From positions 21,194 to 85,193 of the forward strand of contig JAPOYR010000006.1 in NCBI GenBank assembly GCA_026706485.1: a stretch of DNA of 64,000 nt, in the 5' to 3' direction. A program made the translations under genes and the position numbers. Shown here in pieces: positions 1 to 64,000 of the stretch. Source of the DNA: Chloroflexota bacterium. Its GTDB lineage: Bacteria; Chloroflexota; UBA11872. Below the pieces are notes generated by a model. That model searched no databases. It saw only the letters and a program-made list of their open reading frames with translations, and was not told where the DNA came from. How positions within the stretch are numbered: the stretch's first letter is position 1; each line of letters starts with the position of its first letter.

Positions 1-96
1 GTCCATGGGTGATCGGGTTGCAGGTCGCGAAGCTTGTATTGGAGGTGGGGAGCCACGCCCATCTCGTTTGCGGACCCAACGCCCCCGCTCCCGCGT

Positions 97-708
97 CTAC
101 GCCCAACGGTGCTCGTCGGCGGGGGATTCGATCACTCCCAGCGCCTGCAACATGCGGTCCACCAGCGCGTCCACGATCTCACTGACTTTCGACGGTCGCA
201 GGTAGAACGCCGGCTCCGGCGGCAGCACCGTGGCGCCGGCCTCGGCCAGCGTGAGCAGGTTGCGCAAGTGGATAGTCGACAGCGGCGTCTCACGCGGCAC
301 GATCACCAGGCGGCGCTTTTCCTTCAGCGTCACGTCGGCTGCTCGGTGGAGCAGGTTCGTTCCGGCGCCGCTGGCCAGCGCGCCGAGCGTCGCCATGCTG
401 CACGGCACGATGAGCATGCCGCGCACCGGGTAGCTGCCACTCGAGATCGGCGCCGCCACGTCTTGCGGCCGATGCACCGTCAAGTCACCGTGGGACTTCC
501 AGCGGGCGGCGGCGTCGCGAAAGCGCTCCTGCATTTCGTGGTGCCACATCAGCTCGCCGTAGTCGCTGCACACCACGTCGAGCCTCTCGCCGCGATCCAG
601 CAGCGCCTTGGCTGCCGCGTCGGCCAGCACCGCGCCCGTCGCCCCCGAAATGCCCAGGATCAGACTGGGGCGCGGCCCTCCGTGGTCAGGCAACCCACAC
701 GCCGGCAA
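97..708 (-). CDS. ubiX: UbiX/Pad1-family flavin prenyltransferase (MqnL-like)
   Basis: GISGATG flavin-binding N-terminal motif; about 200 aa, collinear with UbiX. Overlaps the UbiA gene by 23 nt. Last gene of the ubiD-ubiA-ubiX operon. Confidence 0.8.
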   Translation of the reverse strand: MPACGLPDHGGPRPSLILGISGATGAVLADAAAKALLDRGERLDVVCSDYGELMWHHEMQERFRDAAARWKSHGDLTVHRPQDVAAPISSGSYPVRGMLIVPCSMATLGALASGAGTNLLHRAADVTLKEKRRLVIVPRETPLSTIHLRNLLTLAEAGATVLPPEPAFYLRPSKVSEIVDALVDRMLQALGVIESPADEHRWA

Positions 709-1552
709 TGGTGAACACCAGCGCGGTGATCGCCACGTAGCCGTTCATGTTGAAAAAGGCCAGGTTGAGCCGCGACAGGTCGTTGCGCAGCAGCGCGTGC
801 TCATAGATGAGCAGCGCCCCGATCAGGCCCACGCCCACCCAGTAGGGCCACGACAGCGGGGCGATCAGACCCAACACAATCAGCACCACCACCGTGAGCG
901 CATGTGATCCCCGTGCCATCTGCAGCGCGCGACGGGTGCCGAATCGCGCCGGCACCGAATGCAGCCCGCGCTTTCGGTCGAACGCCAAGTCCTGGAGGGA
1001 GTAGAGCACGTCGAATCCCGCAATCCAGAACATCACCACCAGCGCCAGGACGATGGCCTCCGCGCCGATTTCGCCGCGCACCGCAATCCAGCCGCCGACG
1101 GGCGCGATGCCGTCGGCCAGGCCCAACATCCAATGGCTCAGCCAGGTGAACCGCTTCGTGAACGAGTAGAGCGTCACGGTGACCATCGCCACCGGCGCCA
1201 GCGCCAGCGCCAGCAGGTTGAGCTGCCACGCGGCGATGTGCAGCAGCGCGAATCCGGCCGACGCCAACCCGAGCATCTCGACGCGGGACATGCGCCCGGC
1301 GGGCAGGGCGCGCTCGGCCGTGCGCGGGTTCGCCGCGTCGAGTCGGGCGTCGATCAGGCGGTTTGCCGCCATGGCGCCCGTGCGCGCGCCGGCCATGGCG
1401 ACCGTGATCCACAAGAACGTGCGCCAGCCGGGCCATCCGTCCTGCGCCAGCACCATCCCCAGAAAGGCAAACGGCAGCGCGAAGATTGTGTGCTCGAACT
1501 TGATCGCGTCGAGATACAGACGCAGGCGCATCGCGGCGGCGGCCGGGTTCAT
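686..1552 (-). CDS. UbiA-family aromatic prenyltransferase (4-hydroxybenzoate polyprenyltransferase-like / MqnP-like)
   Basis: 288 aa polytopic membrane protein. Shows UbiA-family features (NRLIDARLD-type Asp-rich motif, DLAFDRKRGL second motif). Confidence 0.8.
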   Translation of the reverse strand: MNPAAAAMRLRLYLDAIKFEHTIFALPFAFLGMVLAQDGWPGWRTFLWITVAMAGARTGAMAANRLIDARLDAANPRTAERALPAGRMSRVEMLGLASAGFALLHIAAWQLNLLALALAPVAMVTVTLYSFTKRFTWLSHWMLGLADGIAPVGGWIAVRGEIGAEAIVLALVVMFWIAGFDVLYSLQDLAFDRKRGLHSVPARFGTRRALQMARGSHALTVVVLIVLGLIAPLSWPYWVGVGLIGALLIYEHALLRNDLSRLNLAFFNMNGYVAITALVFTIAGVWVA

Positions 1553-1627
1553 TCGCGACTCGTGCAGTCTGGTGGAGCTATCCAGAGCCTAGCGCGTCGC
1601 GCGGCTGCGCACATCCCAGTTTTCTTC

Positions 1628-3079
1628 CTAGATGCCATAGCTTGTCCACCGTTCGTCGACTCGCCGCACGATGTCCTCGTCCATCACGATGTCCGGCGGC
1701 CACTCACGCGGAAAGCCCTCCTCGGGCAGCTTGCGCGTCGCGTCGATGCCGAGCTTGCCGCCCACGTTTGCGTGCGTGGTGGCGAACTCCAGCGCGTCCA
1801 TCACGCCCTGGGCGTGCTCCGTGTCGCGGCCGGGGTCCGTATTTGCCCCGATGCGCCAGAGAACTTCGCTCAAATCGTGCACGTCCACGTCGGCGTCCAC
1901 CACGATCACGTATTTGGTGAACATGAGCTGACCCGTGCCCCAAATGGCGTGCATGACCTTGCGCGCCTGGCCGGGATAGCGCTTCCGAATCGACACGATG
2001 GCGAAGTTGTGGAACACGCCGTGCACCGGCAGGTTCATGTCCACGATCTCGGGAATGACTAGCCGTACCAGCGGCAGGAATAGCCGCTCGGTGGCTTTGC
2101 CGATCCAGCCGTCCTCCATCGGCGGTCGTCCGACGATGGTGGATACGAAAATCGGGTCGCGCCGCCGCGTCACCGCCGTCAGGTGGAACACCGGGTAGGG
2201 TTCGGCCAGCGAGTAGTAGCCGGTGTGGTCGCCGAACGGGCCTTCCATGCGGGACTCCGCGGGATCAACGTAGCCCTCGAGCACGATTTCGGCGCGCGCT
2301 GGAACCAGGATGTCGACCGTCTGCGCAGGCACCATTTCGACCGACGAGCCCCGCAGGAATCCGGCGAACACCAGCTCGTCCACGTCCGGCGGCAAGGGGG
2401 CCGTTGCGGAGTAGAGCAGCACCGGGTCGGCGCCGATGGCGATGGCCACTTCCATCCGGGTGCTCGACTCGCCGCTGCGGCGCCAGTGCTCCGCCCCGCC
2501 CTTGTGCAGCTGCCAGTGCATGCCCAGCGTCTGCGAGTCGAACACCTGCAAGCGGTACATGCCCATGTTGCGCTTGCCGCTGGCCGGGTCGTGGGTGAAC
2601 ACCAGCGGCATGGTGATGTAGGGACCGCCGTCATCCGGCCAGCAGGTGGGAATGGGCAGGCCGTCCAGCGTGGGTGCGGCGGTCTCGACGATGTCTTGCA
2701 CGGGGCCGCCGCGCACCGTTCGCGGGCCGATGCGGCCGATGTGCACGATCTCGCCCAGGGTCCGCAGCTTGCCCCAGATGCCTGCGGGCGGCGGACTCAT
2801 GGCCAGATTCAGCAAGTGCTCGATGCGGGTCTCCAACTCGGACCAGTCGTCCACGCCAAGCGCCCAGGCCATTCGCTGCTGGGTGCCGAGCAGGTTGATC
2901 GCCAGCGGCACGTTGGAGCCCTTCACATTCTCGAACAGCAGCGCCGGGCCGTCCGACTTCATCACGCGGTCGGCGATCTCGGTGATTTCGAGATGCGGGT
3001 CGACCTCGACCTTGATCCGGCGCAGCTGCCCCTGCCGCTCGATGTGGTCGATGAAGGCGCGCAGGTCGTTGAATGCCAT
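1628..3079 (-). CDS. UbiD-family (prFMN-dependent) decarboxylase (MqnM-like)
   Basis: 483 aa; N-terminus MAFNDLRAFIDHIERQGQL and overall collinearity typical of UbiD. It sits upstream of the UbiA and UbiX genes. Confidence 0.8.
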   Translation of the reverse strand: MAFNDLRAFIDHIERQGQLRRIKVEVDPHLEITEIADRVMKSDGPALLFENVKGSNVPLAINLLGTQQRMAWALGVDDWSELETRIEHLLNLAMSPPPAGIWGKLRTLGEIVHIGRIGPRTVRGGPVQDIVETAAPTLDGLPIPTCWPDDGGPYITMPLVFTHDPASGKRNMGMYRLQVFDSQTLGMHWQLHKGGAEHWRRSGESSTRMEVAIAIGADPVLLYSATAPLPPDVDELVFAGFLRGSSVEMVPAQTVDILVPARAEIVLEGYVDPAESRMEGPFGDHTGYYSLAEPYPVFHLTAVTRRRDPIFVSTIVGRPPMEDGWIGKATERLFLPLVRLVIPEIVDMNLPVHGVFHNFAIVSIRKRYPGQARKVMHAIWGTGQLMFTKYVIVVDADVDVHDLSEVLWRIGANTDPGRDTEHAQGVMDALEFATTHANVGGKLGIDATRKLPEEGFPREWPPDIVMDEDIVRRVDERWTSYGI

Positions 3080-3085
3080 CGATAT

Positions 3086-3940
3086 CTAGATCCCAACCAG
3101 CGCGGGCAGCGGCAGGTCGTAGAGGGACTCGATCACGTGGTCCGGCCGTTGATCGGCGGGCGCGGCGGCAGCCTCGGCGGCCGACGTGGTGCCGGTGAGG
3201 ACCAGCACCGACTCGGCGCCGATGGCCCGCGCCCCGGCTATGTCCGCGGTCAGCATGTCGCCCAGCACCACCAGGTCGGCGGCCTCAACCCCGGCGCGTT
3301 CCATGATGACCCGAAACATGTGCGCCGAGGGCTTGCCCACGATGACTGGCTCTTGCCCGGTGACGGCCGAAACGGCGGATGTCATCGCGCCGGCGCCCGG
3401 AATGGGACCGCTGGGCGTGGGGTATTGCGGGTCGGTGTTTACGGCCAGGTACTCGGCGCCGTCCATGATGATGGCGCGGGTCGCGCGCCGCAGCCTGTCG
3501 TAGGTCAACCCAAAGTCCACGCCGACCACCACGACCTCCGGAACGTCGTCGCCGTCCCAGGTCGCCAACTCGTAGCCGGCGGCCGCAATCTGCGTCGCCA
3601 GGCTGTCCCCGCCCAGCACGAGCACGCGGCACGGCGCTGGATGGTGCGCGCGCAGGTAGGACACGCTGGCGACCACCGCCGACACGATGCTCTCAGGGCC
3701 GGCGTCGATGCCCAGCCCCTGCAGCTTTGCCGCCAGCTCCACCGGTGTCTGGCGCGAGTTGTTGGTGATGAAAAGCGTTGGGAGCCCCAGGTGCTGCACC
3801 GCGGCCACGGCCTCGGCGGCGCCCGGGATCAGCTCGGGTCCGCGGTAGATCACGCCGTCCATGTCGAAGGCGAAAGCGCGCCGCCGGATCGGAACGAGCG
3901 CCGGCTCGTCGTCGTGCCGGTGCGGCGCGGCCGTGGTCAT
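3086..3940 (-). CDS. HAD-superfamily subfamily IIA hydrolase (NagD-like sugar phosphatase)
   Basis: FAFDMDGVIY motif I and LFITNNS motif, 284 aa. Confidence 0.65.
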   Translation of the reverse strand: MTTAAPHRHDDEPALVPIRRRAFAFDMDGVIYRGPELIPGAAEAVAAVQHLGLPTLFITNNSRQTPVELAAKLQGLGIDAGPESIVSAVVASVSYLRAHHPAPCRVLVLGGDSLATQIAAAGYELATWDGDDVPEVVVVGVDFGLTYDRLRRATRAIIMDGAEYLAVNTDPQYPTPSGPIPGAGAMTSAVSAVTGQEPVIVGKPSAHMFRVIMERAGVEAADLVVLGDMLTADIAGARAIGAESVLVLTGTTSAAEAAAAPADQRPDHVIESLYDLPLPALVGI

Positions 3941-4920
3941 TAGTCCGAGTACAGGCCGTTCACGACCATCTCGCGCCGCCAGGATCCCTGCAAGACGTCG
4001 ACGATGTTCTGCGCTGCCAGATCAGCCATGCGCACCACGCAGTCGGTGGAGATGCCGGCCACGTGGGGCGTGGCGATCACGTTCGGCAGTTGGGCCAGCC
4101 GATGGTCCGACGGCGGCTCCTTCGCGCGAACGTCCAGCGCGGCGCCGGCGATGACGCCCTGCGTCAATGCCGCGTAGAGTGCGTCCTCGTCCACCAAACC
4201 GCCGCGGGCGGTGTTCACGAGATAGGCGGTGGGCTTCATCAATCCCAGCCGTCGCTCGTTGACGAAATTGACGGTATCCGGCGTCGTGTTCACGTGCAGG
4301 GTCACATAGTCCGCGCGCCGGAACAGATCGTCGATCTCCACCAGCTCGATACCGTATTGGGCCACAAACTCCTGATCTGGATACGGCTCGGCGGCGATGA
4401 GCACCGGATCGAACCCGGCCAGCCGCCGCACCACGCTCTTGCCGATGCGGCCCAGGCCCACGACGCCGATGGTTTTGTCGCGGATTTCGTTCATCAGGCC
4501 GCGCGACCAATCGCCCTCGGCGGTGTTGGTGATGTAGGCGTACAGCTCGCGCGCCAGGGCCAGGATCATCGCCACGGCCGACTCCGCGACCGTGGTGTCG
4601 TTCGAGCCCGCGGCGATCATGGCCACCACGTCGTGGTCGGCGGCCGCGGCGGTGTCGATGGCGTCGTAGCCGACGCCCACGCGCGAAACCACGCGCAACT
4701 CGGGCGCGCTCTCGAAGACCGCGCGGGTATACGACTCGCTGCTCGCCACCGTGGCCGTGATGCCCTGCAGCAGGTCCTTGAGCTGCTCCTCGGTGGGATA
4801 CATCTGCTCCTGCGGAACCTGGGCGATGACCACCTCGTGGCCGGCCTGCTCCAGCAGGTCGCGCCAGGTGGTGTCGAGGGACTTGACGGCGAGCCGAGAG
4901 GTCACGAGGACGCGGGCCAC
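3940..4920 (-). CDS. D-isomer-specific 2-hydroxyacid dehydrogenase (PGDH-like), paralog 1
   Basis: GxGxIG Rossmann motif (GVVGLGRIGKSV), catalytic His region NVIATPHVAG. Overlaps the HAD gene by 1 nt. Confidence 0.75.
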   Translation of the reverse strand: MARVLVTSRLAVKSLDTTWRDLLEQAGHEVVIAQVPQEQMYPTEEQLKDLLQGITATVASSESYTRAVFESAPELRVVSRVGVGYDAIDTAAAADHDVVAMIAAGSNDTTVAESAVAMILALARELYAYITNTAEGDWSRGLMNEIRDKTIGVVGLGRIGKSVVRRLAGFDPVLIAAEPYPDQEFVAQYGIELVEIDDLFRRADYVTLHVNTTPDTVNFVNERRLGLMKPTAYLVNTARGGLVDEDALYAALTQGVIAGAALDVRAKEPPSDHRLAQLPNVIATPHVAGISTDCVVRMADLAAQNIVDVLQGSWRREMVVNGLYSD

Positions 4921-4992
4921 AGGGTGCTCCTAACGCAAGGGCGTGTGAGCGGTCATTCTAACGACGCGCTCACGGAGACTTACCCGACCGCA

Positions 4993-5114
4993 CTCCGTCA
5001 TTCCCGCGAAGGCGGGAATCCACCCATCATTGAATCTGGGGGCGGAGAGTATTCGCGCGGTCATCCTCACGATTGGCCGGGCATTGCAATGGTGTCCGAA
5101 GGCGGGAATCCATC
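4993..5114. repeat. MITE-like palindromic intergenic element, family A copy 1
   Basis: ctccgtcattcccgcgaaggcgggaatccacc...ccgaaggcgggaatccatcc. Hairpin ATTCCCGCGAAGGCGGGAAT at both ends. Homologous to copies at 6465-6589 and 56190-56308 and to a fragment near 54761. Confidence 0.7.
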
Positions 5115-5142
5115 CGGCCCACGTCGCCGAAGCTCGGAGCCG

Positions 5143-5607
5143 CTACCGGCCCCACTCCTCGGGCCGGTCCACGATGGCGAAGCTGATCTCGCCCTCGGCG
5201 ACGAGCTGATCGCCGATGGTCGCCCGTCCCCGCCCACGCCCGAAGTTGGCGCGCACCCGCAGCAGCTCCGTCTCCAGCCGCACCTGGTCGCCCGGACGCG
5301 CTGGCGTGCGAAACTTCCACTTGTCCAGTCCGGTGAGCATGGCGATCTTGTCGGAATTCTCGGGCAGCCCGAGCGCCGCCACCCCGCCGACCTGCGCCAG
5401 CGCCTCGACGATGATCACGCCCGGCATCACCGGAAACCCGGGAAAGTGCCCCCGCAAGACGTTCGCCTGCAGCGACCCGATGTCGTCGATGTAGCCCACG
5501 GCCCGCCGGCCGTACTCGATCTCCACAATGCGGTCGACGAAGAGAAACGGCTCCCGATGGGGAATCACCGCCTCGATCGCGGCGCGGTCCAGCGGCGGTT
5601 CCGTCAT
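5143..5607 (-). CDS. fabZ: 3-hydroxyacyl-ACP dehydratase FabZ
   Basis: Hotdog-fold sequence PHREPFLFVDRIVEI...LRGHFPGFPVMPGVIIVEALAQ. Start inferred at MTEPPL (aa 144 of ORF 5143..6036). Confidence 0.8.
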   Translation of the reverse strand: MTEPPLDRAAIEAVIPHREPFLFVDRIVEIEYGRRAVGYIDDIGSLQANVLRGHFPGFPVMPGVIIVEALAQVGGVAALGLPENSDKIAMLTGLDKWKFRTPARPGDQVRLETELLRVRANFGRGRGRATIGDQLVAEGEISFAIVDRPEEWGR

Positions 5608-5704
5608 GCAGGAATTCTCGGGGATTCGGCCGGCGGCATTGTGGCATGCGCGCGCGTCTGGATTGCCGGGAGATGCCACTCGGCGCCCGCGTGCGGCGTG
5701 GGCG

Positions 5705-6085
5705 TTACACCTGGAAGCCGAGCTCCGCGGCGGCTGCCTGCTGTTGCTCGTCGCGCGTGACGAATGCGATCTGGCCGGGATCCGGCGCGGCGTAGAGGGC
5801 CATCGCGATGTGCCACAGGTCGGCGCCGCGTAGATGGCCGGATTCGAGAACGGCCGCCATCTCGGGACCCAAGGGCCGGTCGGGCAGGACCCAGTCGATG
5901 CCGGCGACGAGGTTGGTCGCGAAGTCCAGGCGCTCGCGCGCAAACACGGCGCGCAACTCGGCCTCGAGCAGATTCGAGGCGAGCAGGCGCGAGCACGCAT
6001 CGAGGCGTCCGGCGATCGCCGATCCGGACCGATCATCGAAGGCGACGGCGATCAGCGCGGACGTATCGACGTAGGCGACGCTCAC
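5705..6085 (-). CDS. vapC: PIN-domain toxin (VapC family)
   Basis: 126 aa, N-terminal VDTSALIA acidic PIN signature. Overlaps the upstream antitoxin gene by 4 nt. Confidence 0.7.
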   Translation of the reverse strand: MSVAYVDTSALIAVAFDDRSGSAIAGRLDACSRLLASNLLEAELRAVFARERLDFATNLVAGIDWVLPDRPLGPEMAAVLESGHLRGADLWHIAMALYAAPDPGQIAFVTRDEQQQAAAAELGFQV

Positions 6086-6357
6086 TCGTTCCGCTCGGTG
6101 AGAAACCGCTCCACGGCGCCGGGACGACGGGCCACCACCTGCAGCGGGCGACGCGCCAGGCTCGATCGAACCAGGACGCCACGCCGCTCCAGATCCTCCA
6201 GCCGTTCCTCGATCGTGGCCGGTTCCGGCTGGAGCGGTCGGATTTCGGCTACCGGCTCGCCGCGATACGACACCGTGACCGTCTTCCCCTCGCGCACCTG
6301 CCGCATGACCTCGGCAAAGCGCGCCTTGGCTTCATAGGTCGAATAGATAATGCCCAT
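6082..6357 (-). CDS. Phd/YefM-family type II antitoxin
   Basis: 91 aa; N-terminal YSTYEAKARFAEVMRQVREGKTVTVSYRGEPVAEI is a typical Phd/YefM fold. Translationally coupled to the PIN toxin. Confidence 0.65.
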   Translation of the reverse strand: MGIIYSTYEAKARFAEVMRQVREGKTVTVSYRGEPVAEIRPLQPEPATIEERLEDLERRGVLVRSSLARRPLQVVARRPGAVERFLTERNE

Positions 6358-6464
6358 GCGCGGTAGTATAACCAGTCAGACTAGTCAAGTACCAATTGTA
6401 AGTTCGTCGGCGGTGGGCCGCGTCGAGCTCGTCATTCCTTCGACGGAACGCTTTTCCTTAGCCC

Positions 6465-6589
6465 CTCCGTCATTCCCGTGAAGGCGGAAATCCACCCCTA
6501 GTTGAACCTGGGGGCGGAAGGTATGCGCCCGGTCATCCCCAAGCCCGAATGGACTTGGCAAGGGTCTCCGAAGACGGGAGTCCATCCCC
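6465..6589. repeat. MITE-like palindromic element, family A copy 2
   Basis: ctccgtcattcccgtgaaggcggaaatccacccctagttgaacctgggggcggaagg... collinear with copy 1. Lies between the Phd/VapC and MazEF modules. Confidence 0.7.
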
Positions 6590-6638
6590 ACAGGTCAACC
6601 GCTGCCGTTTCGTCCACCGCCCGCGCCGTTCGCGGCGC

Positions 6639-6983
6639 TCACAGATCAAGAACCAGGCGCACGCCGGCCGCGATCCGGGACAGCAGCCGCCTTGGGGCTT
6701 GGCCGGCCCGCTCGACCAGATAGTCGCGATCCAGCGTTACGACTTGGGTCGCGTTGGCCACCGAATCCCTGGGAAGGCCCACGTCCGCACCGGGAACCAG
6801 GACGTTGCCGGGGGCGTCGAGCAAGCGCATGTTCGTCGTGAGGGCCACAGCGATCACTGTGCGCAGCCGGCTGCGGTTGAACGAATCGGCCTGGATGATG
6901 AGGACGGGACGCCGAAATCCGGGCTCGGAGCCGCGCGGCTCGGCCAGGTCGGCCCACCACACCTCGCCGCGCTCGACTACCAC
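6639..6983 (-). CDS. mazF: MazF/PemK-family endoribonuclease toxin
   Basis: RGEVWWADL...PGFRRPVLIIQ is the canonical PemK/MazF N-terminal signature; 114 aa. Confidence 0.75.
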   Translation of the reverse strand: MVVERGEVWWADLAEPRGSEPGFRRPVLIIQADSFNRSRLRTVIAVALTTNMRLLDAPGNVLVPGADVGLPRDSVANATQVVTLDRDYLVERAGQAPRRLLSRIAAGVRLVLDL

Positions 6984-7213
6984 CCGTCGGCGGTCAGACT
7001 GCGTCCCTGGGCTTGTCTGAGCTCGGGTGCCAGCCCGCTCGGCTGCTCGCCGTAGACCTGGTTCAGGCGCGACGTCACGTCTTGATCCCGGTGCTTTGCA
7101 AGGTGCTCCGCGACGGCGGTGGCGTACAGCTCGCTGCGGGACATTCCCAATGCGTCCGCCAGCGCGTCGGCGGACTCGAAGAGGTCATCGGGGAGCGAGA
7201 TGGCAACTTTCAT
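6977..7213 (-). CDS. Ribbon-helix-helix antitoxin (MazE/CopG-like)
   Basis: 78 aa, MKVAISLPDDLFESADALA RHH N-terminus. Overlaps the MazF gene by 7 nt. Confidence 0.55.
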   Translation of the reverse strand: MKVAISLPDDLFESADALADALGMSRSELYATAVAEHLAKHRDQDVTSRLNQVYGEQPSGLAPELRQAQGRSLTADGW

Positions 7214-7220
7214 ACTCTAA

Positions 7221-7236
7221 TCATACCTTAGTATGA
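7221..7236. promoter_or_regulatory. Palindromic putative operator upstream of the RHH antitoxin gene
   Basis: TCATAC-CTTA-GTATGA perfect inverted repeat within 25 nt of the antitoxin start (minus strand). Typical autoregulatory RHH binding site. Coordinates approximate. Confidence 0.4.
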
Positions 7237-7314
7237 CCACCTTAAAGATGTCGGCATCCGCCTCGCGACACCGTGCGCTCCCGGGCTGCCCGCAACCCGG
7301 GCCACCGCCTGCGA

Positions 7315-7536
7315 CTAACGCAGAAGCCCCAGGAACTCCTCGCGGGTCAGGCCGGCGTCGCGGATCAGCGCCCGCAGCAGTCCACGGCCAAGCTCGCGGT
7401 GTCGGGGTACCGAGAGCCTGCGGCCCGCCGGTCCGATCAGGATCATGTGGCTGCCCTGCGTGCGATCGCGCGTGAATCCAATCCGAGCCACGGCCTTGAC
7501 GAACTCGTCACCCGAAATAACGGGCAGGCGCGCCAC
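7315..7536 (-). CDS. hicA: HicA-family mRNA interferase toxin
   Basis: 73 aa; GFTRDRTQGSHMILIGPAGRRLSVPRH matches the YcfA/HicA dsRBD-like core with catalytic His. GTG start overlaps the hicB stop by 1 nt. Confidence 0.7.
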   Translation of the reverse strand: MARLPVISGDEFVKAVARIGFTRDRTQGSHMILIGPAGRRLSVPRHRELGRGLLRALIRDAGLTREEFLGLLR

Positions 7537-8108
7537 TAGGCGACGGAGACTTCCAGGACCTGGAACTCGGACGAGGCGGGCAGAGGCTCCCCGTGCTCAC
7601 GCATGCTCGCCAGGTAGCCGCGAATGGCCTCGCGGATATTGGCGAGCGCCTCGTCTCGCGTCCGACCCTGGCTATGGCATCCCGGAAGCGTGGGACAGCT
7701 CACCGCCTCCCAGCCGTCCTCGTCGCGCTCGAAGACCACCAGCAGGTTCAGGAGGTCCTGGCCGGCCCCGGGCGCATCCAACGCCACCGTCGCCCCCGGC
7801 GTGGGCTCGGACGCATGAGCCGCGGCGTTCCGCATGGACGCGGAAGCTCTGTACACCCTCGTGTCCGGCCGCTCCGAGATCTGAAACCCGAGTCTGCTGA
7901 GGATTCGGAAGGCGTCTTGTGAGGTGAATCCCGGCGACGTCAGACCGGTGACCAACTGCAGCACTTGCCTGATCGGGAATCGGCGCCCGTGAAGGTCAAT
8001 GAAGTATTTGTGGCGCCCGTCGGCAGCGTTGGGCTCAACGCCCCGCGTGACATCCCGGACGATCTCCGGCGTGATCGTGTACTGCGCGCTTCGAATCCGA
8101 AACTCCAT
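7536..8108 (-). CDS. hicB: HicB-family antitoxin (RNase H-like fold) fused to an unrecognised N-terminal domain
   Basis: C-terminal LLNLLVVFERDEDGWEAVSCPTLPGCHSQGRTRDEALANIREAI is the UPF0150/HicB signature. The N-terminal ~100 aa (MEFRIRSAQYTIT...RLGFQISERP) is not part of canonical HicB. Start chosen at MEFRIRS (ORF extends to 8249). Confidence 0.6.
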   Translation of the reverse strand: MEFRIRSAQYTITPEIVRDVTRGVEPNAADGRHKYFIDLHGRRFPIRQVLQLVTGLTSPGFTSQDAFRILSRLGFQISERPDTRVYRASASMRNAAAHASEPTPGATVALDAPGAGQDLLNLLVVFERDEDGWEAVSCPTLPGCHSQGRTRDEALANIREAIRGYLASMREHGEPLPASSEFQVLEVSVA

Positions 8109-8308
8109 CAAGTATCCCCGGAGTTCTTTCTTCTTTCTCTTACTTCTTCGACGATAGCATGCTCCGCGGATGGTGCAGGAGCCGGCTCCATCCAGTCCGT
8201 CGCGCTCGATGTGGGCGCCAGACAGCAGACCAGGCTCCAAGGCATGCATCCGAACCGTCCGCGGCTTATGGTAGAAATGCTCTCCATGCTTCTACCCTGA
8301 GAATCTCG

Positions 8309-8566
8309 ATGAGCCTCAACATCAAGAACGAAGAGACCTGCCGCCTGGCGCGCGAGTTGGCGCAGCTGACGGGGGAGACCATGACCGGTGCGATTACGGT
8401 TGCGCTGGAGGAGCGTCTAGAGCGCGAGCGGCGCGAACGCAGCGTCGAAGAGCGCCTGCGGGACATGCGCGCGATTGCCGCGCGTTGTGCCAGCCAGCTT
8501 GGCGACGGTCCATCCGCCGCTGATCACGGCGACTTGCTCTATGACGAGCGGGGCCTGCCGAAGTGA
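8309..8566 (+). CDS. vapB: VapB/FitA-like antitoxin
   Basis: 85 aa from MSLNIKNEETCRLARELAQLTGETMTGAI (Rv0623/FitA-like N-terminus). Stop overlaps the GTG start of the downstream PIN gene (GTGA). Confidence 0.55.
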   Translation: MSLNIKNEETCRLARELAQLTGETMTGAITVALEERLERERRERSVEERLRDMRAIAARCASQLGDGPSAADHGDLLYDERGLPK

Positions 8567-8949
8567 TCGTCGATCCCTCAGCCTTGCTGGCGGTGCTGTT
8601 TGGCGAGCCGGACGCGCAGCGCTTTGACGAGGCGATAGCACGGGCGCCGCGCTGCCGGATGTCGGCCGTCGGATTCCTGGAGGCGGCCATCGTCCTGGAG
8701 AGCCGTAGCGGCCCTGTGGCTGGGAACGAGCTCGATGCGTTCCTGCAAGCAGCGGAGATTGAGCTGGTCCCGGTCACCCCCGACCACGCGCGGGCCGCGC
8801 GCGTGGCCTGGCGGCGGTTCGGCAAGGGCAACCACCTGGCGGGACTGAACTTCGGCGACTGTTTCAGCTATGCGCTGGCGGAGGCTGCGCGCGAGCCGTT
8901 GCTGTTCAAGGGCGCGGACTTCGCGCTAACCGATGTCAAGGCGGCCTGA
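8563..8949 (+). CDS. vapC: PIN-domain toxin (VapC/FitB-like)
   Basis: 128 aa, MIVDPSALLAVLFGE PIN N-terminus, conserved acidic residues. Confidence 0.7.
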   Translation: MIVDPSALLAVLFGEPDAQRFDEAIARAPRCRMSAVGFLEAAIVLESRSGPVAGNELDAFLQAAEIELVPVTPDHARAARVAWRRFGKGNHLAGLNFGDCFSYALAEAAREPLLFKGADFALTDVKAA

Positions 8950-9076
8950 TTCCTTACGTCCTCGAATGAGCTGCCGGTGGTTGCCTCCGACACTGCGAGG
9001 TTGACCTCGGGTCCAATCGCACCCCTCGTCACCGCGCCCCCGATCTCCAACATCCCTCACCATCCGCCCGGTCGTG

Positions 9077-9105
9077 TTGTGTGAAATTGTCATATGCCGT
9101 ATAAC
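9077..9105 (+). promoter_or_regulatory. Putative sigma-70-like promoter of the marR gene
   Basis: TTGTGT - 17 nt - TATAAC in an AT-richer patch about 95 nt upstream of the MarR start. AAGGAGAG RBS precedes the ATG. Coordinates approximate. Confidence 0.35.
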
Positions 9106-9198
9106 GAAACAGGCACGGCGACCTAGCCGTTTGCACACCCCCCGCGCGCGACCACGCGATAGCTACGCGCCGGCACGACCAAGGAGAGACCTGCGGGT

Positions 9199-9657
9199 AT
9201 GAGCACGCGAAGCCAAAGCAACGGAAAAACGGACCTCGTCATCCACCGGGTTCTGATTGGGTCCCATCAGGTTTCCGAGTACCTCAACTCGGCCTGCGAG
9301 CGGGCGGGCGTGTCGCTGCCGCTGGCGCGTGCATTGCAGTTCCTGGCCGAGGCCGAAGGCCCGGTCACGCCCACGGAGCTCTCGCGCGAGCTCGGTCGCA
9401 GCCCGGCGGCCACCTCCGAGTTGGTGAAGCGGCTTGTCAACAGCGAGCAGATCACCGCGGACATCGACCCCAATGACCGTCGCTCGTTTCAGCTGGCGCT
9501 CACCAGCCGTGGCCACTCCAAGTGGCAGGGCGTGCGCGCGGAGCTCGAGGCCGCGGAGGCATACATTACTCGCCGCTATGGCAAGCGACAGTTGACGGAG
9601 CTTGCCGGCGCCATCGACGACTTGGCCGCCGCGCTCAACGGCGCCGCATCAGCCTAG
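9199..9657 (+). CDS. MarR-family transcriptional regulator
   Basis: 152 aa winged-helix protein; TPTELSRELGRSPAATSELVKRLV recognition helix region. Confidence 0.8.
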   Translation: MSTRSQSNGKTDLVIHRVLIGSHQVSEYLNSACERAGVSLPLARALQFLAEAEGPVTPTELSRELGRSPAATSELVKRLVNSEQITADIDPNDRRSFQLALTSRGHSKWQGVRAELEAAEAYITRRYGKRQLTELAGAIDDLAAALNGAASA

Positions 9658-11147
9658 GGGCGCAGATACCCGCCGAGCTTGTCGGCGAACTCCTCCGCGG
9701 CGGCGGTGTAGCTCTCGAATGGATTGGGCAGCTCGCAGAGCTTTCCGCGCACCCCGATGCCGGTCCAGTCGATCAGGTAGGGGATGACGTCCCAGCCCCC
9801 GTAGGCGTCGAGTTCGTGCCAGTCCTCGATGTACTGGTAGACAAGAAAGAGTTGGTCGTTCCAGTTCGTCAGCGCGCCGAGGTTGCGGTGGACGTCCTTC
9901 CAGTCGATAAGCGTGTCGGCCTGCGCGTCGACCAGCGCCCGCACGATGCGGCCGCGGGCGCGCGCCCGCGTGCCGGAGGGCACCGCGAGCGGATTCACGT
10001 CCCCCTGCGTGCGGCGGGGCGCCACGCCACGGCGCTGCAATTCGGCAAAGAGGCTCACCGTGGGATCGATGTGGTGATAGGACAGGTCCACCTTCACCAG
10101 ATCGGGATCGGCCCAGCCGTCGGGCGAGTCGTCGGCGAAGCGCCGCAGCTGCTCGAGCTTGGTCACCCAGTCGACCTTGCCCACCAGCATCGTCGGGTCG
10201 GTTTCTAGGCCGTCCAGACACTCGGCCCAGGCGTCCAGGGTCCAGTCGGTGTCGCTGTCGCGCCCGCGGAAGGCGCGCTCGGCGGCGTCCTGATAGATGC
10301 GCTGGATGTCGAGTGCCGACACGCTATGGCCGTCCGCCAACTCAACCGACCACGGGCCGGCCGGATTGCTTGAGATCTCCTTGAGCGTCTGCACCGGCGC
10401 GTGCAGCGCCAGATCCGGACTCCAGCCGCTTTCGAGGAGTTGCGCCACGAGCGCCGTTGAGCCGATCTTCAGCGCGGTGGCGAACTCGCTGCGGTTGGCG
10501 TCGCCCACGATCACGTGCAGCCGCCGCAGCCCCGCGTCGTCGGCCAGCGGCTCGTCGCGCAGATTGACGATGGGCCGACCGCCAAAGCGGACGCGCTGGC
10601 TCATATCGATGGTCACGAACGCCGCCCGCTGCGAGATGTGAAATGGCAAGCCGCCGTCGTCCCGATCGCTGATCGTCATGCCGGCGCCGGCGTAGAGCTG
10701 GCGCGTGGTCAGGAAGGGCATCAGCCCCGTCGCCATGTCGAGACTGAGCGGGCTGCGCCGCACGGCGTAGTTCTCGTGGTAGCCGAAGGTGTTGCCCAGG
10801 TAGTCCGTGTTGTTCTTGATGAAGAACAGGCGGCGATTCAGCTCCTGGCTCTCCACCGCGTCGAGCAGGATGGCGTCCGCCGCGTTCTCCTGCTCCACGA
10901 TGTCGTCCAGCGTGCGGCACTCGGCGGTGGCGTATTCGATGTGGCCGGAGTCCAGGTAGAGCCGCGCGCCATTGAACAGGAAGCCGCCGTTCCCCGGGGC
11001 TTCGTCCCACTCCCGTGGCGCCGGGTCGATGATGCCGAAGCGGCGCTCGGCGAAGATCACGTTCTTGACCATCGTCGCGGCCCGCGACGGCGGAAACTCG
11101 CCGGCGCTGGCGTACTCGATCTCCGTGCCGAACAGCGCGTCCTTCAT
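9654..11147 (-). CDS. pafA: Pup--protein ligase PafA (Pup-ligase/deamidase family, no Dop loop)
   Basis: N-terminal FGTEIEYA, NGARLY, KNNTDYLGNTFGYHENY, NLRDEPLAD, RRLHVIVGDAN motifs of the PafA/Dop carboxylate-amine ligase family. Short spacing between N-terminal motif and NGARLY (no Dop-type insertion). Immediately downstream of pup. Confidence 0.7.
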   Translation of the reverse strand: MKDALFGTEIEYASAGEFPPSRAATMVKNVIFAERRFGIIDPAPREWDEAPGNGGFLFNGARLYLDSGHIEYATAECRTLDDIVEQENAADAILLDAVESQELNRRLFFIKNNTDYLGNTFGYHENYAVRRSPLSLDMATGLMPFLTTRQLYAGAGMTISDRDDGGLPFHISQRAAFVTIDMSQRVRFGGRPIVNLRDEPLADDAGLRRLHVIVGDANRSEFATALKIGSTALVAQLLESGWSPDLALHAPVQTLKEISSNPAGPWSVELADGHSVSALDIQRIYQDAAERAFRGRDSDTDWTLDAWAECLDGLETDPTMLVGKVDWVTKLEQLRRFADDSPDGWADPDLVKVDLSYHHIDPTVSLFAELQRRGVAPRRTQGDVNPLAVPSGTRARARGRIVRALVDAQADTLIDWKDVHRNLGALTNWNDQLFLVYQYIEDWHELDAYGGWDVIPYLIDWTGIGVRGKLCELPNPFESYTAAAEEFADKLGGYLRP

Positions 11148-11159
11148 CAGCCGCGGGGG

Positions 11160-11333
11160 CTACTCCCCGCCGGGCTGCGGCGTCGGATCCGGGATCTCAC
11201 GAATGATGCGACGGACGTGCTCGCCCAGGTCGTCGTCCTCTGCCGGCGCGGTCTCTTCGTCCGGGGCCGTCTTGGCGGGATCGGGCGGCGCTTCGATCTC
11301 GCCCAGCGGGACGGCTCGCCACGTGATGCTCAT
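11160..11333 (-). CDS. pup: Pup-like prokaryotic ubiquitin-like protein (57 aa, C-terminal GGE)
   Basis: Translated by hand from the minus strand: MSITWRAVPLGEIEAPPDPAKTAPDEETAPAEDDDLGEHVRRIIREIPDPTPQPGGE*. Acidic, low-complexity, ends Gly-Gly-Glu. Sits between the dop and pafA homologs in the conserved order. Starts 3 nt after the dop stop, in the same frame. Too short for the 60-aa ORF track. Confidence 0.5.
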   Translation of the reverse strand: MSITWRAVPLGEIEAPPDPAKTAPDEETAPAEDDDLGEHVRRIIREIPDPTPQPGGE

Positions 11334-11336
11334 TCC

Positions 11337-12821
11337 TCATCCTCCTTCGGCGTCAAGCGCGGCCACTACATCATCGATGGTTGCGGCTTCTTCAACCAGG
11401 GCGCTAAGCCGGTCGATGCCGGGTCCGGCGACCTCGTCCAGCCGCACCGTGACGCCAACGCCATTGTGGTGCAAGTGCACCCGATCCCACTCCATAGCCG
11501 TGATTGCCTGGCCGAACCTCGCCAGCAACCTGCCCCGTACGGCGGCCCGGGTGCCTGACGGCGGTGTGGTGCGGGCTGCCTCAACCTGCGCCGGCGTCAC
11601 CAGCGTGCGCATGCGTCCCCGATCCGCCAGCCACTGATGCACGCTGAGCGCCGGGTCGAGCAGGTGATACCCAAAGTCGATGCGCCGCGCGGCATCGGGG
11701 CCTGGGCTTAGCTCCCGCAGGAGGGCCAGCTTGGCTGCCCAGTCGACTCGGTCGGCGGCGGCGCTCGGGTCGCTTCGCAGGTCGTCCAGCACCTGTCGCC
11801 ACTCATCCAGCACCCAATCCGTTTCGGCGTCGCGTCCCCGCAAGCGCTCGCAGGCGTCGAGCCACCACCATTGAATGTTCAGGGGTGATGCCAGCCGACC
11901 GTCGTCGAGCTGGATACCCGCGCCCAGCGAGAGATCGTGCGAGACCTCCCGAACAGCCTTAACGGGATCGCGCAGCCGGATAGGCGCCCGCCATCCGGTC
12001 TCGACCGCATCGAGCACCAGCGCGGTCGTCGCCGCCTTCATTCCTGTGGCCCACTCACTGCGATTGGCGTCGCCCGCGATCACGTGAAGCCGTCGGTAGC
12101 GGCTACGGTCAGCATGCGGCTCGTCGCGCGTGTTGAAAATGGGCCGGCGTGCCGTTGTATTGATGCCCACCACCGTTTCGAAAAAGTCGGCGCGTTGGGA
12201 CAGCTGCAGTGCACCCGCGTCGCCGTCTTCGATGCCCACGCGCCCCGCGCCGGCAAAGACCTGGCGCGTGGCCAGGAAGGGCACCAGGGCGTCGATGAGG
12301 TCGTCGAGCGGCACCGCGCGCAGCGTCAGGTAGTTCTCGTGGCAGCCATAGCTGCGCCCGTGATAGTCCGTGTTGTTCTTGACCAGCCGCACCCGGCCGC
12401 CGTCCAGCCGCGCGTTGTGGGCCTGCTCCGCCGCGTGCATCAGCGCCTCGCCCGCGCGGTCCTGCGCCACTAGGTCTGTCACGGTGCGGCAGGCGTCGGT
12501 GCAGTACTCGGGGTGGTTGTGATCGTTGTAGAGCCGCGCGCCGTTCAGCAGCACGGTGTCGGCCAGCAGCTCTTCGCGGGACATGCGCGAGCTCTGGGCC
12601 GTGGAGCCGAGGAGGTCGTTCGGATCGCGCGCCAGGGCGTCCACGCGGGTGCCGCGCAGGTCGCGCCGCGGGTCCTCGTCGGTGTAGTCCCAGCCGCGAA
12701 ACGCCACCGGCAGTGGCGCCGCATGAATCAGCATCGCCGACTCGAACGCAAAGTCGGGCGGTCCGGCAAATCCCTCGCAGTTGAGGCCGTATTCCGTCTC
12801 GATGCCGACCGGCCGGTTCAT
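11337..12821 (-). CDS. dop: Pup deamidase/depupylase Dop (Pup-ligase family with Dop-loop insertion)
   Basis: Start at MNRPVGIETEYG (aa 71 of ORF). About 75-residue insertion between the GIETEYG and NGARLY motifs, Dop-like. KNNTDYHGRSYGCHENY and RRLHVIAGDAN motifs. C-terminus collinear with mycobacterial Dop. Confidence 0.7.
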   Translation of the reverse strand: MNRPVGIETEYGLNCEGFAGPPDFAFESAMLIHAAPLPVAFRGWDYTDEDPRRDLRGTRVDALARDPNDLLGSTAQSSRMSREELLADTVLLNGARLYNDHNHPEYCTDACRTVTDLVAQDRAGEALMHAAEQAHNARLDGGRVRLVKNNTDYHGRSYGCHENYLTLRAVPLDDLIDALVPFLATRQVFAGAGRVGIEDGDAGALQLSQRADFFETVVGINTTARRPIFNTRDEPHADRSRYRRLHVIAGDANRSEWATGMKAATTALVLDAVETGWRAPIRLRDPVKAVREVSHDLSLGAGIQLDDGRLASPLNIQWWWLDACERLRGRDAETDWVLDEWRQVLDDLRSDPSAAADRVDWAAKLALLRELSPGPDAARRIDFGYHLLDPALSVHQWLADRGRMRTLVTPAQVEAARTTPPSGTRAAVRGRLLARFGQAITAMEWDRVHLHHNGVGVTVRLDEVAGPGIDRLSALVEEAATIDDVVAALDAEGG

Positions 12822-12840
12822 TCGGCAGCTCCGCTGTGCG

Positions 12841-13797
12841 CTATTCCCCGACGGGGATTCCGACGTCCGCGGCTTCGGCGCGTTCGAGCACGACCTGGCC
12901 GAGCGCGATGTCCCACAAGGCGATGCCCTGCGACTCGAACAGCGTGATCTCGTCGGGGCTCGTGCGACCGGGCGCGCGCCCGGCCACCACCTGGCCGAAC
13001 TCGACTGCCTCGCCCCACTGGAAGGCCCCATCCTCGACGGCGCAGATCAGGTCGCCGCACTCAATCTTCGCGCCTTCCAGATCGTCGACGAAGATGCGGT
13101 CGGCGCGGGCAACCGCGGCGCTGTCCAGTTCGCGATGCTGTGGATGGTTGGTGCCCATGGCGATGACGTGGGCGCCGCGTTCAAGCCAGTCGGCCTCGAC
13201 GACGGGGTCGGTGGCGTTGGTGGCCGTGATGACGACCTGCGCGCCGCGCACTGCCGCCTCTGCCGTGGCGGCGGGCTCCAAGTCGACATCGAGCGTGGGC
13301 GACACCTCGGCGATGAGCCGCTCAACGTTGGCCGGATTTCGCGAGTAGACCCGCACCCGCGCCGACGGTCGCACCGCGCACACGGCCTCGAGCTGCGTTC
13401 GCGCCTGCCGGCCCGAGCCGATGATGCCAATGGCTTCAACCTCGGGCGGCGCCAGATACTTCACCGAGACACCGCTCGCGGCGCCGGTGCGAAGACCGCT
13501 GAGACGTCCGGCTTCGATGACCGCGCTCAATGCCCCGCTGGCCGCATCGAACAGCACAACCACGAAGCTGATGCGCCCGCCGGGAACGGTCGGATAAAGC
13601 TTGGCGCCCATGGCGCCGAGCTCGGGATCGGCCGCGCCCATGAGTTGCAGCGCGCCCTGCGCCGTGCGCGCTCGTCGGCGACCGACGTTCGCCGACGTGC
13701 CGCGACCCTGCCGCTCGAACGACGCCTCGACGGTGCGCAGCGCCAGGTCCATATCGGCCAGGCGATCGACGTCCGCTTCGGTCAGGTACCTCGCCAT
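12841..13797 (-). CDS. Ornithine cyclodeaminase / mu-crystallin family protein
   Basis: 318 aa, Rossmann GIIGSGRQA and overall OCD/mu-crystallin architecture. Confidence 0.75.
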   Translation of the reverse strand: MARYLTEADVDRLADMDLALRTVEASFERQGRGTSANVGRRRARTAQGALQLMGAADPELGAMGAKLYPTVPGGRISFVVVLFDAASGALSAVIEAGRLSGLRTGAASGVSVKYLAPPEVEAIGIIGSGRQARTQLEAVCAVRPSARVRVYSRNPANVERLIAEVSPTLDVDLEPAATAEAAVRGAQVVITATNATDPVVEADWLERGAHVIAMGTNHPQHRELDSAAVARADRIFVDDLEGAKIECGDLICAVEDGAFQWGEAVEFGQVVAGRAPGRTSPDEITLFESQGIALWDIALGQVVLERAEAADVGIPVGE

Positions 13798-13864
13798 GTC
13801 GTTCCGTCCGTCTCACAAGGGGTTTGCCACCCGCGGAGCCGCAGCCGACCATGCCGCGAACGCC

Positions 13865-14761
13865 ATGGGCTTTCTCGTTGCACACATTCTATTCGTGGTG
13901 GGCTTTGCGCTCGCCCTGCGCCGGGCGCAGACCCGCGGCTACGACTTCTTCCTCATGACCGGGACGAACTACGCCACCGGTCTGGTCATCGGCGTCGCGT
14001 GGCTGGCCGTCGCCGGAACCGCGACGGTGGACGCCCCGACCGTGCTGCTGGGAATCGTGCAGGGCGCGCGCTTCTCGCTGGCCGTCGTGGCCATCTATTT
14101 GCTGCTGGTGCGCACAGGCGTCGGCATCACCTTCGTGCTGCTGCGCATGTCCGTCATCGTGCCCACCGTGGCCTCGATCGTGTGGTTCGGCGAACGGCCC
14201 GACCCACCGACGGTGGTCGGCATTGCGCTGCTGCTCGCCGCGCTGCCGTTGCTCACGCGCAGCGGCCGCAGCGAGGACGCCCGGCTGCGCGTGTGGTGGT
14301 ATTGGCCGGTGGTCATCGGCACGCTCAGCGTGACCGGCGCCGGCCTCATCGCCGCCAAAGCGTTCGTCGAGGTCGCCCCCATCGAAAACTTGCCGCTTTA
14401 CGCCACCTCGACATTCGCGGCGGCCACCGCCATCGCGCTGGCGACCTACCTCATGCGGCGGCGCATCCAGCCGGCGCCTCGCCCGGCCGACGCGCCAGGT
14501 TCACTTGGCTTCGGGCGCGGGTTCTTCCGCGAACCGCTGGGCCTCGGAGTCGTGACCGGCGGCGTCAACATGGGCCAGCTGGTGCTCATTCTGCTGGCGC
14601 TGCGGGACGTGCCGGGCACGATCGTCTTTCCGGCCCAGAGCGCCGGATCCGCGCTGCTCACCATCGCCGCGGGCTACCTGCTCTGGCACGAGCGCCACAG
14701 CCGCGGGACGCTGGCGGGAGCCGGCTTGGCCGCGGTTGGGCTGGTGCTCGTCAGCATCTGA
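13865..14761 (+). CDS. Polytopic membrane protein (DMT/EamA-like permease, tentative)
   Basis: About 10 predicted TM helices. Start placed at MGFLVAHIL to avoid overlap with the divergent OCD gene. Confidence 0.4.
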   Translation: MGFLVAHILFVVGFALALRRAQTRGYDFFLMTGTNYATGLVIGVAWLAVAGTATVDAPTVLLGIVQGARFSLAVVAIYLLLVRTGVGITFVLLRMSVIVPTVASIVWFGERPDPPTVVGIALLLAALPLLTRSGRSEDARLRVWWYWPVVIGTLSVTGAGLIAAKAFVEVAPIENLPLYATSTFAAATAIALATYLMRRRIQPAPRPADAPGSLGFGRGFFREPLGLGVVTGGVNMGQLVLILLALRDVPGTIVFPAQSAGSALLTIAAGYLLWHERHSRGTLAGAGLAAVGLVLVSI

Positions 14762-14814
14762 AAGCGGCGGTTGCGGGCGAGCAAACTCGTGCCCACGCGC
14801 ATGTGGCTGCGCTC

Positions 14815-14905
14815 GCCTCGTTCGTGGTGAGCCTGTCGAACCACGACCCTTCGACAAGCTCAGAGCCCGCCCTGAGCTAGCCGAAGGGGCGAACGGACTG
14901 GCGGT
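14815..14905. repeat. Intergenic repeat family E copy 1
   Basis: cgttcgtggtgagcctgtcgaaccacgacccttcgacaagctcag...ggcgaacgg. Second copy at 33818-33875. Source of the spurious VVSLSNH...FDKLRA peptide ORFs. Confidence 0.6.
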
Positions 14906-14970
14906 CGGCTCTGGCCGCGGCCCATGTCGGGCGGCTAGCCTACGTCCGTCGGCATCCCCGGAAGCAGCGC

Positions 14971-16113
14971 ATGAAGATCTCCAAGCTGCAATGCGATTTC
15001 ATCTGGACGGGTTCCCGCAACTGGCTCATCGTGCGCGTGCACACCGACGCGGGCATCACCGGCATCGGCGAGGCGTTTCCGATCGGACCCGACCGCGCCA
15101 TTGCCGAGACAGTCGATTACTTCCAATCGTGGATCGGAGGCTGGGATCCGTTCGACATCGAGCGCGTCTGGCACGAGCTCTACGCCGGCAGCCGCTTTCC
15201 CACCGGCTCGATCATCACGTCGGCCATCAGCGGCATCGACCAGGCGCTGTGGGACATCAAGGGCCGGGCGCTCGGCGTGCCGGTCTACGAGCTGCTCGGG
15301 GGCAAGGTGCGCGACCGCATCCGCGTCTACCAGTCGCCCGAGGGCGAGACGCCCGCCGCGCTTGCGGACGACGCTCGCCGCCTGGTCGAGCGCTATGGCT
15401 TCACCGCGCTCAAGATCGGCCCCTTCGCCGCGGCCGCCGACGCCTGGCCGTGGAGCCGGCAGGTCGATAGCGCCGAGGAAAGACTGGCGGCCGTGCGCGA
15501 CGCGGTCGGTCCCGACATCGACATCGGCGTCGATCCCCACGCCAAGATCTTCGAGCCCGTGCGCGCGCTGGAGATGGCCGAGCGACTGAAGCCTTATCGT
15601 CCGATGTTCTTCGAGGAACCGGTGCGGCCCGAGAACTTCGAGGCCCTGGCCAAGCTCACCGCCAAGAGTCCCATCCCCATCGCCACCGGCGAGGCGGTGT
15701 TCACCAAGTTCCAGTTCCGCGACCTGCTGGCGACGGGCGCCGCCGACATCATCCAGCCCGACGTGGCCGCCACGGGCGGGCTGACGGAGATGAAGAAGAT
15801 CGCGGCCATGGCCGAGGCGCACTACGTCAGCGTCGCGCCGCACAACCCGCTGGGACCGCTGGCGACGACGTCCAACGTGCACTTCGCCGCCACCGCGCCC
15901 AACTTCCTCATCCTCGAGTATCACGCCGACGACGTGGGCCTGCGGGCCGAAATCCTGCACGAGCCGCTGAAGCTGGAGGACGGCTACGTAGTGCTGCCCG
16001 ACGCGCCGGGACTGGGCGTCGAGTTGAACGAGGAGGTGTTCGAGAAATACCCCTACCGCCCCTGGCGCCGCGGCCGCCCCACCAAGGCGGACGGGATGTT
16101 GGCGTTCATCTAG
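14971..16113 (+). CDS. Enolase-superfamily sugar-acid dehydratase (mandelate racemase/muconate lactonizing enzyme family)
   Basis: 380 aa; D-galactonate/L-fuconate dehydratase-like. Metal-ligand region IDIGVDPH...FEEP...DIIQPD. Its TAG stop lies inside the transposon target-site duplication. Confidence 0.8.
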   Translation: MKISKLQCDFIWTGSRNWLIVRVHTDAGITGIGEAFPIGPDRAIAETVDYFQSWIGGWDPFDIERVWHELYAGSRFPTGSIITSAISGIDQALWDIKGRALGVPVYELLGGKVRDRIRVYQSPEGETPAALADDARRLVERYGFTALKIGPFAAAADAWPWSRQVDSAEERLAAVRDAVGPDIDIGVDPHAKIFEPVRALEMAERLKPYRPMFFEEPVRPENFEALAKLTAKSPIPIATGEAVFTKFQFRDLLATGAADIIQPDVAATGGLTEMKKIAAMAEAHYVSVAPHNPLGPLATTSNVHFAATAPNFLILEYHADDVGLRAEILHEPLKLEDGYVVLPDAPGLGVELNEEVFEKYPYRPWRRGRPTKADGMLAFI

Positions 16114-16203
16114 GGGATTATATACTTGACTTGATGCCAAGGCGCGGGAACGCTGGTCCGCCCCGCTGGCCGGAACCAACGGGGCGGTACCATTTTCGCT
16201 CGT

Positions 16204-16272
16204 GGGGCTGCCCCTGGTGGGGGCCGCGAAGGTTAGAGCTTGCCGGCGAGGGTTCGATCCCCTCCAGCTCCA
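16204..16272 (+). ncRNA. tRNA-like structure A (acceptor stem plus T-arm, non-canonical core)
   Basis: GGGGCTG...GAGGGTTCGATCCCCTC-CAGCTCC-A: 7-bp acceptor stem (one G-U) and canonical GGTTCGATCC T-arm. The 35-nt core cannot be folded into standard D and anticodon arms. No encoded CCA. Confidence 0.3.
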
Positions 16273-16603
16273 CACCACAGCCTAGCACGCTACCGCGCTA
16301 GCGCTGGCCTTTCGAGTCGTCGCCGTCCGACGCCTGCACCCGTAGGAGCGCCTTGGCTAGCTCCTCCGGCGTCGCGTCGTTCGGTGGGACCACGACCCGG
16401 AGTCGCTTGGCGGGCTTCGTCGGTTTCCGCGATCGTCGGGCCATGCCGAAGTATACCCCGCCACCTTTGGTACCCTTCGCGCCAGCATCAGGTCCGCGCC
16501 CGTGGCGTGGGATTCCCGGCAGCCCCAGACGGGGGCCGGGTGACCTGATGCTATGGGAATCCACCGGCAGCCGCTGGGGCTGCCCTACGTCAAGGAGTCG
16601 GGC

Positions 16604-16960
16604 ATGGATTTCACCGGGTACTTGGTCATATTCCTGGTCGTGATCGTCGTTGGCGGCGTCATTCGCTTGGCGCTCCAATCACGTCAGGAGGCGCAGGATC
16701 ATGGCGGGACGACGGACCTTGCGGAGCTCTACCGCGAGGGATGGCGCACCGAATCCGAGACCGGCACGCACGTGTTTCTCGTGAAGGGCCAGCGCGTAAA
16801 TCACATCCTGCACTTGCTGCTCTGCATCCCGACGTTCGGGCTCTGGCTGTTGGTCTGGCTGTTCGTGGCCGCGTCCGGTGGGGAACAGCGGCGGACCGTC
16901 CGCAAGGACAGCCCCGAGAGTCCGTCAAGTGACACGACCGACCGCGGCTCGCGCACCTGA
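16604..16960 (+). CDS. Small membrane protein (118 aa, 3 predicted TM), transposon cargo
   Basis: Start MDFTGYLVIFLVVIVVGGV preceded by AAGGAG RBS. TM1, charged loop, then hairpin HILHLLLCIPTFGLWLLVWLFVAAS. No family recognised. Confidence 0.5.
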   Translation: MDFTGYLVIFLVVIVVGGVIRLALQSRQEAQDHGGTTDLAELYREGWRTESETGTHVFLVKGQRVNHILHLLLCIPTFGLWLLVWLFVAASGGEQRRTVRKDSPESPSSDTTDRGSRT

Positions 16961-17103
16961 GGCCCAGCGGGTACCCTTCGCGCACCACTGGATGCGCGCT
17001 CGCGCGCGTCATATCCCGGCAGCCTCAGGCGTTGCTCGGGTGATCCAGTGGTATGGGATATGCGCCCCAGCACACGGCTGGGGCTGTCGTTTGGAGGGGT
17101 CGT

Positions 17104-17307
17104 GTGTTTACATCCATTGGGCCGCTAGAAATCCTCAGCCTGCTGCCTCTCGTGGTCATTGGGTTCCTGTTCGCCATCGCGACGTCCGCGTCAGCAACAC
17201 AGCGCGGGCACCACTGGCTGGGATGGTTCATCTGCGGCCTGTGCCTGGGGCCGCTGGCGCTGTGCTTCGCCCTGAGCCTGCAGGACTATCGGCGGGACGT
17301 AGACTGA
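17104..17307 (+). CDS. Small two-TM membrane protein (about 67 aa), transposon cargo
   Basis: GTG start after GGAGGGG RBS. VFTSIGPLEILSLLPLVVIGFLFAIA...WLGWFICGLCLGPLALCFAL. Confidence 0.35.
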   Translation: MFTSIGPLEILSLLPLVVIGFLFAIATSASATQRGHHWLGWFICGLCLGPLALCFALSLQDYRRDVD

Positions 17308-17311
17308 AGGC

Positions 17312-17659
17312 GTGCTGACGGATGACCAGCGCGTCTCGATGGGAGCACGCATGATCGCGAAAACGGGTCGCCTCGCGGACGTTGACGCGACGGTCCTAGA
17401 GGACGCCTTGGCCGAGATCGAAACGCTGACGGCGCACCTCTCACCCGACGTTCAGGATTCAGTGGCCAAGCAGTTCGTAAAAGCGTTTGGCGAGTGCCCC
17501 ACGCTCAGTCTGGAGCGTAAATCCGCACACTCGACACGTGAGGTCATTGCCCGAGTTCAACTCCCGGACCGTTGCCGGGAAATCCTCGCCGCAGTCCGGG
17601 CAGGTGAGGTTGAGCGTGTGGTTCTGATTGAGTTCCAGGCGCCAACGGGAGCGTCGTGA
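17312..17659 (+). CDS. Hypothetical soluble protein (115 aa), transposon cargo
   Basis: ORF with moderate GC3. Overlapped on the opposite strand by a 74-aa CxxC...CxxC zinc-ribbon ORF (17459-17683). Which strand is real is unresolved. Confidence 0.35.
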   Translation: MLTDDQRVSMGARMIAKTGRLADVDATVLEDALAEIETLTAHLSPDVQDSVAKQFVKAFGECPTLSLERKSAHSTREVIARVQLPDRCREILAAVRAGEVERVVLIEFQAPTGAS

Positions 17660-17780
17660 GGATCGTCGTCGCCGTGATACCATCGGCTGCCTTTCAGACC
17701 GCGTCCGGCATATTGGTTGCTGCCAAGCCGGGCGCGGTTTGTGTTTGCCCTTCAGGAACCCCTGATACTACCCCAACCGC

Positions 17781-18737
17781 CTACCGCTTGGGGTAGGCCC
17801 GCCCGCCGGCCGTGAGGTCCGCGTAGGTCAGGCGTTCGCCCACCATCCGGGCCGCAACCTCGCCCATGAGGTCCGCCGTGTCGAGTTCCCGGAGGCTCTG
17901 CCGGGTGGCCATCTCGTCCACGTAGCGCTGCAAGTGCTTGGGGCTGAAGTGGTGGTACGTCCCGTGGTAGGCCCGCTTGAGCATGGCCCAGAAGGACTCG
18001 ATGCCGTTCGTGTGCGCCTGGTCGTTCACGTACTCGCCCACACTGTGGCGGACGGTCTCGTGGTGCGGCAGGTGGTCGTAGGCCGGGTGCTCGTCCGTGT
18101 AGACCATGGCGTCCGGCGCCGCGTGGGCCGTGATGAAGAGGGCTAGCACGCTGCGGTTGATGTGGGTGATCGCCTGGGCGCGGACCTCGCGCGTCGTGCG
18201 GTCGCGCATGGCGATCACCGGAGCCTTGCCGATCGTCCCACGCCCGCGGTGCTGGCGATCCCGCGCGTGGCGGTTCTTCTCGCGGCCGCCGAAGTAGGAC
18301 TCGTCCACTTCGACCGGCCCGTCCAGCAAGTGGTCGTCAGCCGCCAGCGCTTCGCGGATGCGGTGGGCCATGAACCACGCGGACTTCTGCGTGATCTCGA
18401 GGTCGCGGTGGAGTTTCAGGCTCGACACGCCCTTGAGGTTCGTGGTGCTCAGGTAGATGCCCCACGCCCACTGGCGGAGCGTGATCTTGGAGCGCTCCAT
18501 GACGGTGCCGATCCGCACGCTGAAGTACTGGCGGCAGTCACGGCACCGGTAGGGCATGGGCTTGCCGCTGGCGACCGGCGTCACGTGCTCGCCGTCGCAG
18601 CGCGCGCACCGGACGCCATCGGGCCAGCGCTGGGCCTCAAACCACCGGCGGGCGGATTCCTCGTTCGGGAACCGGTCGGCCAGTTCCATGACGCTGATGC
18701 CCTCGCGGTGCGCTCGTCCGGGTCCCTTGGTCGCCAT
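17781..18737 (-). CDS. IS1595-family (ISXO2-like) DDE transposase
   Basis: 318 aa; N-terminal zinc-ribbon (CARCDGEH...CRDCRQYF), SYFGGREKN, GKAPVIAMRDRTT, YTDEHPAY motifs characteristic of IS1595/ISXO2 transposases. Confidence 0.85.
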   Translation of the reverse strand: MATKGPGRAHREGISVMELADRFPNEESARRWFEAQRWPDGVRCARCDGEHVTPVASGKPMPYRCRDCRQYFSVRIGTVMERSKITLRQWAWGIYLSTTNLKGVSSLKLHRDLEITQKSAWFMAHRIREALAADDHLLDGPVEVDESYFGGREKNRHARDRQHRGRGTIGKAPVIAMRDRTTREVRAQAITHINRSVLALFITAHAAPDAMVYTDEHPAYDHLPHHETVRHSVGEYVNDQAHTNGIESFWAMLKRAYHGTYHHFSPKHLQRYVDEMATRQSLRELDTADLMGEVAARMVGERLTYADLTAGGRAYPKR

Positions 18738-18808
18738 GCGTTGACCTCCGTTAAATGTGTGTAGCGACCGGGCCGACGAGATACCCGGTCGCTACACTCT
18801 CGTCTTGT

Positions 18809-18877
18809 GGGGCTGCCTCTGGCGAGGGCCGTGGGCTTCTAATCCAGGCGGCGAGGGTTCGATTCCCTCCAGCTCCA
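18809..18877 (+). ncRNA. tRNA-like structure B (same acceptor and T-arm as A, different core)
   Basis: GGGGCTGCC...GAGGGTTCGATTCCCTC-CAGCTCC-A, 69 nt. Shares the first 11 nt and last about 25 nt with structure A. Central 35 nt differ (contains CTTCTAAT loop-like segment). Direct orientation relative to A, 75 nt upstream of the transposase start. Confidence 0.3.
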
Positions 18878-19029
18878 TCTCCCAGGATGCGCGGCGGCCC
18901 GCCGCTCGTCAATCGAACAGAAACCGGACGGGCCATGTCGTGTGCTCCCTTCACTTCCTGCCCTAAGCGTAGTGGAATCCCGCCCGTTTGTCAAGTCAAG
19001 TATATAATCCCCTTCATCTAGGAATACTG

Positions 19030-19210
19030 ACGCAGCGAGTCTGGTCCCCTCATCCCACCCTTCTCCCCTGGGGAGAAGGAGCCGGACCAGCTGCCGGGTT
19101 GGGAGATGCCGCCACCGAAACTCTCCCGTCGCCGCTCGGTCGGCCCGCGGGCGACAGTCCGGTTCCCTCTCCCACAGGGAGAGGGTTAGGGTGAGGGGAT
19201 CTGCCCTGGG
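19030..19210. repeat. Nested palindromic repeat block (family F)
   Basis: cccctcatcccaccc TTCTCCCCTGGGGAGAA ... CCCTCTCCCACAGGGAGAGGG ttagggtgagggg: several perfect hairpins enclosed by an outer inverted pair. Gives spurious PSPTGRGLG-type ORFs. Confidence 0.55.
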
Positions 19211-19238
19211 CGAAACCGGGGTTGGCGACGACGGCCGT

Positions 19239-20417
19239 CTAGCTCGCCAAGACCTCCCGCAGAAGCCCGCCAATCTGCCGCAGCGTGTCAGGCCGCAGCA
19301 GGCCGAAGTTGTAGACCGCCACGCGGTCGACCGGCAGTTGCGCAATGCGCTCCAGCCGCGCGGCGAAATCGGGACCGCCGGGGTCGAACTCATCGGAGCC
19401 CCACAGCATGACCGCCAGCTCGATCTCACGCCGGGCCGACCGCGCCAGCGCGACCTGTCGCTTGGCCTCGTCGGCCTCGTCCGTCGGGTCCGGTAGCAGC
19501 AGGCCGTCGATCCGGGATGCCAAATCGGCCAGGCGCAGACCGGTGGGCCCCCAGCCTGCCGACGCGTGCGTCAGATTCAGGCGCGTTCCGGTTCCTCGCA
19601 GCGCGCGCTGCACGTCTTCCACCAGGCGTGTCGCCGATTGCTCGCGGGCTTCCAGGTAGCCGCGGAACTCCTCGTCCGCCTCGCCGCGCGCCGCGATCAT
19701 GGCCTCGAGGTCGCCGGACTCCTGTCTGCGTGACAGGCGATTGCGTAGCTCCCGCGCCACAGCCTCGCGCACCTCCACGGCGTCCACGCCGTGCGCCCGC
19801 GCCGCCGTGAGGCAGTTCTCGCAAAAGCACATCCCGGCCAGAAACCGGGTCCACGGATCGAAATCGATCAGAATGCGCTCGCGCACCCACCCGTAGGCAA
19901 ACTCCGGATGCCCCGGCCGCTCCAGCAGCGCGCTGTGCACGGGGTACTGGTCGCAGAGATCGCCCACCAGCGTTGCCAGATACTCCTGCACGTCCGGGCT
20001 CGCCGGGCACGTGGTGGCAAAGCTGCGTGCGCCGAAGGCGTTTTCCACCGCCGTATCGGGATAGGTGCGGGCGATCCACGGCTGGAGCATGCCGATCACC
20101 CAGGCATTGAGTTGGATGCCGCGTGACGGGGCGTGCTCGGCGGCCTGCGCGTAGGCGCTCAGCACCTCCGGCTCAGCGAAGACGCGGGGCTCGATGCGTC
20201 CGTACCGCTCGGCGCGGGCCGGAAAATACACCGCGCCCTGCTCGGAGTAGTGAATCGACCGCCCCAGGTTGCGCGGCGCGAAGGTCGAGATGGCGTGGTA
20301 GTTGGGGCAAAGCTCGATCGCCTCGAAGCCCGCGTCCCGCAGCCAGTCCAGCGCCGCCGCCACGCCCTCGTCGGCCAGGTCCCACGGATAGACCCAGACG
20401 GAGATTCGGCGATGCAT
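19239..20417 (-). CDS. Hypothetical protein (possible TIM-barrel glycosyl-hydrolase-like)
   Basis: 392 aa, good coding GC3, no motif I can name with confidence. Confidence 0.35.
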   Translation of the reverse strand: MHRRISVWVYPWDLADEGVAAALDWLRDAGFEAIELCPNYHAISTFAPRNLGRSIHYSEQGAVYFPARAERYGRIEPRVFAEPEVLSAYAQAAEHAPSRGIQLNAWVIGMLQPWIARTYPDTAVENAFGARSFATTCPASPDVQEYLATLVGDLCDQYPVHSALLERPGHPEFAYGWVRERILIDFDPWTRFLAGMCFCENCLTAARAHGVDAVEVREAVARELRNRLSRRQESGDLEAMIAARGEADEEFRGYLEAREQSATRLVEDVQRALRGTGTRLNLTHASAGWGPTGLRLADLASRIDGLLLPDPTDEADEAKRQVALARSARREIELAVMLWGSDEFDPGGPDFAARLERIAQLPVDRVAVYNFGLLRPDTLRQIGGLLREVLAS

Positions 20418-20514
20418 CGCGGTCTCCTCGGCGGTTGCAGTCCTATCCTAGGCTGCCAAGCCGTGGCTGCCGTCGCCCGTACTCCATTGCTGAGATGTAC
20501 CACTTTCGATACAC

Positions 20515-20874
20515 TTGCGGGTGCGCGTGGACCTGAAGCGCGTCCCGGCAGTCTTTTTCCGTTCCCGGTCCGGGGCGGAGCCGGTTCGGGACTGGCTGAG
20601 GTCACTGGATAAGCAGGATCGATTCAGGATTGGAACGGACCTCAAAACGGTTGAGTTCGGCTGGCCGATCGGAATGCCGACCTGCCGACCACTTGGACAG
20701 GGCCTTTACGAGGTGCGCACGACCCTGGGCAACAGGATCGCCCGAGTCTTGTTCTGCATCGGGGACAGTCGAATGATCCTGTTGCACGGATTCATCAAGA
20801 AAACGCAGAAGACGCCTAAGCCTGATCTCGACCTGGCACGAGCGCGCCAGCGGGCCTGGGAGGACGCATCGTGA
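20515..20874 (+). CDS. higB: HigB-like RelE/ParE-superfamily toxin (Gp49/DUF891-like)
   Basis: PAVFFRSRSGAEPVRDWLRSL...GQGLYEVRTTLGNRIARVLFCI...ILLHGFIKKTQKTP matches the HigB/Gp49 killer-protein family. Toxin gene precedes the antitoxin, 4-nt overlap. Confidence 0.65.
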   Translation: MRVRVDLKRVPAVFFRSRSGAEPVRDWLRSLDKQDRFRIGTDLKTVEFGWPIGMPTCRPLGQGLYEVRTTLGNRIARVLFCIGDSRMILLHGFIKKTQKTPKPDLDLARARQRAWEDAS

Positions 20875-21173
20875 CGACTACATCCAACCCACACCTTGGG
20901 TCTACCCTGGATGACCTGCTCGACTCCGACGGTACTCGTGCCGAAGCTGAGGCCGTCGCGGTCAAGCGCGTCATCGCCTGGCAGATCGATGAGGCGATGA
21001 CTTCCGAACGCCTCGGCAAGGCCGAAATGGCGCGGCGCATGAATACGAGCCGGGCTGCCCTGGACCGCCTGCTGGATCCCGACAACGTCTCAGTGACGCT
21101 CCGGACGCTGCACAAGGCCGCTGCCGCCCTCGACAAGCGACTCGAGATCGGGCTGGTCGACTCCCGCACCTAG
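20871..21173 (+). CDS. higA: HigA-like XRE-family HTH antitoxin
   Basis: 100 aa; helix-turn-helix ERLGKAEMARRMNTSRAALDRLL. Coupled to higB. Confidence 0.7.
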   Translation: MTTTSNPHLGSTLDDLLDSDGTRAEAEAVAVKRVIAWQIDEAMTSERLGKAEMARRMNTSRAALDRLLDPDNVSVTLRTLHKAAAALDKRLEIGLVDSRT

Positions 21174-21317
21174 CCAGACTCAGAAGTCCGCACGTGCCCG
21201 CGAAGCCCGGACCTGCTGCAATCGGCACGCCGACTTGGAACGTCTCTCGGAGTACCGTTGGGGCGAGGTCCATAATGGACCGTCGCGCGCGCCCGCTCAG
21301 CTCAAGGAAGAAATCCG

Positions 21318-22256
21318 ATGAATAACGGTCGAACGGTCTTCATGAACGGCAAGTTCGTGCCCGAAACCGACGCGCGCGTGTCGGTGTTCGACTCGGCGCT
21401 GGTGTGGGGCGACATGGTGTTCGAGACCACGCGCTCGTTCGGGCATCGCCCGTTCAAGCTGCGCGAGCACCTGGAGCGGCTGAACGCGTCCATGATCGCC
21501 AGCGACATTGACTGCGGCATGACGCTGGACCTGCTGGAAGAAGCCACCGACGAGCTCGTGCGCCGCAACGCGCCGCTCTATCCGCCCGACGTCGACTTCA
21601 CCATCGTGCACAACGTATCGCCCGGCGTCTTTGCGCTCTACGCGGACGTGGCGCCCGAAGCCGGGCAGCCGACGGTGGCGATCCACACCTGGCCGCTGAT
21701 TCCCTACATCGGGCCGATGGCGGACTGGTTCGACACCGGCGTGCACGCCCACGTGCCGCGGCAGCATGCGATTCCCGGGCGCCTGCTCGATCCGAAGGTC
21801 AAGAGCCGCTCGCGCATGCACTACCGGCTGGCGCTCAACGAGGCCCAGCGGCACGGCGACGACACCTGGGCCGTGCTGGTCGACGAGGACGGCTATCTGA
21901 CTGAAGGCACCGGCTCCAACTTCTTCGTCGTCCGCGACGGCGAACTGCTCACGCCCGAGCCGCGGCACATCCTGCGCGGCGTGACGCGGCAGTCCATCCT
22001 GGACCTGGCTGCCGAAATCGGCGTGCCGGTCCGTGAGGCCAACCTCGAGCCCTACGACGTCATCGTGGCGCAAGAGGCGTTCTTCGCCTCGACGCCTTTC
22101 GTCATGATGCCGGCCACGCGCTTCAACGACCGCCCCGTCGGTGACGGCGCCGTGGGACCGATCACATTGCGCCTGCTCGACGCCTTCAGCGAGACCGTGG
22201 GCGTGGACATCGTCGCCCAGGCCAAAGCCTACGGCCGGCGCCTCCGCGCCGGTTAG
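21318..22256 (+). CDS. Class IV PLP-dependent aminotransferase (branched-chain / D-amino-acid aminotransferase family)
   Basis: 312 aa fold-type IV pattern (FDSALVWGDMVFETTR..., EGTGSNFFVV). AAGGAAG RBS. Confidence 0.75.
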   Translation: MNNGRTVFMNGKFVPETDARVSVFDSALVWGDMVFETTRSFGHRPFKLREHLERLNASMIASDIDCGMTLDLLEEATDELVRRNAPLYPPDVDFTIVHNVSPGVFALYADVAPEAGQPTVAIHTWPLIPYIGPMADWFDTGVHAHVPRQHAIPGRLLDPKVKSRSRMHYRLALNEAQRHGDDTWAVLVDEDGYLTEGTGSNFFVVRDGELLTPEPRHILRGVTRQSILDLAAEIGVPVREANLEPYDVIVAQEAFFASTPFVMMPATRFNDRPVGDGAVGPITLRLLDAFSETVGVDIVAQAKAYGRRLRAG

Positions 22257-22952
22257 CTAACCGTCATCGGCGCCGCGCCGCAGGTTGTGCGTGAGCACGC
22301 CGACGACGCCCGCGGCGAGTCCGCCGGCGATCGGTCCGAGCCAATAGATCCAGTGCGCCTCGAATTTCCAGTTCACGATGGCGGGGCCCAGGCTGCGCGC
22401 CGGGTTCATCGAGGCGCCGGTGATCGCGCCTCCCACGAGGATCAAGGCTCCCAGCGTGGAGCCAATGGCGACGCCCGCCGCGGCCGCCGGCACCTTGCCG
22501 CTCAGAGCTACGCCGATGATCACGGTCACCAGCAGGAACGTCATCACGGCTTCGAGCAGGACGGCCTGGCCGGCGCTCACCTCCGCCGCGGGCAGCGTCA
22601 TGGCCGTGCCATGACCCATCGGCCAGGTCCAGGCGTGCAGCAGCGCACCGAACAGTCCTCCCGCGATCTGCGCCACGACGTACGGAGGGACTTGCCGCAG
22701 CGGGAACTTGCCGATGGACGCCAGGCTCAGCGTCACGGCGGGGTTGATGTGGCAGCCGGACACGTGGCCGATGGCGTACACCAGCCCCGCCAGAATGCAG
22801 GCGTGGCCAAAGGCTGGGATGAGCAGGTCGCCGGCGGCGATGCCGCCGAACCCGACTTGCGCCATGGATGTCGTCATCATCGCCACGAACACGAGCAGCG
22901 TCGTGCCGACGAACTCGGCCAGCAGGACTCGAGGCTGGAGCGACATGGTCAT
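22257..22952 (-). CDS. aqpZ: Aquaporin / MIP-family channel
   Basis: Two NPA boxes (HINPAVT, NPARS), six TM. Start placed at MTMSLQ (ORF extends to 23045 with TTG). Confidence 0.8.
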   Translation of the reverse strand: MTMSLQPRVLLAEFVGTTLLVFVAMMTTSMAQVGFGGIAAGDLLIPAFGHACILAGLVYAIGHVSGCHINPAVTLSLASIGKFPLRQVPPYVVAQIAGGLFGALLHAWTWPMGHGTAMTLPAAEVSAGQAVLLEAVMTFLLVTVIIGVALSGKVPAAAAGVAIGSTLGALILVGGAITGASMNPARSLGPAIVNWKFEAHWIYWLGPIAGGLAAGVVGVLTHNLRRGADDG

Positions 22953-23147
22953 GGGGCAATTCCCGGTCCTGGATTCCCGTGGCCGCGGGAATAACGAAAC
23001 CTCAGCCGCGCCTCGATAATTCCAGTGGGGCCGTCCCGGTGACAACGGGAGAGCCTTATTGCGATATTATCGCAATAGTGAATCCGCAATCGTTGACAAT
23101 GGGGACGATCGGCCGGCATCCACCGCGACCGGCGATCGTGGAGGTCT

Positions 23148-24449
23148 ATGCCTGAACCGCCGGACGTGACGCACTCGCACTTGTGGCGACCTGGCCAGCC
23201 GATCAACCGCCGTGCGCTGCTTGGCGTATCGCTCCTCGGCGCGGCGGCGGTGGCGACGACCCCGCTGCTCGCCCAATCGGTGACCGAGGAAGAGATCGAG
23301 GCCACCGAGCAGGAAATCGAGCGTGTGGACAGTGAGCGGCGCGCCGCCGAGGCGCTCGTGGCGGCGTCGATCGCGCGCGAAAGCACGCTGCAGCAGCAAC
23401 TGGCCGTCATCGACCGCGACCGCTACTTGGCCGCCCAGCGGCTCATCCAAGTCAAGCGGGAGCTCGAGACCGTGGAGCTCGAAGTCTTCGACATCAACCA
23501 GTCCATCGGCGATCTCAACGTCGCGTTGGCCAGCGAGACCTCGGTGCTCGAGCGGAAGGCGCGATCGCTGTATAAAGCGGGCCGCACGACGTTGTTGGAA
23601 CAGGTCCTCGCCGCCGACTCCTTCGCCAGCGCGCTCGACCGCGCGGCGTCGCTCGAGCGGTTGCTGGCGCGCGGCGTCGCCGACATTGGCCAGCTCCGGT
23701 TGCGGCGCAGCGAGATTCAGCTGCGCACGGCCGATCTGACGGCCCGTCTCGACCGGCAGCAGGAGCTGCAGGCCGAAGCCGAGTCGATCGAGGCCGAGCT
23801 GGTGCGTCGGTCCGAGGAGCAGCGCGACCTCATCTTCAACGTGCAGCAGGAGCAGGCGGAGCGCCAGGAGGATGTGCGGGCCTTTGAACGTGAGTCGGAG
23901 GCCATCGCCTACCGCGTGCGGCTCCTGCGTGACATCTACGAACGGCAACTGGTTGAAGAGGAGCGTCGGCGGGCGGCCGCTGAGGCGCTGGAGCGGGCGC
24001 AACAGTTCGCGAGCGACGTCATCAGGCAGCAGAACCCCGGCGCGGCCGGCCCCTATATCTGGCCGCTGCTGGGCCTCATCACCACCGAGTACGGCGGGTG
24101 CACCTTCGGGCAGTGCCCCCACCTGGGCATGGATATTGCCGCCTCGTCGGGCACGCCCATCGTCGCGGCCAACGACGGCGTGGTGCTCGCCGCGGGCCTT
24201 GTGGTGCCGGGCGACCGGCGCGCGTCCTACGGGATGATCGTGATCATTGCCCACAGCGAAACCGAAGAGACCCTCTACGCCCATCTCGACGACCTCACCT
24301 GGCCCCCGCCAGTCACGCCCGGGCAGTTTGTGAGCCGCGGGCAGACGATTGGGTTCGTTGGCCTGACCGGCTGGACCACCGGCCCCCACCTCCACCTGGA
24401 ATACCGGGTTGGCGGGGCCGCTAGTGACCCGCGGCAGGTGCTGGTCTAG
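23148..24449 (+). CDS. M23-family peptidoglycan metalloendopeptidase with N-terminal coiled-coil (EnvC-like)
   Basis: Tat-type signal RRALLGVSLLGAAAV, long coiled-coil, C-terminal LytM/M23 domain (HLGMDIAA...GPHLHLEY). Confidence 0.75.
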   Translation: MPEPPDVTHSHLWRPGQPINRRALLGVSLLGAAAVATTPLLAQSVTEEEIEATEQEIERVDSERRAAEALVAASIARESTLQQQLAVIDRDRYLAAQRLIQVKRELETVELEVFDINQSIGDLNVALASETSVLERKARSLYKAGRTTLLEQVLAADSFASALDRAASLERLLARGVADIGQLRLRRSEIQLRTADLTARLDRQQELQAEAESIEAELVRRSEEQRDLIFNVQQEQAERQEDVRAFERESEAIAYRVRLLRDIYERQLVEEERRRAAAEALERAQQFASDVIRQQNPGAAGPYIWPLLGLITTEYGGCTFGQCPHLGMDIAASSGTPIVAANDGVVLAAGLVVPGDRRASYGMIVIIAHSETEETLYAHLDDLTWPPPVTPGQFVSRGQTIGFVGLTGWTTGPHLHLEYRVGGAASDPRQVLV

Positions 24450-24471
24450 CCCACTCCGGCGGCTCGCCCGC

Positions 24472-24813
24472 TCAATCCAGGCGCCGGAAGAAGCACGTCC
24501 GCTCGCCGGTGTGACAGGCGGGCCCGGCTGGACGGACCTTTACGACAAGGGCGTCCGCGTCGCAGTCGATGAGAATCGACTCCACCGTCAGCACGTTGCC
24601 CGACGTGGCGCCCTTGTGCCACAGCTCTTGCCGGCTGCGGCTCCAGAACCACGCCTCGCCCGACGCCTGCGTGCGCGCCAGCGATTCGCGGTTCATGTAG
24701 GCGAGCATCAAGACCTCGCCTGTCGAGGCGTCCTGGCAAATCGCGGGCACCAACCCGCGATCGTCAAACGCGGGCTGGACGGTCTCGGCTGGCGCGGCAG
24801 CGCGCATGGACAT
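24472..24813 (-). CDS. hisI: Phosphoribosyl-AMP cyclohydrolase HisI
   Basis: 113 aa; GLVPAICQD...[19 protein letters not shown]...[10 protein letters not shown]...CHTGERTCF canonical HisI. Confidence 0.85.
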
Positions 24814-24852
24814 TGGGTCGATCCTCTCCGACGTGCGTCGCGGGCCGCCGGG

Positions 24853-25563
24853 CTAGACGGCGGCTTTCATCTGCTGGTACTGGGCCTCCATGGTTCCGTT
24901 CACCACCAGCGTCGCGTCGAGGCCATCCGCCAGCGTCTCCAGCGCGCTGCCGGGGATGGCGGCCAGCACGTAGGCGTCGGGGATTTCGGTAAACGTGCGC
25001 ATGCCGATGCAACCGAGCGAAATCGAGGCCGCGTCGCGCCCCGCGGCCGTCGGCAGCACGCCGCAGGCGGGACGGCCGAACACGCCGTCTTGCGGACCGG
25101 TCCACAGCGTGCCGCCCAGGCTCTCTTCGAGATACATCGTCTGCTTGGGCGTCAGCCACAGGATCACGTTGTCGGGTGCGAGCGGAAACGTCGCCAGGGG
25201 ACCGTAGACCGCGCCCTTCGGACCCTGATCGAAGTGCGGAATGTGCGGAATCTCCTCTTCGCGGATGTAGGCCAGCGCGCACATGTCGCCGACCAGGCCC
25301 ATCAGCTCTTCCTGTTTGGGGGCGGGCAGCTCGAATCCCATCACCATCGCCCCGATGGGACAGCCCATGTGCGCCGCCTCATCGGCGAAGAACACCTGCT
25401 CCTCGGCGCGGCGCCAAAACGTGCACGCCGACGGCACCGCGTCGGTCCACGCCGCGATCCCTGCCGGGCGCGCGTCCACGCGCGCGACCGCCACCGGCGG
25501 ATACTCGAGGTCAAGGGCGGTCTGAAGTCGGGCGGCCAGATCGGCGTGGGGCGTGGACGTCAT
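24853..25563 (-). CDS. DUF169-domain protein
   Basis: About 236 aa from MTSTPHADL; resembles the uncharacterised DUF169 family. Confidence 0.5.
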   Translation of the reverse strand: MTSTPHADLAARLQTALDLEYPPVAVARVDARPAGIAAWTDAVPSACTFWRRAEEQVFFADEAAHMGCPIGAMVMGFELPAPKQEELMGLVGDMCALAYIREEEIPHIPHFDQGPKGAVYGPLATFPLAPDNVILWLTPKQTMYLEESLGGTLWTGPQDGVFGRPACGVLPTAAGRDAASISLGCIGMRTFTEIPDAYVLAAIPGSALETLADGLDATLVVNGTMEAQYQQMKAAV

Positions 25564-25713
25564 GCTTGCTCCATAGGGCGGCAAGGCCGCCGGCGTCAGC
25601 AGGTAGGCACTGCCGAGTTCTTTAGCGAGTCACTCGATGGTGACACACCCGGGGGACAACGTCTCAATTGGGTCGACCACCGGCTGTCGGTCGCCGGCGA
25701 CTGGCGCCGTTCG

Positions 25714-26151
25714 CTAGTTCGCGGTGCTGTGGCACGGACCGCACAGCCCAAACACTTCCAGGCTGTGGCCGGTCACGGCGAATCCGGTCTCGAGCTCAAC
25801 CTCGTTGGTGATCGCGTCGAACGTGCACCGTTCGATGATTTCGACGGTGCCGCAGGTTTGGCACACGACGTGGTGCTGATCGGGCGACCGGCGCGCCAGA
25901 TAGCGGTGTTGCTCCGGTGAGGGGTGCACCGTTTCCACCGCGTCGATGTCCCGCAGGAGGTCCAGCGTGCGGTACACGGTGCTTCGCGACGCGTCGCCAT
26001 CGGATCGCTGCACCGCGCTGACCAGCTCTTCGGCTGAAATTCCGGCCGGCGCCGCGTCGATGGCCGCAAGGATGAGGCGCCGTTGTTCGGTGACGCGGCC
26101 GCCCGCGTCGCGCAGGGCGGCGAGGGTGCGGTTGATCCAGGCGGACTTCAT
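25714..26151 (-). CDS. Fur-family metalloregulator (Fur/Zur/PerR)
   Basis: Winged-helix STVYRTLDLL plus C-terminal CxxC...CxxC structural-zinc motifs (CQTCGTVEI...CGPC). Confidence 0.8.
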   Translation of the reverse strand: MKSAWINRTLAALRDAGGRVTEQRRLILAAIDAAPAGISAEELVSAVQRSDGDASRSTVYRTLDLLRDIDAVETVHPSPEQHRYLARRSPDQHHVVCQTCGTVEIIERCTFDAITNEVELETGFAVTGHSLEVFGLCGPCHSTAN

Positions 26152-26380
26152 GGCGGCCTGCCGGCGCAAACGCGTGAAATGGAGCGGCGCGGTCCAATTG
26201 TACGGCCTGTCGCCATTTGTTACGGCTTCCGATTGTTACTGAAGTCACCGACGGACCGGTCACGGTCTTCTGGGCGCGGCTCGTGCGGTGTGCGTGGCCT
26301 TGCCCACACACGCATGGCCCTGGCGGCTCGCGTGGCACAATTCCCACTGCGTTTCCGACGGCTGAGCCTCACCGCTCGAG

Positions 26381-27625
26381 ATGATCAATCCCATCCACGC
26401 TGCGGCGGGCGCCCTCGTCTTCAGTCGTCTCCGTCGGTGGTCCGGCAGCACGCTGCGGCTCAAACTCTCCGACGGCTCGCGGCGCGTCTTCGGTCCCAGC
26501 GAAGCACCTCGCCGGGTGCAGGTGGATGTCCACCACACGCGGTTCTTTACGCGCCTGCTCCTCGGCGGGACGACCGGCGCGGGCGAGTCCTACATGGCCG
26601 GCGATTGGTCCAGCCCCGACCTGACAGCCCTGCTGCAAGAGGCGCTGCGCAACGGACCGCGCCTAGGGCTGGAGTCGCACGCCAGCGTGCTCGCGCGCCT
26701 GCTGAACGCCTGGCGCCACCGGCGGCGGGCCAACACCAAGGCCGGCAGCGAGCGAAACATTCACGCGCACTACGACCTCGGCAACAGCTTCTACCGGCTG
26801 TTCCTCGACGAGTCGCTCACCTACTCTTGCGCGCGCTGGCCGGAAGGTTGCGACGACCTTGGCCAGGCCCAGCGAACCAAGCTGCAAGACATCTGCGACA
26901 AGCTGGAGCTGAGCCCCGACCACCACGTGCTTGAAATTGGGAGCGGATGGGGCGGCTTCGCGCTTCACGCCGCCCAGACGACCGGGTGCCGCGTGACCGG
27001 CATCACGATTTCGCGAGAACAGCTCGAGCTTTCACGAAAGCGTGTCGCCGAGGCGGGCTTGGGCGACCGCGTGGATATCCAGTACTGCGACTATCGCGAC
27101 ATCGAGGGGCAATACGACCGCGTGGTCTCCATTGAGATGTTCGAGGCCGTCGGGCGTGCCTATTGGCGATGCTTCTTCGAAGTCTGCGGGCGCGTTTTGC
27201 GGCCGGGCGGCCGGATGCTGCTGCAGACCATTGCCATTCCCGACGCCGACGTCGACCTGCCCTACCGCGGCGCCGGATGGATCAGCCGCTACATCTTCCC
27301 TGGCGGGCTGTTGCCGGCCATGTGCGAGATCGCCGAGGCCGCGGCGACGCCGCGCGGCGACCTTGCCGTCCGGACCGTGGATGAGATCGGCCCGCACTAC
27401 GTCCGCACCCTGGATACGTGGCGCGAGCGCTTTTGGAGCCGCATCGACGACGTCCGGCGGCTGGGTTTCGACGAGACCTTCGTGCGGATGTGGGACTTCT
27501 ACCTGGCCACGTGCTCGGCGGCGTTTGCCGCCGGGCACACGCGCGATGTCCAGGTATTGCTGGAGCACGTTGGAGAAGCGGCCGAGCCCTCCGGCGAGGT
27601 CGTCGCCCTCGGCACGGCCTCCTAA
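26381..27625 (+). CDS. cfa: Cyclopropane-fatty-acyl-phospholipid synthase
   Basis: SAM motif VLEIGSGWGG; NIHAHYDLGNSFYRLFLDESLTYSCA conserved Cfa block. Confidence 0.85.
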   Translation: MINPIHAAAGALVFSRLRRWSGSTLRLKLSDGSRRVFGPSEAPRRVQVDVHHTRFFTRLLLGGTTGAGESYMAGDWSSPDLTALLQEALRNGPRLGLESHASVLARLLNAWRHRRRANTKAGSERNIHAHYDLGNSFYRLFLDESLTYSCARWPEGCDDLGQAQRTKLQDICDKLELSPDHHVLEIGSGWGGFALHAAQTTGCRVTGITISREQLELSRKRVAEAGLGDRVDIQYCDYRDIEGQYDRVVSIEMFEAVGRAYWRCFFEVCGRVLRPGGRMLLQTIAIPDADVDLPYRGAGWISRYIFPGGLLPAMCEIAEAAATPRGDLAVRTVDEIGPHYVRTLDTWRERFWSRIDDVRRLGFDETFVRMWDFYLATCSAAFAAGHTRDVQVLLEHVGEAAEPSGEVVALGTAS

Positions 27626-27746
27626 CGGCCCCGCCCAAACATTCAGTTGAATGGGGCGCGGGAATCTCTCACCCTTTCTAACGAAGGCTGCGTCCTGACT
27701 CTTGGTTCCCGAAAGCAATTGTGGGTGAAGAAGCCCGAGACCCGTC

Positions 27747-28652
27747 GTGACCTCTGAGACCGTACCCGCCGTCCGGCGGGACGCTCCCGAGTCCGAGTCC
27801 CCGTCGCGCGTGCACGCCGTCGTTCGCAACCTCCCCTTCACGCTGGTGCACCTCTTGGCGCTTGCCGCCATTTGGACAGGTGTGAGCTGGCCGGCCGTGG
27901 TGGTGTGCCTGGGCCTCTACTGGATGCGCGTGTTCTTCGTCACCGGCTTCTACCACCGGTACTTCTCCCATCGCAGCTATCGCACGTCGCGGGTATTTCA
28001 GGCGGTGATCGCCTTTCTGGGCACGACCGCCATGCAAAAGGGGCCGCTGTGGTGGGCCGGGCACCACCGATTTCACCACCGGCACTCGGACGATGAGGAG
28101 GATGTCCACTCGCCGCTGCACGGCGGTTTCTGGTGGGCGCACATCGGCTGGCTCATCCGCGTGAGCCGCGACGACACGCGCTGGGAAGAGGTCAAGGACT
28201 TGGCCCGCTATCCCGAGCTGCGCTTCTTCGAGAGCCACTACCGGCTCGGCATGGCGGCCTATGCGGGCGGAGTGATTGGCCTTGGATTCTGGCTGGAGCA
28301 CGCATTCCCACAGACGGGCGTCACCTGGGGGCAGGTGCTCGTGTGGGGCTTTGTCATCAGCACGGTGATGCTGTGGCACACCACCTACCTCATCAACTCC
28401 GGCGCTCACATGTGGGGCAGCCGCCGGTTCGATACCAACGACACCAGCCGCAACAACTTCTGGCTGGCCCTGGTCACCATGGGCGAGGGCTGGCACAACA
28501 ACCACCACCGCTATCCCGGGGCCGAGCGCAACGGGTTCTATTGGTACGAAGTCGATGTCACGCACTGGCTGCTCACGGTGCTCAGTTGGTTCGGCCTCGT
28601 GTGGGACCTGCGCCGTCCGCCGCGCCACATCTATGAGAGCGCCTCGCGCTAG
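27747..28652 (+). CDS. Membrane fatty-acid desaturase (acyl-CoA/acyl-lipid delta-9 type)
   Basis: Three histidine boxes HRYFSH, HHRFHH(RH), HNNHH; 4 TM. Confidence 0.8.
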   Translation: MTSETVPAVRRDAPESESPSRVHAVVRNLPFTLVHLLALAAIWTGVSWPAVVVCLGLYWMRVFFVTGFYHRYFSHRSYRTSRVFQAVIAFLGTTAMQKGPLWWAGHHRFHHRHSDDEEDVHSPLHGGFWWAHIGWLIRVSRDDTRWEEVKDLARYPELRFFESHYRLGMAAYAGGVIGLGFWLEHAFPQTGVTWGQVLVWGFVISTVMLWHTTYLINSGAHMWGSRRFDTNDTSRNNFWLALVTMGEGWHNNHHRYPGAERNGFYWYEVDVTHWLLTVLSWFGLVWDLRRPPRHIYESASR

Positions 28653-28800
28653 CGGCGCCCTCGGCCACCCTCGGAAGCTCGCTTCGCGAGGGCGGTTCGC
28701 GAACCGACCCGACCAAATTTCGCCTGCTGCTGTGGGCAATTCCTCTTGCCCGTCGGCGGCGTTCGGCCAACACTAGGCAAAGGGCGATCGGAGGGGCATC

Positions 28801-29709
28801 GTGCGGGTAGCGCTCACCGGCGGTAGCGGCCTCATCGGCGGCGCGGTCACCGCCGCGCTCCTGGCCGATGGCCATGAGGTCATCCATCTCGTCCGCCCGC
28901 CCCGTCGCGCCGCCGAGGGTCAGGTCGCCTGGGATCCAGCCGGCGGCACCATTGACGCGGGCGGTCTCGAGGGCCTCGACGCCGTCGTGCACCTGGCTGG
29001 TGAGCCGACGACCGCCTGGCGTTGGACGGCCGCCAAGAAGCGCCGCATCTACGCCAGCCGGGTGGACGGAACGCGGCTGCTGGCCGAGACGCTGGCCGTG
29101 TTGCAGTCTCGCCCCCGCGTCTTCGTGTCCTATTCCGCAGTGGGGTATTACGGCGACCGCGGCGACGAAGTCCTGCGTGAGGACAGCCCGCCGGGGTCAG
29201 GTTTTCTGGCGAAGGTCGCGACCGACTGGGAGGCCGCCGCGCATCCCGCCACCGGCCGCGAAATCCGGGTAGTGCATCTGCGCGGCGCGCCGGTTGTGGC
29301 GGGCCACTCCGCGTTTCTGACGCGCCAGGCGCCCGCCTTCAAGCTTGGGCTGGGCGGCCCGCTGGGCAGCGGCCGCCAGTGGTGGCCGTGGGTGGCGCTG
29401 GAGGATGTCGTCGGGGTCGTGCGGCATGTGCTGGCGCGCGACGACATTAGGGGCCCTGTCAACGTCGTGGCTCCGGAGCTGTGCACCAATTTCGAGTTTG
29501 CGCGCACCTTGGGTCGGGTGCTTGGCCGACCGGCCCTGCTGCCGGTGCCATCGCCGCTTCTGCGAGCGGCGATGGGCGAGATCGCCGGCGAGATGCTGCT
29601 GGCCAGCCAGCGCGTCGAGCCGGCCCGGCTCGTCGAGTCCGGCTACCACTTCCACTTTCCAATGCTGGAGCCCGCCCTGCGCCACGCGCTCAGTCGCCCG
29701 TTCGCCTGA
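28801..29709 (+). CDS. TIGR01777/YfcH-family epimerase-like protein (SDR39U1, DUF1731 C-terminus)
   Basis: N-terminal GGSGLIGG Rossmann motif and C-terminal DUF1731-like region. Confidence 0.7.
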   Translation: MRVALTGGSGLIGGAVTAALLADGHEVIHLVRPPRRAAEGQVAWDPAGGTIDAGGLEGLDAVVHLAGEPTTAWRWTAAKKRRIYASRVDGTRLLAETLAVLQSRPRVFVSYSAVGYYGDRGDEVLREDSPPGSGFLAKVATDWEAAAHPATGREIRVVHLRGAPVVAGHSAFLTRQAPAFKLGLGGPLGSGRQWWPWVALEDVVGVVRHVLARDDIRGPVNVVAPELCTNFEFARTLGRVLGRPALLPVPSPLLRAAMGEIAGEMLLASQRVEPARLVESGYHFHFPMLEPALRHALSRPFA

Positions 29710-29778
29710 GACTCGACCGCCGCGCGGCGGTGCGGGAGACTGCCCGCGTCCAGCGCCGCTCGACGGTAGAGGGAATCC

Positions 29779-30894
29779 ATGCTCAGCACTGAAGGATGTC
29801 GGGCGCGCACGCGCCGCTTGCTCGAATGCGTCGACGCCGACGTGGAGGCGCTCGTCGTCACGCGGCCCGAGCACGTTTTCTACCTGGCCAACTACATGCC
29901 GTCGCCCAACGACATTCACCACCGCGCGCCGCAGTACCTGGTCATCCAACGCGACGGTCCGACGACGCTCGTCCTCGACGGATTCGCGAAGCTCGACGGC
30001 GAGCCCGCCGTTGACGAGGTGATCCACGGTCCCTGGGGCGTGGCGGAGCCCGACGTGACCCGCGCCCACTGCACGGCCCGTGCGGCGATCGACCTGATTG
30101 GCAAGCTCGGGAGCGCGATTGTCGGCGTCGAGCATGCCGCCGTGCCCGCCGCGTTCGTCGAGGCGGCGCACGACGTGCGGGACATCGAGCCGCACCTGGG
30201 CCTCATGCGCCAGGTCAAGGACCCCGATGAGCTGGAGCTGATCCGCGCCGCCGTGCGCGTCGGCGAGGCCATGCACGCGGCCTCGTGGGAGTGCCTGGCG
30301 CCCGGCATGCGCGAGATCGACGCCTACGCCGCCATCGTGACCGCCGGCCTGGAAGTGGCCGAAGGCCCGTTTGTGATGATGTGCGAGTTCATCTCCGGCC
30401 CCCGCGTTGTGCCGCGCCGCGGCGACCCCGGCCCGCGCGTCATGGAACCCGGCGACAACGTCGTCATGGACCTGTTCCCCTACGTCAACGGTTACCGCTG
30501 CGACCTCACCAACACCATCACCCTCGGCGGGCGGCCCACGCCGGGGCAGCAGGACGCCTTCGACGCGGTGCACGAGGCGCTGACGGCGTCCGAGGCCATG
30601 ATTCGCCCCGGCGTGCGCGCGCACGAAATCTACGCCGTGCAGGACGCCGTGCTGCGGCGGGCCAACCCGGACTGGGGTCTGCCGGGCCACGCCGGACACT
30701 CGCTCGGTCTTGAGCATCCCGAGGCGCCGGACTTCGTTCCGGGCGTCGAAGGCGAGGTGCTGGAGGGCATGGTCATCGCCCTCGAGCCGGGCGCCTACGG
30801 CATGCCCTTCCACGGCGTGCGCCTGGAGCACAACTATCGCGTCACCGCCGATGGTTTGGAGCGGCTCTCGAATCACCGGCTGGGGCTGGTGTAG
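29779..30894 (+). CDS. M24-family metallopeptidase (Xaa-Pro aminopeptidase/creatinase fold)
   Basis: Pita-bread metal-ligand pattern D...D...H...E...E (DLFPYVNGYRCDLTNT, HSLGLEHPE, VIALEPG). Confidence 0.75.
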   Translation: MLSTEGCRARTRRLLECVDADVEALVVTRPEHVFYLANYMPSPNDIHHRAPQYLVIQRDGPTTLVLDGFAKLDGEPAVDEVIHGPWGVAEPDVTRAHCTARAAIDLIGKLGSAIVGVEHAAVPAAFVEAAHDVRDIEPHLGLMRQVKDPDELELIRAAVRVGEAMHAASWECLAPGMREIDAYAAIVTAGLEVAEGPFVMMCEFISGPRVVPRRGDPGPRVMEPGDNVVMDLFPYVNGYRCDLTNTITLGGRPTPGQQDAFDAVHEALTASEAMIRPGVRAHEIYAVQDAVLRRANPDWGLPGHAGHSLGLEHPEAPDFVPGVEGEVLEGMVIALEPGAYGMPFHGVRLEHNYRVTADGLERLSNHRLGLV

Positions 30895-30933
30895 CCGATT
30901 CAGACCCGCGACGAGCCTGCTGCCGAAACGAGC

Positions 30934-31371
30934 CTAGAGGTGGACGACTTCGAGGTCTTCCCAATGCCGACCGAGATACTCCGCCACAAGGCGCCGGTGG
31001 CAATGTTCCGGCGTGTCCTCGCTGCATAGCAAGCATCCGTCGGCGAGGGCCTGCCGTACGCTCGGCGTTTCCTGGATGCGCCGATCATCCATCAGCGCGA
31101 GAAACTCTCGCTCGTAGGTCGCCCAATCGCGATGCTCTTTGCGGTATGCGTCGAGCATCTCCTTGGTGGGCGCCAGATTGGGCGCATGGACGTACTCCAT
31201 CCGACAAATCTCGCGGAGAAAGTAGGCCAGGTCATCTCGCTTGGCGAAGCCCGCCAGTTGCGAGACGTTGTTCAGCCGCACATCCACGACTCGCTTCGCA
31301 CGCGAGGCCAGAAGGCGCCCAAAGAAGTCGGCGGCGGAGGTCTTTGTGAAGCCGATGGTGTAGAGCCTCAA
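30934..31371 (-). CDS. DUF488 (YeaO-like) family protein, copy 2
   Basis: 145 aa; N-terminal LYTIGFTKTSA and C-terminal LLCSEDTPEHCHRRLVAEYL motifs of DUF488. ATGA overlap with the upstream DUF488 gene. Confidence 0.7.
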   Translation of the reverse strand: MRLYTIGFTKTSAADFFGRLLASRAKRVVDVRLNNVSQLAGFAKRDDLAYFLREICRMEYVHAPNLAPTKEMLDAYRKEHRDWATYEREFLALMDDRRIQETPSVRQALADGCLLCSEDTPEHCHRRLVAEYLGRHWEDLEVVHL

Positions 31372-32042
31372 GAGCCATTCTCCCAGTCGTCCCCGCCGAC
31401 GGTCGATTCCGCGCCGACATACGCCACTTTCGCCGTCTGACGGGCCATCGCATCGGCGATCAAATCATCACGGGAGCGAGGCGTCCCCCCGTTGTCGGGA
31501 CCCTCCATCGCGAACATTTCAATCTGCTGGACTGGCGACAGCTTGTGCAGGCTCACCAGCCGGTCCATGGCGGCGGCGTGCTCTTCAAGGCTGCCGTCCG
31601 CATGGATGTGTGCCACGTCCACCTCGCGGTCGACCAGCGCCCTGGCGACCAGCAGCGTGCGGTGACAGTCCAGCGGCTCCTTCTCCGCGCACATCAGCAC
31701 GATGCGACGCTCATCGGCGCCGTGAACGATCTGCCGGATGCCGTCGTCGAACTCGTCGCTTTCCGCCAGCCGGTCGTATCGCACTCTCCCCTCGGCGTCA
31801 TAGCACGACCGATCCCGTGGTCGGCCGCCCAGCTCTCCGCCCAGGAACGCATAGCCGATTCCGGCGCTTTCCAGCGCCTCGGACAGGACTCGATGGCCGA
31901 AGTGCGGTGTATACCGGCTGTACGGCGACGACCGAACATCCGCCACTTCATCGATGCCATGCGTCCGAAGCAACTCCAGAAACGCTTCAAGCGAATGGTT
32001 GGAGTGCCCGATGGTGAGAACCGGGTGCTGCGTTGCGCTCAC
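31368..32042 (-). CDS. DUF488 (YeaO-like) family protein, copy 1, with C-terminal extension
   Basis: 224 aa; VLTIGHSNHSLEAFLELL and VLMCAEKEPLDCHRTLL motifs, plus about 80-aa acidic tail. Confidence 0.7.
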   Translation of the reverse strand: MSATQHPVLTIGHSNHSLEAFLELLRTHGIDEVADVRSSPYSRYTPHFGHRVLSEALESAGIGYAFLGGELGGRPRDRSCYDAEGRVRYDRLAESDEFDDGIRQIVHGADERRIVLMCAEKEPLDCHRTLLVARALVDREVDVAHIHADGSLEEHAAAMDRLVSLHKLSPVQQIEMFAMEGPDNGGTPRSRDDLIADAMARQTAKVAYVGAESTVGGDDWENGS

Positions 32043-32054
32043 GGCACTTCCGCG

Positions 32055-32801
32055 TCAGGGTCTGATGACGGCGGCAATGAGTTTATACGCAAAGCCCTCG
32101 AACGGTTCGCCGAGGCTGAGGGTCAGGAATCGGTCGTCGTCGACCACGAATGAGCCCGCCCCCAACTCCGTGGCCGCTTGTTCGCTGGCGGGATCGGTGA
32201 TGCGGAGCGAATAGATATTCCCGTGGTAGCTGAACTTGCCCCGCAGCCGATAGGCATTGTTCTCCAGATTGCGGGAAATACGTACTTTCAATCTCTCGAT
32301 CTTGATAAGGCGTAGTGAACTGCGGAGAGAATTGGCCAGATCTTCCGGCACGCTGTCGTTGAGACCGCTTCCGCTGTTGTGCCCGTTGATCCAGAGTGTC
32401 TCGGATTGGTCGGCCCACTGCGGCAAGGTGTTCCAGGCGATGCGGCCAATCTTGGCCCAACGGCGCTTGGGGTCGAGCACCCAGTTCTCTTGCTGGTAAC
32501 CCTGCGGCCTTGCGCGAAGAACTGGCACGTCGATGACGTCGAGAGTGTGCGGCTCGCTCCCATCTTCGAGTTGCTGCTCGTACGCCGAGACTTCCTCGTG
32601 ATCTCGATCGCTGACCGGCCGGATCCACCCGCCCGTGCGTCCGTCCGCGAGGAGCTCTTTCCCGGCCACGCAGCGCCCACCCATCTTGCGCGAGTTTGCG
32701 AGACAGACGATGCGCTTGGTGGTGGCGGACGACCTCGGATTGCTTCTCGCCCAAAGTCGATCGAGCCAGTTCATCGTTCGCGACTGGTCCAGGCTCAACA
32801 C
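32055..32801 (-). CDS. Uncharacterised 248-aa protein heading the DUF488 operon
   Basis: No recognisable family. Conserved-looking core RIVCLANSRKMGGRCVAGKEL...GGWIRPVS. C-terminal half has markedly lower GC (about 50%). Confidence 0.4.
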   Translation of the reverse strand: MLSLDQSRTMNWLDRLWARSNPRSSATTKRIVCLANSRKMGGRCVAGKELLADGRTGGWIRPVSDRDHEEVSAYEQQLEDGSEPHTLDVIDVPVLRARPQGYQQENWVLDPKRRWAKIGRIAWNTLPQWADQSETLWINGHNSGSGLNDSVPEDLANSLRSSLRLIKIERLKVRISRNLENNAYRLRGKFSYHGNIYSLRITDPASEQAATELGAGSFVVDDDRFLTLSLGEPFEGFAYKLIAAVIRP

Positions 32802-32930
32802 CCTAAGGCTGTCACCCTATCTCTATGGCGAGCCCCGCTGGGCGCCGGTCGAGGAAGGGCGACAGTTGACCACGATGCACCCATGCGGGAAGGTCAACCC
32901 ACCACCAACGCATCTGTGACGGAGGCGGCG

Positions 32931-33782
32931 ATGGCCGTTGAGGCGGCGACGCAGCGGATTGATGACCGGGACTGGGCGGCGCTGACCCTTGGCGAGCGCA
33001 TCCGGCAAATCGAGGTCGAGGGCTACCTGGTGCTGCCCGACCTGCTCACCTCCGAGCAGGTGGCCGGCCTCAAGGCGGTCACGGCGACCTGGGAAACCAT
33101 TGCCACCGACTACAGCAAGAGCCAGCAGGTGCGCCCCGGCGTGGAGTTCGCCGGCGGTCTGATGAACGATCTCATCGCGAATCCGCCGACGCTGGAGTTC
33201 CTGCGCGCGCTCTGCGGTCCGGACATCATCCTGATGTCGGTGGCCTACGCCCGCTCGGAGCCGGGCCATCCCGGCATCAGCCTGCACACCGACGGCCAGC
33301 CTTACGGATCCAGGATCTTCGGTCAGGGCGGCAGCACGCCGTTCATGGTCCGGGTGCTCTACTACCTCGACGACCTGACGCCCGAGGTCTCGCCGTTTCG
33401 CGTCGTACCGCGGTCGCATCTCTCGTTCCACGCCGACGCGAATCCATATCTCCGGTTCGAGGGCCACCCCGAAGAAGTCATGGTCCCGGCCAAGGCGGGA
33501 TCGGCCGTGCTGATCAACCACCGCGTGTTCCACGGCAACTTCCCCAACACCGGCGATCGGCCGCGGGAGATGATCGCCATCGCCTATCGGCCCGCCTGGG
33601 CGGGGCCGCAGGGCGACGTGCCGGCCTGGGACGCCGATGCCGTGGCGGCGCTGCCCGACCACGTGCGCTCGCTCTTCGCCGACCGCAACACCCGCCACTG
33701 GCTACCCGAGGGCGGCAACAAACCCGAGGGAATGCAGTCCGAGGCGCCGGGCATGAACCCCAGCCGCTGGGAGTTGGTCTAG
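32931..33782 (+). CDS. Phytanoyl-CoA dioxygenase (PhyH)-family Fe(II)/2OG oxygenase
   Basis: HTDGQP...HLSF...NHRVFHGNFPN facial-triad region. GGAGG RBS before MAVEAATQR. Confidence 0.7.
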   Translation: MAVEAATQRIDDRDWAALTLGERIRQIEVEGYLVLPDLLTSEQVAGLKAVTATWETIATDYSKSQQVRPGVEFAGGLMNDLIANPPTLEFLRALCGPDIILMSVAYARSEPGHPGISLHTDGQPYGSRIFGQGGSTPFMVRVLYYLDDLTPEVSPFRVVPRSHLSFHADANPYLRFEGHPEEVMVPAKAGSAVLINHRVFHGNFPNTGDRPREMIAIAYRPAWAGPQGDVPAWDADAVAALPDHVRSLFADRNTRHWLPEGGNKPEGMQSEAPGMNPSRWELV

Positions 33783-33817
33783 GAAATCTCTGAGTAAACC
33801 CCTAATCCGCGCCAAGC

Positions 33818-33875
33818 CGTTCGTGGTGAGCTTGTCGAACCATGAACGGCCCTTCGACTTCGCTCAGGGCGAACG
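33818..33875. repeat. Intergenic repeat family E copy 2
   Basis: ccgttcgtggtgagcttgtcgaaccatgaacggcccttcgacttcgctcagggcgaacgg. Confidence 0.6.
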
Positions 33876-33926
33876 GATCAGGGTCGAATCGATGGGCTTT
33901 TTCAGAGCATTCCTAGCGGTTTCGAG

Positions 33927-35006
33927 CTACTCGGCCGAGGGCGCCTCGTTGCCCCATTCGTAGGACGGCACGCGCACGTTCCGTTCCTGCAGCGGCAGCG
34001 CCACGCGCGCGCCGCCCTGAAGGTGTGACTCGTGGAAGGCGAATCCCAGCTCGGTCACTAGGCGCGCGCGGTCCAGCCCGCAGATCGAGGGCCGGCCGTC
34101 GCGAATCGCGGCCACGAGGTCCCCGACGGCCACGCGGCCGGCGTCCGCCAGACCGCCTCGGTCGGGTAGCTCCAGCGGCTCGGCCGCCAGGCCTTCGCGG
34201 CCCAGAAAGCCGAAGCCCTCGCGCACGCGCCACACCAGGGCGTCGCTGGCATCGTTGGTGACCAGCAGCCGGCCGTCGGTCCCCAGCACTTCGTAGGCAT
34301 GACTCGGCGCGCCCTCGCGCATCACGTGCGCGAACTTGTTCTCGTCCCAGCCGAACATCCCGCGTCCCGGCGGATCCAGCCGGTCCCGCGCGTCCGCCGG
34401 CAGGCTGGAGACGTCGTTGACATAGCCGGCGGCCCAGGTTGGCTCCGGATGTCCCGCGAGCGTAAGCATCACGTCCAGCCAGTGGCAGCCGTGGTTGAGC
34501 AGCTGCGCCAGGCCAAAGCCGAACACCGCCTGCACCTCGCCGATCATCCCGTCCGCCAGCAGCTTGGCCAGATGCACGTAGGGCGGCCACCAGGCGCGGT
34601 CGAGGCCATAGACCACGCCCACGCCGTTGGCCTCGCACGCGTTGACGATGCGATCGACCTCTTCCATGGTCGTGCACAGCGGCTTCTCGAAGAACACGCC
34701 CCGCGCTCCGGCCGCGACGGCCTGCTCGCACTGGTCCGCGTGCATGGTTTGCCGCGTGGCGATGCAGACGATGTCGGGGTCGACCGCTTCGAGCATCCGC
34801 GGATAGTCGTTGAAGTCGGGGATGTGATCGCCCCAGGCCGCCTTGAACTCGCGCCGCGTCTCGTCGCCGTAGTCGAAGACGCCGACGATCTCGGTGTCGG
34901 GCACCGCGTCGAACGCCGCCGCCCAGTTGTGGCTCTGCCCCACGCGATCCAGCATGCGGTGGCAGCCGGCAATCGCCACCCGTAGAGGACGATCCGAAGC
35001 GCTCAT
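33927..35006 (-). CDS. Gfo/Idh/MocA-family NAD(P)-dependent oxidoreductase
   Basis: N-terminal Rossmann LRVAIAGCHRM, EKP motif (FFEKPLC), 359 aa. Confidence 0.8.
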   Translation of the reverse strand: MSASDRPLRVAIAGCHRMLDRVGQSHNWAAAFDAVPDTEIVGVFDYGDETRREFKAAWGDHIPDFNDYPRMLEAVDPDIVCIATRQTMHADQCEQAVAAGARGVFFEKPLCTTMEEVDRIVNACEANGVGVVYGLDRAWWPPYVHLAKLLADGMIGEVQAVFGFGLAQLLNHGCHWLDVMLTLAGHPEPTWAAGYVNDVSSLPADARDRLDPPGRGMFGWDENKFAHVMREGAPSHAYEVLGTDGRLLVTNDASDALVWRVREGFGFLGREGLAAEPLELPDRGGLADAGRVAVGDLVAAIRDGRPSICGLDRARLVTELGFAFHESHLQGGARVALPLQERNVRVPSYEWGNEAPSAE

Positions 35007-35016
35007 CCGCGACCGC

Positions 35017-35838
35017 CTAGTCTTCCTTGGGCTTGATGTCGTGATTCATGGCCCATTCGGGGTAGTACTGCCGCATTTCGGCCCCAGGAGCGGGCGCGCC
35101 CAGCGGCTGCGGCGGCATGCGGAACGGTCCGGGCACCGCGATCATCTCACTCCAGATGTGGACCAGTCCCAGCGCGCGCGAGAGCCGCGACGACGGCACG
35201 TTCCAGGTCGAGGTCGTCCACCACACCAACTTGCCCTGCTCCAGGATCCAGCGACCCGCCGCCGCCGCCACGGCCCGCCCCATGCCGCGCAGCTGCTGAT
35301 CGGGCGCCGAGTCGATGCCGATCTCAAGCAGCTCGTCGCTTTCGACGCGAATCGACGCCAGCGAGACCAATTGGCCGTTGTCGAAAATGCCGAACCCCCC
35401 GATCGACTCGTCCAACAAGCAGTGCCAGAAGATCTTGGGATCGGCCAGTGATCGAATCTCGTCGCCGCTGAGATAGACGGGACGCGGGTCGTCTGCTTCG
35501 CAGAAGCTCTCCTCGTCGGCCACCATGCAGAAGTAGGGCCCCCAGCCGGTGAGTCCGTGAGGAAGCGTGGCCCGGCTGATCTCGTAGGCGCCGTAAATCG
35601 AAAACAGCAGGTCATAGCTGAGCCCGCCCAGTGCCGATTCCAGCGCCGGCGCCCAGTCCGGTCGGACCGTCACCACGCCGCGGCCGCCGAGACCCACGGC
35701 GAGCACCGGAGGCCCAAGTTCCAGTCGCGCGTCCAGGGCGACGACTGGCACTTCGGGCGTCGCCAGCGGCTCCAGCGATGCCCCCAGCCGTCCTTCTTGC
35801 CAGGGCATCAGCCGCTGCCGCAATCGCTCAACGGCCAT
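35017..35838 (-). CDS. GNAT-like acetyltransferase domain protein (tentative)
   Basis: C-terminal motif-A-like QQLRGMGRAVAAAA. Start inferred at MAVERL. Confidence 0.45.
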   Translation of the reverse strand: MAVERLRQRLMPWQEGRLGASLEPLATPEVPVVALDARLELGPPVLAVGLGGRGVVTVRPDWAPALESALGGLSYDLLFSIYGAYEISRATLPHGLTGWGPYFCMVADEESFCEADDPRPVYLSGDEIRSLADPKIFWHCLLDESIGGFGIFDNGQLVSLASIRVESDELLEIGIDSAPDQQLRGMGRAVAAAAGRWILEQGKLVWWTTSTWNVPSSRLSRALGLVHIWSEMIAVPGPFRMPPQPLGAPAPGAEMRQYYPEWAMNHDIKPKED

Positions 35839-35995
35839 GGAGTCGGTTCCCCTCGACATCGTCGAATCCGTGCCGCGAAGCGATTCGCCCCGCCGGCAGC
35901 GATCACGCGGGGATCGTAGCAGTCGGCTGCGTTCCCGACCGCACCGCCTATCGCGGTGTAACCTTGCGGCAGTCGTCGGCGCCCAGGGGTCGCAG

Positions 35996-36814
35996 GTGCA
36001 CAACCTCAAGTTCTTGCTCACCGCCGCTGGCATCGTGCTGTTTTTCGTGGCGATCAGCGCCATGATGTTCTGGGGGGCCGCCACCTGCGGCGAGGCCATG
36101 CGGCAGGAAGCGGAGGCCACGCCCGTGGCCACGCCCGTCCCGGGGCCGGAGGGAACGCAAGCCGTCGATGAGGGCTTCGGACCGGTCCAGCTCATCGGCG
36201 TGCTGCTGCTCGGCGGCGGTCTCTACTATTTCTGGCGCCGCCAACGATCGCTCTACGAGTCCATCAAGGCCCGCGAGGGACCGACGCTGAATACGCGCGT
36301 TCGAAGCTCGATCGCCCAGCTCAACGTTTCGCACGAAGGCGAACCGGTGATCGAGGAGCGCATCCGGGGCATCGAGGAGCTCGGAAAGATCGTCCAGGAG
36401 TCGCCGCAGGACTACTGGCCCGTGATGGACGTGCTCAGCCGCTACGTGCGCCAGAACGCTCCGCTCGATGCCGAGCGCGCGGACGATCCCGAGATCGTGC
36501 GCCCGGACGTGCAGATGGCCATGACCACCATCGGCGCTCGCCGGCACACGCGGCGCGGCAGCGACCGGCTGAACCTCTCCGAGACGGACCTCCGCGGCGT
36601 GCATTTGCCGGGCGCTCACCTCGAGCGCGTGGACCTCTCAGGCGCGCGACTGGACGGCGCCGTGCTCATCAACGCCCATCTCGAACAAGCGGACCTGACT
36701 GGCGCGAATCTCACGCGCGCGGATCTGCGCGGCGCTCAGGGTGTTTCGAGCGCCCAGTTGGACGCCGCCGTCACCGCCAGCTCGACCCGACTGCCGGAGG
36801 ACGTGGCGCCCTAG
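35996..36814 (+). CDS. Pentapeptide-repeat membrane-anchored protein
   Basis: N-terminal TM then tandem A(D/N)LxG pentapeptide repeats (LSETDLRGVHLPGAHLERVDLSGARLDGAVLINAHLEQADLTGANLTRADLRGA). Confidence 0.6.
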   Translation: MHNLKFLLTAAGIVLFFVAISAMMFWGAATCGEAMRQEAEATPVATPVPGPEGTQAVDEGFGPVQLIGVLLLGGGLYYFWRRQRSLYESIKAREGPTLNTRVRSSIAQLNVSHEGEPVIEERIRGIEELGKIVQESPQDYWPVMDVLSRYVRQNAPLDAERADDPEIVRPDVQMAMTTIGARRHTRRGSDRLNLSETDLRGVHLPGAHLERVDLSGARLDGAVLINAHLEQADLTGANLTRADLRGAQGVSSAQLDAAVTASSTRLPEDVAP

Positions 36815-38697
36815 GACGCGGTGGTGCGCCCTTCGAGCGTCAACGGCCAGTCGGCCGCGGACGACTCCTCGCCGGCGGGCTGATTCACCAGCCGACGCGC
36901 CGCGTCCACGATGCCATCGACGCTCAGGCCGTGCTCCGCGCGCAAGCTGTCCGCCGGTCCGTGATCGAGAAACTGGTCCGGCAGGCCCAGGCGGCTCACC
37001 GTGATGTCGCGCCGGCCGTGGTCGGCCAGCAGCTCGAGCACGGAGCTGCCGAAGCCGCCCATGCGGTTGTGGTCCTCGATCGTCACCACGCGTCCCGTTC
37101 GCTCAGCCGCCTGCACGATCAGCTCCGCGTCAAGCGGCTTGACGAAGCGCGCGTTGACGACCGTGGCGTGAATGCCGTGGTCGGCGGCCAGGATATCCGC
37201 GGCTTTCAGCGCCGGATGCACGGCCCACCCAATCGGCAGCAGGGCGACGGTACCGCCTTCGCGGAGCACTTCGCCGCGACCAATGGGCATCTGGCGCAGC
37301 GGCTCGTCGCAGGGCACCCCGCGGCCCGCGCCGCGCGAATATCGAATCGCGAACGGCCGATCCGAGGCGATGGCGGTTGCCAGCAGGTGCCGCAACTCGT
37401 TTTCGTCCTTGGGCGCGGCGACGACGAGGTTGGGAATGGCGCGCAGATAGGCCAGGTCGAGCACGCCGTGATGCGTGCGGCCGTCGTCACCCACGACGCC
37501 GGCGCGATCGACGCCCAGCACGATCGGCAGCTCCTGGATCGCGATGTCGTGCACGATCTGGTCGAACGCACGCTGGAGGAAGGTCGAGTAGATGCACACC
37601 ACCGGTCGCAGGCCCTGGGTGGCCAGGCCGGCGGCCAAGGCAAGGGCGTGGCTTTCGGCGATGCCCACGTCGTGCACGCGTCCGGGCAGCGCTTGTTGCA
37701 GGTCCGCGAGCGCGGTGCCTTCGAGCATGGCCGCGCTTACCGCGACGATTCGCGGGTCGTCGCGCGCCAGCTCGGCCAGGGTTTGCGCCAAAACCTTGCT
37801 ATAGCTCGGCGCGGCGGTGGCTCCGACCGCCTGAGCCGTGCCCGGCTGATGCAGCGTCACCGGATCGCTCTCGGCGGCGGGGAGACCGCGGCCCTTCTGC
37901 GTGAAGACGTGCACGGCGACCGGTCGGCGGAGCGCCTTGGCCGCCTGCAGCGCCTCTTCCAGGGCGCGAAGGTTGTGACCGTCGATGGGACCCTCGTAGG
38001 CGAAGCCAAACGCCCCAAAGAACTCCTGGGCCGAGCCCGAAGGTGAGGTGGGCGCGGTTTCGCGCTGGGACGGGGTGAAGCGGCTGTCTGGAGCGGGCGG
38101 CGTCCAGTCGTAGTGCCGACCCTGACCCAGGTTGCGGCCCAGCGCCCCGACATTGGGCGAGATCGACATTCCGTTGTCGTTCAGAATGAGCACCAGCGGC
38201 AAGCCGAGATCGCCCGCATGGTTCAGCGCCTCGAAGACGACGCCGGAGGTGAAAGCCCCGTCTCCGATCACCGTGACGACCGAGGCGTCGTCGCCGTGGA
38301 CACGGCTGGCGAGGGCAACGCCCGCACCGGCCGACACGCCCGTTCCGGCGTGACCGGCGCCGATGACGTCGTGCGGGCTCTCCTCGCGCGCGGCAAATCC
38401 CGACAACCCGCCCGGTTTGCGCAAGCTCTTGAAGTCGTCGGCGCGTCCCGTGACGAGCTTGTGCGCGTAGGCTTGGTTGCTCGTGTCCCAGATAATCGGG
38501 TCGCGGGGGCTTTCGAAGACCCGGTGCAGGGCCAGCGTCAGCTCGACCACTCCAAGATTCGAGGCGAGATGACCGCCGTTGGCCTGAACCGTATCGATGA
38601 TTTCGGCGCGAATCTCGTCGGCCAGGGCCGCCAGCTCGTCGGCGGCAAGCTGGCGCAGGTCGGCCGGCTCACGAACGCGATCGAGAATTCGGTTCAC
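36811..38697 (-). CDS. dxs: 1-deoxy-D-xylulose-5-phosphate synthase
   Basis: 628 aa; TPP motif GDGAFTSG...NDN and transketolase-like domains. N-terminus MNRILDRVREPADLRQL. Confidence 0.9.
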   Translation of the reverse strand: MNRILDRVREPADLRQLAADELAALADEIRAEIIDTVQANGGHLASNLGVVELTLALHRVFESPRDPIIWDTSNQAYAHKLVTGRADDFKSLRKPGGLSGFAAREESPHDVIGAGHAGTGVSAGAGVALASRVHGDDASVVTVIGDGAFTSGVVFEALNHAGDLGLPLVLILNDNGMSISPNVGALGRNLGQGRHYDWTPPAPDSRFTPSQRETAPTSPSGSAQEFFGAFGFAYEGPIDGHNLRALEEALQAAKALRRPVAVHVFTQKGRGLPAAESDPVTLHQPGTAQAVGATAAPSYSKVLAQTLAELARDDPRIVAVSAAMLEGTALADLQQALPGRVHDVGIAESHALALAAGLATQGLRPVVCIYSTFLQRAFDQIVHDIAIQELPIVLGVDRAGVVGDDGRTHHGVLDLAYLRAIPNLVVAAPKDENELRHLLATAIASDRPFAIRYSRGAGRGVPCDEPLRQMPIGRGEVLREGGTVALLPIGWAVHPALKAADILAADHGIHATVVNARFVKPLDAELIVQAAERTGRVVTIEDHNRMGGFGSSVLELLADHGRRDITVSRLGLPDQFLDHGPADSLRAEHGLSVDGIVDAARRLVNQPAGEESSAADWPLTLEGRTTAS

Positions 38698-38744
38698 AAT
38701 GCCCCCTTGGCCAGGATCGGCCAGTTCCCGATGGTGCCTGCTTT

Positions 38745-39764
38745 ATGACCAACGCGCAAAGCCAGCCCAGCCGCCGCCCGCGGGTGCTCAGCCTGGTCGA
38801 GTTGGCCGGACCCGCGGTTAAGCGTCTGCGGCGTGTCGCCGATCTCACGCTGCGCCCCTGGACCGAAACCCAGGAACTGGTCGATCCGCTCGAACTTGCG
38901 GCGGAGATCGAGGAGCACGGCTATGGCGCCCTGTTCATCGAAGCGGACTTCGTATTCGAGGAAACGATTGTCAGCGCGCCGACGTTGCGGTTCGTCGGGA
39001 TTTGCCGCGTGGACCACGGCCACGTCGACCTCGACGCGGCCGCGGCTGCCGGCGTGGTGGTGGCCAACACTCCGGGCCGAAACTCGCAGGCGGTTGCCGA
39101 ACTCACGCTCACGCTCATGCTCAATCTGGTGCGCCCGGTGATCGAGGCGTCTCGGTTCGTTGCTGAAGGCGCCTGGGCCGATCCCACCGCCGGATACACG
39201 GGCTTTCGCGGCACGGAGCTCGGCGAGCAGACCGTCGGCATCATCGGCCTGGGAGCCATTGGGCGGCGCACGGCCGCCTTGCTGCGACCGTTTGGCTGCC
39301 GGATTCTGGCCAGCGACCCGGCAGTTTCCGCCGAGGAGATGCACGCGCTCGGCTGCACCGCCGCGTCGCTTGACGAGCTGCTCGCTGCCTCAACCCTGGT
39401 CGCGGTGCACTGTCCGGCGCTCCCCCAGACTCAGGGCCTCATCGATTCCGCCGCCCTGGCCAGGCTGCCGTCCGGGGCGCGCCTGGTCGCCACGACCGGC
39501 GAGGGCGTGGTGGACACCGCGGCCCTGGCCGCCGCCCTCGAGGACGGCCGGCTCGCCGGCGCCGCGCTCGACGTGTTCGAGACGCATCCGCTGCCTCCCG
39601 AGCACCCCCTGCTCTCGGCGCCGAACGTGATCCTCTTGCCGCACATCGGCGGCGCCACCGACGACACCGTGACGCGGCACTCCGACATGATCGTGGACGA
39701 CTACCTGCGCTTTCTGGCTGGCGAGCCACTCCTCAATCCGGTTCCGCCAAACCCGCGTTCATGA
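38745..39764 (+). CDS. D-isomer-specific 2-hydroxyacid dehydrogenase, paralog 2
   Basis: GIIGLGAIGRR Rossmann motif, catalytic LLPHIGGAT region. Confidence 0.75.
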   Translation: MTNAQSQPSRRPRVLSLVELAGPAVKRLRRVADLTLRPWTETQELVDPLELAAEIEEHGYGALFIEADFVFEETIVSAPTLRFVGICRVDHGHVDLDAAAAAGVVVANTPGRNSQAVAELTLTLMLNLVRPVIEASRFVAEGAWADPTAGYTGFRGTELGEQTVGIIGLGAIGRRTAALLRPFGCRILASDPAVSAEEMHALGCTAASLDELLAASTLVAVHCPALPQTQGLIDSAALARLPSGARLVATTGEGVVDTAALAAALEDGRLAGAALDVFETHPLPPEHPLLSAPNVILLPHIGGATDDTVTRHSDMIVDDYLRFLAGEPLLNPVPPNPRS

Positions 39765-41224
39765 CCGCTGCGACCGCCTATCTCGGCGTCGACATCGGCT
39801 CGTCGGGGACGCGCGTGGTGGCGCTGGATTCGACGGGCCAGATCCGGGCGGTCGCCGAGCGGAAGCGTGGGCGCAGGCCGATCGTTATCGCCGACCTCGA
39901 GCGCAGTCTCGACGTCGACCGCATCTGGTCCGAGGTCGCGGCGTGCGTGTTCGAGGTGGCTTCGCAATGCGCCGGTGTCCGGTCGCTCGGGGTGTGCGCC
40001 ATGCGCCAGACCCTCGTGGTGCTGGACGACGAGGAGGCGGTGCTCTTCGCCTCGGGCAATGACGACCTGCGAGCGTCGCTCCACGGCGCCGCTGTCGACG
40101 CCGCCCATGGGGACCTCCTCATGCGTCAGACGGGTCGTGCGCTGGCGGCGATCTCCTGGCCCGGCAAGCTGGCATGGGTCGAGGCCGAGGCGCCGGACAT
40201 CGCGGCGCGCGCCCGAGCGGTGACCACGCTCGAGGGCTGGATCGTGCGGCGCCTAACCGGCGCCGATTCGATCGGATCGGTGAGCGCCGCCGAAACCGGC
40301 GCCCGATCGGTGCCTGAGGCACGCTGGCTGGACGCCATACTCCCCGACTGGACCCACTCGCTGCGCCCGCCGGTCGCGGACGGCGCCGCCGCGTCCCAAA
40401 TGTCCGCCACCCAGGCCCGGACGCTCGGGCTGCCCCGGGGGCTGCCGGTTGCGATGGGCGTACCCGACACGCATGCGGCGGAGCTGGGCTCGCGGACGGC
40501 GGGTTTCGCCGACGGCGACTGCGTGACCGCCGGGTGGAGTCTCACGACCGTTCGGCCGCATGCGGCGTGGGATGCCGAGGCTCCCGTTTGGCGGGGTCTT
40601 CGCATCGGCGGCGGCTACCTGGCCGAGAGCAACGCCGGCGACCTGGCCAGCGGCTATGCCTGGCTGAGCCAGGGCGGCGACGGCGAGCTGACCAATCTGG
40701 CGAACCCGACCGACTCCGCAGCCGAGCGCGGGTTCTTCGCCACAACCGGCGCTCGCGTCATGGACGTGGCGGCCGTGGGTCTCGGAGCCGCCGGGGTGGT
40801 ATCGCCCATGCCCTTCGCCGAAGCCGTGCCCACGCGCGAGCTGCTGGCCACCGCGGTGCTGGAGGACATGGCCTTTGTCGTGCGGGGAAACCGCGATCGC
40901 TTGCCGCCGTCGATGGCGCCCGACGCGCCGGTGCGCTTGACCGGCGGGTTCGCCGCCGCTCCAGCCGCGAGCCCGATCTTGGCGAACGTGCTGGGGGCGC
41001 CGGTGGCGGTCTACCCCGGGATTCCGGTTACGGCCATCGGCGCCGCGATCTGTGGGGCGGCTGCGTCGGGTGACTTCACGCTCGACGAGGCCGCGACGCG
41101 GTTGGCGCCGGCGCCGCAGCTCCACGAGCCGGACCCCTCGGCCACGCGCGCGTACGATGGACACTACGCATGCTGGGTGGACCTGAGATCCCGGCTGGAG
41201 GCCTTTGTGCAAGAGACGCTATGA
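39761..41224 (+). CDS. FGGY-family carbohydrate kinase
   Basis: N-terminal YLGVDIGSSGTRV actin-fold ATPase motif, 487 aa. 4-nt overlaps on both sides. Confidence 0.65.
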   Translation: MTAATAYLGVDIGSSGTRVVALDSTGQIRAVAERKRGRRPIVIADLERSLDVDRIWSEVAACVFEVASQCAGVRSLGVCAMRQTLVVLDDEEAVLFASGNDDLRASLHGAAVDAAHGDLLMRQTGRALAAISWPGKLAWVEAEAPDIAARARAVTTLEGWIVRRLTGADSIGSVSAAETGARSVPEARWLDAILPDWTHSLRPPVADGAAASQMSATQARTLGLPRGLPVAMGVPDTHAAELGSRTAGFADGDCVTAGWSLTTVRPHAAWDAEAPVWRGLRIGGGYLAESNAGDLASGYAWLSQGGDGELTNLANPTDSAAERGFFATTGARVMDVAAVGLGAAGVVSPMPFAEAVPTRELLATAVLEDMAFVVRGNRDRLPPSMAPDAPVRLTGGFAAAPAASPILANVLGAPVAVYPGIPVTAIGAAICGAAASGDFTLDEAATRLAPAPQLHEPDPSATRAYDGHYACWVDLRSRLEAFVQETL

Positions 41225-41886
41225 ACTCCGCCGCAGCGCGAGCCGCGGTGCTCGAGGCCAGGCAGGCCATGTACCGCGAGGGATTGGTCGTGGGCACGGC
41301 GGGAAACGTCAGCATCCGCGCCGACGGCCACACCGACGCCATGCACATCACTCCCAGCCGCATGCCGTCCGACGAGACGACGGTCGACGACATCGTGACA
41401 GTGACATTCGACGGCGATCCCATCGAGGGCGACCGCATCCCGTCGGTCGAGTGCCTCATGCACGGGGCGGTCTATCGGGCGCGGGAGGACGTTCGCGCGG
41501 TGGTCCACGCGCACCCCGTGTTTGCCAGCGTGCTGGCCGTGCGCCATGAGGAAATCCCGCCGATCCTCGACGAGCAGGTCGTGTACGTCGGCGGTGAGGT
41601 CGCGGTCAGCGACTACGCCCCGTCCGCCACCGAGGAACTGGCCGAGGCGACCGTTGCCGCCCTGGGTCCGCGGATGGCCGTGCTGCTGGCGAATCACGGC
41701 ACCCTCGCGGTGGGGTCCGATCCCGAGCATGCGCTCGAGGTCACCCGGCTGGTCGAGCGTCTGGCCCAGATTTGGTACTTCGCCGACGCCCGACCGGGGA
41801 GCCGGCAATTGCCCGAAGACGTGGCCGCCGCTGAACGCGATATCTTTCACATGCAACGACAGGTCGAGATCGATCAATGGCGCTGA
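41221..41886 (+). CDS. Class II aldolase/adducin-family protein (L-fuculose-1-P aldolase / ribulose-5-P 4-epimerase-like)
   Basis: GNVSIR, zinc-ligand histidines (HAHP, HG), about 220 aa. Confidence 0.75.
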   Translation: MNSAAARAAVLEARQAMYREGLVVGTAGNVSIRADGHTDAMHITPSRMPSDETTVDDIVTVTFDGDPIEGDRIPSVECLMHGAVYRAREDVRAVVHAHPVFASVLAVRHEEIPPILDEQVVYVGGEVAVSDYAPSATEELAEATVAALGPRMAVLLANHGTLAVGSDPEHALEVTRLVERLAQIWYFADARPGSRQLPEDVAAAERDIFHMQRQVEIDQWR

Positions 41887-42245
41887 AGGTTCCGGGTTTT
41901 CTCTTGCGACGGCTCTACGTGAAGGGCAGCATGCGAGCCACGGACGACGGGTTGGCGCTAGACCTCTGCAACACGCTGGGGTCGGGCTACGCCCGGCGCT
42001 TGCTGCCGGTGGCGGTCAACGGCGTCGAAGTCAATCTGGCGGACTGCTTCTTCGAGGTCGACGGTGTCCAGCACGGCTTTGCCGAGGTCACGCCGGAATC
42101 GCCGTTCGGCCTGGTGATGAACAAGACGTCGACGCTGGTCGTCCGCGGCGTCGACCTGCCCCAGGGCCCGGTCACGCTGCGTCTCGGCTTCGAGGTGCAG
42201 GGACTTGGGGACCTTTCCTTCGAGATCACGGACGAGGCTGGCTAG
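41877..42245 (+). CDS. Hypothetical 122-aa protein
   Basis: Overlaps the aldolase stop by 10 nt; no family recognised. Confidence 0.3.
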   Translation: MALKVPGFLLRRLYVKGSMRATDDGLALDLCNTLGSGYARRLLPVAVNGVEVNLADCFFEVDGVQHGFAEVTPESPFGLVMNKTSTLVVRGVDLPQGPVTLRLGFEVQGLGDLSFEITDEAG

Positions 42246-42286
42246 CCGGCAGCGCGCCGCCATGAGCGGCGCGCGCCCGGAATAGC

Positions 42287-43270
42287 ATGCGCTGCTTCGT
42301 CACCGGAGCCACCGGCCAACTCGGAAGCGCGCTCGTCCGCGAACTCGCCGCCGGCGGCCACCAGGTCACGGCGCTGGTGTTGCCCGGCGACCCATGGGCG
42401 GCGCCGGCGTTCGAGGGCCTCGACGTCAGCCAAGCGACGGGCGACGTGCGGGACCCGGCGTCGTACCCGGATGAGACCTTCGACTGGGTGTTCCACCTGG
42501 CCGCCAACCAATCGTTTCACCGGCGCGACCACCAGATCCAATGGGAAATCAATGTCGACGGCGTGGCGCACCTGCTCACTTGGCTGGCGGCGCACCCGCC
42601 GAGGCGCGTGGTGCACGTCAGCTCGCTAGCCGCGGTGGGGCTTGCGGACCGGCTCGAAACGCCGATGGACGAGATGACACCGTTTGAGGCGGCGGAGCAC
42701 GGGCTGATGTACGCCATGTCCAAGCAGGCGGGGGAACGGATGGTGCTCAAGGCGGCGTCGCGGGGACTCCCCGCCGTGGTGGCCAATCCGGGCACGGTGC
42801 TCGGCCCGTGGGACCGCAGCGGCCATGCCTGGCGCATGCTGCGGCCGCTGGTGCGCGGCTGGGTCCGCGCCGTGCCGCCCGGGGGCAACAGCCTGGTCGA
42901 CGCGCGCGATGTCGCGCGCGGCCTCATGGCCATGGCCGCCGGCGCCCGGGCTGGTCAACGCTACCTGCTCACCGGTCACAACCTCACCTACCGACACCTC
43001 GCGAAGCGGGCGGGACGCATCGCTGGCAACACCGGGCCGATCGTCACCCTGCCGCGTTGGTTCCTTACGGGGCTCGGCGTCACCGTCGAGCCGCTCGCGG
43101 ATCTTGTGGGCATCGATTCGCCAATCGCCCACGATGAACTTGTCACCGGGGCAAGTTACCTGTACTTCAATGCCAGCAAGGCCCATCGGGAACTGGGCTT
43201 TCGGCCGCGGCCCCTCGACGTCACGCTCTACGACACGTTGGAGTGGTACAGAGCTGCGGGATTCAACTGA
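42287..43270 (+). CDS. NAD-dependent epimerase/dehydratase (extended SDR)
   Basis: TGATGQLG Rossmann motif, YxxxK (YAMSK). Confidence 0.75.
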   Translation: MRCFVTGATGQLGSALVRELAAGGHQVTALVLPGDPWAAPAFEGLDVSQATGDVRDPASYPDETFDWVFHLAANQSFHRRDHQIQWEINVDGVAHLLTWLAAHPPRRVVHVSSLAAVGLADRLETPMDEMTPFEAAEHGLMYAMSKQAGERMVLKAASRGLPAVVANPGTVLGPWDRSGHAWRMLRPLVRGWVRAVPPGGNSLVDARDVARGLMAMAAGARAGQRYLLTGHNLTYRHLAKRAGRIAGNTGPIVTLPRWFLTGLGVTVEPLADLVGIDSPIAHDELVTGASYLYFNASKAHRELGFRPRPLDVTLYDTLEWYRAAGFN

Positions 43271-43290
43271 GCCCGAGCGAAGTCCGCTTG

Positions 43291-43322
43291 GTGTAGGGGC
43301 GCCTCTCGTGGGCGCCCGTGCG
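43291..43322. repeat. Palindromic repeat family C copy 1
   Basis: GTGTAGGGGCGCCTCTCGTGGGCGCCCG. Copies at 44725-44760 and 57781-57810. Confidence 0.6.
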
Positions 43323-43324
43323 GC

Positions 43325-43708
43325 TTACTCCGCCGGCTCGTCCAGAAAGACCGTTTGCCGCGCCTCGCTGGAAAACGCCACCAGCAGCGTCGCCGTGTCC
43401 TCGCCGACGTTTATCGCCCAGTGCCGCACACCCTGAGGCACATGCAACAGCGATCCCGCGGAGAGCGTGACCGTCTGCGATCCGAGCGTGTGCTCGATCG
43501 TGCCTTCCGCGACAAACACCAGCTCGTGGCAGTTCGGGTGGTAGTGCTCCGGATTCGAGGAGCCGGGCTCGAACTGGGCGCGCCCAAAGGTCATCCCGCT
43601 GCCGGGCGTCAGGTCAGCGTCCGCCAGCCACTCCAGCGACACGCCCGGCACGTAGTCACGCCGGCCGCGCCCCACCGTCACCACGCGCGGCTCTTCCGCC
43701 TCGCTCAT
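43325..43708 (-). CDS. Cupin-domain protein
   Basis: Two cupin motifs (PEHYHPNCHELVFV; HVPQGVRHWAIN). Confidence 0.7.
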   Translation of the reverse strand: MSEAEEPRVVTVGRGRRDYVPGVSLEWLADADLTPGSGMTFGRAQFEPGSSNPEHYHPNCHELVFVAEGTIEHTLGSQTVTLSAGSLLHVPQGVRHWAINVGEDTATLLVAFSSEARQTVFLDEPAE

Positions 43709-43830
43709 CGACTCCGCCTTCCGCGACTGAGAATGCTCACGCGCCGCGCCAGCCTACGCTACTCCGTCGCCGTCCGATCCCACTGCTACCCTGACGCCAC
43801 TCGATCCCCCACCCATCCCAGGCGACATCA

Positions 43831-44694
43831 ATGGCGGCACAGGCATCTCCCGAACCACCCAGACTCCTTCAGTTGGCGGCGATCAACAGCTTCATGGGCC
43901 ACCCGAGCCCGGACCGGGAATGGAGCTTCGAACGTAAGATCGAGGAGGTAGCCGGGGCCGGATTCGACGGGTTCACGGGACGCGCACCACCCATCACCCG
44001 CCAGATGGTGGACGACTCGGGCCTGCTGTTCTGGTGCACGGCCGATATCGAGACCTCGCGTGACGTCAGGCCCGCGCTCACGGCGGCGCAGGACGCCGGC
44101 GCGGCGACGGTGAACGTGCAGATGGGCAACCACGACACGCCCACGCGCTCGGCGGTGGCGCTGGCCCGCCGCACGCTCGCCGCGGCGGATGAAATCGGGA
44201 TCGAAGCGGCGATCGAGGTGCACCGCGACACGGCCACCGAGACGCCCGAGAAGGCCTACGCCCTCGCGGACGGCTTCGCCAAGGCCGAAGGCCGGCTGCT
44301 GCCCATGGTGTGGGACCACTCCCACCCGGCCGTGATCAAGCACCTCCCCCCGCCGTTCGCCGGCCGCCTGCTCGACCGACCCGAGCTGGTCCAAAACTCG
44401 AACTGGTTTCACCTGCGCGCATTCAACGGGCATCACGCGCAGGTGCCGGTGATCGACGGCGACGGCAATCCGACGTCGGAGTTTCACGACTGGATCGAAT
44501 TCGTCGACGAGCTCATCAAGCTCTGGCTGGAGGCCGCGGCCCCCGGCGCCATCCTGTGGACCTGCCCCGAGATGATCGCCAGCGGCTACCGGCTCTCGGT
44601 GTTCACGGACAACTGGCGGCAGGCGCTGTTCATTCGCGACGCGGTCGCCGACGTCTGGCGCCGCCAACTGCCCGACTGGTCGCCGCCGGCATAG
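43831..44694 (+). CDS. Sugar-phosphate isomerase/epimerase (xylose-isomerase-like TIM barrel), tentative
   Basis: 287 aa, AP-endonuclease-2/TIM-barrel-like pattern with conserved E/H/D positions. Confidence 0.5.
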   Translation: MAAQASPEPPRLLQLAAINSFMGHPSPDREWSFERKIEEVAGAGFDGFTGRAPPITRQMVDDSGLLFWCTADIETSRDVRPALTAAQDAGAATVNVQMGNHDTPTRSAVALARRTLAAADEIGIEAAIEVHRDTATETPEKAYALADGFAKAEGRLLPMVWDHSHPAVIKHLPPPFAGRLLDRPELVQNSNWFHLRAFNGHHAQVPVIDGDGNPTSEFHDWIEFVDELIKLWLEAAAPGAILWTCPEMIASGYRLSVFTDNWRQALFIRDAVADVWRRQLPDWSPPA

Positions 44695-44724
44695 CGCCGC
44701 CGCCGCAGTCCCGAATCATCTAAT

Positions 44725-44850
44725 TCGTGTAGGGGCGCCCCTAGTGGGCGCCCGTCCGGATCGTCCCGAGCTACCGATCCAGTCCCATTGGGGCTGCCCT
44801 AACACCCACTCGACTCTGCCCGGTGGCCCAGGCTGCGTGCAGCCTGGGAT
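44725..44850. repeat. Repeat mosaic: family C copy 2 followed by family D copy 1
   Basis: GTGTAGGGGCGCCCCTAGTGGGCGCCCG ... GGTGGCCCAGGCTGCGTGCAGCCTGGG. Confidence 0.6.
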
Positions 44851-44916
44851 TTCGCCCGCGGAACCCGCAATTGGTGACCCCGCAGGAAACACCTGCGCTT
44901 TTGCAATGAAACTTAC

Positions 44917-44945
44917 TTGACAGAGACACACTCAAGTCTTACGAT
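44917..44945 (+). promoter_or_regulatory. Consensus sigma-70-type promoter upstream of the hsp20 gene
   Basis: TTGACA - 17 nt - TACGAT about 55 nt upstream of the ATG. GGAGGAGGA RBS. Coordinates approximate. Confidence 0.5.
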
Positions 44946-45001
44946 ACTCCCGACAGATCGAATCGGCGGTCCGAGAGGCGGACCGTACGGAGGAGGACAC
45001 G

Positions 45002-45433
45002 ATGGCCACCATTCAGCGTTGGGACCCGTTCCGCGAGTTGCTCGGCATTCACGACGCCATTGGACGTCCCTGGCGTCGCTCAGCGCTGCCGACCCGCACA
45101 TCGTCGTGGGTGTTGCCGGTCGACGTCCGCGAGGACGAGGACGCGATCGAGATCAGCGCCTCGCTGCCCGGCGTCGCGAAGGACGACATTGACGTTTCCG
45201 TCGAGCACGGCGTGCTCACCATCCAGGCCAAGACCGCCGAGGCGGACGAGGCTGCGGGCGACGGCTATGTGCTGCGCGAGCGTCGCGCCGGCAGCTTCCG
45301 ACGCGCCCTGCGCCTGTCCGACCGGGTGGATGCCGCTGCGGCGACATCCAGCTACGCCGACGGCGTGCTCACGGTGACCGTGCCCAAGCTGGAGACCAGC
45401 AAGCCCAAGCGAATCGAAGTCACGGTTTCCTAA
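45002..45433 (+). CDS. Hsp20/alpha-crystallin small heat-shock protein
   Basis: 143 aa; alpha-crystallin domain with AxxxxGVLTV motif (ADGVLTVTVPK). Confidence 0.85.
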   Translation: MATIQRWDPFRELLGIHDAIGRPWRRSALPTRTSSWVLPVDVREDEDAIEISASLPGVAKDDIDVSVEHGVLTIQAKTAEADEAAGDGYVLRERRAGSFRRALRLSDRVDAAAATSSYADGVLTVTVPKLETSKPKRIEVTVS

Positions 45434-45447
45434 CCACCTCCCCCCAC

Positions 45448-45480
45448 GGCGGCGGCCCGGGCATGCTCGGGCCGCCGCCG
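45448..45480 (+). terminator. GC-rich hairpin downstream of the hsp20 gene (putative intrinsic terminator without T-tract)
   Basis: GGCGGCGGCCCG-GGCATGC-TCGGGCCGCCGCC inverted repeat 15 nt after the stop codon. Confidence 0.35.
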
Positions 45481-45583
45481 GCGCGTTTCCGCCAGGATCC
45501 GGCGGCGCGAATAGACGCGCTCGCGCCGCCCCGCTACCGTTCTCGCAGCCGCCGGTCAGGCCGGGCGGCCCGGAGACGCCCCT

Positions 45584-46543
45584 ATGAAGGTGCTGATCGT
45601 CCCGCACGCCGACTACTACGTCTTGCCGACCGACGAGCTTCGCGCGGAGTTTCCCGACGCGACCTTCGTCGAGCCGCAGACCCCGGAGGAGCGGCTGCGC
45701 GAGGTCGTCGACTCGGATGCCTTCTACGGCACGCCAACCGGCGAAGAGATGCGGGCGGCCACGCGCCTCCGCTGGATTCACAACCCCGGCATGGGCATCG
45801 ACCGGCTGATGAAGGTGCCCGAGATCGTCGCCTCCGACGTCGTGATCACCAACTCGCCCGGTCCCCACACCAACCCCATGGCCGACCATGCGTTCATGTT
45901 CATCCTGGCCCTGGCGCACTGCCTGGTGGAGACGCTGGAGGACCAGCGTCAGCGCGTGTGGGACACGGTGAAATACAACCACCGCATGCTGCCGCTCGAC
46001 GGAAGCCGTTTAGGAATCCTGTCGATGGGCGGCGTCGGTCGAGCCGTTGCCCAGCGCGCGCTGCCGTTCGGCATGCACGTGTACGCCATGGATCCCAGCC
46101 CCACCGACGTTCCCGCCGGCGTGCGCAAGGTCTATCCGCCCGAGGAATTGGACGAGATGCTGCGGCACACCGACTGGCTGGTCGTCACGTCGCCGTTCAT
46201 TCCCGCGACCGCCGACCTGATCAATGCCGAGCGCATGGCGCTCATGCCCGAGGGCTCGCACATCGTCGTGGTGTCCCGCGGCGGGATTGTGAATGAGGAC
46301 GCGCTGGCCGAGGCGCTGCACGGCGGTCACATCGCGGGCGCGGGGATCGACGCGACGGCCGTTGAGCCGCTGTCCCAGGAGAGTCCGCTCTGGGACGCGC
46401 CCAACATCCTCATCTCGCCCCACAGCTCGGCCTTGAGCACGACGCTTGCCGCCGAGCGCCAGGAAATCTTCTTCGCCAACCTGCGCCGCTTCGCCGCAGG
46501 CCGCTCGCTGGCGTTCGTCTGCCCCGTCGGCCGGGGGTACTGA
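45584..46543 (+). CDS. D-isomer-specific 2-hydroxyacid dehydrogenase, paralog 3
   Basis: GILSMGGVGRAV Rossmann motif, ISPHSSA catalytic His region. Confidence 0.75.
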   Translation: MKVLIVPHADYYVLPTDELRAEFPDATFVEPQTPEERLREVVDSDAFYGTPTGEEMRAATRLRWIHNPGMGIDRLMKVPEIVASDVVITNSPGPHTNPMADHAFMFILALAHCLVETLEDQRQRVWDTVKYNHRMLPLDGSRLGILSMGGVGRAVAQRALPFGMHVYAMDPSPTDVPAGVRKVYPPEELDEMLRHTDWLVVTSPFIPATADLINAERMALMPEGSHIVVVSRGGIVNEDALAEALHGGHIAGAGIDATAVEPLSQESPLWDAPNILISPHSSALSTTLAAERQEIFFANLRRFAAGRSLAFVCPVGRGY

Positions 46544-46624
46544 GTCTTAGGCGCGGATCGCCTCGCTTGGCCGTAACGCGCCGTAGTGGGAGTATTGGGG
46601 CACGGGCGGTTGGAGGTCGGACCC

Positions 46625-48370
46625 ATGGCGCATGACGGCAAGGTCAATGCCGGCAAGCTGAGCGATCTCGCGCCCGGTCGCTGCCACAGCCTGCGCGTCA
46701 ATGGGCGCACCCTGGTGCTCGTCCGCGACGGCGACGCGGTGCATGCGCTCGACAATCGCTGTCCCCACATGGGATTCCCGCTCGACCGCGGCAGCGTGGA
46801 CGACGGGATTCTCACCTGCCACTGGCACCACGCGCGCTTCGACGTGACCACGGGCGGCACGTTCGATCTTTGGGCCGACGATGTGCCGGCATTCCCGACC
46901 GATGTGATCGACGGCGACATCTGGATCGACCTGCGGGCCGATCGCGACGAGCTGGCGCATCACCGCCGCCGTCTGCGCGACGGCCTGGAGCGCAACCTGT
47001 CGCTGGTCATCGCCAAGGCGGTCATCGGCCTGCTGGAGGCCGGCGCGAACCCGCGCGAGCCGTTCCGCATTGGGCTGGAGTTCGGGGTGCGCTACCTCGC
47101 CGACGGCTGGGGGCAGGGCCTCACGGTGCTCACCTGCATGATGAACCTGCTGCCCCGGTTACCGCGCGACCAGCATGCTCGGGCGCTGTTTCACGGGCTG
47201 TCGAACGTGGCGAGCGACTGCGCGGGGGCCGCGCCGCGATTCCCCGCCGGTCCGCTCCCCGACGCTCCCGCCGATTCCGCCGCGCTCAAGCGCTGGTTCC
47301 GCCGCTCCGTCGAGGTTCGCGACGCCACCGGCGCCGAACGCTGTCTGCTCACCGCCGTGCGGGCCGGATTCGAGCCGGAGGCTCTGGCCGACATGCTGTT
47401 CGCCGCCGCGACCGACCACCGCTACCTGTCCAGTGGCCACGTGCTCGACTTCACCAACAAGGCGCTCGAGGCGCTTGACGTCGCCGGCTGGGACCTTGCC
47501 GAGGGCGTGCTGGCCTCGCTCGCTCGGGGGTATGCCAACGCGCAGCGCATGGAGGAGTCCAACGCCTGGCGGCGGCCGCACAACCTGGTGGAAATCCTGG
47601 AGGACTCGTTTGGCGAGATTCCAGATGTCGCCGCGGCGGCTGATCGGCGAGCTCCTTGGGCTGACCGCGGAACGCTGATCGACACTGTCCTGGGCGACGA
47701 CCCCGACGACATCGCCGCGTCGCTCACCGCCGCGCTGCGCTCGGGCACCGGCCCGGTGCAGCTCGCGGAGACCGTCGTGCAAGCCGCGGTCACGCGGGTT
47801 GCCCGTTTTCACGTCAGCAACGAGTTCGGCGACTGGGACCGCGCGCTGCACACGCTGTCGTTTGCCAACGCGGTTCGCTGCGGCCTGATGCGGTCGCCGT
47901 CGCGCGAGTTGGTGCGTGGCGTCTACGACGCGGCCATGAGCGTCTACCTCGACCGCTTCCTCAACGTCCCTCCGGCGCGCGTGCCGAGTCTCGACGGCCA
48001 GCCGCCGACGCCGGGCGCCGAGCTGCTGCGGCAATTGCCCGACATCCTGGATCGGCGGCAGCGCGTCGACGACGCCGCGCGGGTGGTAGTCGAGTACCGC
48101 GCCGGCGATGGGCGCGACGACGATCTCCTCGCGGCCATGGGCGGTGCGCTGCTGCGCGAGGACCGCAACTTCCACACCATCCAGGCGGTTGAGGCGGCGA
48201 TGCGGCAGTTCGACCTAGCGACGCAATCTGAAGACGCCACCATGGCCCTCGTGGCCGGCGCGCGCTATCTCGCGGCGCACGCGCCCACGGTGCGCGCCCA
48301 GGGCCAGACGTTTCAGATCGCCCAGCGCCTGCATCGTGGCGAGGCGCTCTACGAGGAATCGCCCGACTAG
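46625..48370 (+). CDS. Rieske [2Fe-2S] domain fused to a large uncharacterised alpha-helical domain
   Basis: CPHMGFPL...CHWHHARF (CxH-x17-CxxH) in the first about 100 aa. The following about 480 aa is unrecognised. Confidence 0.55.
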   Translation: MAHDGKVNAGKLSDLAPGRCHSLRVNGRTLVLVRDGDAVHALDNRCPHMGFPLDRGSVDDGILTCHWHHARFDVTTGGTFDLWADDVPAFPTDVIDGDIWIDLRADRDELAHHRRRLRDGLERNLSLVIAKAVIGLLEAGANPREPFRIGLEFGVRYLADGWGQGLTVLTCMMNLLPRLPRDQHARALFHGLSNVASDCAGAAPRFPAGPLPDAPADSAALKRWFRRSVEVRDATGAERCLLTAVRAGFEPEALADMLFAAATDHRYLSSGHVLDFTNKALEALDVAGWDLAEGVLASLARGYANAQRMEESNAWRRPHNLVEILEDSFGEIPDVAAAADRRAPWADRGTLIDTVLGDDPDDIAASLTAALRSGTGPVQLAETVVQAAVTRVARFHVSNEFGDWDRALHTLSFANAVRCGLMRSPSRELVRGVYDAAMSVYLDRFLNVPPARVPSLDGQPPTPGAELLRQLPDILDRRQRVDDAARVVVEYRAGDGRDDDLLAAMGGALLREDRNFHTIQAVEAAMRQFDLATQSEDATMALVAGARYLAAHAPTVRAQGQTFQIAQRLHRGEALYEESPD

Positions 48371-48374
48371 CGGT

Positions 48375-48560
48375 ATCCGGTGGCCCAGGCTGCGCGCAGC
48401 CTGGGCGATTCGACCACGACCGGTCCCACGCTGCACGCAGCGTGGGCCACCGAAGGCTCTCTCGGATTGTCATTCCGAGCGCAGCGAGGAATCTAAGGAG
48501 CGGGGAGAAGGCGCAACGTCCTTAGGGTCCTCACATTCGTTCGGAGTGACACGTCAAGTC
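48375..48560. repeat. Repeat mosaic: family D copy 2 (two hairpins) followed by family B copy 1
   Basis: GGTGGCCCAGGCTGCGCGCAGCCTGGG ... CCCACGCTGCACGCAGCGTGGG ... GTCATTCCGAGCGCAGCGAGGAATC. Confidence 0.6.
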
Positions 48561-48576
48561 CGGCCGAATGCGGCCC

Positions 48577-49701
48577 CTACGCCGCCCCATTCGTTGACGG
48601 CGTCGCGAAGTCGAAGAGCTTCAGCGCCGTCTCGCCCATGATCTTGCGTTTCGTCTCCGCGGGAAACGGCTTGATCATCACCTCGCGCGGGTGGTCGAAG
48701 TCGTGGTGCGGCCAGTCTGACGCGAAGACCACGTGGTCCTTGCCATCGATCAGGTCGATCAGCGTCACCAGGTCTTGCGGACGCTCCGGCTCTTCAACCG
48801 GCTGCGTGCAGAAGTAAAACTCGCGGATGTAGTGGCTCGGCGGCTTGGTGAGCAGGGGCGCCTGGTGGCGCAGCTCGTGGTACTCCTTGTCCAGGTGCCA
48901 CAGGACGTAGGGCACCCACGACACGCCGCCTTCCGTGAACACGACATTCAGATCGGGGAAGCGCACCGGCATGCCGGTCTCGATCATGCTGAAGATGTTG
49001 GCCATCAGCGCGAATCCATGCTCCACCGAATGCCGCCCCAGCTGGGTCGCGAACTGCTCCGTGTTGAAAGGGAAGTTCGTGTGCAGGATTCCGCCGACGC
49101 TGTGCAGCATCACGGGGCAGCCGGTTTCCTGGGCGGCCTCGAAGATGGGGTCGTACATCGTGTGGCCCCACAGGGGGCGGACGGCGCAGGTCGGCAGGAA
49201 CACGCCGACGAAGTCCTTGCGTGAGCCGTATTTGCGGATCTCCCGCGCGGCGTCCTCCGGGTCTTGCGGCGCGGCCAGGACGGTGCCGTACAACCCCTGC
49301 GCAGGGTCCGTCCAACGCTCCGCCAGCCAGGCGTTGAAGGCCCGGGCCACCGCCGCCGCGAAGTCGGCCTGCGGCAGGACGGCCATCCGCAGCAGGAAGT
49401 CGGGGAACAGGATGGCGATGTCGATGGACATGGCGTCCAGGTCCTCGCGCATCTGGTCGGCGGTCGTCACCGTGCGGTGCGTCAGGCCGCGGCCAGGCAC
49501 CGGCAGGTCGAAGGGTGTGGCTGGTGCGTATCCCGGAGCCTCCAGGTAGCGGCGCGGCACGTCGCCCAGGTGTTCCAGGGCCACGCGCCACGGTTCGTCG
49601 CAATAGGGCGCCAGCGCCTCGGGGGGATCGTTGGCGTGCACGTCGCAGTCGACGATGACGAGGTCGTTGACCGTGAGCGGACGTTCGCGCTGGGCCGCCA
49701 T
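48577..49701 (-). CDS. Amidohydrolase_2 (ACMSD/lactonase-type) family protein
   Basis: VIVDCDVHAN N-terminal metal-binding motif, HSVG, FASDWPHHD C-terminal motif. Confidence 0.7.
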   Translation of the reverse strand: MAAQRERPLTVNDLVIVDCDVHANDPPEALAPYCDEPWRVALEHLGDVPRRYLEAPGYAPATPFDLPVPGRGLTHRTVTTADQMREDLDAMSIDIAILFPDFLLRMAVLPQADFAAAVARAFNAWLAERWTDPAQGLYGTVLAAPQDPEDAAREIRKYGSRKDFVGVFLPTCAVRPLWGHTMYDPIFEAAQETGCPVMLHSVGGILHTNFPFNTEQFATQLGRHSVEHGFALMANIFSMIETGMPVRFPDLNVVFTEGGVSWVPYVLWHLDKEYHELRHQAPLLTKPPSHYIREFYFCTQPVEEPERPQDLVTLIDLIDGKDHVVFASDWPHHDFDHPREVMIKPFPAETKRKIMGETALKLFDFATPSTNGAA

Positions 49702-49829
49702 GTAGGAACTCACTGGGTTGTGGGAGGCTGATTCTAGCCCGGAACGATCTTTTCCGTGCCCGACCAGCGTGTTGGGCATGTGAGAGTCGCCGACACCCTG
49801 GGCCGATCGATGCCAAACGCGTCGCCGAG

Positions 49830-52100
49830 CTAGCTGGCTCCCGCCGTCGCCGCGCTTACGGTCGCGGGGATCCTTTGGTAGCTCACCGTATCCGGAATCT
49901 GCGGATCGGTGGTCAGCGTGACGCTGTCCGGGTAGCGAACCACGTGCGTACCGCCGCCGATCCAGGCCCAGTTCTTGCCATACGCGTTGAACGTCTGGCG
50001 CGGCGCGGCGAGCGTAAGGCCGTGGGAGCCGAGGCTGAGCGTCTGTTCGTTGCCGATATGGTCGGAGAGGTAGATGGCGTCGGCGGACGTTGCCTCGTCG
50101 GTCGCAAAGGTCAGTGTCAGATCGATCGGTGCCCGCTTGCGGTTGTAGAACACGCTGGTGATGAATCCCGGGCCCGGCAGATCGATCCGGACCGGCCCGG
50201 CATACGCGTTGGCCGCGAGCTCTCCGCGAATATCCGGCCGCTTTGCGCGCTGGGGATGTTGCCGGGTGACGTGCGACATAAAGCGCACGGCCACGCGCGC
50301 CCCCTGCCCTGAGACTTGCGACAGCGGGTAGTTGATCAGCTTGTGCAGCGCAACCTCGTCCGCGCCGCCGACCAAGGCGTTGGCAATGGCCTGGATGATG
50401 AAATGCGCCACGTCCGTGTCGTCGAAGTACGCTCCCAGCCCGGGATCGTCCTGCAGGCCCATCTCCATCGCGATGAGCCGTCGGGTGCCGGCCAGCGGGT
50501 CCGGTTCGCCCACCGTTTCCGAGAGGCCGTCGAGCGCCGCGCGGTAGTTGGCGGCCATCTCGTATACGCGCTCGGGCTCCTTGTGCAGCGTGAGGGACAT
50601 GTCGTGGAACGAGAAATTCCTGGCAACCAGGGCTTCACGATCGGTTTGCGCGGCCAGGAAGCTCACCCAGCCGTCCCAGAACTGCATTTGTCGCGTCGTG
50701 TCGTCACAGCTCCGATCCACGACGCTGAGCGATGGAAAGATCAGGCGCGCCCCAGGGTCGGCGGCGATCATGGCCTCGTACGCGACCTGCACCAGGCGGT
50801 ACAGCAGGCGCTCGCGCTCGGCGTCGTCGATCTCGTTTGCGGCGGCCGGACCCGAGCCGTCGGTGCGGTCCACCCATCGCTTGTGCGGTTCTCCGCCCCA
50901 GGCATAGCCCGGCATCCGCGGGCGACAGATGTCCGGTTCGTTCGCCGGAATCCAGCGCGAGATCGAATTCAGGCCCGACGCCGACGGCGTGGCTCCTCCG
51001 TCGAGCGGCCGTCGGCTCTCGACCACGCCGCGGACGAACCGGCCGAAGTGGTTCGACGGATCGGCAGCCGGCAGCTCGAGCCCGTTGGGTGGGTTGAACT
51101 TCGCGGGCTCCGACACCCCGCCGCCTGCATACGCCGGCGTGAACTGCAGCAGCCCGATGACCTCCCTCGAGACGCGGAAGTTGCGGTCGGTGGCGATCGT
51201 GGGCAGCGCGGCATCGCTGTACGAGTCCATGGCGCTCCAGATGAACTGCTCACGGGCCCACCAGAGCCCAAGGCGGTTCATGTGATCGATGCCGGCGGCG
51301 ACACCCTGCTCGCTGGCCAGGGTGCAGCCGAATCCAGGGTCGATTCCCTTGACCGTGCCCGGGAGGTCGTCGGAGATGCCGGACGCCTCGTCCGAAAGCG
51401 CGAACTCCTCGGGCAAGACGGTGTCGGTCGGCAGGCCGGCCTGGCCTTGGAAATATCTCTTGTAGTTTTGCCCCAACACGCCAAGTCGGACATTCCCGCC
51501 GACTCTCTCGAGCCCGAGATTGGCAAAGAGGTTTCGAACCTTGCCGGCAAAGCTGCGTGGCCGGGATCTCGCCGCACCCGTCTGAAGGGCTGGATTGGAG
51601 GTGATGAACGCCGCAATCGTGGAATCGACCGCCGTCACGTGGCTGTATTGGGGCCAGCCGTCGAATTCGAGCTTGGTGGCGTTCGAGAAGCTGCGTGACA
51701 CGCGAGGCCCGGTCACGATGAGATCGACGATGGGCGCCAGGCGCGCCGCGCCGCCGGCCCGCGGCTGGGAGAATAACGCGCAGGCGAAGAGCTGATACCA
51801 GTTGCCGGCGTCGCTCCACACGCGGCTGATCGGCGGGCCGTACCACGCGTGGCCGCCGGCCGCGTCGTAGAGCGACCAGAATTTCGGACCGGCGGGGTCG
51901 TCGCGGACGTAGAAGCCCAACAGACCTCCGTCGATTGGGAAGAATGCCCCGTCCACGGTCTCGATCGCGTCGGGTGGAAGCAGCTGCTCGGTCCCGAGGA
52001 CAGGTGGCGATGTCGAGATTCGGGCAATGCCCCCGGCGGCAAGCGCCGCCATGACGGCGAGAAACCGACGCCGGCTCAAGATGGCCGCGTGACTTGGCAC
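49830..52100 (-). CDS. Large Tat-secreted hypothetical protein (756 aa)
   Basis: Twin-arginine signal SRRRFLAVMAALAAGG. No catalytic motif recognised. Confidence 0.4.
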   Translation of the reverse strand: MPSHAAILSRRRFLAVMAALAAGGIARISTSPPVLGTEQLLPPDAIETVDGAFFPIDGGLLGFYVRDDPAGPKFWSLYDAAGGHAWYGPPISRVWSDAGNWYQLFACALFSQPRAGGAARLAPIVDLIVTGPRVSRSFSNATKLEFDGWPQYSHVTAVDSTIAAFITSNPALQTGAARSRPRSFAGKVRNLFANLGLERVGGNVRLGVLGQNYKRYFQGQAGLPTDTVLPEEFALSDEASGISDDLPGTVKGIDPGFGCTLASEQGVAAGIDHMNRLGLWWAREQFIWSAMDSYSDAALPTIATDRNFRVSREVIGLLQFTPAYAGGGVSEPAKFNPPNGLELPAADPSNHFGRFVRGVVESRRPLDGGATPSASGLNSISRWIPANEPDICRPRMPGYAWGGEPHKRWVDRTDGSGPAAANEIDDAERERLLYRLVQVAYEAMIAADPGARLIFPSLSVVDRSCDDTTRQMQFWDGWVSFLAAQTDREALVARNFSFHDMSLTLHKEPERVYEMAANYRAALDGLSETVGEPDPLAGTRRLIAMEMGLQDDPGLGAYFDDTDVAHFIIQAIANALVGGADEVALHKLINYPLSQVSGQGARVAVRFMSHVTRQHPQRAKRPDIRGELAANAYAGPVRIDLPGPGFITSVFYNRKRAPIDLTLTFATDEATSADAIYLSDHIGNEQTLSLGSHGLTLAAPRQTFNAYGKNWAWIGGGTHVVRYPDSVTLTTDPQIPDTVSYQRIPATVSAATAGAS

Positions 52101-52217
52101 TTAGGTCGTTGCTCCGATGCTTCGGCAGAACTGCGAACGGCGAGGGGCGTTTCCGCACCGTACAAGAGCTTTGGAATCCGCGTGCCTGCTCCCGGCCTTC
52201 GGATCGGGGGCTTGCTC

Positions 52218-54566
52218 CTACGAGGCGATGCCCGACGCGTCCGCTTCAGCCGAGGACGGCGAATCCAGGCGCACCGGCCACCAGTTCCAGCGGCGCAGCA
52301 GGATCACCAGGCTGGGCACGAACAGCGCGCGCACGACGAAGGTATCCAGCAGGACGCCCAGCATCACGGCGAATCCCAGCTGGAAAATGTCGCGCAGGGG
52401 CAGTGTGGCCAGGATCGAGAAGGTGCCGGCCAGGATCAGGCCAGCCGAGGTGATGACGCCTCCGGTGCGCGCCACTGCCAGACGCGTGCCTTCGACCAGG
52501 CCACGCGCCCGAATCTCCTCGCGGACGCGCGACATGATCAGGATGTTGTAGTCGGCGCCCAGCGCGGCCAGGAAGATGAACATGAAGACGGCGTTCTGAT
52601 AGCCCACGCCGGGATGCCCCATCAGGTTCTGGAAGATCACGACCGATATGCCCAGCGCGGAGAGAAAGCTCAACAGCACGCTGCCGATGAGGTAGGTAGC
52701 CGCGACCAGGCTGCGCAGCAGCAGCAAGAGGATGAACCAGATGAGCACCACCACAATCGGTCCGACAAGCCGAACGTCGGTGTTCACCGAGGCCCATGCG
52801 TCCGTCTGCAGCGCGGTTGGGCCGCCGACCAGGACCTCGGCGTCGGCCAGGCTGGTGCCCTCGACCGTGCTCCGCGCCGTCGCGCGGACTTCGTCGATGC
52901 GCTCGATGGCCGGAATGCCGTAGGGATCGTCCCCCATCACCACGTCCAGCCGGGCCGTGCTGCCGTCGGGCGAGATGAAGCGGCCGGCGGCCATGAAGGC
53001 CTCGATCACGGCTTGCATTTGCGGATCGGCGTTCGACGGCGGACGGGCCGCCGGTGCGCCGGTTGGCGCGCCGCCCCGGAGGATGCCGGGCGGAAGGTTG
53101 GCAACGGCCGCCTGCAGCGCGGCTGGCTCCACGGCCGGCGCCTCGCCCGTGGGCCGCGTGGGTCCGCTCACCCGCGTGACGCCCGGGATGTCGGCGATGG
53201 CCTCGGCCACGCGGTCGACATCCACCAGGCTGGTCAGAACGTTGTCGGTATTCAGATAGACATTCGTCGGCGCCAGCTCACCGGCGCCGAAGGCGTCGTC
53301 CATGATCTGGGCGCCGATCTTGGACTCGGCGTCGTCCGGGAAGCCGCCGATGAAGCTGAAGTTGGGGGTGATGGTGGGCGTGCCGGCGGCGAATGCCACC
53401 AACAGCACGAAGGTCGCCGTGAAGGTGGCCACCGGGCGGCGGGTCACGAAGTCCGCGACGCGCGACCAGATGCGGGAGTGCTCGGTGCCGGTCACGTGCA
53501 TGCGTCCGGGCCAGAACGCCGCGCGTCCCAGCAGCACCGCCATGGCTGGAATGAACGTAAGCCCGCTGAGCAGCATCAGGAACATCGCCAGCGCCAGCAC
53601 CGGCCCCATCGTCTGAAACGATCCGAACGTGGCCAGCAGCAGCGCCAGCATGGCCGCGATGGTGGTGCCGGCGCTGGATGCAATCGCGGGTCCCACCCGG
53701 CGCAGCGCCACCTGCATGGCGCGCCAGCGGTCGGGCTGTTGCCGCAGCTCCTCCCGATATCGGGCCACAATGAAGAGCGTAAAGTCGGTGCCGGCGCCGA
53801 ACATGAGCACTGACATCAGCGCCGTCACCTGGCCGTTGAGCAGCAGCCCGGCGTTTTCGGCCAGCGTTGCCGCCACTCCCTGGGCGATCACCAGCGTCCA
53901 ACCCACGCCGGCCAGCGGAAGCAGGGCCAGCGCGGGTGAGCGGTAGATCAGCAGCAACAGCACGAGGACGAAGAGCACGGTGAAGAGCGTCACCCGGAAG
54001 TCGATCGACGCGAACACCTCCACGGCGTCGGAGATGATTCCCGCGGGACCGGTGATGGCCACGGTGAGACCCGCAGCGGCGGTTCCGGCGCGCGCCTGGT
54101 CGCGAATCCAGCGAATGACCTCGCGAAACTCCTCCTCCGCCGGCGAGCCGCTGATCGTTACGATCGTCGTCACGGTTGTGCCGTCCGGCGCCAGCAACGC
54201 GTTCGCCGCCATCGGAGAGGAGGTGCTCAGCGCGAGCACGTTTTGGATGCCGGGCGGTGCGTCGGGCGACTGCAGCGTTTCGTCCACCCGCGCCACGGCC
54301 GCCAGATCCGAGTCGGACAGGCCGTCCGGTTGGTGGAAGACGACGATGGCGGGAATGCCCTGCCCGCGCGGGAATTTTTCCCGGACCAGTTGGAGGACGC
54401 GCAGGGACTCCGAGCCGTCCGGGAGGAAGTTCTCCTGCTCGTTGGTGGTGACGTCGGAGAGCGGCGGGGCCGTGACGACCACGGCGGCGCCCACCACGCC
54501 CCAGATGGCGATGACGATCGCCGCCCGGCGCCAACTGGTAGCAAAGCTGGCAACTAGCCCGAACAT
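52218..54566 (-). CDS. MMPL-family (RND-superfamily) membrane transporter
   Basis: 782 aa, two 6-TM bundles separated by periplasmic domains. Typical MMPL N-terminus. Confidence 0.8.
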   Translation of the reverse strand: MFGLVASFATSWRRAAIVIAIWGVVGAAVVVTAPPLSDVTTNEQENFLPDGSESLRVLQLVREKFPRGQGIPAIVVFHQPDGLSDSDLAAVARVDETLQSPDAPPGIQNVLALSTSSPMAANALLAPDGTTVTTIVTISGSPAEEEFREVIRWIRDQARAGTAAAGLTVAITGPAGIISDAVEVFASIDFRVTLFTVLFVLVLLLLIYRSPALALLPLAGVGWTLVIAQGVAATLAENAGLLLNGQVTALMSVLMFGAGTDFTLFIVARYREELRQQPDRWRAMQVALRRVGPAIASSAGTTIAAMLALLLATFGSFQTMGPVLALAMFLMLLSGLTFIPAMAVLLGRAAFWPGRMHVTGTEHSRIWSRVADFVTRRPVATFTATFVLLVAFAAGTPTITPNFSFIGGFPDDAESKIGAQIMDDAFGAGELAPTNVYLNTDNVLTSLVDVDRVAEAIADIPGVTRVSGPTRPTGEAPAVEPAALQAAVANLPPGILRGGAPTGAPAARPPSNADPQMQAVIEAFMAAGRFISPDGSTARLDVVMGDDPYGIPAIERIDEVRATARSTVEGTSLADAEVLVGGPTALQTDAWASVNTDVRLVGPIVVVLIWFILLLLLRSLVAATYLIGSVLLSFLSALGISVVIFQNLMGHPGVGYQNAVFMFIFLAALGADYNILIMSRVREEIRARGLVEGTRLAVARTGGVITSAGLILAGTFSILATLPLRDIFQLGFAVMLGVLLDTFVVRALFVPSLVILLRRWNWWPVRLDSPSSAEADASGIAS

Positions 54567-54760
54567 CTAACGCAACCCTATGGCGACGGCGCGAGGTTGA
54601 TTGTGAACAAATGTACGAAGTCCCGTGGTCCCGGCCTTCCGCGCGGCGCCGCGAGGTCGCAGAATTGGTCCATGGATGAGTTGTCCGGACCACGAACCAA
54701 ACTTCGGCGGCCCGCAGCGCCGGGCGGCGTGCGCGCCGCACTGCGCGGACTCCTCACCTT

Positions 54761-54790
54761 CGTCATTCCCGCGAAGGCGGGAATCCAGTC
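54761..54790. repeat. Family A hairpin fragment
   Basis: CGTCATTCCCGCGAAGGCGGGAATCCAGTCC inside the 440-bp MMPL/Ldh2 intergenic region. Confidence 0.6.
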
Positions 54791-55008
54791 CGGACTGCGC
54801 CGATTCCTGAAGCTGTTGGTGGACCCCATCGGACCCCGGGGCGCCGGCGCCATGCCCTCCGGGCCGCGGCCCCACGTCCCCGTGCGGGGCGCCTGGGAGT
54901 CCGCCTGCGGCTGGGAGGCGCGCTGGAATGCCTGGCTGGCCAGTCCCACCGGCCCCATGTGGCGCGGCGACGGAGAGCAGCCCCACCGCCGCTAGTCCGG
55001 GCCGACCG

Positions 55009-56055
55009 TCAGGCGATGTCCAGCCCGAGGGACGCGGCGCTGTCCACCAGGTCCTGCCACACGTCGTCGTGCAGCGGAATCCCGTCGCGCTCGCGCTGTA
55101 GGCGGGTGCGCGCCTCTAGGTCGCCGGGCGCCAGCACTTCGCTGAATCCCGGCGCGGGCTCCGCCGCGTGGACCTGGTCGACCAGCTCCCGCGCGCCGCT
55201 CAGGTAGGCGTCCATGTCGCGGAAGAGGTCGGCCCGCGCGAACAGCATCGTCACGCCCTGGTGGCGCATGATGTCGCCCCCGCGCGTTTCCTCGGCGAAG
55301 TCGTCCGATCCGGAGAAGGTGCGCCCCAGGAACTCGGCGGCCATCATCAGCGCGTAGCCCTTGTGCGCCCCGAAGGGAACATGGCCACCGCCGTCGAAGA
55401 ACGCCTGAGGATCGGTCGTCGGATTCCCCTCGGCATCGATGATGCTGCCCGGCGGCAGCGTCTCGCCGCGCTTCTGGGCGTTGACCACCTTCACGCCGGA
55501 GAGCGCCGTGGTGGCGAAGTCGAACATCATGGGCGGCGCGCCCGCGACGGGGAAGCCCATCGCAATCGGGTTGGTGTGCAGCACGCGCGTGCGACCGCCA
55601 TAGGGCACCGTCTGCGGGTCGACGGCGCCGAACCCGCCGGCGCAAACCAGCGAGACCTGGCCCTCCGCCGCGGCCATCTCCACGTAGTGGCCCAGGCGTC
55701 CGATGTGGTGTGACTGGACCAGCGAGACCAGGGCCAGGCCGGACGTGGCCGCCTTGCCGATGCCCAGCTCGGCGCCGTACTTCGCCGCCACCTGCCCAAA
55801 CGTCCAGTTGCCGGTGACCAGCGCCCCGCCGTCGAGGTCTTTGAGGGCTTCCGGGCGCGCGCACGGCAGCAGTTGGTCGGCCCTGATGGCGGTCACGTAC
55901 CCCGAAAGCTGTGTGACCCCGTGGGTCACGACGCCGCTCATGTCGGCGATGACTAGATGGTTGGCCACGTCGGCTGCATTCTCGTCCGTTGCTCCGGCGG
56001 CGCCCAGGATCTCGAGCACGATCCGCCGCAGCTCGCCCGCTTGTTTCGTGACCAT
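55009..56055 (-). CDS. Ldh_2-family (malate/L-lactate/sulfolactate type-2) dehydrogenase
   Basis: 348 aa; HGVTQL, HHIGRLG, NPIAMGFP conserved blocks. Confidence 0.75.
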   Translation of the reverse strand: MVTKQAGELRRIVLEILGAAGATDENAADVANHLVIADMSGVVTHGVTQLSGYVTAIRADQLLPCARPEALKDLDGGALVTGNWTFGQVAAKYGAELGIGKAATSGLALVSLVQSHHIGRLGHYVEMAAAEGQVSLVCAGGFGAVDPQTVPYGGRTRVLHTNPIAMGFPVAGAPPMMFDFATTALSGVKVVNAQKRGETLPPGSIIDAEGNPTTDPQAFFDGGGHVPFGAHKGYALMMAAEFLGRTFSGSDDFAEETRGGDIMRHQGVTMLFARADLFRDMDAYLSGARELVDQVHAAEPAPGFSEVLAPGDLEARTRLQRERDGIPLHDDVWQDLVDSAASLGLDIA

Positions 56056-56189
56056 GGCTTCGTCCTCGTTCCAGCGCGCATCGACTGCCCGCTACCGATG
56101 GTGCGCGATGCCATGCCCGGCCGCCACCCCACGGCGGAGCCCCTGACCATCGCTTCGTCAATCCCGCGGACGGCGACCGTTGCGCAATC

Positions 56190-56308
56190 CTCCGTCACTC
56201 CCGCGAAGGCGGGAATCCACTCGTCATTGAACCTGGGGGCGGATGGATTCGCCCGGTCATCCTCGAGCTTGGCCGGGTTTTGCAGAGGTCTCCGGACACG
56301 GGAATCTA
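56190..56308. repeat. MITE-like palindromic element, family A copy 3
   Basis: ctccgtcactcccgcgaaggcgggaatccactcgtcattgaacctgggggcggatgg...ggacacgggaatc, collinear with copies 1 and 2. Confidence 0.7.
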
Positions 56309-56346
56309 GCTGACGCTGCAATCTCGTGGCGTTGCTCAGACCGTGC

Positions 56347-57573
56347 CTAATTCTCGAAGAGCACGACATCGACGTCCTCAATCCGCTCGTCGGTCGTGTA
56401 GCGCCAAATGCCGATGAAGCCGCGGCGCAGGTCGCCGTTCTCGTCCCAATCCAGCGTCCCCGAGGCGCCGTCGTAATCGACCGCGCCGCCCGCGCCGAGT
56501 ATTTCGAGCGCCCGGGCAATGCCGTCCGGCCCCGCAAATACGACTTCTCCCGGTCCGCCGCCCACCGCGCGCAGCTGGTCGCGGATCGCGGCGCCGTCGG
56601 TGCTCGCGGCCGTTTCGGCCGCGAGCGCTAGGGCGACGGTGGCGTCGTAGACCTCGCGGACGTACGTGCCTGCCGGGGGCTTGCTGTAGGCGTCCAGGTA
56701 GGCCGCCTCCCACCGAGCGGCGGACTCGCTGGCCGGCGGAGGGGCCGGCCCGGTGCCGTACATGCCGGCCAGCGCGGCGCCGCCGATTGCCTGGACCAGG
56801 GCCGGGCTCTTGACCCCGTCGCTGAAGACGAACTGGTCATAGATCCCGCGCTCGAGCGCCTCGCGCAGGATGACCTCCGTCTCCGTTGAGTAGACGATCA
56901 GGATCAAGGCCTGAGCGCCGGTGGCGGCCGACTGCCGCAGGGCGTCGGCGAACTCGGTTTGTCCAGGTTCGATCGCTACGGCAGTGATGGCGCCCTCCCA
57001 GGCGTCCTGCAAGGACTGGACCAATCCCAGCCCCCAGGCGTCGTTGCGGTAAATCGCGCCCACGTTGTCAAAGCCCCGATCGCCGGCGACCCGCGCTAGG
57101 ACTGGGCCCTGCGCCACGTCGGACAGGGCGACGCGGAAGAAGAAGTCGTCGTCCGCGGCGTCGGTCAACCGGGGTGAGGTGGCCGAGGGGCTGACCATGG
57201 GAATCTCGGCCGGCCCGGCCACGCGCTCGACCACTGCCAGCGAGTTGGCGCTGGTGCTGGGTCCGACGAGCGCGTGCACGCCTTCATCCTCGATCAGACG
57301 CCGCGCTTCTACGACTGCCGTGTCCGGGTCGAGCGCGGTGTCGCCGACGGCTGTCTCGACCGGCCGGCCGAATACACCGCCGGCCTCGTTAACGTGCGCC
57401 ACCGCCAGTTCGAAGGCCCGCTGCCGATCCTGAGCGTTCTGCGGCGCCCCCTCGCTGATGTAGGTCAGCAGCCCGAGCTTCAGCGGCTCAGCCGGCGCCC
57501 CGTCGCACGCCGCCAGTGAGACTGAAAGCAGGCCCGCCGCCAGCAGCCGGATAGCGCGCGATCTGATTGACAT
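56347..57573 (-). CDS. ABC transporter periplasmic substrate-binding lipoprotein (branched-chain amino acid/LivJ-like type)
   Basis: Lipobox LAAC, type-1 PBP fold pattern. Start at MSIRSRAIRLL. Confidence 0.7.
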   Translation of the reverse strand: MSIRSRAIRLLAAGLLSVSLAACDGAPAEPLKLGLLTYISEGAPQNAQDRQRAFELAVAHVNEAGGVFGRPVETAVGDTALDPDTAVVEARRLIEDEGVHALVGPSTSANSLAVVERVAGPAEIPMVSPSATSPRLTDAADDDFFFRVALSDVAQGPVLARVAGDRGFDNVGAIYRNDAWGLGLVQSLQDAWEGAITAVAIEPGQTEFADALRQSAATGAQALILIVYSTETEVILREALERGIYDQFVFSDGVKSPALVQAIGGAALAGMYGTGPAPPPASESAARWEAAYLDAYSKPPAGTYVREVYDATVALALAAETAASTDGAAIRDQLRAVGGGPGEVVFAGPDGIARALEILGAGGAVDYDGASGTLDWDENGDLRRGFIGIWRYTTDERIEDVDVVLFEN

Positions 57574-57714
57574 AACGAATGTGCCCTCAGCGCCGGGTCG
57601 CCGCCGGCGCGCCACGGCGTTTCTCACCGATGCGATGTGCCGCAGTCTCCCATGGCAACACCCTCAGCAGGTGTTGCACTTCGTTTGTGAATCGGCCGAC
57701 TCCAGCCTGGACCA

Positions 57715-57810
57715 GCAACGTTGTCGTTCCGAGCGCAGCGAGGAATCTGAGGGGCGGATACGGCGCACGGCCCCCTCTCCTGTAGGGGCACCCCTAGTGG
57801 GCGCCCGCCC
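57715..57810. repeat. Repeat mosaic: family B copy 2 followed by family C copy 3
   Basis: GTCGTTCCGAGCGCAGCGAGGAATC ... CTGTAGGGGCACCCCTAGTGGGCGCCCG. Confidence 0.6.
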
Positions 57811-58646
57811 TACTCCAACCCCAGCAGCTCCAGCGAATTGCGATGGATGATCCCGTCGAGAACCTCGTCGGGAATCCGCGGCAGGTTCGTGCCCTCGACC
57901 TGGTCGTTCAGGCGGCGCATGTCGTCCATGCCTTCCTGCGGCGTCCAGAGCGGGAAATCGGACCCGAACAGCAGCTTGTCGGCCACGCCCCACTCGACCA
58001 TCAGCACCAACGCCTCCCAGGCCTGGTAGGGCCGTACCCAGCCCCCGCCCGAGACGTCGGCGTAGACGTTGGCGTGCTTGCGGATGACCACCGCGCAGTC
58101 GCGCTGCCACGGGTGCGCCATGTGCGCGATCACGAACTTGAGGTCCGGGAACGCCTGCGCCACCTCGTCGATCAGGAGTGGATGGCTGTACTTGAGGATC
58201 GCCCGCGGATTCGGCTGCGTGCCCATGTGCGAAAGGATTGGCAGTCCCAGGCGCTGGGCCTTCTCGTAGAGGGCGAAATAGACCGGATCGGCCGGATTGA
58301 AGTGCGCCAGCATGGGATAGATCTTGATCCCGCGCAGGCCCAGGTCGACGCCCCGGTCGATCTGGTCGAGATAGCCGTCCTCGGTCGGATCGATGCCCAT
58401 GAACCCGATGAGCTTGTCCGGGTCCCTGGCCACCCAGTTGGCGGTGAAGTCGTCGGGACTCAGCATGCCGCAGGCCAGCGCCCGCACCCCGAACACGATG
58501 GCCCGATCAACCGCCTCCATGGCCTTGGCATAGGTCTCGAACGGCAGCGGCTGCATGGGCGCATACCCCGCCCGCACATCGGCCCGGCGGGACGCCGCGC
58601 TCACATGCTCCGGCTGCAGGCAGTGCGTATGAACGTCGACGATCAT
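57810..58646 (-). CDS. Amidohydrolase_2-family protein (sugar-lactonase-like), paralog 1
   Basis: MIVDVHTHCL metal motif, HMAHPW, FGSDFP. 278 aa. Confidence 0.75.
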   Translation of the reverse strand: MIVDVHTHCLQPEHVSAASRRADVRAGYAPMQPLPFETYAKAMEAVDRAIVFGVRALACGMLSPDDFTANWVARDPDKLIGFMGIDPTEDGYLDQIDRGVDLGLRGIKIYPMLAHFNPADPVYFALYEKAQRLGLPILSHMGTQPNPRAILKYSHPLLIDEVAQAFPDLKFVIAHMAHPWQRDCAVVIRKHANVYADVSGGGWVRPYQAWEALVLMVEWGVADKLLFGSDFPLWTPQEGMDDMRRLNDQVEGTNLPRIPDEVLDGIIHRNSLELLGLE

Positions 58647-58705
58647 TGAGTTTCCTTCCCTGCTTGCGCGACCGATCCCTTAGGCAGCGTTTGCCGGAAA
58701 GACCC

Positions 58706-59899
58706 TTACCGCAGCTGGTCGCGCCCCTTGAACGACGGCACGTTCAGCCGCAGCGTGGGTCGGTGCAGGTCGTAGAGGTCCATCGGCTGGTAGGGATGGT
58801 CCTTGGCGGCCTCCTCGTTGAACTCCACGCCCAGGCCGGGCCGGTCCGGGATTTCCAGCCACCCGTCTTCAACGGTCAGCGGGTTGGCGCACACCTCGAA
58901 CCGCCACGGCTCCGGCGGGAAGTGCTCCAGCGTCAGGAAGTTCGGGACGCAGGCCGCCATCTGCACCGCCGAGGCGTAGGACACCTCGCCGTTGGGGTTG
59001 TGCGGCGCGAACGCGGCGTAGTGGGAGTCCGCGATGGCCGCGATCTTGCGCGCCTCCAGCATTCCGCCGCAGTGGGCCATGTCCGGCTGCACGATGTCGG
59101 CGCCCCCGTGGTTCAGCAGCTGCTGAAAGCTGAAGATCGTGAACAGGCGTTCGCCCGTGGCGATCGGGATGTTGAGCTTGCTGCGGACGTAGGCCATGGC
59201 GTCCAGGTCTTCGTGGGGGATGGGCTCCTCGAAGAAGGTGATGTTGTACTCCTCCACCGCTTTGCCCGCCCGCACGGCGTTGCCCACGGTGTTGAAGATG
59301 CCGTTGCAGTCGATGTAAAGGTCGATGTCGGGTCCCACGGCCTCGCGCACCGCGCCCACGGCCTCGACGCCGGTGTTGAGGATGTTGTTGTCCATGCGAT
59401 AGAAGTCGATGCCCTCGCGGGCGCCCCACGGGTTGAACTTCATTCCCTGGACGCCCAGCTTCAGCGCGGCCTTGGCGGCCTCGGCCATCTGCTCCGGGCT
59501 CATGCCCTGCCGGTACCAGGCGTTGGCGTAGAGCTTCACCCGGTCGCGCACCTTGCCGCCGAGCAGCTCGTAGACCGGAACGCCCAGCGCCTTGCCCTTG
59601 ATGTCCCACATGGCCGTCTCGACGCCGCTGATCGCGCTCGTCAGCACCGCCCCGCCGCCGTAGAACGCCCGCCGGTACAGCTCTTGGAAGTGCTTCTCGA
59701 TCTCGAACGGGTCCTTGTCCATGAGATAGCGCTTCAGCTCATGAACCGCCGTTTCGGCCGTCGCCGACCGGCCTTCGAGGGTGGCCTCGCCGATGCCGTG
59801 CAGGCCGTCGATGTCGGTCTCGATCTTGACGATCAGCCAGTTGCGCCACGACCCGCCGACGAGAAAGGTCTTGATGTCCGTGATTTTTCTTGGTCGCAT
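58706..59899 (-). CDS. Enolase-superfamily sugar-acid dehydratase, paralog 2
   Basis: 397 aa; same family as 14971-16113 (KxK, DIDLYIDCN, FFEEP, DIVQPD). Confidence 0.8.
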   Translation of the reverse strand: MRPRKITDIKTFLVGGSWRNWLIVKIETDIDGLHGIGEATLEGRSATAETAVHELKRYLMDKDPFEIEKHFQELYRRAFYGGGAVLTSAISGVETAMWDIKGKALGVPVYELLGGKVRDRVKLYANAWYRQGMSPEQMAEAAKAALKLGVQGMKFNPWGAREGIDFYRMDNNILNTGVEAVGAVREAVGPDIDLYIDCNGIFNTVGNAVRAGKAVEEYNITFFEEPIPHEDLDAMAYVRSKLNIPIATGERLFTIFSFQQLLNHGGADIVQPDMAHCGGMLEARKIAAIADSHYAAFAPHNPNGEVSYASAVQMAACVPNFLTLEHFPPEPWRFEVCANPLTVEDGWLEIPDRPGLGVEFNEEAAKDHPYQPMDLYDLHRPTLRLNVPSFKGRDQLR

Positions 59900-59970
59900 G
59901 GGCGTGCAGCTCCTTGGCGTGAGTCGCCGGGTTCGCGGTGGTTCGGGCCGGGCCTAGAAACGTCCGCCGA

Positions 59971-60813
59971 TCATTCGAGCCCCAGGAGTTCCAGGGTGTT
60001 GCGGTGGATGATTCCCTCGATCACGTCGTCCGGGATTCGCGGCAGGTTGGTGCCCTCCACCTGCTCGTTGAGGCGGCGCATCTTGGTCATGCCCTCCTCG
60101 GGCGTCCAGAATGGGAAATCCGAGCCGAACAGCAGCTTGTCGGCCACGCCCCACTCGACCATCAGCACCAGGGCCTCCCAGGCCGAGTAGGGCCGCACCC
60201 AGCCCGCGCCCGAGACGTCGGCGTAGACGTTGGCGTGCTTGCGGATCACGACCGCGCAATCGCGCTGCCAGGGATGGCCCATGTGCGCGATCACGATCTT
60301 CAGGTCCGGGAAGGCCTGCGCCACTTCGTCGAAAAGCAGCGGGTGGCTGTACTTCAGGATCGCCCGCGGATTCGGATGCGTGCCCACGTGAGACAGGATC
60401 GGCAGCTCCAGGCGCTGGGCCTTCTCGTAGAGGGCGAAGTAGAACGGATCGGCCGGATTGAAGTGCGCCAGCATGGGATAGATCTTGATCCCGCGCAGCC
60501 CGAGCTCGACGCCGCGCTCGATCTCCTCGAGATAGCCGTCCTCGGTCGGATCGATGCACATGAACCCGATGATCCGGTCCGGGTCCTTCGCCACCCACTC
60601 GGCGGTGAAGTCGTTGGGACTCAGGGCGCCGCACGCTAGGGCGCGCACGCCAAAGACGACGGACTTGTCCACCACGCGCATGGCTTCTTGATAGGTTTCG
60701 AACGGCAGCGGCTGCATGGGCGGATACCCCGCCCGCTCGTCGGCGCGGCGCGAGGCCTCGCTCACGTGATCCGGCTGCAGGCAGTGCGAGTGGACATCGA
60801 TGATCACGGGCAA
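59971..60813 (-). CDS. Amidohydrolase_2-family protein, paralog 2 (recent duplicate of 57810-58646)
   Basis: Protein collinear and highly similar to paralog 1. About 85-90% nucleotide identity by eye over the first 250 nt. Confidence 0.75.
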   Translation of the reverse strand: MPVIIDVHSHCLQPDHVSEASRRADERAGYPPMQPLPFETYQEAMRVVDKSVVFGVRALACGALSPNDFTAEWVAKDPDRIIGFMCIDPTEDGYLEEIERGVELGLRGIKIYPMLAHFNPADPFYFALYEKAQRLELPILSHVGTHPNPRAILKYSHPLLFDEVAQAFPDLKIVIAHMGHPWQRDCAVVIRKHANVYADVSGAGWVRPYSAWEALVLMVEWGVADKLLFGSDFPFWTPEEGMTKMRRLNEQVEGTNLPRIPDDVIEGIIHRNTLELLGLE

Positions 60814-60859
60814 ACCCTCCGTGTGCGTGTATGCGAACCCGTCAGTTGCGTCAGAACTC

Positions 60860-61714
60860 TCATCCCTTGACGGCGCCGGCGGTGATGCCCCGCACCAGCC
60901 CTCGCTGCAACACCAAGACGATGATGAAGATCGGCACCGCCGACAGCGTCGACGCCGACATGGCCACCGCCCAGTCGGTAGCCGTCTGCTCCGCCGTGAA
61001 GGTGGTGCTCACGCCAATCGGCAGCGTCTTGACGTCGGATGTGGTGGTAAACACCAGGGCGAACAGGAACTCGTTCCAGGCCAGAATGAACGCGAACAGC
61101 GCCGTGGCCACGATGCCGGGCACCGAGAGCGGCAGGATCACCCGGAAGAGCGCTCCCAAACGGCTCGCGCCGTCCACCATCGCCGCTTCCTCCAGGTCGC
61201 GCGGCAGGGACTGGAAGTAGCTGCGCAGCAGCCAGAGACAGAACGGCACCGAAAACGTCGTATAGGTAATCACAAGCGCGATCAGGTTGTTGGCGAGATT
61301 CAGGGTCACGACGATCTTGAATAGCGGAATCAGCAGCAGCACTGATGGAACGGTGTATGTCAGCAGCGCGAACCGCCCAATCACCTCGCCGCCGGGAAAT
61401 CGCAGCCGAGCGAGGCTATAGGCGCCAAGCGTGGCGACAGCGATCGAGACAACCGTCGTGCCCGTTGCGACGATGAGGCTGTTGAGGGCAAAACGCAGAA
61501 AGACCGGGTCGAACGCCACCACGGCCATGTGGTCCCCGACGAACGCGCGGGGGAGCAGGATTTCCCCAAGGTCCCGTCGAAGAAAGGTCTCCACGGGGCT
61601 GATCGACCCCACGACCATGAAATAGATGGGAAACACGGCGAGAAACGACAGAAACAGGCCGAGCAAGGCCCGCGGACGATGATTCGCCGTGAGGACTTTG
61701 GCCACGCGCCTCAT
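60860..61714 (-). CDS. ABC sugar transporter permease (MalG-like)
   Basis: 6 TM, EAA-loop region (EEAAMVDGASRLGALFRVILP). Confidence 0.8.
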   Translation of the reverse strand: MRRVAKVLTANHRPRALLGLFLSFLAVFPIYFMVVGSISPVETFLRRDLGEILLPRAFVGDHMAVVAFDPVFLRFALNSLIVATGTTVVSIAVATLGAYSLARLRFPGGEVIGRFALLTYTVPSVLLLIPLFKIVVTLNLANNLIALVITYTTFSVPFCLWLLRSYFQSLPRDLEEAAMVDGASRLGALFRVILPLSVPGIVATALFAFILAWNEFLFALVFTTTSDVKTLPIGVSTTFTAEQTATDWAVAMSASTLSAVPIFIIVLVLQRGLVRGITAGAVKG

Positions 61715-62625
61715 CGTTCCGACTCTTCCTCGACCCAGCCGACGCGGAGCATGATCAGCGACAGCAGCACCACCAGCACCACCATCACGGCGGCGATGGC
61801 CGAGCTCATGCCGACGTTGTATTCGCGAAAGCCCGCGTTGAATACCTGCATGGGCAGCGTCAGGGTCGCTCGCGCGGGTCCCCCGCCGGTGAGCAGGTAC
61901 ACCATGTCAAAGGAGTTGAACGTCCAAATGGTGCGCAGCACCAGCACGATGACGAGCACGTAGCGCAGCGCCGGCACCGTGATGTGCCAGAACATCTGCC
62001 ACGCTGACGCCCCATCGACCTTGGCGGCCTCGTACCAGTCCTCGGGAATCGTCTGCAAGCCCGCCAGCAGCACCAGGAAGGTCCACGGCAGGCCCTTCCA
62101 CGTGAAGACCGCGATCAGCGAGATCATCGCGGTGACGCCTTCGGAGAGCCAGGCGATTGGCTCGTCGATGATGTGCAGCAGCTGCAGGAACGCGTTGATG
62201 GGTCCGAACTGCGGGTGGAGCAGCCAGACCCACACGAAGGCCGTCACGAACGACGGGATGACCCACGGCAGGATGTTGAGGGTGCGGAAGAGCCCGCGGC
62301 CGCGATAGCTGGCGTTCACGGCGAGGGCGATGATCATGCCGATGATCACCTCGCCGGCCACGGCGCCGGCCGTCAGCACCACGCTGTTGATGACGACCTT
62401 CCAGAAGCCGCCATCGGACACCAGCCGCACGAAGTTGTCGAGCCCGACGAACTCTGCAGGATCGTTGGGTCGCAGCAGGCTTTCTTTGAAGAACGCCAGC
62501 CACATCGTCGAGATCATGGGGTAGAGCACGACAGCGGCAATGAGGGCCACGGTCGGGAATAGCAGCCCTATTCCCAGGAGCCGCTCGGAATTGCGCAGGC
62601 TGAGGCCTCGAATACCCCACCTCAC
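61711..62625 (-). CDS. ABC sugar transporter permease (MalF-like)
   Basis: 6 TM, EAA motif (YEAAKVDGASAWQMFWHITVP). 4-nt overlap with the downstream permease gene. Confidence 0.8.
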   Translation of the reverse strand: MRWGIRGLSLRNSERLLGIGLLFPTVALIAAVVLYPMISTMWLAFFKESLLRPNDPAEFVGLDNFVRLVSDGGFWKVVINSVVLTAGAVAGEVIIGMIIALAVNASYRGRGLFRTLNILPWVIPSFVTAFVWVWLLHPQFGPINAFLQLLHIIDEPIAWLSEGVTAMISLIAVFTWKGLPWTFLVLLAGLQTIPEDWYEAAKVDGASAWQMFWHITVPALRYVLVIVLVLRTIWTFNSFDMVYLLTGGGPARATLTLPMQVFNAGFREYNVGMSSAIAAVMVVLVVLLSLIMLRVGWVEEESER

Positions 62626-62692
62626 CGTGGTATGCAGGGGGCGGGCCTGCGGCTAGCGCCGACGGCCCGCCCCCAAAACTGCACTCGATCGA

Positions 62693-63976
62693 CTAGTTCT
62701 CGTCGATCACCTTTTGGACTTCGGCCTCCGCCCAAGCCGCGGCGTCCTCGGGGCTTTCACCGTCGAACACCATGATGAACATGTCCTTCACGATGTTACG
62801 AGCGGTCACGGTCCCGAGAAGTCCCGAGCCCTTGGACCCGTACTTCGATCCGCCGACCCACGCCATCTGCGAGGCGTCCACGCCCGCGCGGATGATGTGC
62901 GCCACCGGTGCGATGCGCGGGTGGCCCCAATACTCGTCGCTGTTCTGCACGTCCACGTGCGTCGGCGCCCAACCGATCACCGTGCTCTGGAACCACTCCT
63001 GGTAATTCGGGCGGTCGAAGAGCGCCGCGAAGAACTCCGCCATGCGGTCGGGGTAGTCCGTCTGCGTGGTGATGTTGAGGATGTTCATCCCCGCCAACCC
63101 GGCGCCCGTGCCAGCCACGCTCGGCTGCGCGACGGCGGCGACCTGCTCCAGCATTTCCGGCTTGTCGGCCAGGAATGTGCCGGAGAACGAGGTCGACGAC
63201 ACCATGTGCGCCGTGGCGCCGCGGATGAACTCCGTCCGACCGTGGCCCTCGTGGCGAGCGGCCGCGCCCGGCGCGGAAACCTCGTCCAGGGCCTTGGCCA
63301 GCTTGAGCGCCGCGATGGTGCCTTCGCTGTTGATGGAGTTGTTGCCATTCTCGTCGAAGACGTAGGCGTCATGCGCCGGCATCAAGCTCCACGCCATCTT
63401 GGGATGGGCGTCCAGCAGGTAGGTGAAGTAGCCGTAGATGTCCGGCGGGTTGTTCAGCGCCTGGGCGTTCGCCAGGATGTTGTCCCACGAGTCCGGGGCC
63501 GGCAGACTGTGCTGCGCGTAGAGGTCGCTGCGGTAGTACAGGATGTGGGGCCACAGGAACTGCGGCACGCCATAGTTCACCCCGTCGACCGCGGTGGCGT
63601 TGAGGTCGTTCTCGCCAAAGATGTCGCGCCCCATCAGGTCCAGCGCGTCCGTCGCCGGCGCGACGATCTCTTGTCCCGACCAGCTCCAGGTTGCGTCCGG
63701 CTGGCTCCAGACCATGTCCGGCAGCGTGCCGGCGGCCTTGGCCGCCAGGATCTTCGGCTCGGTCTCGCGGAACGGCACCACTTCGCGGTTCATGCGCACG
63801 TCGGCTGAAATGCCGGCGCGGGCGAACCATGCGTCCTGCGCCGCCACGCCCAACGGCCGCGTCTCGAAGTCCCAGAACGAGATGTCGAGGATCTCGCGTT
63901 CGACCATGACTTCCTCGACGACCCGCTGCGTGATGACCTGCTGGACGGGAACTTCCCTGATGACTTCCTGCGTCAC
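62693..63976 (-). CDS. ABC transporter extracellular solute-binding protein (family 1), probably 5'-truncated by the window edge
   Basis: SBP_bac_1-like. N-terminal region of the ORF lacks a signal peptide, so the true start likely lies beyond position 64000. Confidence 0.65.
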   Translation of the reverse strand: MTQEVIREVPVQQVITQRVVEEVMVEREILDISFWDFETRPLGVAAQDAWFARAGISADVRMNREVVPFRETEPKILAAKAAGTLPDMVWSQPDATWSWSGQEIVAPATDALDLMGRDIFGENDLNATAVDGVNYGVPQFLWPHILYYRSDLYAQHSLPAPDSWDNILANAQALNNPPDIYGYFTYLLDAHPKMAWSLMPAHDAYVFDENGNNSINSEGTIAALKLAKALDEVSAPGAAARHEGHGRTEFIRGATAHMVSSTSFSGTFLADKPEMLEQVAAVAQPSVAGTGAGLAGMNILNITTQTDYPDRMAEFFAALFDRPNYQEWFQSTVIGWAPTHVDVQNSDEYWGHPRIAPVAHIIRAGVDASQMAWVGGSKYGSKGSGLLGTVTARNIVKDMFIMVFDGESPEDAAAWAEAEVQKVIDEN

Positions 63977-64000
63977 GACCTTCTCGACCGCGACTTCCTT

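Follow-up and report, generated by a model that had tools for sequence, protein, structure and literature searches.

The question raised by this locus is whether two genes of the Pup-ligase family and the very small open reading frame between them form a protein-tagging system and, if so, how that system relates to the pupylation of Actinobacteria. All three genes lie on the minus strand of the window (the whole 64-kb stretch of Chloroflexota DNA that was analyzed). The dop-like gene (11337-12821; 494 aa from MNRPVGIETEYG; GenBank MCY3783112.1, 'PafA2 family protein') encodes a homolog of the deamidase/depupylase Dop and belongs to a clade designated Chl-D, while the pafA-like gene (9654-11147; 497 aa; MCY3783110.1) encodes a putative ligase homolog of clade Chl-P. 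As proposed in a preliminary description of this DNA, the two are separated by 189 bp, and a 57-aa ORF ending in GGE (11160-11333; MSITW...PQPGGE) occupies the gap, starting 3 nt after the TGA of the dop-like gene in an unchanged frame. A GGAGGA Shine-Dalgarno sequence read from the DNA (11340-11345, minus strand) sits inside the last codons and stop of the dop-like gene, 6 nt from the ATG at 11333, and the pafA-like gene starts 12 nt past the TAG of the small ORF. The ORF had been called unannotated, which is true of the gene track used at that time, but GenBank lists it as a hypothetical protein (MCY3783111.1).

Both large genes match the Pfam Pup_ligase family (PF03136), with 475 bits for the Chl-D enzyme and 357 bits for the Chl-P enzyme. 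Within NCBIfam, the best family for the Chl-D enzyme is Dop (TIGR03688; 408 bits versus 332 for PafA), at a score below the equivalog cutoff of 492.3, and its best PDB match is also Dop (4b0r; 340 bits versus 200 for PafA; E = 1e-100). The long Dop-type insertion claimed for this enzyme is present: the GhExE and NGAR motifs are spaced by approximately 81 residues (80-117 across the clade, 76 in canonical Dop), and the Dop loop, defined as an insertion of 40-65 residues before beta2 with a conserved Trp, is retained with its WDY motif (Trp47) invariant in 61 of 61 clade members. Equally invariant (61/61) are all eight residues of the active site as described for AcelDop (Glu8, Glu10, Tyr92, Asp94, Glu99, His155, Arg227, and His241; PMC8599861). 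At the positions found to discriminate Dop from PafA (Hecht 2020, PMC7947786), Chl-D sorts with Dop. The clade keeps the Dop-specific His96 (61/61), Glu211 (55/61), Gly215 (60/61), and alpha-loop Thr217 (60/61); departures are seen at Val94 (Asn), Ala97 (Asn), Ser102 (Cys), and Pro104 (Asp or Glu). In Dop, the alpha-loop Thr217 hydrogen-bonds the terminal residue of Pup. The Chl-D enzyme is accordingly a putative deamidase/depupylase.

The description of the downstream enzyme as PafA-like stands with respect to the insertion, which it lacks (motif spacing of 46 residues, compared to 37 in canonical PafA and 76 in Dop), and it contains neither a Dop loop, with its Trp47, nor the alpha-loop Thr217. 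Its identity as a ligase is less firm, however. The NCBIfam scores favor PafA (TIGR03686; 290 bits versus 256 for Dop) but fall below the equivalog cutoff of 551.3, the PDB scores are close (4b0t PafA, 223 bits versus 205 for Dop; E = 1e-65), and canonical PafA used as a tblastn query matches both Chloroflexota paralogs equally. In a neighbor-joining tree with few references, all from Mycobacteriales, and no outgroup, the bipartition of Dop plus Chl-D from PafA plus Chl-P received 60.5% bootstrap, versus 39% for the alternative. The discriminating residues of Hecht 2020 (PMC7947786) place Chl-P with PafA in part: Phe47, Leu56, Ala65, Thr66, Ala67, Ser180, and Asp418 are of the PafA type, neither the Val58 insertion nor the alpha-helix signature of PafA (HxWEGxSSAxxRS) is present, and most positions of the alpha region are neither PafA-like nor Dop-like. 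The eight active-site residues are kept, except that Tyr92 is replaced by Leu in 8 of 63 sequences. The assignment of the Chl-P enzyme as a ligase is therefore only moderately supported by these comparisons.

The 57-aa product is a real small protein. It has 36 homologs in the databases, with family members of 54-100 aa, and an exhaustive profile search of 1.84 billion proteins retrieved its own family alone. Among 60 distinct nucleotide versions, the last 16 codons display near-saturated synonymous change and strong purifying selection (pS 0.587 versus pN 0.033; pN/pS approximately 0.056). The terminal codon specifies Glu in 31 versions, Gln in 29, and nothing else, is preceded by PGG in every version, and has switched between Glu and Gln independently at least five times. 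Alignment of the homologs reveals 19 invariant C-terminal positions, and tight constraint is limited to the C-terminal 24 or so residues (D-L-x-E-x-h-x-R-I-I-R-E-I-P-D-P-T-P-Q-P-G-G-E/Q), which close with a near-invariant IPDPTPQPGG plus, in the window, Glu. Upstream of this terminus lie a variable N-terminus, an E-x-E-A-P-x-(K/D)-P motif, an acidic linker rich in Pro and Thr, and an amphipathic DDLGEHVRRIIRE segment. Prolines occupy positions 16, 17, 19, 24, 30, 48, 50, 52, and 54. The peptide is predicted to be intrinsically disordered; an AF2 model built on a 37-sequence alignment contained no secondary structure (pLDDT 66, pTM 0.16).

The preliminary description went further and placed this peptide in the Pup family, a claim that did not survive profile comparison. 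Neither PF05639, TIGR03687, nor any other Pfam or NCBIfam profile matched the window peptide or two divergent relatives at E<=10, while M. tuberculosis Pup, the positive control, was recovered from these libraries at 3e-22 and 4e-21. Alignment-to-alignment comparison with Pup (hhalign) gave a probability of 0.3% and no alignable region, and a PDB profile search returned no Pup chain. The traits shared with Pup are the GG[EQ] C-terminus, small size (the range for Pup being 50-90 aa), predicted disorder, and a gene position beside a Dop/PafA-family gene. What appears to be missing, judging by the sequence, is the central helix-forming part through which Pup contacts the coiled coil of Mpa, together with the two C-terminal helices that occupy the enzyme groove. 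The prolines at positions 16, 17, 19, 24, and 30 leave no equivalent of the Mpa-binding helix in the center of the peptide, and the reported departure of the C-terminal segment from the FVxxYVQK consensus is borne out, with IPDPTPQP standing in its place. Given the failed profile tests, the best reading is that the peptide would work like Pup while falling outside the Pup family by sequence. Its restriction to a terminal Glu or Gln, with repeated switches, is consistent with the presence of a Gln deamidase, an enzyme that the Pup pathway also has (Iyer, Burroughs & Aravind 2008, PMC2588565).

All 59 species found to carry the triad belong to Chloroflexota. The order dop-like gene, tag gene, pafA-like gene is preserved at every locus with sufficient flanking sequence (69 loci) across at least two unrelated neighborhoods, and the two enzymes have been inherited together (r = 0.955 for the correlation of their distances). 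Complete chromosomes bearing the triad include OZ244789.1, OZ253558.1, and OZ244806.1. Strict synteny, purifying selection, the Glu/Gln-only terminus, the signature residues, and the intact active sites all argue for the module originally proposed, with its apparently ligation-ready Glu. We consider it likely that the three genes form a self-contained, reversible, pupylation-type tagging module with its own tag family, and the operon seems to be a relative of bacterial pupylation that had not been described before. If the module follows the known chemistry of pupylation by PafA and Dop, its PafA-like enzyme would bind the C-terminal segment of the tag, phosphorylate the gamma-carboxylate of its terminal Glu using ATP, and pass the activated tag to the epsilon-amine of lysines in target proteins, with EIPDPTPQPGGE (+1217.556 Da) as the predicted remnant on the modified lysine. 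The Dop-like enzyme would deamidate the Gln-ending tags found in about half of the family and strip the tag from substrates; since the tag in the window already ends in Glu, it would be ready for ligation and would need the Dop-like enzyme as an eraser only. Because the proline-rich IPDPTPQP cannot form helix 2 of Pup, docking in the groove must differ in detail, possibly involving a single amphipathic helix together with a stretch in extended conformation.

Several features of this putative module have counterparts in known systems. As in actinobacterial pupylation (PF05639/TIGR03686/TIGR03688), the tag is small, disordered, and terminated by GG[EQ], its gene adjoins a Dop-type gene, the paralogous Dop- and PafA-type enzymes share the same active-site residues and the WDY Dop loop, and Glu and Gln alternate between lineages. 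In contrast, the Chloroflexota tag has no detectable similarity to Pup and no Mpa-binding helix, a proline-rich stretch replaces helix 2 (FVxxYVQK), linked mpa and prcBA genes are absent, both enzymes score below the equivalog cutoffs and branch deeply as clades of their own, and the genes are packed into a tight three-gene operon unlike the actinobacterial arrangement. Corynebacterium glutamicum has Pup ending in GGE, PafA, Dop, and ARC but no known 20S proteasome, and its pupylation serves ferritin disassembly. It thus offers a Glu-ending, ligation-ready tag and a precedent for non-degradative pupylation, although it keeps canonical Pup and an ARC/Mpa unfoldase, whereas the Chloroflexota tag is of another family and any ARC-like gene is unlinked. 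UBact, reportedly described by Lehmann et al. in 2017 from Nitrospirota, Verrucomicrobiota, Planctomycetota, and other phyla, is likewise a Pup-like tag outside Actinobacteria beside Dop/PafA homologs, but it is said to end in R-[TS]-G-[EQ] and to sit with Mpa and proteasome homologs; on this description, the Chloroflexota tag is set apart by its P-G-G-[EQ] terminus and by the lack of linked Mpa/Prc genes, and the exhaustive profile search started from it brought up no family but its own. Pup/PafA loci without linked proteasome genes have also been described in Plesiocystis and Rhodopirellula (Iyer, Burroughs & Aravind 2008, PMC2588565). These share a Pup-type tag and ligase homolog(s) with the Chloroflexota loci; however, their ligases carry a four-transmembrane insertion and are linked to a membrane protein, and profile searches identified their tags as Pup orthologs (PMC2588565), whereas the Chloroflexota enzymes have the size of soluble proteins (about 495-530 aa) and the tag is unrecoverable with Pup profiles.

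There are several potential explanations other than a self-contained module. The tag could be a genuine Pup of strongly diverged sequence, still delivering substrates to a canonical proteasome pathway, with Mpa/ARC and prcBA encoded elsewhere in the genome. Linkage is not obligatory, as actinobacterial pafA often lies several kb from dop-pup-prcBA and mpa, the GG[EQ] terminus and disorder are common to tag and Pup, and the search for Mpa and Prc covered the flanks of triad loci. Within those flanks, no homologs of Mpa, PrcA, or PrcB were found, either in the 64-kb window (tblastn, E<=1), in agreement with the earlier statement that arc/mpa and prcBA are absent beside the locus, or in a total of 1.25 Mb comprising the window and 68 related loci of 5-20 kb, where the positive control worked. 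Chloroflexi are not known to carry 20S proteasomes. Published surveys of the phyla that possess Dop/PafA or Pup do not list them, and both the prolines in place of an Mpa-binding helix and the null profile-profile comparison speak against a disguised Pup, so that this explanation appears unlikely.

The proline-rich middle of the tag and the absence of linked Mpa or proteasome genes at the 69 loci suggest that tagged proteins probably meet a fate other than degradation by Mpa and the proteasome, and that the tagging module is probably independent of the proteasome. As a guess, tagging may have a regulatory role, or another reader may recognize the second conserved motif, ETEAPxKP.

A broader proposal, which we advance tentatively and with somewhat more doubt than belief, is that the tag represents a third family of bacterial Pup-type modifiers, specific to Chloroflexota and without sequence relationship to either Pup or UBact. 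The operon would then be a minimal set of writer, eraser, and tag without proteasome or Mpa, in which the tag would dock through one helix and a polyproline-like PDPTPQP and could present ETEAPxKP to a further reader. If this is true, the deep branching of both enzyme clades beside canonical Dop and PafA would indicate that reversible tagging, along with the duplication behind Dop and PafA, either is older than the link with the proteasome or does not depend on that link, which would challenge the view of pupylation as a degradation signal that arose in Actinobacteria.

It is also conceivable that the peptide serves as a scaffold or precursor, to whose C-terminal Glu/Gln both ligase homologs join a small-molecule amine, yielding a peptide-borne metabolite or RiPP-like product. 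The Pup_ligase family does belong to the glutamine-synthetase/GCS2 superfamily of carboxylate-amine ligases (Iyer, Burroughs & Aravind 2008, PMC2588565), and a short recognition sequence so strongly conserved at the C-terminus would suit a scaffold peptide as well. The amine could derive from the ornithine cyclodeaminase (OCD)/mu-crystallin family gene (12841-13797, minus strand; PF02423, 214 bits) that was correctly noted upstream of the dop-like gene, 19 nt away on the same strand. At 35 of the 69 loci such a gene precedes the dop-like gene in the same orientation, at a distance of 19-47 nt, but it is confined to one sub-lineage, and elsewhere its position is taken by genes such as Metallophos, PFK, and CoA-transferase. 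It is therefore a lineage-specific neighbor, possibly co-transcribed, rather than a universal part of the module. No conserved maturation protease, transporter, or tailoring enzyme surrounds the loci, hydrolase-specific Dop features are kept in the Chl-D enzyme, and the Glu/Gln alternation is most simply explained by deamidation followed by ligation, making a scaffold improbable.

More doubtful still is the idea that the peptide is never conjugated and instead fills the groove of one or both enzymes as a regulatory or inhibitory partner while they act on other substrates. Conservation is higher at its C-terminus than in the enzymes, which is what a tight binding partner should show, and no conjugates have been observed; yet a pure binder would have no reason to end only in Glu or Gln after GG, and both enzymes retain the full catalytic machinery for gamma-carboxylate activation. 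Finally, although spurious ORFs are abundant in GC-rich DNA and several plus-strand ORFs overlap this region, the view that this one arose by chance in a GC-rich spacer between genes is refuted by the pN/pS ratio and by the number of nucleotide versions, the spread over 59 species, the Shine-Dalgarno sequence, and the conserved position, and can be given practically no weight.

On its other side, the triad is bordered by a convergent MarR-family regulator (9199-9657, plus strand; Pfam MarR_2 and MarR matches), which overlaps the stop of the pafA-like gene by 4 nt, as had been reported. A MarR gene lies downstream at 33 of the 69 loci and is, like the OCD gene, a neighbor specific to its lineage; in divergent lineages the immediate neighbors of the triad are unrelated metabolic genes.

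Three consecutive genes on the minus strand of the window are here read as a Chloroflexota-specific Pup-type system with a new tag family. They comprise a gene for an upstream Dop-like enzyme (11337-12821, 494 amino acids if translation starts at MNRPVGIETEYG), an ORF of 57 codons (11160-11333) whose product is called the tag, and a gene for a downstream PafA-like enzyme (9654-11147, 497 amino acids). The longest possible ORF of the Dop-like gene reaches 13031, a start that is disfavoured because of overlap with the upstream gene. Within the 189-bp gap between the enzyme genes, the tag ORF begins 3 nt past the TGA of the Dop-like gene and in frame with it, has a GGAGGA Shine-Dalgarno sequence 6 nt 5' of its ATG, and is followed after 12 nt by the ATG of the PafA-like gene. 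The translated tag, MSITWRAVPLGEIEAPPDPAKTAPDEETAPAEDDDLGEHVRRIIREIPDPTPQPGGE, contains 10 prolines and has a net charge of -9. Both large products match Pfam Pup_ligase (475 bits for the Dop-like and 357 bits for the PafA-like protein), the upstream neighbour encodes an ornithine cyclodeaminase (OCD)/mu-crystallin protein, and a convergent MarR regulator gene overlaps the PafA-like gene by 4 nt. The preliminary description had listed the two large genes, the gap ORF and these neighbours, all of which are present in the window. GenBank entries identical to the window proteins derive from a 'Chloroflexi bacterium' MAG, where the tag is a hypothetical protein (MCY3783111.1) and each of the two enzymes carries the name 'proteasome accessory factor PafA2 family protein'. 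A promoter and terminator scan of 9000-15200 found none exceeding shuffled expectation, and membership in a defence system was rejected, with zero PADLOC matches.

A word-indexed search of 5.8 billion proteins retrieved 36 tag homologs of 54-72 amino acids; in their alignment there is no variation over the final 19 positions (L..RRIIREIPDPTPQPGG) apart from the last residue, which is E or Q, and the N-terminus varies freely. Scanning one genome per GTDB species located 59 loci with the tag, all of them (59/59) in Chloroflexota MAGs from sponge, marine, lake and groundwater samples, although variant tags were missed because the scan relied on motif patterns. When 1.84 billion representatives were searched exhaustively with an HMMER profile, the matches comprised 23 clusters with variants of the tag motif and one weak match to a 380-residue protein. 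Across 60 distinct nucleotide versions, the last 16 codons of the tag show a pS of 0.587 versus a pN of 0.033, and the terminal codon specifies E in 31, Q in 29 and any other residue in 0; parsimony on the enzyme tree requires at least five independent switches between E and Q at this terminus. A chance ORF is excluded. A structured RNA in the 189-bp gap was also rejected, since the window has no Rfam match and the codon-level selection indicates a coding sequence. A second, more weakly conserved motif, E-[TVI]-[ED]-A-P-x-[KRD]-P (tag residues ~12-19; window 11277-11300, minus strand), sits approximately 30 residues before the C-terminus. Among 52 distinct tags, 90% or more retain one Pro of this motif, which might be where a reader protein docks.

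The gap peptide had initially been assigned to Pup itself, an assignment that the profile comparisons contradict. Neither the window tag nor two divergent relatives produced a single match in Pfam or NCBIfam at E<=10, whereas M. tuberculosis Pup, the positive control in the same runs, scored 3e-22 (PF05639) and 4e-21 (TIGR03687); these profile matches also validate the control sequence. A PDB search with the tag-family profile retrieved no Pup chain, hhalign of the tag family against 24 genuine Pups gave a probability of 0.3% with 2 aligned columns, and the exhaustive HMMER search did not reach Pup either, so that membership of the tag in the Pup family was rejected. By eye, the tag's DDLGEHVRRIIRE looks like Pup helix 1 (DDLLDEIDDVLEE), a likeness that is statistically unsupported, while in place of Pup helix 2 (FVRAYVQK) the tag has IPDPTPQP, which judging from its residues is unable to form a helix. 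Prolines are frequent in the middle of the tag, which therefore has no likeness to the Mpa-binding helix. For the tag alone, AF2 predicts only disorder; Pup is likewise known to be disordered. As far as testable, the tag is not UBact either, being set apart by the definition of UBact and by the negative exhaustive search. By analogy, the module would work like pupylation.

Against solved structures, the Dop-like enzyme matches Dop (4b0r) with 340 bits (E = 3e-100) and PafA with 200 bits, and the PafA-like enzyme matches PafA (4b0t) with 223 bits, slightly above Dop (205 bits). Canonical PafA from a mycobacterial locus matches both paralogs equally by tblastn, and both score under the NCBIfam equivalog cutoffs. 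The Mg/ATP and catalytic residues of A. cellulolyticus Dop (Glu8, Glu10, Tyr92, Asp94, Glu99, His155, Arg227 and His241; PMC8599861) are invariant in 61 Dop-like and 63 PafA-like sequences, except for Tyr92->Leu in 8 of the latter. The Dop-like clade has a Dop-length loop carrying an invariant WDY motif, of which Trp47 in Dop stacks on Arg90/Tyr92, and retains the alpha-loop Thr217 that in Dop hydrogen-bonds the terminal residue of Pup; the PafA-like clade is without the Dop loop and has Val at the latter position. At the positions that discriminate Dop from PafA (Hecht et al. 2020, PMC7947786), the Dop-like clade agrees with Dop at His96, Glu211 and Gly215 and has conservatively equivalent residues at 85, 216 and 221. 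The PafA-like clade has the PafA-state residues Phe47, Leu56, Ala65, Thr66, Ala67, Ser180 and Asp418, but neither the Val58 insertion nor the greater part of the alpha-helix signature of PafA. A neighbour-joining tree separates Dop plus the Dop-like clade from PafA plus the PafA-like clade with 60.5% bootstrap, each Chloroflexota clade being monophyletic at 100%. The two branch deeply as sisters of Dop and PafA and are not equivalogs; the Dop-like enzyme is a predicted Dop-type hydrolase, with good confidence, and the PafA-like enzyme a predicted ligase, with moderate confidence.

The order Dop-like, tag, PafA-like on one strand is kept in the window and 68 related loci wherever the flank suffices, and also around the most divergent tag variant (KLPDPTPQPGGE). 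Complete chromosomes bearing the triad include OZ244789.1, OZ253558.1, OZ244806.1, OZ252242.1 and OZ243944.1. Pairwise distances within the two enzyme clades correlate at r = 0.955, indicating that the enzymes are co-inherited. A programmed read-through fusion of Dop-like enzyme and tag was rejected because the in-frame 3-nt spacing varies among relatives, which have 3, 4, 7 or 42 nt or an overlapping arrangement. Flanks of +/-10 kb were examined around the triads; GC3-based gene calling was wrong at some loci and served only to choose neighbours for Pfam. In the window's lineage the triad is flanked by EamA, MR_MLE and OCD genes on one side and MarR and toxin-antitoxin genes on the other, in another lineage by ClpB-like AAA, accDA, PFK and Metallophos genes and by cNMP-binding, AKR and RNR genes, and elsewhere by CoA-transferase, Fe-ADH, UDG, CBS and enolase-family genes. 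No universal partner gene was found among 1,981 clustered flanking ORFs, and OCD (adjoining the triad in 35/69 loci, of one sub-lineage only) and MarR (in 33) are lineage-specific neighbours, so that nothing beyond the triad itself belongs to the conserved unit. Another role for the tag, that of a scaffold peptide taking a small-molecule amine, possibly in connection with the adjacent OCD, we regard as improbable.

With the Mpa, PrcB and PrcA proteins of two canonical loci as queries, tblastn gave no match at E<=1 in the 64-kb window and the 68 related loci (1.25 Mb in total), and Dop and PafA queries, as a positive control, matched 69/69 loci. The absence of a proteasome asserted earlier is thus established locally, for the locus flanks. 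Proteasome genes encoded far away would make this a canonical pathway, which seems unlikely. The missing proteasome linkage has a precedent, since Pup/PafA loci without a linked proteasome were described in Plesiocystis and Rhodopirellula (Iyer et al. 2008); those systems, with TM-inserted ligases, differ from the Chloroflexota module. Published lists of Dop/PafA homologs include Actinobacteria, Nitrospirae, NC10, Armatimonadetes, Verrucomicrobia, Nitrospinae, Firmicutes, Proteobacteria and Planctomycetes, with Chloroflexi not among the phyla named, and a literature search for pupylation, PafA or Pup in Chloroflexi/Chloroflexota found nothing relevant.

The tag is thus small, acidic, conserved and predicted to be disordered, it ends in GG[EQ], and its gene always lies between genes for Dop-type and PafA-type enzymes whose catalytic residues are intact. 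Following PafA/Dop chemistry, the PafA-like enzyme would use ATP to activate the gamma-carboxylate of the tag's terminal Glu and would then ligate the tag to lysine amines, and the Dop-like enzyme would deamidate Gln-ending tags and undo conjugation; as the window tag ends in Glu, the deamidation step would be unnecessary. More tentatively, tagged proteins may have a fate other than Mpa/proteasome degradation, and the tag may dock through a single amphipathic helix together with a Pro-rich segment in extended form. The tryptic remnant of the tag on lysine would be EIPDPTPQPGGE, with a computed mass of +1217.556 Da. This whole reading is purely computational and lies inside a known paradigm; the function proposed in the preliminary description largely stands, apart from the family of the peptide and with its proteasome claim made local. 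To the tag being a non-covalent regulatory peptide we give only a slim chance. That the tag is a spurious ORF has practically no probability.

Pupylation is the sole widespread bacterial counterpart of ubiquitination known to use a disordered tag. Beyond Actinobacteria it is known from only a few phyla, and discussions of it nearly always take it for a proteasome-targeting signal. If true, the reading of the triad as a Pup-type module would add to the range of the system a major phylum that is mostly uncultured and has abundant lineages in sponges, the sea and lakes. It would also provide a natural test case for the role of pupylation without a proteasome, and bear on the origin of the Dop/PafA pair. 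It would also correct the current annotation, both 'hypothetical protein' for the tag and the generic 'PafA2 family' for the enzymes. That a new phylum should hold a third tag family, with no linked degradation machinery, would be noteworthy and is directly testable.

Several additional features were observed at these loci. Directly past MarR, the window contains a toxin-antitoxin island (6977-8949) with genes for an RHH protein (6977-7213), HicA (7315-7536) and a HicB-like protein (7536-8249) on the minus strand and a VapB-like PSK_trans_fac protein (within 8159-8566) and PIN/VapC (8563-8949) on the plus strand. The same spot in the close relatives L001-L003 holds other sets (PemK, PhdYeFM, a pentapeptide protein and a DDE transposase), and is thus a hypervariable islet beside the conserved triad. 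An IS1595-family transposase gene (DDE_Tnp_IS1595 plus zinc ribbon; 17781-18737, minus strand) is absent from that position among the related loci whose gene lists were inspected. In L001 the PafA-like gene (10187-11679) is broken into ORFs of 383 and 114 amino acids, through a frameshift that made it a pseudogene or through an error of assembly, and the Dop-like gene and tag are both intact. At 18 loci of the GGQ sub-lineage (e.g., 11784-12740 in L004), the PafA-like gene is followed after ~100 nt, in the same orientation, by a gene of ~318 amino acids with no Pfam domain; it is absent in the window and could encode a lineage-specific accessory or substrate.

A second conserved neighbourhood is found at L005-L007, L020-L024, L030 and L071-L072, where the stop of a Metallophos phosphoesterase gene overlaps or abuts the Dop-like start and, at most loci, the start of a gene for a ~340-aa cNMP-binding protein overlaps the PafA-like stop. 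A ClpB/ClpC-like ATPase with two AAA domains (~680 aa) is encoded ~4 kb upstream, past accDA and a divergent PFK; it is the sole unfoldase-like gene noticed near any triad and is probably unrelated to it. The only match of the exhaustive profile search outside the family, P0056 (380 aa, E = 6e-4), has three RELLRELPDPGPMP repeats of the form (R/V)(E/D)LLRELPDPGPMP ahead of a probable transmembrane segment, and the resemblance of these repeats to the tag's IREIPDPTPQP may be accidental or may reflect a short linear motif that recurs. The 90%-identity cluster of the window's 497-aa PafA-like protein also contains many 273-aa 'cysteine hydrolase' proteins from Acidimicrobiia and unclassified bacteria, which looks like a clustering or indexing artefact and not biology. 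Finally, two triad-bearing lake MAGs (L033 and L042) have the title 'Thermoflexus hugenholtzii JAD2 isolate ...'. Since the tags and enzymes of both cluster with those of other Chloroflexota MAGs from fresh water, this species name is probably a taxonomic placeholder that does not denote the cultured strain.

Follow-up and report, generated by a model that had tools for sequence, protein, structure and literature searches.

The segment at positions 16113-19012 of the window (the whole 64-kb stretch of DNA that was analysed), 2,900 bp within a Chloroflexota genome, is very probably an intact transporter IS (tIS) of the IS1595 family with modular cargo and ISNwi1-like ends, inserted into the octamer TTCATCTA at the end of a dehydratase gene. 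A sequence-only reading had proposed a cargo-bearing element of the IS1595 family at the 3' end of an enolase-superfamily gene, and this is borne out by the repeats, the target duplication, the domains of the transposase and the empty sites found in related strains. Its cargo, which includes two odd tRNA-like genes and a folded RNA leader not described before, is of greater interest than the transposon itself.

Ends of the element and insertion site

The left inverted repeat (IRL, GGGGATTATATACTTGACTTGA; 16113-16134, + strand) and the right one (IRR; 18991-19012, - strand) are exact reverse complements over 22 of 22 bp, as had been claimed, and are the sole two matches to this sequence in the window when up to three mismatches are allowed (none in 100 shuffles). 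The claimed 8-bp direct repeat is equally exact, TTCATCTA adjoining the outer side of both inverted repeats (16105-16112 and 19013-19020). Its left copy covers the last two sense codons of the host gene, a galactonate-dehydratase-like, enolase-superfamily sugar-acid dehydratase with the element at its very 3' end, together with the TA of the TAG stop. The stop codon had been placed wholly inside the duplication, but the G is the first base of IRL. As the next host base to the right of the element is also a G, the dehydratase stop codon is preserved and, judging from the sequence, the dehydratase protein is left unchanged by the insertion. The GC content of the element (65.8%) is indeed lower than that of its flanks (69.0% and 67.3%), as noted earlier, but the dip is small; inside the element, the cargo has 65.1% GC compared to 69.1% in the transposase gene.

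Empty sites are found in the two sister strains L218 and L219, in which the dehydratase is 98% identical and the synteny is the same, the octamer occurs once and the element is absent. The junctions in L219 and L218 read ...GGCGTTCATCTAA... / ...GGCGTTTATCTAA..., each once, with a single TTCATCTA/TTTATCTA. Sister strains carrying one octamer and no element show that this is a true insertion, and no copy of the 2.9-kb segment devoid of repeats or duplication was seen in them. For this exact element the records show a single insertion site, in contigs that belong to one population.

The transposase and its start region

The sole transposase gene between the repeats (17781-18737, - strand) encodes 318 amino acids, and the zinc ribbon and ISXO2-like DDE domain previously ascribed to it were both matched in Pfam (Zn_ribbon_IS1595, PF12760, E 1e-7; DDE_Tnp_IS1595, PF12762, E 6e-39), in addition to the NCBIfam model IS1595 (NF033547; E 1e-56, 191.8 bits, cutoff 75). 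The cysteines of the N-terminal zinc ribbon are C44/C47 and C65/C68. Read by eye, the catalytic motif consists of D145 (VEVDESYFGG), D215 (MVYTDEH), E247 and K254 (TNGIESFWAMLK), which on this reading places the K seven residues after the E, the DDE-K arrangement of the IS1595 family (E, or N/H in its place, with K/R at this distance). Such a transposase would bind the two 22-bp ends and join these to target DNA cut at a stagger of 8 bp, by which 8 bp would become duplicated. The inner end of IRR forms TTGACA, 17 nt from TACGCT, an arrangement kept in relatives, and the two boxes probably represent the promoter from which the transposase gene is transcribed.

The start codon of the transposase gene carries an insertion of about 199 bp which holds the second tRNA-like gene, t2. 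None of the close relatives has this t2 module (18739-18931, + strand), whose edges are marked by a diverged direct repeat of 17-18 nt, GCCATG...CTCC (18733-18750 and 18932-18949), and the spacing between the terminal repeat and the transposase ATG is 253 nt compared to 50-54 nt in L002, L003, L004, L167 and L169. The old ATG (18936-18934) has become the start of an upstream ORF of 61 codons (18751-18936, - strand) that stops 13 nt short of the new one. Comparison with the relatives thus shows a 'hairpin + tRNA' module that brought along a ribosome-binding site and an ATG and inserted at the start of the transposase gene, providing the gene with both signals and leaving the old start to the upstream ORF.

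Two tRNA-like genes

Both tRNA-like structures proposed earlier, each 70 nt long, are present on the + strand (t1, 16204-16273; t2, 18809-18878), fold as cloverleaves and are antisense to the transposase gene. Each is preceded by a hairpin ending 11 nt upstream, GC-rich in the case of t1 (hairpin 1, 16154-16192, + strand) and with a perfect 14-bp stem in the case of t2 (hairpin 2, repeat I14, 18759-18797, + strand). In t1, the acceptor stem spans 7 bp and shows G3:U70 and A73, the D stem spans 4 bp and is capped by a UGGU loop, the 'anticodon' arm is extended (loop GUUAGAG) and the T arm reads GAGGG-UUCGAUC-CCCUC; neither linker nucleotides nor a variable loop are present. The paralogous t2 is 88% identical, with G3:U70 and A73 kept, the loop CUUCUAA and a D stem (CCUC/GAGG) compensatory to that of t1 (CCCC/GGGG). 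In both, GGGGCUG pairs with CAGCUCC, followed by A, so that by sequence the alanine identity pair G3:U70, together with A73, as expected of an AlaRS substrate, is present in each. The bare cloverleaves have minimum free energy z-scores of about -1.2, and hairpin 2 together with t2 one of -3.3.

Neither gene falls into a known class. ARAGORN with default settings found no tRNA or tmRNA gene in the window, no match of t1 or t2 to RF00005 was reported, and the best matches within the clan lie under the gathering score of 47, being tmRNA for t1 (34.4 bits, E 2e-11) and tRNA-Sec for t2 (32.6 bits); model R2 gives t1 96 bits. Canonical tRNAs were rejected on the ARAGORN result, on the missing linkers (8, 9, 26) and variable loop and on an 'anticodon' arm of 8-9 bp in place of a 5-bp stem. 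There is also a resemblance to the tRNA-like domain of tmRNA (RF00023), which shares the GGGGCUG 5' end, G3:U70, a UGG 'D-loop' and a helix that abuts the T arm with no variable loop between them, and the T arm and 3' acceptor sequence of t1 and t2 are identical in many tmRNAs. However, the two genes are only 70 nt long, without the mRNA-like domain, tag reading frame and pseudoknots, and their D stem is paired; the alignment of t1 is confined to the tRNA-like part and skips about 300 positions of the model, and tmRNA was therefore also rejected.

Allo-tRNAs (Mukai et al. 2017, PMC5389517) are likewise non-canonical tRNA-like genes located on mobile elements or close to them, and some have G3:U70 and accept alanine regardless of their anticodon. 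Their definition, a 12-bp acceptor branch split 8/4 or 9/3 with a long D stem and a long variable arm, does not cover t1 and t2, with a 7/5 split, a 4-bp D stem, a long 'anticodon' arm and no variable arm. Relatives of the element do carry such genes, as hairpin-preceded tRNA cargo is present in L002, L006, L021, L041, L167 and L169, with an equivalent hairpin ahead of every cargo tRNA, and the module holds either normal tRNAs or 8/4 'allo-tRNA'-type genes. The cargo tRNAs of L002 and L167 are true 8/4 cloverleaves (8-bp acceptor stem, 6-bp D stem, 4-bp T stem) with a long variable arm and the anticodon UAG.

Taken by their sequence features, t1 and t2 are probably expressed small RNAs akin to the irregular 'allo-tRNA'-type genes of mobile elements. 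They could also be decaying pseudogenes, and it is possible, if somewhat doubtful, that they are functionless remnants, either passenger tRNA genes in decay or what is left of an integrase attachment site within a tmRNA or tRNA-Ala gene. Scores under all detection thresholds, the absence of nucleotides 8/9, 26 and the variable loop, the failure to find further copies in 91 loci and the fact that the tmRNA 3' ends identical to theirs are used as prophage attachment sites are consistent with such an origin. Decay is nonetheless difficult to reconcile with two acceptor-stem halves and four intact helices in each paralogue, with a D stem that changed in a compensatory manner as the loops diverged, and with full tRNAs occupying the same hairpin-tRNA-small-ORF module in relatives; an integrase, furthermore, is lacking in the element.

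A structured RNA leader

Two copies of a leader of about 135 nt precede exported-protein genes in the element. Leader 1 (16469-16603, + strand) starts with a putative -10 box (GGTACCCT), behind which lies a 5' UTR containing the helices P1, P2 and P4, and this module of promoter and 5' UTR is repeated as leader 2 (16970-17103, + strand). In total, six elements yielded eight copies, and the three interleaved, covarying helices follow the same order in all eight. P1 and P2 are paired to 100%, with seven pairs changed on both sides, as is P4 (88 cells), with four such pairs and a sense-strand U:G wobble in half of the copies (4/8). No Rfam 15 family matched the leader at E<=1 in the region 15500-19600, nor was any match found in L002-L006 or, at E<=0.1, in L007, L021, L167-169 and L217. 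With 9-16 bp each and very short linkers, the modelled helices may be unable to form all at once.

The leader probably serves to stabilise the cargo mRNAs or to gate their translation, and the unit forms a putative expression cassette for a small exported or membrane protein, consisting of a TACNNT -10 box, a three-helix 5' UTR of about 120 nt, a Shine-Dalgarno sequence and an ORF. That it would instead be a DNA-level recombination site for cassette capture, similar to the attC of integrons, is improbable. The likeness is apparent in the same leader standing ahead of unrelated ORFs, twice in tandem here, in a cargo shuffled in order and orientation among relatives and in a fold kept more than the sequence; integron cassettes are also tandem units of small promoter-proximal ORFs of unrelated functions, each with a structured element. 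However, neither an integrase nor any other site-specific recombinase is encoded in the element, and the structure, on the mRNA-sense strand, is formed by interleaved helices, three in number, rather than by a simple hairpin, and is located upstream of the ORF together with a promoter and a ribosome-binding site. The P4 wobble fits solely the sense strand of the downstream ORF, and every copy starts with a -10-like TACNNT and ends with a Shine-Dalgarno sequence and a start codon. An integron cassette, for which an IntI integrase and a single imperfect hairpin site downstream of each ORF would be expected, was rejected on the missing integrase and on the interleaved helices ahead of the ORFs, and a 5' UTR acting in the mRNA is the preferred reading.

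Protein cargo

A basic ORF of 48 amino acids (MARRSRKPTKPAKRLRVVVPPNDATPEELAKALLRV....; 16298-16444, - strand) converges on t1 and lacks a match in Pfam. Its motif was found by tblastn in 11 relatives (L002-4, L006-9, L167-169 and L217), including all close ones. Leader 1 is followed by a 118-aa membrane protein (16604-16960, + strand), for which the AAGGAG ribosome-binding site and the length read earlier hold, with two to three transmembrane segments instead of a definite three. A homologue with 48% identity is located inside the L007 element, and further distant matches are hypothetical membrane proteins of about 100 amino acids. Downstream of leader 2 lies the protein of 67 amino acids with two transmembrane segments (17104-17307, + strand), in accordance with the earlier estimate, which starts at the GTG at 17104 behind a GGAGG ribosome-binding site and has a homologue with 65% identity in L217.

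The soluble 115-aa ORF reported earlier (from 17312) does exist, but its start is more likely M14, giving 102 amino acids (17351-17659, + strand). This ORF is 68% identical to P0155, which adjoins an IS1595 transposase gene in L217, and in its non-overlapping part substitutions favour the third codon position (4/3/13). Antisense to it and directly downstream of the transposase gene is a 74-aa zinc-ribbon ORF (CPDC...CRVC; 17459-17683, - strand), possibly a real overlapping gene, with a sub-threshold match to Pfam DUF7836 (E 4.6e-5) and 70% identity in L217, where the cysteines are kept. The 118-aa, 67-aa and 102-aa ORFs all recur in other family members.

IS1595 relatives and modular cargo

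The cargo had been regarded as unusual for IS1595. This did not hold, as IS1595-family insertion sequences with passenger genes are defined as tIS (Siguier, Gagnevin & Chandler 2009; TnCentral). Ends of the type GGGRATTATATAC and an 8-bp duplication with at most one mismatch delimit 47 of the 86 related loci (exact duplication in 44), at lengths of 1.1-6.0 kb, and 37 of these 47 span 1.9-6 kb; cargo-carrying elements are thus already known and in this clade cargo is the norm. The duplication length is shared with 46 other delimited relatives. L167 and L169 are bounded in the same way, and L168 has a duplication with one mismatch.

The zinc-ribbon and DDE domains, the DDE-K motif as read, the short repeats, the 8-bp duplication, the empty site and the passenger genes, i.e. 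three or four protein ORFs and two tRNA-like genes between the repeats, all place the element within IS1595 and the tIS. It resembles other tIS in its single transposase, in short repeats starting GGnnATTAT and in a size within 1.7-4.8 kb. It differs in its host, an uncultured Chloroflexota bacterium, and in its cargo, which is devoid of resistance or metabolic genes and instead combines tRNA-like genes with a conserved 48-aa protein and with small exported proteins driven by the leaders. The terminal motif GGGGATTAT fits ggnnatTAT, which we take to be the end consensus of the ISNwi1 subgroup in ISfinder, and this suggests an ISNwi1-like branch. Plasmid homologues are annotated by PGAP as 'IS1595 family transposase', with no subgroup.

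Comparison of the relatives, in which cargo order and orientation differ, shows the cargo to be made of modules that recombination has shuffled among family members. The varying order and the slightly lower GC content of the cargo might also be expected had an IS of about 1.2 kb merely come to lie beside host DNA ending at a solo or decayed second repeat, but such a pseudo-compound origin is highly improbable and is contradicted by the empty sites, as the sister strains lack the whole segment and not merely the transposase part, and it fits poorly with identical 22-bp ends and a duplication flanking the entire 2.9 kb. The cargo ORFs, the small ORF and the leaders, moreover, recur inside other delimited elements at unrelated sites, and whole cargo-bearing relatives are present in several copies, with one of 2.75 kb occupying three sites in a single Ruegeria MAG (L026, L028 and L045), each with a different duplication.

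Element boundaries and insertion site

Re-alignment at both ends of the element, a 2,900-bp IS1595-family transporter IS (tIS) at 16113-19012, reproduced exactly the inverted repeats and the 8-bp direct repeat described in the sequence-only reading. The left repeat located by sequence search is the 22-mer GGGGATTATATACTTGACTTGA at 16113-16134 (plus strand), and the right repeat is its exact reverse complement at 18991-19012 (minus strand). These are the sole two matches to GGGGATTATATACTTGACTTGA and its reverse complement in the 64-kb window with up to three mismatches allowed, and a match was obtained in none of 100 shuffles. The octamer TTCATCTA abuts the outer edge of both repeats (16105-16112 and 19013-19020). 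By its end motif, which fits the consensus ggnnatTAT, the element most likely belongs to the ISNwi1 group. The ORF on the left (14971-16113) encodes a sugar-acid dehydratase (Pfam MR_MLE_N and MR_MLE_C; NCBIfam galactonate dehydratase) with its TAG stop at 16111-16113. The stop had been placed inside the duplicated target, which is true of its TA only; the left repeat begins with its G. The host base following the right copy of the duplication is G, giving a pre-insertion reading of TTCATCTA running directly into GGAATAC, and since this likewise read TAG the dehydratase protein was unchanged by the insertion. The lower GC content reported for the interior is real but slight, at 65.8% in the element versus 69.0% and 67.3% in the adjoining 5 kb on either side.

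The identical dehydratase is encoded on five contigs, all five of which have the insertion, and the exact protein accordingly led to no empty site. Orthologues at 98% identity were the source of the empty sites. In the two sister-strain loci, L219 and L218, the gene order is that of the window (Pup ligase, OCD, EamA, dehydratase, a convergent gene of about 400 aa, aminotransferase, MIP), the convergent gene encoding 392 aa in L219 and 412 aa in L218. These loci read ...GGCGTTCATCTAA... and ...GGCGTTTATCTAA... once, without the element between the convergent genes. As the 2.9 kb is missing and the target octamer is single in these strains, the sequence is an insertion, as had been proposed, and not ancestral. 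Together, the repeats, the duplication and the empty site delimit the element cleanly, and they prove that a DDE transposon carries irregular tRNA-like genes and a structured leader with it as genuine cargo. The original observation is thus correct and its limits are well defined. Seen purely as a transposon, the element is another tIS in a family with known passengers (Siguier, Gagnevin & Chandler 2009) and is in itself routine, its value lying in the clean delimitation and the RNA cargo.

At the left junction, host DNA and the left repeat together form a hybrid promoter-like site (TTGGCG-16 nt-TATACT, 16099-16126), which points into the element towards the tRNA-like gene t1 and is the sole sigma-70-like match in the region. 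The right-hand intergenic region (19040-19200) holds two hairpin-forming, REP-like repeats, CCTTCTCCCCTGGGGAGAAGG and CCCTCTCCCACAGGGAGAGGG then TTAGGGTGAGGG, the CCCTCTCCCACAGGGAGAGGG-TTAGGGTGAGGG repeat being single-copy in the window.

Cargo in related elements

Close relatives, with transposases 77-87% identical to that of the window, were found on contigs of their own, and every one that could be delimited shares the end sequence and is flanked by an 8-bp duplication, with 2.0-3.6 kb between. These are the elements in L002 (2,223 bp, duplication TTTGCAAA), L003 (3,226 bp, TATGCAAA), L004 (3,617 bp, TTTGCAAA), L167 (2,856 bp, ATCAGGAA), L168 (3,045 bp, duplication with one mismatch) and L169 (1,977 bp, CTTCAATA); L006, which has an end pair without a matching duplication, was left out. 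A wider survey, in which one genome per species was scanned, yielded 80 more loci. An end pair starting GGGRATTATATAC together with an 8-bp duplication of at most one mismatch was found in 47 of 86 loci (exact in 44), the delimited elements ranging from 1,119 to 5,986 bp. The element is indeed 2.9 kb long and carries cargo, but cargo is not the exception among IS1595 members that it had been thought to be: it is normal in this clade, where 37 of the 47 elements measure at least 1.9 kb. In a single Ruegeria MAG a 2.75-kb cargo-bearing relative occupies three sites with three different 8-bp duplications (L026, L028 and L045), from which it follows that the cargo-bearing units of the clade move whole. 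In the scan of JGI metagenomes all transposase relatives were distant, none exceeding 54% identity, and nothing was learned on cargo; literature searches turned up no IS1595 element described as carrying tRNAs. In L217, a sister element has the leader, the 67-aa ORF, the 102-aa ORF and the transposase gene arranged much as in the window, except that the conserved 48-aa ORF separates the first two ORFs. In L168, a canonical tRNA (64 bits; 8045-8118, minus strand) is situated some 115 nt beyond the left terminus of the element, which thus landed beside a host tRNA gene.

Relatives with the same end motif come from Alphaproteobacteria, Acidobacteriota and Nitrosopumilaceae archaea. When L023, L039 and L062, from Nitrosopumilaceae/Thaumarchaeota MAGs, were compared with the bacterial loci among L007-L086, the end motif GGGAATTATATAC was seen in archaeal and bacterial MAGs alike, together with transposases that are 41-50% identical. 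The archaeal L023 also has an 8-bp duplication, and several of these MAGs bear sponge-symbiont names. These sequences hint that the IS clade has passed between domains in habitats that are shared and possibly associated with sponges.

Transposase gene and the t2 module

The minus-strand ORF at 17781-18737 matches Pfam Zn_ribbon_IS1595 and DDE_Tnp_IS1595 and the NCBIfam model 'IS1595 family transposase' (191.8 bits, cutoff 75), with CxxC pairs at residues 44 and 65 followed by D145, D215, E247 and K254, in agreement with the zinc-ribbon and ISXO2-like DDE domains originally assigned to it. NCBI names the identical protein 'IS1595 family transposase [Chloroflexi bacterium]', and the window stems from scaffold_88 of ENA metagenome ERZ23499944. 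An exact-protein look-up of the transposase for further copies of the exact element returned one site only, on three contigs.

The spacing between the right repeat and the transposase ATG is 50-54 nt in L002, L003, L004, L167 and L169, a stretch that contains a conserved promoter-like TTGACA-17 nt-TACGCT and a ribosome-binding site, and 253 nt in the window. The extra ~199 bp, here termed the t2 module (18739-18931), lies between the copies of a diverged 17-18-nt repeat, GCCATG...CTCC (region 18733-18949), sits exactly at the start codon and supplies its own GGAGG and ATG to the transposase gene. The ancestral ATG (18936-18934) now begins a 61-codon upstream ORF, which crosses the antisense of t2 and of the hairpin before it and stops 13 nt ahead of the new ATG. 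By this comparison the t2 module is a secondary insertion at the transposase start.

tRNA-like genes

The two tRNA-like structures proposed earlier both fold as cloverleaves. They are 70 nt long, t1 at 16204-16273 and t2 at 18809-18878, both on the plus strand and antisense to the transposase gene, and are 88% identical, with a compact four-way junction fold. In each, the 7-bp acceptor stem (GGGGCUG/CAGCUCC) contains G3:U70 and is followed by A73, the 4-bp D stem closes a UGGY loop, a third arm of 8-9 bp ends in a 7-nt loop (GUUAGAG in t1, CUUCUAA in t2), and the T arm is canonical; linker nucleotides and a variable loop are absent. The D stem shows a compensatory change between the paralogues (CCCC/GGGG versus CCUC/GAGG). 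A strong hairpin ends 11 nt upstream of each (16154-16192 for t1 and 18759-18797 for t2). ARAGORN detected no tRNA in the window, and Rfam gave sub-threshold matches only, t1 to tmRNA (34.4 bits, just the tRNA-like domain being aligned) and t2 to tRNA-Sec (32.6 bits). The T arm and 3' acceptor sequence are identical to many tmRNA 3' ends. A search of 91 loci with a covariance model of t1 and t2 yielded no additional copy, and a pattern scan of viral contigs returned mostly tmRNA 3' ends and tRNA-Ala genes. The T-arm and acceptor sequence was also seen in some compact elements of 70-80 nt on IMG/VR viral contigs (L175, L176, L181, L186/L188/L191/L212, L187 and L216); in these a tmRNA/tRNA-Ala-like 5' end (GGGGCUG...UGGU) is fused directly to the T arm and acceptor 3' end without an mRNA-like domain, and their scores against the t1/t2 model are 39-49 bits.

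Several relatives also carry tRNA cargo, preceded by a hairpin in each one inspected; L021, L169 and L006 have tRNAs passing the Rfam gathering score, and L041 has two cargo tRNAs. The cloverleaves at L002 3959-4051 and L167 5719-5811 (both minus strand) have the anticodon UAG (Leu), an acceptor stem of 8 bp, a D stem of 6 bp, a long variable arm and a T stem of 4 bp, which is the same 8/4 architecture as that of allo-tRNAs (Mukai et al. 2017, PMC5389517), whereas t1 and t2 fall outside the 8/4 definition. G3:U70 variants of allo-tRNA are charged with alanine, and a link of allo-tRNAs to transposable elements was only suspected in earlier work (both Mukai et al. 2017, PMC5389517). The L002 and L167 cloverleaves are potential missense tRNAs on a DDE transposon. 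A codon-supply role for the tRNA-like genes was rejected as unlikely, since the genes of the element contain hardly any CUA or AGA codons.

Structured leaders

Leader 1 (16469-16603) and leader 2 (16970-17103) belong to a family of repeated units of about 135 nt, which precede the 118-aa and 67-aa ORFs in the window. Further copies lie at L002 4725-4868, L004 4631-4777, L168 7131-7262, L169 ~6720-6866 and L007 ~6583-6745 (all minus strand) and at L217 2949-3087 (plus strand), all upstream of cargo ORFs. The interleaved helix order P1-5', P2-5', P4-5', P1-3', P2-3', P4-3' can be drawn in eight of eight leaders, and P1, P2 and P4 are also the three longest helices in seven of them. In four copies, pairing is 100% in both P1 (10 bp) and P2 (7 bp), with 5 and 2 pairs, respectively, changed on both sides, and overall 90.7% of cells are paired in the four copies compared with 35-51% after a shift of the partner strand by 1-3 columns. 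In P4 (11 bp) all 88 of 88 cells are paired over the eight copies and 4 pairs are changed on both sides. The fold belongs to the ORF-sense strand, because P4 has a U:G wobble in four of the eight copies that would be an A-C mismatch on the opposite strand. With linkers of as little as 0-5 nt separating the helix strands, P1, P2 and P4 may alternate rather than coexist.

Every copy runs from a -10-like TACNNT (often TGGTAC) to a Shine-Dalgarno sequence and start codon, from which we infer that the leader probably comprises a promoter and a 5' UTR. The ORFs behind the leaders are mutually unrelated, yet all encode membrane or exported proteins: besides the 118-aa and 67-aa proteins of the window, a membrane-anchored protein of 157 aa (L002), a protein of 203 aa that has a signal peptide (L004) and a lipoprotein of 133 aa (L168). 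A terminator or attenuator was considered and rejected, there being just one weak terminator-like site, within leader 2. The leader has no match in Rfam. Its eight copies, strong covariation and unusual interleaving of helices make it a concrete candidate for a new cis-regulatory RNA family.

A broader interpretation, which we put forward tentatively and regard as rather unlikely, is that the Chloroflexota IS1595 tIS branch carries an RNA toolkit of its own, made up of compact tRNA/tmRNA-like RNAs chargeable by AlaRS, 8/4 allo-tRNAs (UAG) in the sister elements and a new class of 5' UTR riboregulator. The functions of the element's RNA cargo would then be translation, ribosome rescue or (antisense) control of the transposase gene for the tRNA-like RNAs, and for the leader a control of the small exported cargo proteins by the interleaved helices A B C A' B' C'.

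Protein cargo

Pfam and NCBIfam gave nothing for the 48-aa, 67-aa, 102-aa and 118-aa proteins. The basic 48-aa ORF (16298-16444, minus strand) encodes the motif RLxVVVPPN(T/D)ATPEELAKALLR, which tblastn recovered in L002, L003, L004, L006, L007, L008, L009, L167, L168, L169 and L217. The ORF converges on the adjoining cargo tRNA wherever one is present (the window, L002, L006, L167 and L169), and in L169 the whole module of hairpin, tRNA and 48-aa ORF is inverted relative to the transposase gene. The product, conserved in all close family members, may serve this tIS branch in an accessory or regulatory role. For the 118-aa protein, a homologue with 48% identity lies within the L007 element, the other matches being only distant hypothetical membrane proteins of about 100 aa.

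The 102-aa ORF, which starts at 17351 on the plus strand, and a 74-aa zinc-ribbon ORF (CxxC...CxxC) at 17459-17683 on the minus strand overlap in antisense with codon position 2 in register, and both are conserved at about 68-70% in L217. GC3 and substitution counts within the overlap singled out neither of the two. The non-overlapping part of the 102-aa ORF shows a third-position substitution bias (4/3/13), and the 74-aa ORF retains its four cysteines in L217 and has a weak match to DUF7836. Both ORFs may be real and constitute an overlapping antisense gene pair.

What the first reader, a model, noticed from the sequence alone, without database searches (positions are those of the whole stretch)
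16204..18877. Two tRNA-like structures inside the transposon share acceptor stem and T-arm but lack a canonical D/anticodon core
Two 69-nt segments lie at 16204-16272 and 18809-18877, both on the plus strand. Both begin GGGGCTGCC and end GAGGGTTCGAT(C/T)CCCTC-CAGCTCC-A. That gives a 7-bp acceptor helix with one G-U pair and a textbook T-stem-loop. Their central 35 nt differ completely (A: CCTGGTGGGGGCCGCGAAGGTTAGAGCTTGCCGGC; B: TCTGGCGAGGGCCGTGGGCTTCTAATCCAGGCGGC). I could not fold either core into standard D and anticodon arms; each forms instead one long hairpin. They are therefore not ordinary tRNA genes, nor simple att-site duplicates of a tRNA 3' half, because the 5' acceptor strand is present in both. 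Possibilities include degenerate tRNA-derived structural elements used by the transposon, mini-tRNA-like RNAs, or processing signals. Structure B sits 75 nt upstream of the transposase start.
Basis: seen in the sequence. Interest (0 to 1): 0.6.

Follow-up and report, generated by a model that had tools for sequence, protein, structure and literature searches.

The report
Compact alanine-type tRNA genes inside transposon
The two 69-nt segments are real, unusually compact tRNA-type genes with alanine-charging signals, carried as cargo by a jumping gene (an IS1595-family insertion sequence); relatives recur next to such transposases in many uncultured bacteria, so these mobile elements may spread odd tRNAs able to misread rare codons.

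Summary
Units A (16204-16272) and B (18809-18877) each fold as a four-arm cloverleaf. It has a 7-bp acceptor with G3:U70 and A73, a 4-bp D-like hairpin with a UGGY tetraloop, and a long interrupted anticodon-type arm. The arm ends in a 7-nt loop (A: anticodon UAG; B: UCU), followed by a textbook T arm. There are no linkers, no variable arm and no encoded CCA.

ARAGORN and Rfam miss them; B scores 32.6 bits on tRNA-Sec, below threshold.

Both lie inside a 2,900-bp ISNwi1-like IS1595 element with perfect IRs and an 8-bp duplication.

An RNA-only metagenome scan found at least 29 more such units. Covariation supports the fold (94% paired vs 75% shuffled). Nine of 31 encode CCA. An IS1595/IS1-type transposase is the only recurrent neighbour (10-11 of 31).

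Close IS relatives fill the same slot, convergent with a conserved small ORF, with allo-tRNA-like genes. These mostly also carry UAG.

Best reading: mobile, non-canonical, probably alanine-accepting tRNA genes. Whether they decode or act as regulatory tRNA mimics is unresolved. This is a new variant of the known allo-tRNA kind.

The parts
16105..16112 (.). Left copy of the 8-bp target-site duplication TTCATCTA. The insertion sits at the stop codon of a mandelate-racemase-family gene (14971-16113).
   Evidence: Sequence read; ORF and Pfam.
16113..16134 (+). Left terminal inverted repeat GGGGATTATATACTTGACTTGA (ISNwi1-like end).
   Evidence: (I1, 23 nt, 100% complementary). The same ends occur in related IS copies.
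16158..16187 (+). GC-rich hairpin 16 nt upstream of unit A (CCGCCCCG...CGGGGCGG).
   Evidence: the upstream 70 nt folds with z = -3.44. An equivalent hairpin precedes 9 of 10 IS-associated units.
16204..16272 (+). Unit A: compact tRNA-type gene. It has a 7-bp acceptor (G3:U70), discriminator A, D-like hairpin CCCC-UGGU-GGGG, long arm with loop GUUAGAG (anticodon UAG), and T arm GAGGG-UUCGAUC-CCCUC. No CCA is encoded.
   Evidence: (86.5 bits on R1).
16298..16444 (-). Conserved 48-aa small ORF (MARRSRKPTKPAKRLRVVVPPNDATPEELAKALLR...), convergent with unit A. Its stop codon lies 25 nt from the unit's 3' end.
   Evidence: homologues are in every close-clade IS; the tRNA-type gene is always convergent with it. 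No Pfam hit.
16466..16606 (+). Leader RNA motif copy 1, upstream of TM ORF 16604-16960. It is cargo of the IS, not part of the tRNA-like units.
16967..17108 (+). Leader RNA motif copy 2, upstream of TM ORF 17104-17307.
17781..18737 (-). IS1595-family transposase (318 aa; zinc ribbon plus DDE domain).
   Evidence: PF12762 133.8 bits and PF12760 32.3 bits. NF033547 191.8 bits against a cutoff of 75.
18759..18797 (+). Perfect 14-bp-stem hairpin 11 nt upstream of unit B.
   Evidence: I11; z = -3.38.
18809..18877 (+). Unit B: compact tRNA-type gene on the same chassis as A. D-like hairpin CCUC-UGGC-GAGG. Long arm with loop CUUCUAA (anticodon UCU; the MFE fold draws it as an 8-nt loop). It is divergent from the transposase start (71 nt away) and is transcribed toward IR-R.
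   Evidence: tRNA-Sec 32.6 bits, E = 7e-4; 85.8 bits.
18991..19012 (-). Right terminal inverted repeat.
19013..19020 (.). Right copy of the target-site duplication TTCATCTA.

Best explanation
Units A and B are genes for compact, non-canonical tRNAs. They are carried as cargo in a 'tRNA slot' of a 2.9-kb ISNwi1-type IS1595 insertion sequence in a Chloroflexota genome.

Shown:
- Each unit folds into a four-arm cloverleaf: a 12-bp acceptor/T branch (7/5), a miniature tRNA-Sec-like D hairpin with a GG-containing tetraloop, and a long arm of about 9 layers that ends in a 7-nt anticodon-type loop.
- The fold is conserved with compensatory changes in a family of at least 31 units.
- The family is preferentially linked to IS1595/IS1-type transposases.
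- In sister IS copies the same position is occupied by allo-tRNA-like genes (tRNA-Sec-like, long variable arm), usually with the same UAG anticodon.

Inferred:
- The RNAs are cut out by RNase P and a 3' nuclease, and CCA is added.
- They are charged with alanine, because G3:U70 plus A73 is the AlaRS identity set and AlaRS ignores the anticodon.
- With anticodons UAG and UCU they would read CUA/CUG (Leu) and AGA/AGG (Arg). CUA, AGA and AGG are among the rarest codons in this GC-rich host.
- They would therefore act as mobile missense or rare-codon decoders, as Mukai et al. showed for G3:U70 allo-tRNAs in E. coli.

I hold the identity (a functional tRNA-type RNA carried as IS cargo) at about 0.85, alanine charging at about 0.5, and actual decoding at about 0.35-0.4. 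The overall confidence given (0.5) is for the combined statement.
For: Structure:
- Both units give the same cloverleaf MFE, with a compensatory change in the D stem.
- In 31 units aligned to model R1, 94.4% of cells are paired against 74.6% in shuffles (0/500) and 40-59% when partners are slid. All 4 D-hairpin pairs and all 4 outer-arm pairs show compensatory changes.
- Strand polarity: 38 G-U against 13 A-C.

tRNA hallmarks:
- T loop UUCGAUY, GG in the D tetraloop, Y32-U33 and A37 in the loops of A and B.
- The long arm is 24-29 nt, about 9-11 layers. By textbook tRNA geometry (my recollection) the D stem, position 26 and the anticodon stem together make about 10 layers.
- Encoded CCA follows 9 of 31 units, P = 8e-10.
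- B hits the tRNA-Sec model at E = 7e-4.

IS linkage:
- A and B lie inside perfect IRs with a TSD.
- A scan using only the RNA pattern returned units whose only recurrent neighbour is an IS1595/IS1-type transposase, in 10-11 of 31 loci.
- Units are inside the IRs in L019, L049 and L192.
- L192 was found through the transposase, not through the RNA pattern, and it independently has G3:U70 and A73.

Slot:
- L002, L208, L209 and L212 carry tRNA-Sec-like units with UAG, and L213 with UGG. L005 (CGG) and L006 (GGA) carry class-II tRNAs.
- All of these except L213 are shown convergent with the conserved small ORF.
- The UAG anticodon is kept while the scaffold changes.

Rare codons: host CUA is 2.7, AGA 1.4 and AGG 3.3 per 1000 codons.

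Precedent: allo-tRNAs with G3:U70 insert Ala in E. coli. (9/3) allo-tRNAs have AGA/AGG and CUA/CUG/UUA/UUG anticodons. [quoted passage not shown]
Against: - There are no expression, processing or charging data.
- No detector calls them tRNAs.
- The single-sequence MFE z-scores are weak.
- The architecture has no U8/N9 linkers, no variable region and an interrupted anticodon stem. It is untested on a ribosome.
- Mukai et al. found that several irregular allo-tRNAs were charged but not used, or were inactive or toxic.
- About half of the family has C37-A38 instead of a purine at position 37, which is atypical for decoders. A and B themselves have A37.
- G3:U70 invariance in 28 of the 31 units (all but window A and B and L192) is by ascertainment, because the search pattern fixed it.
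- The IS's own genes contain no AGA or AGG codons, so unit B is not supplying the element's own needs.
- The CTA enrichment in the small ORF (10/41 vs 2.8%) is confounded by shared ancestry and lower GC3.
- Only 3 of 80 more distant IS1595 loci have a compact unit or relic, so it is not a general feature of the family.
Confidence: 0.5

Rival explanations
1. tRNA-shaped regulatory RNAs of the IS that are not used in translation. Each unit is transcribed against an IS messenger. Unit B runs outward, opposite the transposase 5' UTR, like IS10 RNA-OUT. Unit A and its counterparts run into the 3' end of the small-ORF/transposase transcript. The tRNA fold and the upstream hairpin would give stability or defined ends through RNase P and RNase Z. 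The RNA would dampen or time transposase or regulator expression.
For: - Geometry: units converge on, or are antisense to, the adjacent IS gene in the window (A and B), L002, L208, L209, L212, L006, L019, L035, L065 and L192. In L022, L046 and L049 they converge on a NikA-like RHH gene.
- A strong hairpin lies 2-22 nt upstream in 9 of 10 IS-linked units.
- IR-R carries an inward TTGACA-17-TACGCT by eye. This would put the antisense of unit B in the transposase leader.
- L035 has an 18-nt inverted copy of its own anticodon stem-loop.
- Mukai et al. suggest that some allo-tRNAs are regulatory or TE-linked rather than translational.
Against: - A pure antisense or stabiliser role does not explain the conserved AlaRS identity set, the T-loop and D-loop GG, the encoded CCA in 9/31, the anticodon-loop hallmarks, or the retention of UAG across different scaffolds.
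- Many units sit in chromosomal or phage tRNA-array contexts without any IS.
- No consensus promoter was found by the scan.
- Orientation relative to the transposase is not uniform.
Confidence: 0.25
2. tRNA decoys or spare parts against tRNA-targeting toxins. The units mimic the acceptor end or anticodon loop that is attacked by toxin-antitoxin or defence nucleases and transferases. The mobile element carries them to protect itself or its host.
For: - Cargo of sister IS copies includes SocA_Panacea antitoxin domains (L005, L212), an NTP_transf_2 nucleotidyltransferase (L006) and a nearby PIN/RHH pair (L209).
- Mukai et al. note that allo-tRNA genes often lie near toxin-antitoxin systems.
- The anticodon triplets are highly diverse on a constant chassis.
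Against: - The window's own IS has no recognisable toxin, antitoxin or defence gene (Pfam, NCBIfam and PADLOC; the second TM ORF was scanned in the correct frame only against Pfam).
- The link to TA genes is anecdotal in my sample and was not tested statistically.
Confidence: 0.1
3. Decaying pseudogenes or captured fragments of host tRNA-Ala or of the tmRNA tRNA-like domain, with no function of their own.
For: - The acceptor GGGGCUG...CAGCUCCA is, from my recollection of the E. coli sequence, the same as that of tmRNA, and close to tRNA-Ala.
- Detectors fail on the units.
- A 5'-degenerate relic exists in L175 and L201.
Against: - Compensatory changes occur in every helix that varies.
- A and B share a chassis but have different, well-formed arms.
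- CCA is enriched after the units.
- The units recur with transposases only 31-34% identical to ours.
- The tmRNA model scores only 9.5 bits, and no mRNA-like domain is present.
Confidence: 0.05
4. Integration or target-site elements: the tRNA-like DNA serves as an attachment or target site for the transposase or another recombinase.
For: In L104 and L119 the unit lies in a host or phage tRNA array, and the IS end appears to begin about 60-150 nt downstream of it, so the unit is outside the IS. Several viral hits lie near contig ends.
Against: - In the window, L019, L049 and L192 the units are internal to the IRs.
- The target duplications differ (TTCATCTA here, TTTGCAAA in L002 and L003).
- Both acceptor strands are present.
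- No integrase is present.
- RNA-level covariation and G-U polarity point to an RNA function, not a DNA site.
Confidence: 0.03

Closest known systems
allo-tRNAs (Mukai et al. 2017, NAR 45:2776; PMC5389517)
   Same: [quoted passage not shown]
- Anticodons unrelated to the charging identity.
- Some members carry G3:U70 and insert Ala.
- The anticodon repertoire includes AGA/AGG and CUA/CUG readers.
- A link to transposable elements and TA systems has been suggested.
- Sister IS copies here carry units with an 8-bp (or 9-bp) acceptor and a 4-bp T stem, of allo-tRNA type.
   Different: - Units A and B have a canonical 7/5 acceptor/T branch, not 8/4 or 9/3.
- They have no variable arm at all, and only a 4-bp D stem.
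- They have zero-length junction linkers and a total length of 69 nt.
- The host is Chloroflexota, which is not among the phyla listed for allo-tRNAs.
- A defined position inside an IS1595 element next to a small ORF was not described.
tRNA-like domain of tmRNA (SsrA)
   Same: An acceptor helix that matches my recollection of the E. coli tmRNA stem (GGGGCUG/CAGCUCC, with G3:U70 and A73), a T arm, a reduced D region and alanine identity.
   Different: There is no mRNA-like domain, tag ORF or pseudoknots. The length is 69 nt rather than 300 nt or more. Rfam tmRNA scores 9.5 bits and ARAGORN reports no tmRNA. An anticodon-type hairpin is present instead of helix 2.
Armless or truncated mitochondrial tRNAs (nematode and mammalian mt-tRNASer; review PMC7609411)
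   Same: Miniaturised tRNAs that keep the acceptor-to-anticodon distance while reducing or replacing the D arm and variable region.
   Different: These units are bacterial and chromosomal or IS-borne, with a fully canonical T arm and a GC-rich, stable structure. They are unrelated in sequence.
IS10 RNA-OUT antisense RNA
   Same: For unit B and L192 only: a ~69-nt structured RNA gene between the IS end and the transposase start, oriented outward and opposite the transposase leader.
   Different: Those RNAs are not tRNA-shaped. Unit A and most family members sit elsewhere. No promoter or pairing evidence was obtained here.
ISNwi1-group IS1595 elements with passenger genes (ISfinder classification, from memory)
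   Same: Terminal sequence GGnnATTAT..., 8-bp duplication, a single zinc-ribbon/DDE transposase, and extra passenger genes.
   Different: To my knowledge, and in the searched literature, passengers that are tRNA-type genes, the conserved small ORF and the structured cargo leader have not been described.

Membership tests
Canonical bacterial tRNA (Rfam RF00005 / ARAGORN) | Detected at the family threshold by a tRNA covariance model or by ARAGORN. | tested here: not met
   ARAGORN finds 0 genes in the window. There is no Rfam hit at gathering score. At E <= 10, B's best clan hit is tRNA-Sec at 32.6 bits (gathering score 47). A has none apart from a 9.5-bit partial tmRNA match.
Canonical bacterial tRNA (Rfam RF00005 / ARAGORN) | 7-bp acceptor stem, 5-bp T stem and a T loop of the form UUCRANY. 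| tested here: met
   GGGGCUG/CAGCUCC and GAGGG-UUCGAUY-CCCUC. T-stem covariation is shown.
Canonical bacterial tRNA (Rfam RF00005 / ARAGORN) | D arm with a 7-11-nt loop, U8/N9 linkers and a variable region of at least 4 nt. | tested here: not met
   The D loop is 4 nt, there are no linker nucleotides, and there is no variable region. At most there is a 2-nt bulge or a 2x2 internal loop in the long arm.
Canonical bacterial tRNA (Rfam RF00005 / ARAGORN) | 7-nt anticodon loop with U33 and a purine at position 37. | tested here: met
   A has G-U-UAG-A-G. B has C-U-UCU-A-A, although its MFE fold draws an 8-nt loop and the 7-nt form needs a G-U closing pair.
allo-tRNA (Mukai 2017) | 12-bp acceptor branch split 8/4 or 9/3. 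| tested here: not met
   A and B are 7/5. Position 8 cannot pair with the base 5' of the 3' acceptor strand. The sister units in L002, L208, L209, L212 and L213 do have an 8-bp (or 9-bp) acceptor with a 4-bp T stem.
allo-tRNA (Mukai 2017) | Long variable arm. | tested here: not met
   Absent in A and B. Present in the sister IS units.
allo-tRNA (Mukai 2017) | tRNA-Sec-like D arm (long stem plus tetraloop) and a lengthened anticodon stem. | tested here: inconclusive
   The UGGY tetraloop is present, but the stem is only 4 bp rather than 5-6. The anticodon arm is lengthened to about 9 layers but is interrupted.
allo-tRNA (Mukai 2017) | Translationally active with an identity set independent of the anticodon (Ser or Ala). 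| not testable with these tools
   G3:U70 and A73 are present in the sequence. Charging and decoding need experiments.
tmRNA | tRNA-like domain joined to an mRNA-like domain with a tag reading frame and pseudoknots. | tested here: not met
   The units are 69 nt. ARAGORN reports no tmRNA. Rfam tmRNA scores 9.5 bits against a gathering score of 47.
IS1595 family insertion sequence (the carrier element) | DDE_Tnp_IS1595 transposase with an N-terminal zinc ribbon, terminal inverted repeats and an 8-bp target duplication. | tested here: met
   PF12762 133.8 bits and PF12760 32.3 bits. NF033547 191.8 bits against a cutoff of 75. IRs are 22-23 bp and perfect. The TSD is TTCATCTA.
Cis-antisense IS regulator of the IS10 RNA-OUT type | An outward promoter inside the transposase 5' region, and pairing with the transposase mRNA start that inhibits translation. 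| not tested
   Only the geometry of unit B and L192 fits. The consensus promoter scan found nothing there.

The most novel reading that the evidence does not exclude
A lineage of IS1595 insertion sequences maintains a dedicated tRNA slot: hairpin, then irregular tRNA, convergent with a small DNA-binding-type ORF. The irregular tRNAs in the slot can be swapped. Through it, the elements spread alanine- or serine-accepting tRNAs whose anticodons target rare sense codons (CUA, AGA/AGG) or stop codons. Transposons would then be vectors of natural missense or nonsense suppression. Alternatively, they could use codon-specific mistranslation, or rare-codon dependence of their own regulator, as a control circuit. 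The compact 69-nt, variable-arm-less, 7/5 form would be the smallest bacterial tRNA architecture active in translation.
Probability: 0.25. Interest if true: 0.85.

Novelty: new variant of a known kind. Interest (0 to 1): 0.6.

Why it matters
If these RNAs are charged and used, insertion sequences would be carrying and spreading tRNAs that deliberately break the codon-to-amino-acid assignment: alanine at Leu or Arg codons here, and stop-codon readers among relatives. This bears on open questions about natural mistranslation, codon reassignment and how allo-tRNAs spread.

The compact chassis has an anticodon-independent alanine identity, no variable arm and 69 nt. It would also be a ready-made minimal scaffold for genetic-code engineering.

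If they are instead regulatory mimics, this would be a new way for a DNA transposon to use a tRNA fold to control itself.

Either way, the finding gives concrete sequences, a covariance model and a conserved genetic module (hairpin, tRNA, small ORF, transposase). These make the question directly testable.

Tried and rejected
- **Self-supply of rare codons.** I tested whether the IS carries tRNAs for its own rare codons. This is rejected for unit B, because the IS genes contain 0 AGA/AGG codons in 666 and clade transposases have about 0. For unit A it is weak: CTA is 5/666 against 1.8 expected (P = 0.04), and 10/41 Leu codons in small ORFs. That signal is confounded by ancestry and by low GC3 in the small ORF.
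- **Guide-RNA idea.** I asked whether the anticodon arm pairs with a nearby partner site. Only L035 has a long (18-nt) partner. A, B and the others have none above chance.
- **Leader as sensor of the unit.** The leader shares GGGGCUGC with the unit's 5' end. This is rejected because L002 keeps that string although its tRNA has a different acceptor, and L003 has the leader but no tRNA.
- **Upstream hairpins as intrinsic terminators.** Most lack a U tract, and the scan called none.
- **General feature of IS1595 elements.** Rejected: only 1 intact unit plus 2 relic copies in 80 loci at 49-58% transposase identity.
- **Annotated counterparts.** There are no matches in the phage or plasmid collections.
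- **Literature.** Searches for IS1595 with tRNA-like, tRNA genes in insertion sequences, or alanine-identity suppressors in metagenomes found nothing specific.
- **Errors corrected.**
  - My first regex missed the units (fixed).
  - The small ORF was first queried out of frame (corrected).
  - The second TM ORF was queried out of frame. Codon counts were corrected. Only the Pfam scan of the longer in-frame 17053-17307 ORF covers it correctly; the NCBIfam and PADLOC scans were not repeated in frame.
- **MAFFT alignment.** The MAFFT alignment of the units (A3) was not structurally usable. I replaced it with a model-based alignment (A6), which leans toward the model's structure.

Full report
**1. 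The observation**

The window holds two 69-nt segments, A (16204-16272) and B (18809-18877), both on the + strand. They begin GGGGCTGCC and end GAGGGTTCGAT(C/T)CCCTCCAGCTCCA. The 25-nt 3' motif occurs exactly twice in 64 kb and never in 100 shuffles.

The carrier element:
- It is bounded by perfect 22-23-nt inverted repeats (16113-16134 and 18991-19012).
- An 8-bp direct repeat TTCATCTA flanks it (16105-16112 and 19013-19020).
- It inserted at the stop codon of a mandelate-racemase-family gene.
- It encodes an IS1595-family transposase on the minus strand at 17781-18737. Scores are PF12762 133.8 bits and PF12760 32.3 bits, and NF033547 191.8 bits.
- The element is 2,900 bp.
- The contig is an ENA metagenome scaffold, and the transposase is annotated by NCBI as from a Chloroflexi MAG.

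**2. The fold**

RNAfold instead gives both units the same four-way cloverleaf as MFE and centroid:
- a 7-bp acceptor with G3:U70 and an unpaired A as discriminator;
- directly abutting it, a 4-bp hairpin with a tetraloop (A: CCCC-UGGU-GGGG; B: CCUC-UGGC-GAGG, a compensatory difference);
- a 25-nt arm made of a 4-bp outer stem, an internal loop or bulge, and a 3-4-bp inner stem;
- a loop that reads G-U-UAG-A-G in A and C-U-UCU-A-A in B. For B the MFE draws 8 nt, and the 7-nt form needs a G-U closing pair;
- a canonical T arm.

There are no junction linkers, no variable region and no encoded CCA.

The cores are 20/35 identical, by my hand count on the sequences, so they are not 'completely different'. 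The difference sits in the inner arm.

The single-sequence z-scores (-1.3 and -1.2) are unimpressive in this GC-rich DNA, so evidence has to come from comparison.

ARAGORN finds nothing and Rfam finds nothing at gathering scores. With relaxed thresholds, B matches tRNA-Sec at 32.6 bits, E = 7e-4.

**3. Relatives of the element**

Transposase relatives at 76-87% identity come from other metagenome contigs.
- They have the same ends, GGGGATTATATAC....
- They carry different cargo.
- They share a conserved 45-50-aa ORF...RLxVVVPPNtATPEELAkALLR (after I corrected a frame error).

A tRNA-type gene sits convergent with that ORF's 3' end:
- Window unit A is compact and has anticodon UAG.
- L002, L208, L209 and L212 have tRNA-Sec-like units with an 8-bp (or 9-bp) acceptor, a 4-bp T stem, a 6-bp D stem, a long variable arm and anticodon UAG.
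- L213 has the same type with UGG.
- L005 has a class-II tRNA with CGG. L006 has a class-II tRNA with GGA.
- L003, L207 and L211 have no such gene.

The five tRNA-Sec-like units differ by compensatory changes. The IS clade therefore has a 'tRNA slot' in which the scaffold can be exchanged, while UAG is kept in five of eight filled slots.

**4. A family of compact units**

I scanned metagenome contigs with a pattern that fixes only the acceptor strands and the T loop. The gap was set short to disfavour normal tRNAs.
- The 71-nt hits are ordinary short tRNA-Ala genes.
- The 63-70-nt hits include about 30 units built like A and B, with very diverse arms.

A covariance model seeded on five gapless 69-nt units (R1) aligned 31 distinct units. 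On that alignment:
- 94.4% of cells pair, against 74.6% in shuffles (0/500) and 40-59% when partners are slid;
- every pair of the D-like hairpin and of the outer arm stem shows compensatory changes.

The caveats are that the acceptor was fixed by the pattern and that the alignment is fitted to the model.

Further properties of the family:
- G-U outnumbers A-C by 38 to 13 in the other helices, so the tRNA-sense strand is the structured one.
- The long arm is 24-29 nt, about 9-11 layers. By textbook tRNA geometry (my recollection) the D stem, position 26 and the anticodon stem together make about 10 layers, so the elbow-to-anticodon distance is roughly preserved.
- Loops read Y32-U33-NNN, followed by A37 or an unusual C37-A38.
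- The triplets are highly diverse: UAG, UCU, CUA, UUA, GUA, CCA, GUC, GCG, UGC, ACC, UCC and others.
- Nine of 31 units are followed by an encoded CCA (P = 8e-10), as expected of real tRNA genes drawn from mixed phyla.

**5. Link to IS1595**

Among the neighbours of 31 compact units, the largest protein cluster is an IS1595-type transposase. It occurs in 10 loci, and L045 adds a fragment. This is despite many contigs being only 1-3 kb.

A Pfam survey of 80 neighbouring ORFs shows IS1 and IS1595 DDE domains as the only recurrent families. The rest are housekeeping genes.

These transposases are only 31-34% identical to the window's.

Position of the units relative to the IS ends:
- Units lie inside the IRs in L019, L049 and L192.
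- In L104 and L119 the unit sits in a tRNA array just outside the apparent IS end.

Geometry varies:
- downstream of the transposase on the opposite strand (L019, L035, L065);
- upstream on the same strand but convergent with a NikA-like RHH ORF (L022, L046, L049; PF21983);
- upstream and divergent (B and L192).

L192 was found through its transposase, not through the RNA pattern. It independently has G3:U70 and A73.

Conversely, of 80 IS1595 loci at 49-58% identity from reference genomes, only L192 has an intact unit. Many of those genomes are MAGs whose names suggest sponge-associated bacteria. L175 and L201 have a relic. The units are therefore passengers of particular lineages, not a family trait.

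A strong hairpin of unrelated sequence ends 2-22 nt upstream of 9 of 10 clearly IS-linked units. For A and B, z is about -3.4.

Viral contigs contain the chassis too, mostly as other short forms and in tRNA arrays, without IS1595.

**6. How it most likely works**

Established knowledge: AlaRS recognises G3:U70 (with A73) in the acceptor helix and ignores the anticodon.

Mukai et al. (PMC5389517) report the following:
- Irregular 'allo-tRNAs' with G3:U70 insert Ala in E. coli.
- (9/3) allo-tRNAs carry AGA/AGG and CUA/CUG/UUA/UUG anticodons.
- Some allo-tRNAs may be tied to transposable elements or TA systems.

Units A and B share the tRNA-Sec-like D tetraloop, the lengthened anticodon arm and this anticodon repertoire. 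They differ in being 7/5 and lacking the variable arm.

I therefore read them as mobile, non-canonical, probably alanine-accepting tRNA genes. If used on the ribosome, they would put Ala at CUA/CUG and AGA/AGG. CUA, AGA and AGG are among the rarest codons of this host, at 2.7, 1.4 and 3.3 per 1000.

Retention of UAG across different scaffolds in the same slot argues that the anticodon matters.

Processing, charging and decoding are all inferred, not shown.

**7. Rivals**

- **Regulatory tRNA mimic (0.25).** It is favoured by the consistent convergent or antisense placement, the upstream hairpin, and an inward TTGACA-17-TACGCT in IR-R that I see by eye. That promoter would put the antisense of B in the transposase leader, which is the IS10 RNA-OUT geometry. 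It does not explain the charging signals, the CCA, or the chromosomal and phage copies.
- **Decoy against tRNA-targeting toxins (0.1).** It rests on Panacea, nucleotidyltransferase and PIN neighbours in sister elements.
- **Pseudogene (0.05) and DNA-site (0.03) readings.** These are disfavoured by the covariation and the strand polarity.

The 'self-supply of rare codons' idea fails for B, because the IS has no AGA or AGG codons. For A it is only weakly suggested (CTA 5/666 vs 1.8 expected, plus CTA-rich small ORFs).

**8. Novelty and verdict**

Allo-tRNAs and their possible TE link are published. I found no description of:
- the compact 7/5, variable-arm-less, alanine-type architecture;
- its covariation-supported family;
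- its specific association with IS1595/IS1 transposases;
- the 'tRNA slot' module.

I rate it a new variant of a known kind, with interest 0.6.

**9. Side finding**

The IS cargo genes are preceded by a ~140-nt leader RNA. Copies are at window 16466-16606 and 16967-17108, L002 4725-4871 and L003 4631-4780.
- It has an anti-Shine-Dalgarno helix and two crossing helices.
- 98% of cells are paired, and 10 pairs show compensatory changes in three copies.
- It has no Rfam match.

Noticed in passing
window 16466-16606 and 16967-17108 (+); L002 4725-4871 (-); L003 4631-4780 (-): A ~140-nt structured leader RNA lies upstream of IS cargo ORFs (small membrane proteins in the window). Its 5' segment pairs with the Shine-Dalgarno region. 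One helix has 6 of 9 pairs compensatory. A pseudoknot helix covaries (GGAUUCC/GGAAUCC, CAUAUCCC/GGGAUAUG, CAUCUUCC/GGAAGAUG). A conserved 11-bp long-range helix joins GGCAGCCCCAG to CUGGGGCUGCC. Overall 98% of cells are paired against about 40% in slid controls. It has no Rfam match. It is a candidate translational riboswitch or cis-regulator. It is independent of the tRNA-like units, because L003 has the leader without a tRNA.
   Followed up: partly
window 16298-16444 (-); homologues in L002, L003, L005, L006, L207-L210, L136, L152/L154/L159: A conserved 45-50-aa ORF (...RLxVVVPPNtATPEELAkALLR) is a core component of this IS clade and is always convergent with the tRNA slot. It has no Pfam, NCBIfam or PADLOC hit. 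In a distant IS group (L022, L046, L049) the equivalent position holds a NikA-like ribbon-helix-helix ORF. The small ORFs use the rare CTA codon for 10 of 41 leucines, against 2.8% in host genes.
   Followed up: partly
L035 1157-1174 vs 1248-1265: An 18-nt perfect inverted copy of the compact unit's own anticodon stem-loop lies 44 nt 3' of the unit, in the transposase 3' region. No other unit has such a partner.
   Followed up: partly
L032, L027, L214, L217, L219, L220 (59 nt); L063, L038, L109, L066, L071 (66-69 nt); L222, L226, L228 (67 nt): Other families of shortened tRNA-Ala-like RNAs share the same GGGGCUG/CAGCUCCA acceptor, and most encode CCA. They include a 59-nt form with only a stub between the acceptor and the T arm, a form with a normal D arm but a 3-4-bp stub in place of the anticodon arm, and a 67-nt form in viral contigs.
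   Followed up: no
L005 5300-5791, L212 1040-1483 (SocA_Panacea); L006 3297-3641 (NTP_transf_2), L006 2528-3289 (DUF3800); L213 1443-2743 and L212 1908-3416 (N6_N4_Mtase, HNH): Genes in or next to sister IS copies include toxin-antitoxin and restriction-modification-type genes. Some of these families are known to act on tRNA acceptor ends. I did not check which of them lie inside the IS ends. This is a possible functional link to the tRNA slot, and it was not tested.
   Followed up: no
window 16099-16126 (+) and 18940-18990 (-): The terminal repeats carry promoter-like hexamers. A hybrid TTGGCG-16-TATACT spans the left junction. By eye, an inward TTGACA-17-TACGCT sits at the right end and would drive the transposase through the antisense of unit B.
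   Followed up: no
L002 2685/4907 and L003 1461/5077: Two different sister IS copies are both flanked by the palindromic 8-bp sequence TTTGCAAA, whereas the window copy has TTCATCTA. This may indicate a target preference.
   Followed up: no
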